A stretch of 5,612 bases of DNA from an uncultured Gammaproteobacteria bacterium (GCA_964522265.1 CAZFVS010000073.1:1-5612); one strand, 5' to 3'. Shown: positions 1-5,612, counted from the first letter of the stretch. A program made the numbers and translations. Notes: a model not told the origin generated them from the letters alone.

Positions 1-516
1 AGGGCTATAGCAGATCAGGCGAGGACCATCAGGATCCCTGTCCATATGGTTGAAACAATCAATCGCTTCAATAGAACCCAAAGGAGATTGATGCAGGAGC
101 TTGGGAGGGAGCCTACCCCGGAGGAGGTGGCAGAAGTTTTGGGTATAGACCCCTCAAAGGCGAGAGAAATAGTTAAAGTTTCTCAAGAACCGACCTCTTT
201 GGCGACCCCAGTGGGTGATGAAGATGACTCACAGCTTGGTGATTTTCTTGAGGCTCCGGGGTTGAAACCGGATGAACAGGCAACAAGGGAGCTTTTAAAG
301 GGTCAGCTTGATGAAGTACTGGATACCTTGTCTCCCAGGGAAAAACGCGTTTTGCAACTAAGATTTGGGCTTGAGGATGGCAAACAGCGAACATTGGAAG
401 AAGTAGGTAGAGAGTTTGGTGTTACCCGCGAACGTATCCGTCAGATCGAGGCTAAAGCAGTCAGAAAGCTAAAACATCCAACCAGAGCTAAGAAGTTGAG
501 GGATTATTTGGAATGA
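1..516 (+). CDS. rpoD: RNA polymerase primary sigma-70 factor, C-terminal part (5' end lies outside the window)
   Basis: Frame 1 is open from base 1 and reads [22 protein letters not shown], the hallmark region 2.4/3.0 sequence of group 1 sigma factors, so the listed ATG at 46 is internal. Region 4.2 HTH is present ([31 protein letters not shown]). Stop TGA at 514-516. Confidence 0.93.
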
Positions 517-517
517 A

Positions 518-1225
518 TTATATGCCGGAAACGTTAAACAGCCTGCCGATGCCATAGGTTACTGCCATGGCAATAGCTCCGCCGGTTGCAACCCTAAATA
601 TCGCGCGCAGCATCCCTGCCCCGCTTCCCAAAGCACTCAGCACTCCGGTTATTACCAGTGCGATTATGACTGAAACAAAAGCTACAGGGATTCGGATTTC
701 GGCCGGGGGAACCAAAATTAATACCAAAGGTACTATTGCGCCTACCAGAAAAGCAGCAGCTGATGCAAACGCTGCGTGCCAGGGGTTGGTTAGATTATGG
801 GGGTCAATATGAAGCTCTGCCTCGGCATGAGCTGCAAATGCATCATGTTTGGTTAACTCCTTAGCAACAATCAAGGCCGTTTTTCTTGATAGTCCTTTCC
901 GTTCGTAAATAATTGCCAGTTCTTCCAGCTCTTCTTCTGGAAATTCACGCAGTTCATGGCGTTCTTTTTTTAAAAGCGCTTTTTCAGTATCCCTGGAGCT
1001 GCTGACAGATACATATTCACCAGCAGCCATTGATATAGCGCCTGCAATAATTCCGGCTATTCCGGCTGTTAAAATTATTGACTGGGAAGTTGTGGCGCTT
1101 GCGACTCCTACCACCAGCCCTGCTATAGATACGATTCCGTCGTTCGCGCCAAGTACAGCTGCGCGCAGCCAATTAAGTTTTGCAACATTGCTTGATGAAT
1201 GAGGTTCTGTCTGTGCCGGACCCAT
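518..1225 (-). CDS. VIT1/CCC1-family membrane protein (putative Fe/Mn transporter)
   Basis: 235 aa. The N-terminal WLRAAVLGANDGIVS motif is typical of the VIT1/CCC1 (DUF125) family. It has a central acidic cytoplasmic segment (ELREFPEEELEELAIIYERKGL) and hydrophobic helices at both ends. Stop TAA (tta on +) at 518-520. Confidence 0.85.
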   Translation of the reverse strand: MGPAQTEPHSSSNVAKLNWLRAAVLGANDGIVSIAGLVVGVASATTSQSIILTAGIAGIIAGAISMAAGEYVSVSSSRDTEKALLKKERHELREFPEEELEELAIIYERKGLSRKTALIVAKELTKHDAFAAHAEAELHIDPHNLTNPWHAAFASAAAFLVGAIVPLVLILVPPAEIRIPVAFVSVIIALVITGVLSALGSGAGMLRAIFRVATGGAIAMAVTYGIGRLFNVSGI

Positions 1226-1473
1226 TTTATAAACAATAAAAATTATACCCCAGAAATGCTATTTTAGTTAGGGTGGATTTCAAGCCTACTAAATGGTAGA
1301 ATTTAAGGTACTTTAATGTTCCTCGGTAGCCATGTACCAAAAAGGTATATGGTCATGAACCGAATTACATTCAGGTTCATGGCTCAATAGTAGACCTGCC
1401 TGCCGGTAGGCAGGGCGGCTCATTCTGAACACTTTGTTTTTAAAATCAAACTATCATTCCTAGTAATAAATAC

Positions 1474-1502
1474 TTGACAATACTTAGTCCGAATTTGATA
1501 AT
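1474..1502 (+). promoter_or_regulatory. Sigma-70-type promoter for the 1509 ORF (leaderless geometry)
   Basis: TTGACA at 1474-1479, a 17-nt spacer, then GATAAT at 1497-1502. The ATG at 1509 is only 6 nt downstream of the -10 element. No Shine-Dalgarno sequence and no alternative in-frame start exist after the upstream TAG (1485-1487). Confidence 0.5.
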
Positions 1503-1508
1503 GCAAAT

Positions 1509-2195
1509 ATGGGATATGTCGGTAAATTAGAGGAAAAGATTAAAGCTCAAGTATTACGCAAAAAAGGTTTATCTTACGGTAAAATAATGCAGAGAATTCA
1601 TGTATCAAAAGATACTATTAGTAGATGGTGTCGGGATATTGAGCTCACAACAGACCAAAAAAGAAAACTTCTGAAAAATAAAATGTTTGGTCAAAAGAAA
1701 GGCTCCATCATAGCAGCTAACAACAAAAGAAGGGCAAGATTAACTAGAATAAGAAATATTTTTGAAGCAGCCAAAAAACAATTAGGTAAATTATCTAAAA
1801 GGGATCGTTTTATAACAGGCGTAGCACTTTATTCAGGTGAAGGCTACAAAAACGATGGCAAAGGGGGATTTACAAACTCAGACCCTATTTTAATTAAGTT
1901 TATGAGCAGATGGTTTCAAGAATTTTGTGATTTGCCAATGAATAAATTAAGAGGAGCCATCTGGATACACGAAGGTCTCGACCATATTGCAGCAAAGTAC
2001 TTTTGGTCTAAACTTACGGGTATTCCAGAAAAACAATTTCATAAGACCTATATAGCAAAAAATAAAAAAGATAGTAAAAAAATGAGAAAGAATATTCACC
2101 AATATGGTGTTTTTGCGATCCGCTTTAGTGATAGCGATAAGCAAAGAAGAATAATAGGCTGGATTTCAGCCTTGTTAGGTGGTAGAATTCCGTAA
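1509..2195 (+). CDS. Hypothetical protein: N-terminal HTH plus LAGLIDADG-like (homing-endonuclease-like) core
   Basis: 228 aa, lysine-rich and AT-rich. The N-terminus LRKKGLSYGKIMQRIHVSKDTISRWCRDI resembles a resolvase/transposase-type HTH. The central FITGVALYSGEGYKNDGKGGFTNSDPILIKFMSRWF resembles a degenerate LAGLIDADG helix (GEG in place of GDG) followed by a beta-hairpin and helix. The domain call is by eye only. Confidence 0.6.
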   Translation: MGYVGKLEEKIKAQVLRKKGLSYGKIMQRIHVSKDTISRWCRDIELTTDQKRKLLKNKMFGQKKGSIIAANNKRRARLTRIRNIFEAAKKQLGKLSKRDRFITGVALYSGEGYKNDGKGGFTNSDPILIKFMSRWFQEFCDLPMNKLRGAIWIHEGLDHIAAKYFWSKLTGIPEKQFHKTYIAKNKKDSKKMRKNIHQYGVFAIRFSDSDKQRRIIGWISALLGGRIP

Positions 2196-2207
2196 GTACA
2201 TTAACAA

Positions 2208-2544
2208 TCCTCGATAGCTCAACGGTAGAGCGGCTCGCTGTAAAAGTATTGCAGCTTTTAATGGAAACATTAATTGAAAAACCGGGTAAATTGCCATCCG
2301 TCGCATAAAGCTATGGATGGTCCTCCGGAAATTTATTAAAGGAGGATCGGGAAGCCTAATTGCAAAAATGTTTGCATATGGTAATCCGCAGCCACTCCCA
2401 AAACAAATGGGAAGGTTCAGAGACTAAAAATCCGATTACTAAATTCGTCAAAAAACGAACAAGTAAATGAGATAGTCCACCCCTTAAGGAAACTTTAGGA
2501 TTAGTGTAACGAGAAGGTTCCTGGTTCGAATCCAGGTCGAGGAG
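2208..2544 (+). tRNA. tRNA-Asn(GUU), interrupted by a group I intron in the anticodon
   Basis: Exon 1, 2208-2241: TCCTCGA TA GCTC AACGGTA GAGC G GCTCG CTGT. Exon 2, 2507-2544: TAA CGAGA AGGTT CCTGG TTCGAAT CCAGG TCGAGGA G. Joined, they give a 72-nt cloverleaf with a 7-bp acceptor stem (U1:A72), 4-bp D stem, U8, A14, G18G19, anticodon loop CUGUUAA, 5-nt variable loop, T-loop TTCGAAT with G53:C61, and discriminator G. The one irregularity is G27/A43. CCA is not encoded. As I recall, U1:A72 with G73 matches bacterial tRNA-Asn (E. coli tRNA-Asn starts UCCUCUG). Confidence 0.9.
2242..2506 (+). ncRNA. Group I intron (IC3-like core), 265 nt, no internal ORF
   Basis: P1: exon GCUGU (2237-2241) pairs with intron GCAGC (2251-2255), ending in the canonical U-G wobble at the 5' splice site. 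The last intron base is G (2506, omega-G). P2 hairpin TTAATG-GAAA-CATTAA at 2258-2273. The CCTAA-[TGCAAA..TTTGCA]-TATGG-TAA-TCCGCAGCC block (2355-2392) and GGTTCAGAGACTA (2413-2425) closely resemble the cores of the Azoarcus tRNA-Ile and Anabaena tRNA-Leu introns as I remember them. P7 is GACTA (2421-2425) with TAGTC (2473-2477). Extended P8 hairpin at 2435-2466. P9 is CCTTAAG-GAAA-CTTTAGG at 2482-2499. Confidence 0.88.
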
Positions 2545-2549
2545 CTAGC

Positions 2550-2578
2550 AAAATTCCGCCCTTTTGTGGCGGAATTTT
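2550..2578. terminator. Bidirectional intrinsic terminator hairpin
   Basis: AAAATTCCGCC (2550-2560), loop CTTTTGT, then GGCGGAATTTT (2568-2578). This is a perfect 11-bp stem with a GC core, an A-tract on one side and a T-tract on the other. It can therefore terminate both the + strand tRNA transcript and the convergent - strand unit ending at 2750. Confidence 0.7.
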
Positions 2579-2749
2579 GGTAACTTTTCGGGAAGAGATT
2601 CGTACCGCGCCCCATGAAACGGGAAGCTGTTCGCTCAATTTCTGAAAGAAATTGGGTATATAATCTTGGCCGAGGAGACAAACCCTGTTATTATATTCGT
2701 AGAATACACAAATTTACCTCGAGATAACCGCAAAAGGAAAGGTGTCAAC

Positions 2750-3205
2750 CTAAGTCAAATGGAAGGTGGTATGCTTCGAATGGAAGGTGGTATGCTTCGA
2801 GGTGGTATGCTTCGCTAATGGACTAGTTAATTCTGCTTGGTTTGAAGATTTATCGTTTTTCATCTTAAAAAGTTTGATTACTACCCCAATAAATGCGATT
2901 AGATGAATGACTTTAGATACATTTAAAAGAATAATGATTGGGCTTCCGTAGGCAAGGGAGTTGTTTACTTGAATGGCTGTAAATACGGTAAGAACAATTT
3001 CTGAAGAAGCAAGCATTATTGATAAAAATTTTGCTTCTTTCCATAAGCGGATTGTTGCCAGAATAGTAAATATTATTGTTACTAATCCTGAGAGAGCAAC
3101 TAGAATACTTGGTGAAACGAAATTCCCATTATCATCCGTACCTGATGCGATAACTGATAATAGATACGATCCAATTCCGATAATTGCGATTGTTCTATTT
3201 TTCAT
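2750..3205 (-). CDS. Small integral membrane protein (about 4 TM helices), unknown function, repeat-containing C-terminal tail
   Basis: 151 aa with four hydrophobic stretches (IAIIGIGSYLLSVIA, ILVALSGLVTIIFTILATI, IMLASSEIVLTVFTAI, IIILLNVSKVIHLIAFIGVVI). The hydrophilic tail is AKHTT-SKHTTFH-SKHTTFH-LT. I recognise no family. No clear SD precedes the ATG. Confidence 0.6.
   Translation of the reverse strand: MKNRTIAIIGIGSYLLSVIASGTDDNGNFVSPSILVALSGLVTIIFTILATIRLWKEAKFLSIMLASSEIVLTVFTAIQVNNSLAYGSPIIILLNVSKVIHLIAFIGVVIKLFKMKNDKSSNQAELTSPLAKHTTSKHTTFHSKHTTFHLT
2759..2814. repeat. 21-nt tandem repeat, 2 full copies plus a 14-nt partial copy
   Basis: ATGGAAGGTGGTATGCTTCGA at 2759-2779 and 2780-2800 are identical. 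GGTGGTATGCTTCG at 2801-2814 matches unit positions 7-20. The repeat is in frame on the minus strand and encodes SKHTTFH units. Confidence 0.92.
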
Positions 3206-3310
3206 ATTAATTTTTATATTTATTAATCAAATAAAAACCCAACCATTGTAAGTAAAGTCTTTCAATCCTTCACTTCACGGTCGGGCAGTTATAAAGATAC
3301 AGGAATTATA

Positions 3311-3502
3311 TTACCCGCTCTTTTTCTGAACTTGATGTTCTTTTATAAACGAATTCAAATCCTTCTCCTCCACTCTGTAATTTCTTCCGAATTTTACTGC
3401 TTTTAATTTACCACTCCTGATGTATTGATAAACAGTCAGAATATTAAGTTTCAAAAGACTTGCAACGTCTTTTGCTGTTAAGAACACTCTAGTTATCGCC
3501 AT
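3311..3502 (-). CDS. Excisionase/MerR-type helix-turn-helix DNA-binding protein
   Basis: 63 aa. LTAKDVASLLKLNILTVYQYIRSGKLKAVKFGRNYRVEEKDLNSFI matches the typical pattern of the excisionase-family DNA-binding domain (HTH_17-like). Confidence 0.8.
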   Translation of the reverse strand: MAITRVFLTAKDVASLLKLNILTVYQYIRSGKLKAVKFGRNYRVEEKDLNSFIKEHQVQKKSG

Positions 3503-3658
3503 AATATAAATTACTATACACCATATTTATCTTTATTTAGCTATGGTTATTAGTAGTAATTAGATATTGAGTATAGCATATAATATATCAAAAAGCTACA
3601 AGGAGAAGCTGGTCTGTCAGTCCCTTTTTCTCTACCCTAGGCATAGGTAGTAAAAAGT

Positions 3659-3877
3659 ATGCCAGTATCCTCAATTCATGCAAAGTTTGGCAAAAGAATT
3701 CAGTTACTCCGAAAACAAAAGGGTTTAACGCAAGAGGATTTAGCAGATCTTGTAGGTGTTGATAGAAGCTATATGGGGTTTGTGGAAAGGGGAGAGCGAA
3801 ATCCGACGCTTGATAAGATTACAAAAATTGCTAAAGCAGTCAAAATTACGCTATCCGCACTTTTTCAGGGTGTGTAG
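3659..3877 (+). CDS. XRE/Cro-CI family transcriptional regulator
   Basis: 72 aa. FGKRIQLLRKQKGLTQEDLADLVGVDRSYMGFVERGERNPTLDKITKIAKAV is a textbook HTH_3 (XRE) domain. Stop TAG at 3875-3877. Confidence 0.9.
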   Translation: MPVSSIHAKFGKRIQLLRKQKGLTQEDLADLVGVDRSYMGFVERGERNPTLDKITKIAKAVKITLSALFQGV

Positions 3878-3892
3878 TTTACCCGAAATGTC
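3876..3892 (+). repeat. 17-bp direct repeat, copy 1 (AGTTTACCCGAAATGTC)
   Basis: Identical to 5482-5498. It overlaps the last 2 nt of the XRE stop codon. The flanking bases differ on both sides, so the repeat is exactly 17 bp. Confidence 0.9.
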
Positions 3893-3946
3893 AATTTACT
3901 CTGACGAGAGAAACGTCCTTTCTGTAAAAGAGTTTAGGCTATTTTT

Positions 3947-3975
3947 AGGCTCTAAATAACCTAATTTTAGAGCCT
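3947..3975 (+). promoter_or_regulatory. Perfect 10-bp inverted repeat (possible XRE terminator or protein-binding site)
   Basis: AGGCTCTAAA (3947-3956), 9-nt loop, TTTAGAGCCT (3966-3975). There is no clean T-tract after it, so a terminator role is uncertain. TTAGGCT also occurs as a direct repeat at 3933-3939 and 3945-3951. Confidence 0.4.
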
Positions 3976-3994
3976 TATGTATTGTAATGCATAA
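3975..3994 (+). promoter_or_regulatory. Imperfect 20-bp palindrome just upstream of the ATPase promoter (candidate operator)
   Basis: TTATGTATTGTAATGCATAA has 8 of 10 symmetric positions complementary. It ends 4 nt before the -35 element at 3999. The assignment to the adjacent XRE protein is inference. Confidence 0.3.
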
Positions 3995-3998
3995 GAAA

Positions 3999-4027
3999 TT
4001 GCATAAACTGATTTTTTCTACTATAAT
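3999..4027 (+). promoter_or_regulatory. Sigma-70-type promoter for the ATPase gene (leaderless geometry)
   Basis: TTGCAT at 3999-4004, a 17-nt spacer, then TATAAT at 4022-4027. The ATG at 4034 is 6 nt downstream of the -10 element. There is no SD and no alternative start between the upstream in-frame TAA (4004-4006) and 4034. Confidence 0.55.
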
Positions 4028-4033
4028 GCTACT

Positions 4034-5476
4034 ATGCCTCGAACGAAAGATGAGATAAGAGCTTATCTCGAAAATAGGATGACGCTTGGGGAGGATACTC
4101 TCAGGGCTATGACTGTGGATAATAATAAAAAGCCATTACCTGCACGAGCGGTTTTTCTAGTGATAGATAAATATATTAGAGATTTCAGCGATAGAGTTAG
4201 TGCTGAGCCAAGATGGGTCGCCATACCCGGCCTTAGAGGAGTAGGGAAAACTACTTTAGTAGCTCAGCTCTATATAAAGCTTAATTGTTCTAAATACCAC
4301 AAAATATATTTGTCTCTTGATGAAGCATCTAGAAGTTTGGGTACGTCAATAAAAGAACTGCTCGAAGTTTATGAGGAAATGCTGGGAACCCCATTCGAAA
4401 GACTTGACGAACCAGTTTTTATCTTTTTAGATGAGGTTCAGTATGATAACTCATGGGGGATCACCCTTAAAAATATTTACGATAAAGCAAAAAAAGTTTT
4501 TATAATATGTACCGGATCTTCAGCACTTTCTATCCAAACAAACCCTGATATAGCTCGTAGAGTTGTCTTAACAAAAATATACCCGCTAAGCTTTACAGAA
4601 TTTCAACTTATTAAAGATCGGAAATATCCGCTTAGAGGTTTAGGCAATAGCATTAGAGAGGCTTTGTTCAATAGTAAAACAGGCGAAGAAGCATACGATA
4701 ATCTACAATCTCTTCAATGGAAAGTTGATAGTTATTGGAAAGGAATAAAAGATAGCGATATTGAGAGCTATCTTAAGTATGGAACTTTGCCATCAGCTAT
4801 TGCATTACGACAAGAACCGTTAATTTATTCACAAATAAATCAAACCTTAAATAGTGTTTTAAATAGAGATGTTCCTCAACTTAATACATTTGATAAGCAG
4901 ACAATAGATAAACTAAGCCAGATTCTATATACAGTAGCGAGTTATGAGAGTACAAGTTTTAACACTATTTCACAGAACATTGGTTTAGAATTCAGGACTG
5001 TAAGCAGTATTTTTGATGCCTTAGAGAAAACTGAGTTACTAATCCGCATCTATCCGTATGGGCCACACGAGAGTCAAGCACGCAAAGCTTCTAAGTTTTT
5101 GTTTACATCCCCGGCGTTTAGAGCGATGTACTATAATTTAGTAGGTAGCACAGCAACTTTTGATGAATATAAAGGTAAGTTATTTGAGGATGTGATAGGT
5201 TTATATCTGCATCGTATATTTTCAAAAACTGACAATAGTATTACTTATGATAGCGCTCAGGGCGGTGCTGATTTTATTGTCGGTACGAGAATTCCTGGCC
5301 AGGGTGGGGGGATAGTGATAGAAGCAAGCTTAGGAGAGAAAAAGTACGAACAAGTTTATAATACATCTAAAAAAATCAACGCCAGGTATGGTTTTGTGGT
5401 ATCACCTACCAATCTAAAGATTAGTAATGATAAACAATGTTTTGCCGTACCGCTCAAGTTCTTTCTTTTGATATAA
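4034..5476 (+). CDS. AAA+ ATPase of the COG1373 type (AAA_14 NTPase + DUF4143 winged-helix region + C-terminal nuclease-like module)
   Basis: 480 aa. Walker A GLRGVGKTT (aa 66-74). Walker B VFIFLDEVQ (aa 128-136), followed by the family-typical W..LK..D....I.CTGSS......ARR......YPLSFTEF. The middle has the YLKYGTLPSA and LNRDV...D...L..IL..VA motifs typical of DUF4143. The C-terminal GGADFIV...IVIEAS resembles the D...ExK nuclease-like end of this family, but with S where K is usual. Confidence 0.85.
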   Translation: MPRTKDEIRAYLENRMTLGEDTLRAMTVDNNKKPLPARAVFLVIDKYIRDFSDRVSAEPRWVAIPGLRGVGKTTLVAQLYIKLNCSKYHKIYLSLDEASRSLGTSIKELLEVYEEMLGTPFERLDEPVFIFLDEVQYDNSWGITLKNIYDKAKKVFIICTGSSALSIQTNPDIARRVVLTKIYPLSFTEFQLIKDRKYPLRGLGNSIREALFNSKTGEEAYDNLQSLQWKVDSYWKGIKDSDIESYLKYGTLPSAIALRQEPLIYSQINQTLNSVLNRDVPQLNTFDKQTIDKLSQILYTVASYESTSFNTISQNIGLEFRTVSSIFDALEKTELLIRIYPYGPHESQARKASKFLFTSPAFRAMYYNLVGSTATFDEYKGKLFEDVIGLYLHRIFSKTDNSITYDSAQGGADFIVGTRIPGQGGGIVIEASLGEKKYEQVYNTSKKINARYGFVVSPTNLKISNDKQCFAVPLKFFLLI

Positions 5477-5481
5477 AGTAG

Positions 5482-5498
5482 AGTTTACCCGAAATGTC
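5482..5498 (+). repeat. 17-bp direct repeat, copy 2 (AGTTTACCCGAAATGTC)
   Basis: Identical to 3876-3892. It starts 6 nt after the ATPase stop codon (TAA at 5474-5476). In this copy only, CCCGA/TCGGG (5488-5492 with 5497-5501) can form a small hairpin. Confidence 0.9.
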
Positions 5499-5612
5499 GG
5501 GGGATTAAAGTGAGATAGTTAGTAGTTCCTGGGTTTGTTGAAGAGTAAGCTCGGGAAATTCTATCTCTTCTATCCAGGGTCATTGCATTCTAAGGAATTA
5601 AAGGATGGGACA

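What the first reader, a model, noticed from the sequence alone, without database searches (positions are those of the whole stretch)
3876..5498. Perfect 17-bp direct repeat bracketing the AAA ATPase gene and its promoter
Seen:
- AGTTTACCCGAAATGTC occurs at 3876-3892, overlapping the XRE stop codon.
- It occurs again at 5482-5498, 6 nt after the ATPase stop.
- The copies are 1606 bp apart start to start.
- They enclose exactly one gene with its own consensus promoter, a candidate operator and a 10-bp hairpin.
- Sequence outside the repeat diverges immediately on both sides.

A chance 17-mer duplication in 5.6 kb is very unlikely, on the order of 1e-3 by a rough pair-count estimate.

Inference: this looks like a target-site or attachment-site duplication left by insertion of a single-gene cassette just after the XRE gene. 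Alternatively it is a conserved gene-end motif recognised by a recombinase or RNA-binding factor. No recombinase or transposase is present in the window, so the mechanism is unexplained.
Basis: partly seen in the sequence, partly recalled or inferred. Interest (0 to 1): 0.65.

Follow-up and report, generated by a model that had tools for sequence, protein, structure and literature searches.

The report
Gene cassette inserted at recombination site
The two identical 17-base copies mark where a single ATPase-nuclease gene, with its own promoter, was inserted into a short conserved site between two genes of an uncultured Patescibacteria bacterium; a related genome still carries the uninterrupted site.

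Summary
AGTTTACCCGAAATGTC occurs exactly twice (3876-3892, 5482-5498). A repeat this long arises in 0.2-0.4% of Markov-simulated windows.

It is an insertion footprint. Contig L173, whose XRE protein is 85% identical, has the XRE stop, one 17-mer-like copy, then directly the sequence found at window 5499 onward. The window with 3893-5498 removed aligns with L173 at 80% over 382 nt, straight through the junction.

The inserted 1,589 bp is a promoter plus one AAA_14-DUF4143 ATPase gene (PADLOC candidate PDC-S01). Relatives sit in unrelated neighbourhoods with nearly the same cassette limits.

The 17-mer is a conserved, dispersed motif, not a random target:
- It follows the stop codon of large-serine-recombinase genes and gene fragments. 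Window 5508-5576 (minus strand) is one such fragment.
- It overlaps XRE stop codons.
- It brackets other cargo elsewhere.

Best reading: recombination at a pre-existing att-like core, resembling staphylococcal SCC elements. The enzyme is inferred, not shown.

Separately, genes of this ATPase family are often bracketed by direct repeats of local sequence: 11 of 85 versus 1 of 264 control genes.

The parts
3876..3892 (+). Left copy of the 17-bp repeat AGTTTACCCGAAATGTC. Its first two bases are the AG of the XRE TAG stop codon.
   Evidence: The same XRE-stop-plus-17-mer junction is found in L165/L108 (17 of 17), L173 (15 of 17) and L184 (15 of 17). It also occurs with a different XRE-family gene in L133.
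3893..5481 (+). Inserted cassette of 1,589 bp. It comprises a 141-nt 5' region, the ATPase ORF and a 5-nt tail. With one repeat copy it makes the 1,606-bp insertion.
   Evidence: It is absent from the empty-site allele L173. DNA homology to the cassettes in L001 and L008 spans window 3922/3926 to 5476/5477, almost exactly the repeat-bounded segment. The ends were aligned.
3893..4033 (+). Cassette 5' region. It holds -35 TTGCAT (3999-4004), a 17-nt spacer, -10 TATAAT (4022-4027), hairpin arms at 3943-3952 and 3968-3977, and the conserved blocks CTGTAAAAGAG and ATGCATAAGAA.TTG.
   Evidence: Read from the sequence. The conserved blocks are shared with L001, L008 and L002. Other family members carry TTGACA-17-TAnAnT promoters at the same place. 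Promoter activity is inferred.
4034..5476 (+). 480-aa ATPase gene with AAA_14 and DUF4143 (PD-(D/E)XK-type) domains. It matches the PADLOC candidate defence family PDC-S01.
   Evidence: Pfam AAA_14 E 9e-26 and DUF4143 E 7.6e-7. PADLOC PDC-S01 E 6.4e-30. Homologues of 84%, 77% and 68% identity lie in Patescibacteria contigs. AlphaFold model pLDDT 90, pTM 0.88. Fold matches are to STAND and ORC/Cdc6-type AAA+ proteins only.
5482..5498 (+). Right copy of the 17-bp repeat. It is the edge of a dispersed conserved unit of about 165 nt.
   Evidence: In 18 of 71 metagenome contigs that hold the exact 17-mer (12 distinct contexts), a recombinase C-terminal fragment lies directly beside it in this orientation.
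5499..5612 (-). Remnant of the 3' end of a large-serine-recombinase gene. The stop is TAA (read as TTA at 5505-5507 on the + strand). Positions 5576-5508 encode WIEEIEFPELTLQQTQELLTISL. Further upstream there is a stop or frameshift, and the contig ends at 5612.
   Evidence: tblastn of the unit peptide gives E 5e-5 and of the L173 peptide E 2e-9. The only full-length gene with this tail is the L159 565-aa protein with Resolvase, Recombinase and Zn_ribbon_recom domains. The frames are shown.
3659..3877 (+). XRE-family HTH regulator gene (72 aa). Its stop codon overlaps the left repeat copy.
   Evidence: Pfam HTH_3 E 1.5e-15. Homologues of 79-88% identity occur in Daviesbacteria/Microgenomates-type contigs, with variable content downstream.
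3311..3502 (-). HTH_17 (excisionase/MerR-like) gene, divergent from XRE. The pair is conserved in relatives.
   Evidence: Pfam HTH_17 E 9e-13. PHROG excisionase families E 1e-10. The same divergent pair occurs in L176, L181 and L184.

Best explanation
The two 17-mers are the junctions of a 1.6-kb insertion.

Ancestral state (preserved in a relative). The XRE gene and a convergent large-serine-recombinase gene, now a remnant, were separated by a 21-nt spacer, TTTACCCGAAATGTCGGGGGA. This spacer forms a small hairpin.

The insertion. A cassette made of one promoter and one AAA_14-DUF4143 ATPase-nuclease gene (PDC-S01 type) entered this spacer. The 17 bp from the XRE stop codon to ...ATGTC now stand on both sides of it.

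The site. The 17-mer is not an arbitrary target. It is a conserved core that recurs next to serine-recombinase gene ends, at XRE stop codons and upstream of HTH_17 genes. Elsewhere it brackets other cargo.

Inferred mechanism. A circular cassette carrying one copy of the core recombined with the resident copy. The recombinase was supplied in trans, most plausibly a member of the large-serine-recombinase family whose gene ends abut the motif. This is how SCC elements integrate at the 3' end of rlmH and end up partitioned by 15-bp direct repeats.

Status of each step:
- Shown: the duplication, the empty site, the cassette limits, and the conservation and dispersal of the motif.
- Inferred: the circular intermediate, the identity of the recombinase, and promoter activity.

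The ATPase itself is most likely cargo (a candidate defence gene), not the insertion enzyme.
For: 1. Exact duplication that is rare by chance.

2. Empty site. L173 has XRE, one 17-mer-like copy and then the recombinase remnant. The window with 3893-5498 removed aligns colinearly with L173 at 307 of 382 positions (80%), with one 1-nt gap away from the junction.

3. The cassette is an independent unit.
- ATPase homologues of 84%, 77% and 68% identity lie in unrelated neighbourhoods.
- DNA homology runs from window 3922-3926 to 5476-5477.
- The shared upstream blocks begin within about 10-30 nt of the left repeat, and conservation ends at the stop codon.

4. Both edges of the 17-mer coincide with independent breakpoints.
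- Left edge: the end of the conserved unit of about 165 nt, seen in 12 distinct contexts.
- Right edge: the point where L165/L108 (XRE plus exact 17-mer, then an SDH-protease gene) diverges from both the window and L173.

5. The same layout occurs with other cargo.
- L133: XRE-family gene, exact 17-mer, about 700 nt, 17-like copy, recombinase fragment.
- L146: 17-mer, dinD-like gene (NCBIfam E 4e-102), 17-like copy, recombinase fragment.

6. In L173, L181 and L182, direct 17-like copies bracket a 5.2-5.7 kb glycosyltransferase module that ends with XRE.

7. The motif belongs to the recombinase gene flank. The full-length L159 recombinase (Resolvase, Recombinase and Zn ribbon domains) is followed after its stop codon by CGGCATTTCGGATAAGATT.

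8. Precedent. SCC elements have 15-bp direct repeats starting in the 3' end of rlmH, are recognised by Ccr serine recombinases, leave one repeat on excision, and form arrays partitioned by repeats with variable content (PMC4723332).

9. The cassette has no transposase, no integrase and no terminal inverted repeats.
Against: - No intact recombinase is in the window. The adjacent one is a remnant with a stop or frameshift, and the contig ends at 5612.
- No circular junction or excision product was observed.
- Typical large serine integrases share only a few bases between attP and attB, so a 17-bp identical core is the exception (SCC) rather than the rule.
- The cassette homologues L001, L008, L002, L177 and L180 do not carry the 17-mer. 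The ATPase cassette is therefore not tied to this site.
- Seventeen bp might also serve short-homology recombination without any site-specific enzyme.
- Genes of this ATPase family are bracketed by unrelated direct repeats in other genomes. That hints at a mechanism linked to the gene rather than to the site.
- The motif also lies just upstream of HTH_17 promoters, so it could be a regulator-binding site as well or instead.
Confidence: 0.55

Rival explanations
1. Self-mobile gene. The AAA_14-DUF4143 protein (AAA+ ATPase plus PD-(D/E)XK nuclease) promotes insertion of its own gene. It makes staggered breaks a variable distance apart, and repair of these leaves a target-site duplication. The duplication is 17 bp here and tens to hundreds of bp elsewhere.
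For: - Family-wide signal. Of 85 family ORFs in the fetched loci, 11 have an exact bracketing direct repeat of at least 17 nt. Only 1 of 264 other ORFs does (Fisher odds ratio 39, p 1e-6). The window is not counted in this figure.
- Two of the three repeat-bearing genes in a first control set turned out to be distant family members.
- The repeats differ in sequence and length between loci: 17 to 397 nt.
- A nuclease-type domain is present, with invariant D413 and E430.
Against: - The cassettes have no conserved termini or inverted repeats. Their only shared feature is a promoter.
- Both edges of the window's repeat coincide with the edges of a pre-existing conserved motif, and the same motif brackets other cargo.
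- The long repeats are imperfect (84-97%). Their differences are biased to third codon positions, summing to 26, 19 and 56 for positions 1, 2 and 3. That fits two alleles that evolved as genes, not a fresh duplication.
- Staggers of 250-400 nt have no precedent.
- The fold resembles STAND and ORC-type sensors.
- The control genes are mostly old core genes, so the enrichment may only show that these genes arrived recently.
Confidence: 0.15
2. Homology-driven (Campbell-type) integration without a site-specific enzyme. A circular or looped DNA carried the cassette plus a stretch of sequence from its previous location. It recombined with the matching stretch in the recipient. The repeat is simply the shared stretch, which here was only the widely conserved 17-mer.
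For: - One model explains variable repeat length (17-397 nt), variable identity, third-codon-biased differences and the absence of cassette termini.
- The repeat edges equal the edges of shared conservation in the window.
- In other loci the repeats are ends of host genes, with an intact copy kept on one side.
- In L017 the ATPase gene is followed by sequence homologous to the glycosyltransferase 3' segment that is duplicated in L026.
Against: - By general knowledge of RecA systems, 17 bp is below the usual minimum for efficient RecA-dependent exchange. This was not tested here.
- The model does not explain why the right cassette limit is always 0-90 nt after the stop codon.
- It does not explain why the 17-mer motif is so strongly tied to recombinase gene ends.
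Confidence: 0.2
3. The motif is a regulatory or terminator element, for example an operator for XRE or HTH_17 proteins or a bidirectional terminator hairpin. It happens to lie at both gene ends, and the two copies are not insertion junctions.
For: - 17-like copies lie about 80 nt upstream of HTH_17 genes, just before promoter-like sequence.
- L159 has two tandem copies upstream of an ORF.
- The empty-site spacer folds into a 5-6 bp hairpin between convergent genes.
Against: - The empty-site allele shows a single copy and a precise 1,606-bp difference.
- The hairpin energies are unremarkable (z -1.2 and -2.1).
- Copy 1 lacks the 3' half of the hairpin.
- A regulatory role does not explain an exact 17 of 17 duplication. 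A regulatory role may, however, coexist with the att role.
Confidence: 0.06
4. Chance repeat or assembly artefact.
For: A 17-mer repeat arises in 0.2-0.4% of simulated windows. Some such windows are therefore expected in a large scan.
Against: - The empty-site allele, the independent cassette homologues with matching limits and the recurrence of the motif at homologous junctions in many independent assemblies all argue against chance.
- By general knowledge, 17 nt is shorter than the k-mers assemblers use, and a mis-join would give one junction, not two.
Confidence: 0.02

Closest known systems
Staphylococcal cassette chromosome (SCC/SCCmec) elements and their 15-bp integration-site direct repeats
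   Same: - Short direct repeats (15 bp there, 17 bp here) bound the inserted element.
- The first repeat lies in the very 3' end of a conserved gene, which stays intact.
- Excision leaves one copy.
- The region downstream is a hot spot partitioned by repeats, with variable cargo.
- Some partitions lack their own recombinase.
- The enzymes are large serine recombinases (PMC4723332).
- Here the motif abuts large-serine-recombinase gene ends.
   Different: - The host is different (Patescibacteria-type metagenomic contigs).
- The anchoring gene is different (XRE rather than rlmH).
- The cassette is one 1.6-kb gene rather than 20-60 kb.
- The recombinase beside the site is a truncated remnant at the edge of the neighbouring module.
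- No recombination activity or circular form is shown.
- Relatedness of the recombinase to CcrA/B was not tested.
PDC-S01, PADLOC 'phage defence candidate' single-gene system (AAA_14 + DUF4143; COG1373)
   Same: - The window protein matches six PDC-S01 models (best E 6.4e-30).
- It has the ATPase plus PD-(D/E)XK architecture described for the family (PMC12988326; PMC3424549).
   Different: - The papers found treat the family as a candidate defence gene, prevalent and horizontally transferred.
- None of the papers found describes bracketing direct repeats or empty-site alleles.
- A defence function has not been validated and is not testable here.
Morons and variable defence hot spots of prophages and satellites (own knowledge: lambdoid phage morons; P2/P4 hot spots)
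   Same: A single gene with its own promoter is inserted between two conserved genes of a regulatory and recombination module (HTH_17, XRE, recombinase). Different cargo sits at the same position in relatives.
   Different: Such insertions are not usually described with exact flanking duplications of a conserved core. No phage structural genes are in the window. A small terminase subunit gene is present in relative L173.
Integron gene cassettes, and Xer-dependent dif/pdif modules
   Same: Small, often single-gene modules without their own recombinase are bounded by short recombination sites and arranged in arrays.
   Different: - Integron cassettes are usually promoterless, end in imperfect palindromic attC sites and need IntI. 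None of these is seen here.
- dif-type sites have an 11-6-11 structure. By eye the motif matches the XerD-arm consensus (from my own recollection) at about 8 of 11 positions and does not fit the XerC arm, so membership is not supported.

Membership tests
Insertion bounded by a duplicated target or att core (generic) | Two identical copies in direct orientation at the limits of the inserted DNA | tested here: met
   17 of 17 at 3876-3892 and 5482-5498, with divergence immediately outside.
Insertion bounded by a duplicated target or att core (generic) | An empty-site allele with a single copy and contiguous flanks | tested here: met
   L173 has XRE, AGTGTACCCGATATGTC and then the recombinase remnant. 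The joined window flanks align with it at 307 of 382 positions, colinear through the junction. L181 and L184 also have XRE, one 17-like copy and the remnant, without the ATPase.
Insertion bounded by a duplicated target or att core (generic) | The inserted segment occurs elsewhere independently of these flanks | tested here: met
   L001 (84% aa), L008 (77%) and L002 (68%) lie in other neighbourhoods. DNA homology spans window 3922-5477.
SCC-like element (large-serine-recombinase cassette chromosome) | Direct repeats of about 15-18 bp partition cassettes, the first lying in the 3' end of a conserved gene that stays intact | tested here: met
   The repeat starts in the XRE TAG stop codon. The same junction occurs in L165, L173, L184 and L133. 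Other cargo is bracketed in L133 and L146.
SCC-like element (large-serine-recombinase cassette chromosome) | A functional large serine recombinase that recognises the repeat | tested here: inconclusive
   Only a C-terminal remnant lies beside the site. A full-length homologue with a motif-like 3' flank exists in L159. Recognition of the motif was not tested.
SCC-like element (large-serine-recombinase cassette chromosome) | Excision as a circle carrying one repeat copy | not testable with these tools
   This needs read-level data or PCR.
IS element or DNA transposon | A transposase gene and terminal inverted repeats | tested here: not met
   Pfam and NCBIfam find no transposase domain in the cassette protein. 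There are no inverted repeats at the cassette ends and no conserved termini across family cassettes.
IS element or DNA transposon | A target-site duplication of fixed length at arbitrary targets | tested here: not met
   Bracketing repeats in the family range from 17 to 397 nt. In the window the duplicated sequence is a conserved motif, not an arbitrary target.
Integron gene cassette | A promoterless ORF followed by an attC imperfect palindrome, with IntI and attI nearby | tested here: not met
   The cassette has its own -10 and -35. No attC-like palindrome was found. No tyrosine recombinase is in the window.
PDC-S01 / AAA_14-DUF4143 ATPase family | AAA_14 ATPase domain followed by the DUF4143 PD-(D/E)XK-type domain, with matches to the family HMMs | tested here: met
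   Pfam. PADLOC E 6.4e-30. 1,086 homologues with E at or below 1e-20.
PDC-S01 / AAA_14-DUF4143 ATPase family | Anti-phage activity | not testable with these tools
   The family is reported as unvalidated in PMC12988326.

The most novel reading that the evidence does not exclude
Genes of the AAA_14-DUF4143 (PDC-S01) family have been described as the fourth most common 'defence system' of prokaryotes. They may instead be mobile single-gene elements in their own right. On this reading they move between genomes as promoter-plus-gene units and integrate with duplication of 17 to about 400 bp of local sequence, either through their own ATPase-nuclease or by carrying a piece of the previous flank as a homing arm. 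Part of their abundance would then reflect selfish spread rather than immunity. A second, less radical novelty is an SCC-like array system in Patescibacteria and other uncultured lineages, partitioned by a 17-bp core and built around a large serine recombinase.
Probability: 0.2. Interest if true: 0.85.

Novelty: new variant of a known kind. Interest (0 to 1): 0.62.

Why it matters
1. It gives a base-pair-resolved example, with filled and empty alleles, of how a single candidate defence gene enters a genome of the Candidate Phyla Radiation. Mobile-element biology in that group is barely described.

2. It identifies a short conserved core that partitions modules next to large-serine-recombinase genes in many uncultured lineages. 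This would be an SCC-like system outside staphylococci, and it is directly testable with a two-plasmid recombination assay.

3. Genes of the very abundant PDC-S01 family are often bracketed by repeats of local sequence. If that holds in complete genomes, it provides a handle on how defence-island content turns over. It also raises the question of whether this family is defence, selfish, or both.

Tried and rejected
- Exact look-up of the window ATPase in public assemblies found nothing. The window is the whole 5,612-nt contig.
- A genome-contig scan with the single protein found nothing. The alignment-based scan gave 80 loci at 46% identity or less.
- Viral contigs:
  - the 17-mer gave 5 hits, of which L009/L010 and L011/L013 are duplicate pairs. 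None has a recombinase-fragment or XRE context, so they look like chance matches;
  - no ATPase relatives were found.
- Pfam and NCBIfam on the 35-aa dispersed peptide gave only noise. Its identity came from the full-length L159 gene instead.
- Sequence search of the PDB with the family profile gave no hit. The fold search returned only generic STAND and ORC-type AAA+ matches, so it gave no clue to a transposition role.
- A dif/Xer-like reading of the motif was rejected by eye, because only one arm is similar.
- A terminator reading: a small hairpin is present but its energy is not exceptional.
- No terminal inverted repeats or conserved cassette ends were found.
- I looked among the fetched loci for empty sites matching the long-repeat loci and found none.
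- Literature searches for DUF4143, COG1373 and PDC-S01 found no description of mobility or flanking repeats.
- The closest ATPase relatives (L001, L002, L008, L177-L180) have no bracketing repeat above background.
Full report
**1. Observation**

The 17-mer AGTTTACCCGAAATGTC is present exactly twice on the + strand, at 3876-3892 and 5482-5498. No further copy exists with up to three mismatches. The first copy begins with the AG of the TAG stop of a 72-aa XRE gene (3659-3877). The second begins 6 nt after the end of a 480-aa ORF (4034-5476). Sequence outside both copies is unrelated.

In Markov simulations of the window, an exact direct repeat of at least 17 nt arose in 2 of 1000 (first order) and 4 of 1000 (third order) cases. 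The repeat is therefore unusual. It would still be expected now and then in a large scan, so the verdict rests on comparative evidence.

**2. Setting**

The window is a complete 5,612-nt metagenomic contig. Its ATPase and XRE proteins have their closest relatives in Patescibacteria (Microgenomates and Daviesbacteria-type) assemblies. The features, left to right, are:
- the 3' part of a sigma-70 gene;
- a VIT1 gene;
- a 228-aa HTH protein gene;
- a tRNA gene split by a group I intron;
- a small membrane ORF;
- an HTH_17 (excisionase/MerR-like) gene, divergent from the XRE gene;
- the ATPase gene;
- a short conserved segment at the right end, on the minus strand.

The two core genes have 47-48% G+C. 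Everything to the right of 1226 has 30-43%.

**3. The repeat marks an insertion**

Contig L173 encodes an XRE protein 85% identical to the window's. After its TAG stop comes TGTACCCGATATGTC. The 17-mer-like site there is AGTGTACCCGATATGTC, 15 of 17 matching. Directly after that comes sequence homologous to window 5499-5580.

I joined window 3589-3892 to 5499-5612, which removes 3893-5498. The joined sequence aligns with L173 over 382 nt at 80% identity, with a single 1-nt gap far from the junction. L181 and L184/L185 also have XRE, one 17-like copy and the same downstream segment, and no ATPase.

**4. The inserted DNA is a discrete cassette**

The segment between the copies (3893-5481, 1,589 bp) holds 141 nt of upstream sequence, the ORF and 5 nt of tail. 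The upstream sequence contains TTGCAT, a 17-nt spacer and TATAAT.

ATPase proteins of 84%, 77% and 68% identity occur in L001, L008 and L002-L007, in three unrelated neighbourhoods. At the DNA level, homology to L001 and L008 runs from window 3922/3926 to 5476/5477. Shared upstream blocks (GTGGATAAC-like, CTGTAAAAGAG, ATGCATAAGAA.TTG, TATAAT) begin within about 10-30 nt of the left repeat. Conservation stops at the stop codon. The repeat-bounded segment and the conserved cassette thus coincide.

The cassette has no transposase or integrase domain and no terminal inverted repeats.

**5. The cargo**

- The protein has AAA_14 and DUF4143 domains. DUF4143/COG1373 is classed in the PD-(D/E)XK nuclease superfamily (PMC3424549).
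- It matches the PADLOC candidate PDC-S01 (E 6.4e-30). That family is described as the fourth most common defence candidate in prokaryotes, an ATPase fused to a PD-(D/E)XK domain, and not experimentally validated (PMC12988326).
- A confident model (pLDDT 90, pTM 0.88) resembles only STAND and ORC/Cdc6/DnaA-type AAA+ proteins.
- No solved structure matches by sequence.
- This fits a sensor-effector cargo gene better than a recombination enzyme. It does not exclude the latter.

**6. The 17-mer is a conserved, dispersed motif**

A scan of metagenome contigs found 71 loci with the exact 17-mer.

*Association with recombinase gene ends.* In 18 of these loci (12 distinct contexts), the 17-mer is the outer edge of a conserved unit of about 165 nt. 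On the opposite strand this unit reads as about 35 codons, WLGRWDDFRTFxWxENIEYPExLxxxTQxLLxIA, followed by a stop, 6-9 nt and GACATTTCGGGTAAACT.
- Nearly all of these are short fragments, and several carry internal stops.
- Up to three or four occur per contig.
- The only full-length gene with this tail is a 565-aa large serine recombinase in L159, with Resolvase, Recombinase and Zn_ribbon_recom domains. It is followed after its stop by the motif-like CGGCATTTCGGATAAGATT.
- Window 5576-5508 (minus strand) encodes WIEEIEFPELTLQQTQELLTISL and then a stop. Upstream of it the frame is broken.
- The right-hand copy of the repeat therefore sits in its usual context, next to a recombinase-gene remnant.

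*Association with XRE stop codons.*
- L165/L108 (Daviesbacteria, XRE 88% identical) has the exact 17-mer, then an unrelated SDH-type protease gene. It has no second copy within 10 kb.
- L133 has a different XRE-family gene whose TAG overlaps an exact 17-mer.
- L174-L176 lack the motif altogether.

*Coincidence with breakpoints.* Both edges of the 17-mer coincide with independent breakpoints. The unit's conservation ends at the left edge (AGTTT). L165, L173 and the window diverge from one another right after ...ATGTC.

**7. Other cargo at the same kind of site**

- L133: XRE-family gene, exact 17-mer, about 700 nt without a long ORF (a promoter-like sequence and two terminator-like hairpins), a degenerate copy (AGCTCACCTAGAATATC followed by GTATAA, as on the left), then the recombinase fragment.
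- L146: 17-mer, a 362-aa dinD-like gene (E 4e-102), ACCTGACTCAAAATGTC, then the recombinase fragment.
- L173, L181 and L182: a further 17-like copy lies about 80 nt upstream of an HTH_17 gene, 5.2-5.7 kb to the left of XRE. A glycosyltransferase module that ends with XRE is thus bracketed by direct copies.

The motif therefore partitions modules of different content.

**8. Mechanism**

The shown facts are an exact duplication of a pre-existing conserved core, a matching empty site, a cassette without recombination functions, and recurrence of the core at module limits and at serine-recombinase gene ends. They are best explained by integration of a circular cassette carrying one core copy into the resident core, by an enzyme acting in trans.

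The closest precedent is SCC. Its elements insert at the 3' end of rlmH and are flanked by 15-bp direct repeats recognised by the Ccr serine recombinases. Excision leaves one repeat, and the downstream region is a hot spot partitioned by repeats (PMC4723332).

The inferred steps are the circular intermediate, the identity of the enzyme and the direction of the event (insertion rather than deletion in L173). I put about 0.9 on 'insertion or excision polymorphism at a duplicated conserved core'. I put about 0.55 on the full statement, including site-specific recombination.

**9. Rivals**

*(a) Self-mobility of the ATPase gene with a staggered cut.* This is motivated by a family-wide result.
- I compared 400 nt upstream with 300 nt downstream of each gene in the fetched loci. 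Of 85 family ORFs, 11 have an exact bracketing repeat of at least 17 nt, against 1 of 264 other ORFs (odds ratio 39, p 1e-6).
- Two 'control' genes in a first pass turned out to be distant family members.
- Extended repeats reach 397 nt at 96% (L034), 248 nt at 84% (L026), 250 nt at 86% (L072) and 235 nt at 87% (L084). L035 has 55 nt at 100%, cut off by the end of the contig.
- The repeats are ends of host genes, with an intact copy retained on one side.
- Their differences favour third codon positions: 26, 19 and 56 for positions 1, 2 and 3.
- The cassettes share no termini.
- These features, and the fit of the window's repeat to a conserved motif, argue against a simple staggered cut. I give this rival 0.15.

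*(b) Homology-driven Campbell-type integration of DNA carrying a piece of its former flank.* This explains the variable, imperfect repeats well. In the window the shared piece would be only the 17-mer. I give it 0.2.

*(c) A purely regulatory or terminator motif.* I give it 0.06.

*(d) Chance or artefact.* I give it 0.02.

One caveat applies to the family statistic. The control genes are mostly old core genes, so the enrichment may only show that these ATPase genes arrived recently.

**10. Novelty and score**

An insertion bounded by a duplicated att-like core is a known kind of event. The setting and the details are new:
- a single-gene PDC-S01 cassette in a Patescibacteria-type genome;
- a 17-bp core tied to truncated large-serine-recombinase genes across many uncultured lineages;
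- filled and empty alleles both in hand.

I rate this a new variant of a known kind, with interest 0.62.

The most novel reading not excluded is that PDC-S01 genes are themselves mobile elements (probability about 0.2). The papers found for DUF4143, COG1373 or PDC-S01 do not mention flanking repeats or mobility of this family.

Noticed in passing
window 2209-2546 (+): A tRNA gene is interrupted by a group I intron (Rfam RF00028 at 2232-2499, 63 bits, E 1e-14). ARAGORN finds no tRNA in the intact sequence. After trial removal of the intron, a 73-nt tRNA is recovered. Its anticodon (Thr-UGU or Tyr-GUA) depends on the exact splice points, which I did not resolve.
   Followed up: partly
window 1268-1340 and 2154-2227, around ORF 1509-2195: The 228-aa ORF has an N-terminal HTH and no other domain hit. 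It is itself bracketed by an imperfect direct repeat of about 70 nt. The second copy includes the last codons of the ORF and the first bases of the tRNA gene (TCCTCGATAGC). The first copy carries TCCTCGGTAGC. This is a second gene in the window that sits between two copies of local sequence.
   Followed up: partly
loci L014-L093 and others (ATPase relatives), e.g. L034 735-1128/2502-2898, L026 5593-5839/7435-7681, L031 5784-5892/7450-7558: Genes of the AAA_14-DUF4143 family are often bracketed by direct repeats made of the local host sequence (17 to 397 nt, 84-100% identical). This holds for 11 of 85 family ORFs against 1 of 264 other ORFs. The repeats are ends of neighbouring genes, and their differences are biased to third codon positions. 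The single repeat-bearing control gene is a RhuM/Fic gene in L023.
   Followed up: partly
L095, L105, L112, L117, L123-L125, L130, L143, L144 and others: A dispersed unit of about 165 nt consists of the last 35 or so codons of a large-serine-recombinase gene plus the 17-mer. It occurs one to four times per contig in direct orientation, with small unrelated genes between copies. Its inner limit is always at the same codons (WLGRW). Why only this end of the gene persists is unexplained.
   Followed up: partly
L184/L185 7219-7275: Between XRE and the recombinase fragment there are two motif copies only 7 nt apart: GGTTTATCCGAAATGTC, then gtagtac, then a sequence matching the 17-mer at about 11 of 17 positions by eye (TTTTTCCCCGAAATCAT). 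This could be a scar of an excised cassette or a small insertion.
   Followed up: no
L173 2339-2355, L181 1543-1559, L182 1570-1586, L133 (reverse-complemented) 770-786: A 17-like copy lies about 80 nt upstream of an HTH_17/MerR-type gene, immediately before conserved promoter-like sequence and next to a divergent gene start. The motif may therefore also be a protein-binding site in a promoter region.
   Followed up: no
window 2755-2814: A tandem repeat (units of 21 and 15 nt, AGGTGGTATGCTTCG three times) lies at the 3' end of the minus-strand membrane ORF 2750-3205. It gives a repeated HTTFHSK-type C-terminus.
   Followed up: no
window 1-1225 versus 1226-5612: There is a step in base composition. 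The sigma-70 and VIT1 genes have 47-48% G+C. All genes and spacers to the right have 30-43%. This is consistent with the right-hand three quarters of the contig being accessory or mobile DNA around the tRNA gene.
   Followed up: no
L002-L007 (Hainich groundwater contigs): Strain variants of one locus differ by presence or absence of a HicA/HicB/MazE block and of small genes downstream. The ATPase gene stays in place between a 2-hydroxyacid dehydrogenase gene and a SET-domain gene.
   Followed up: no
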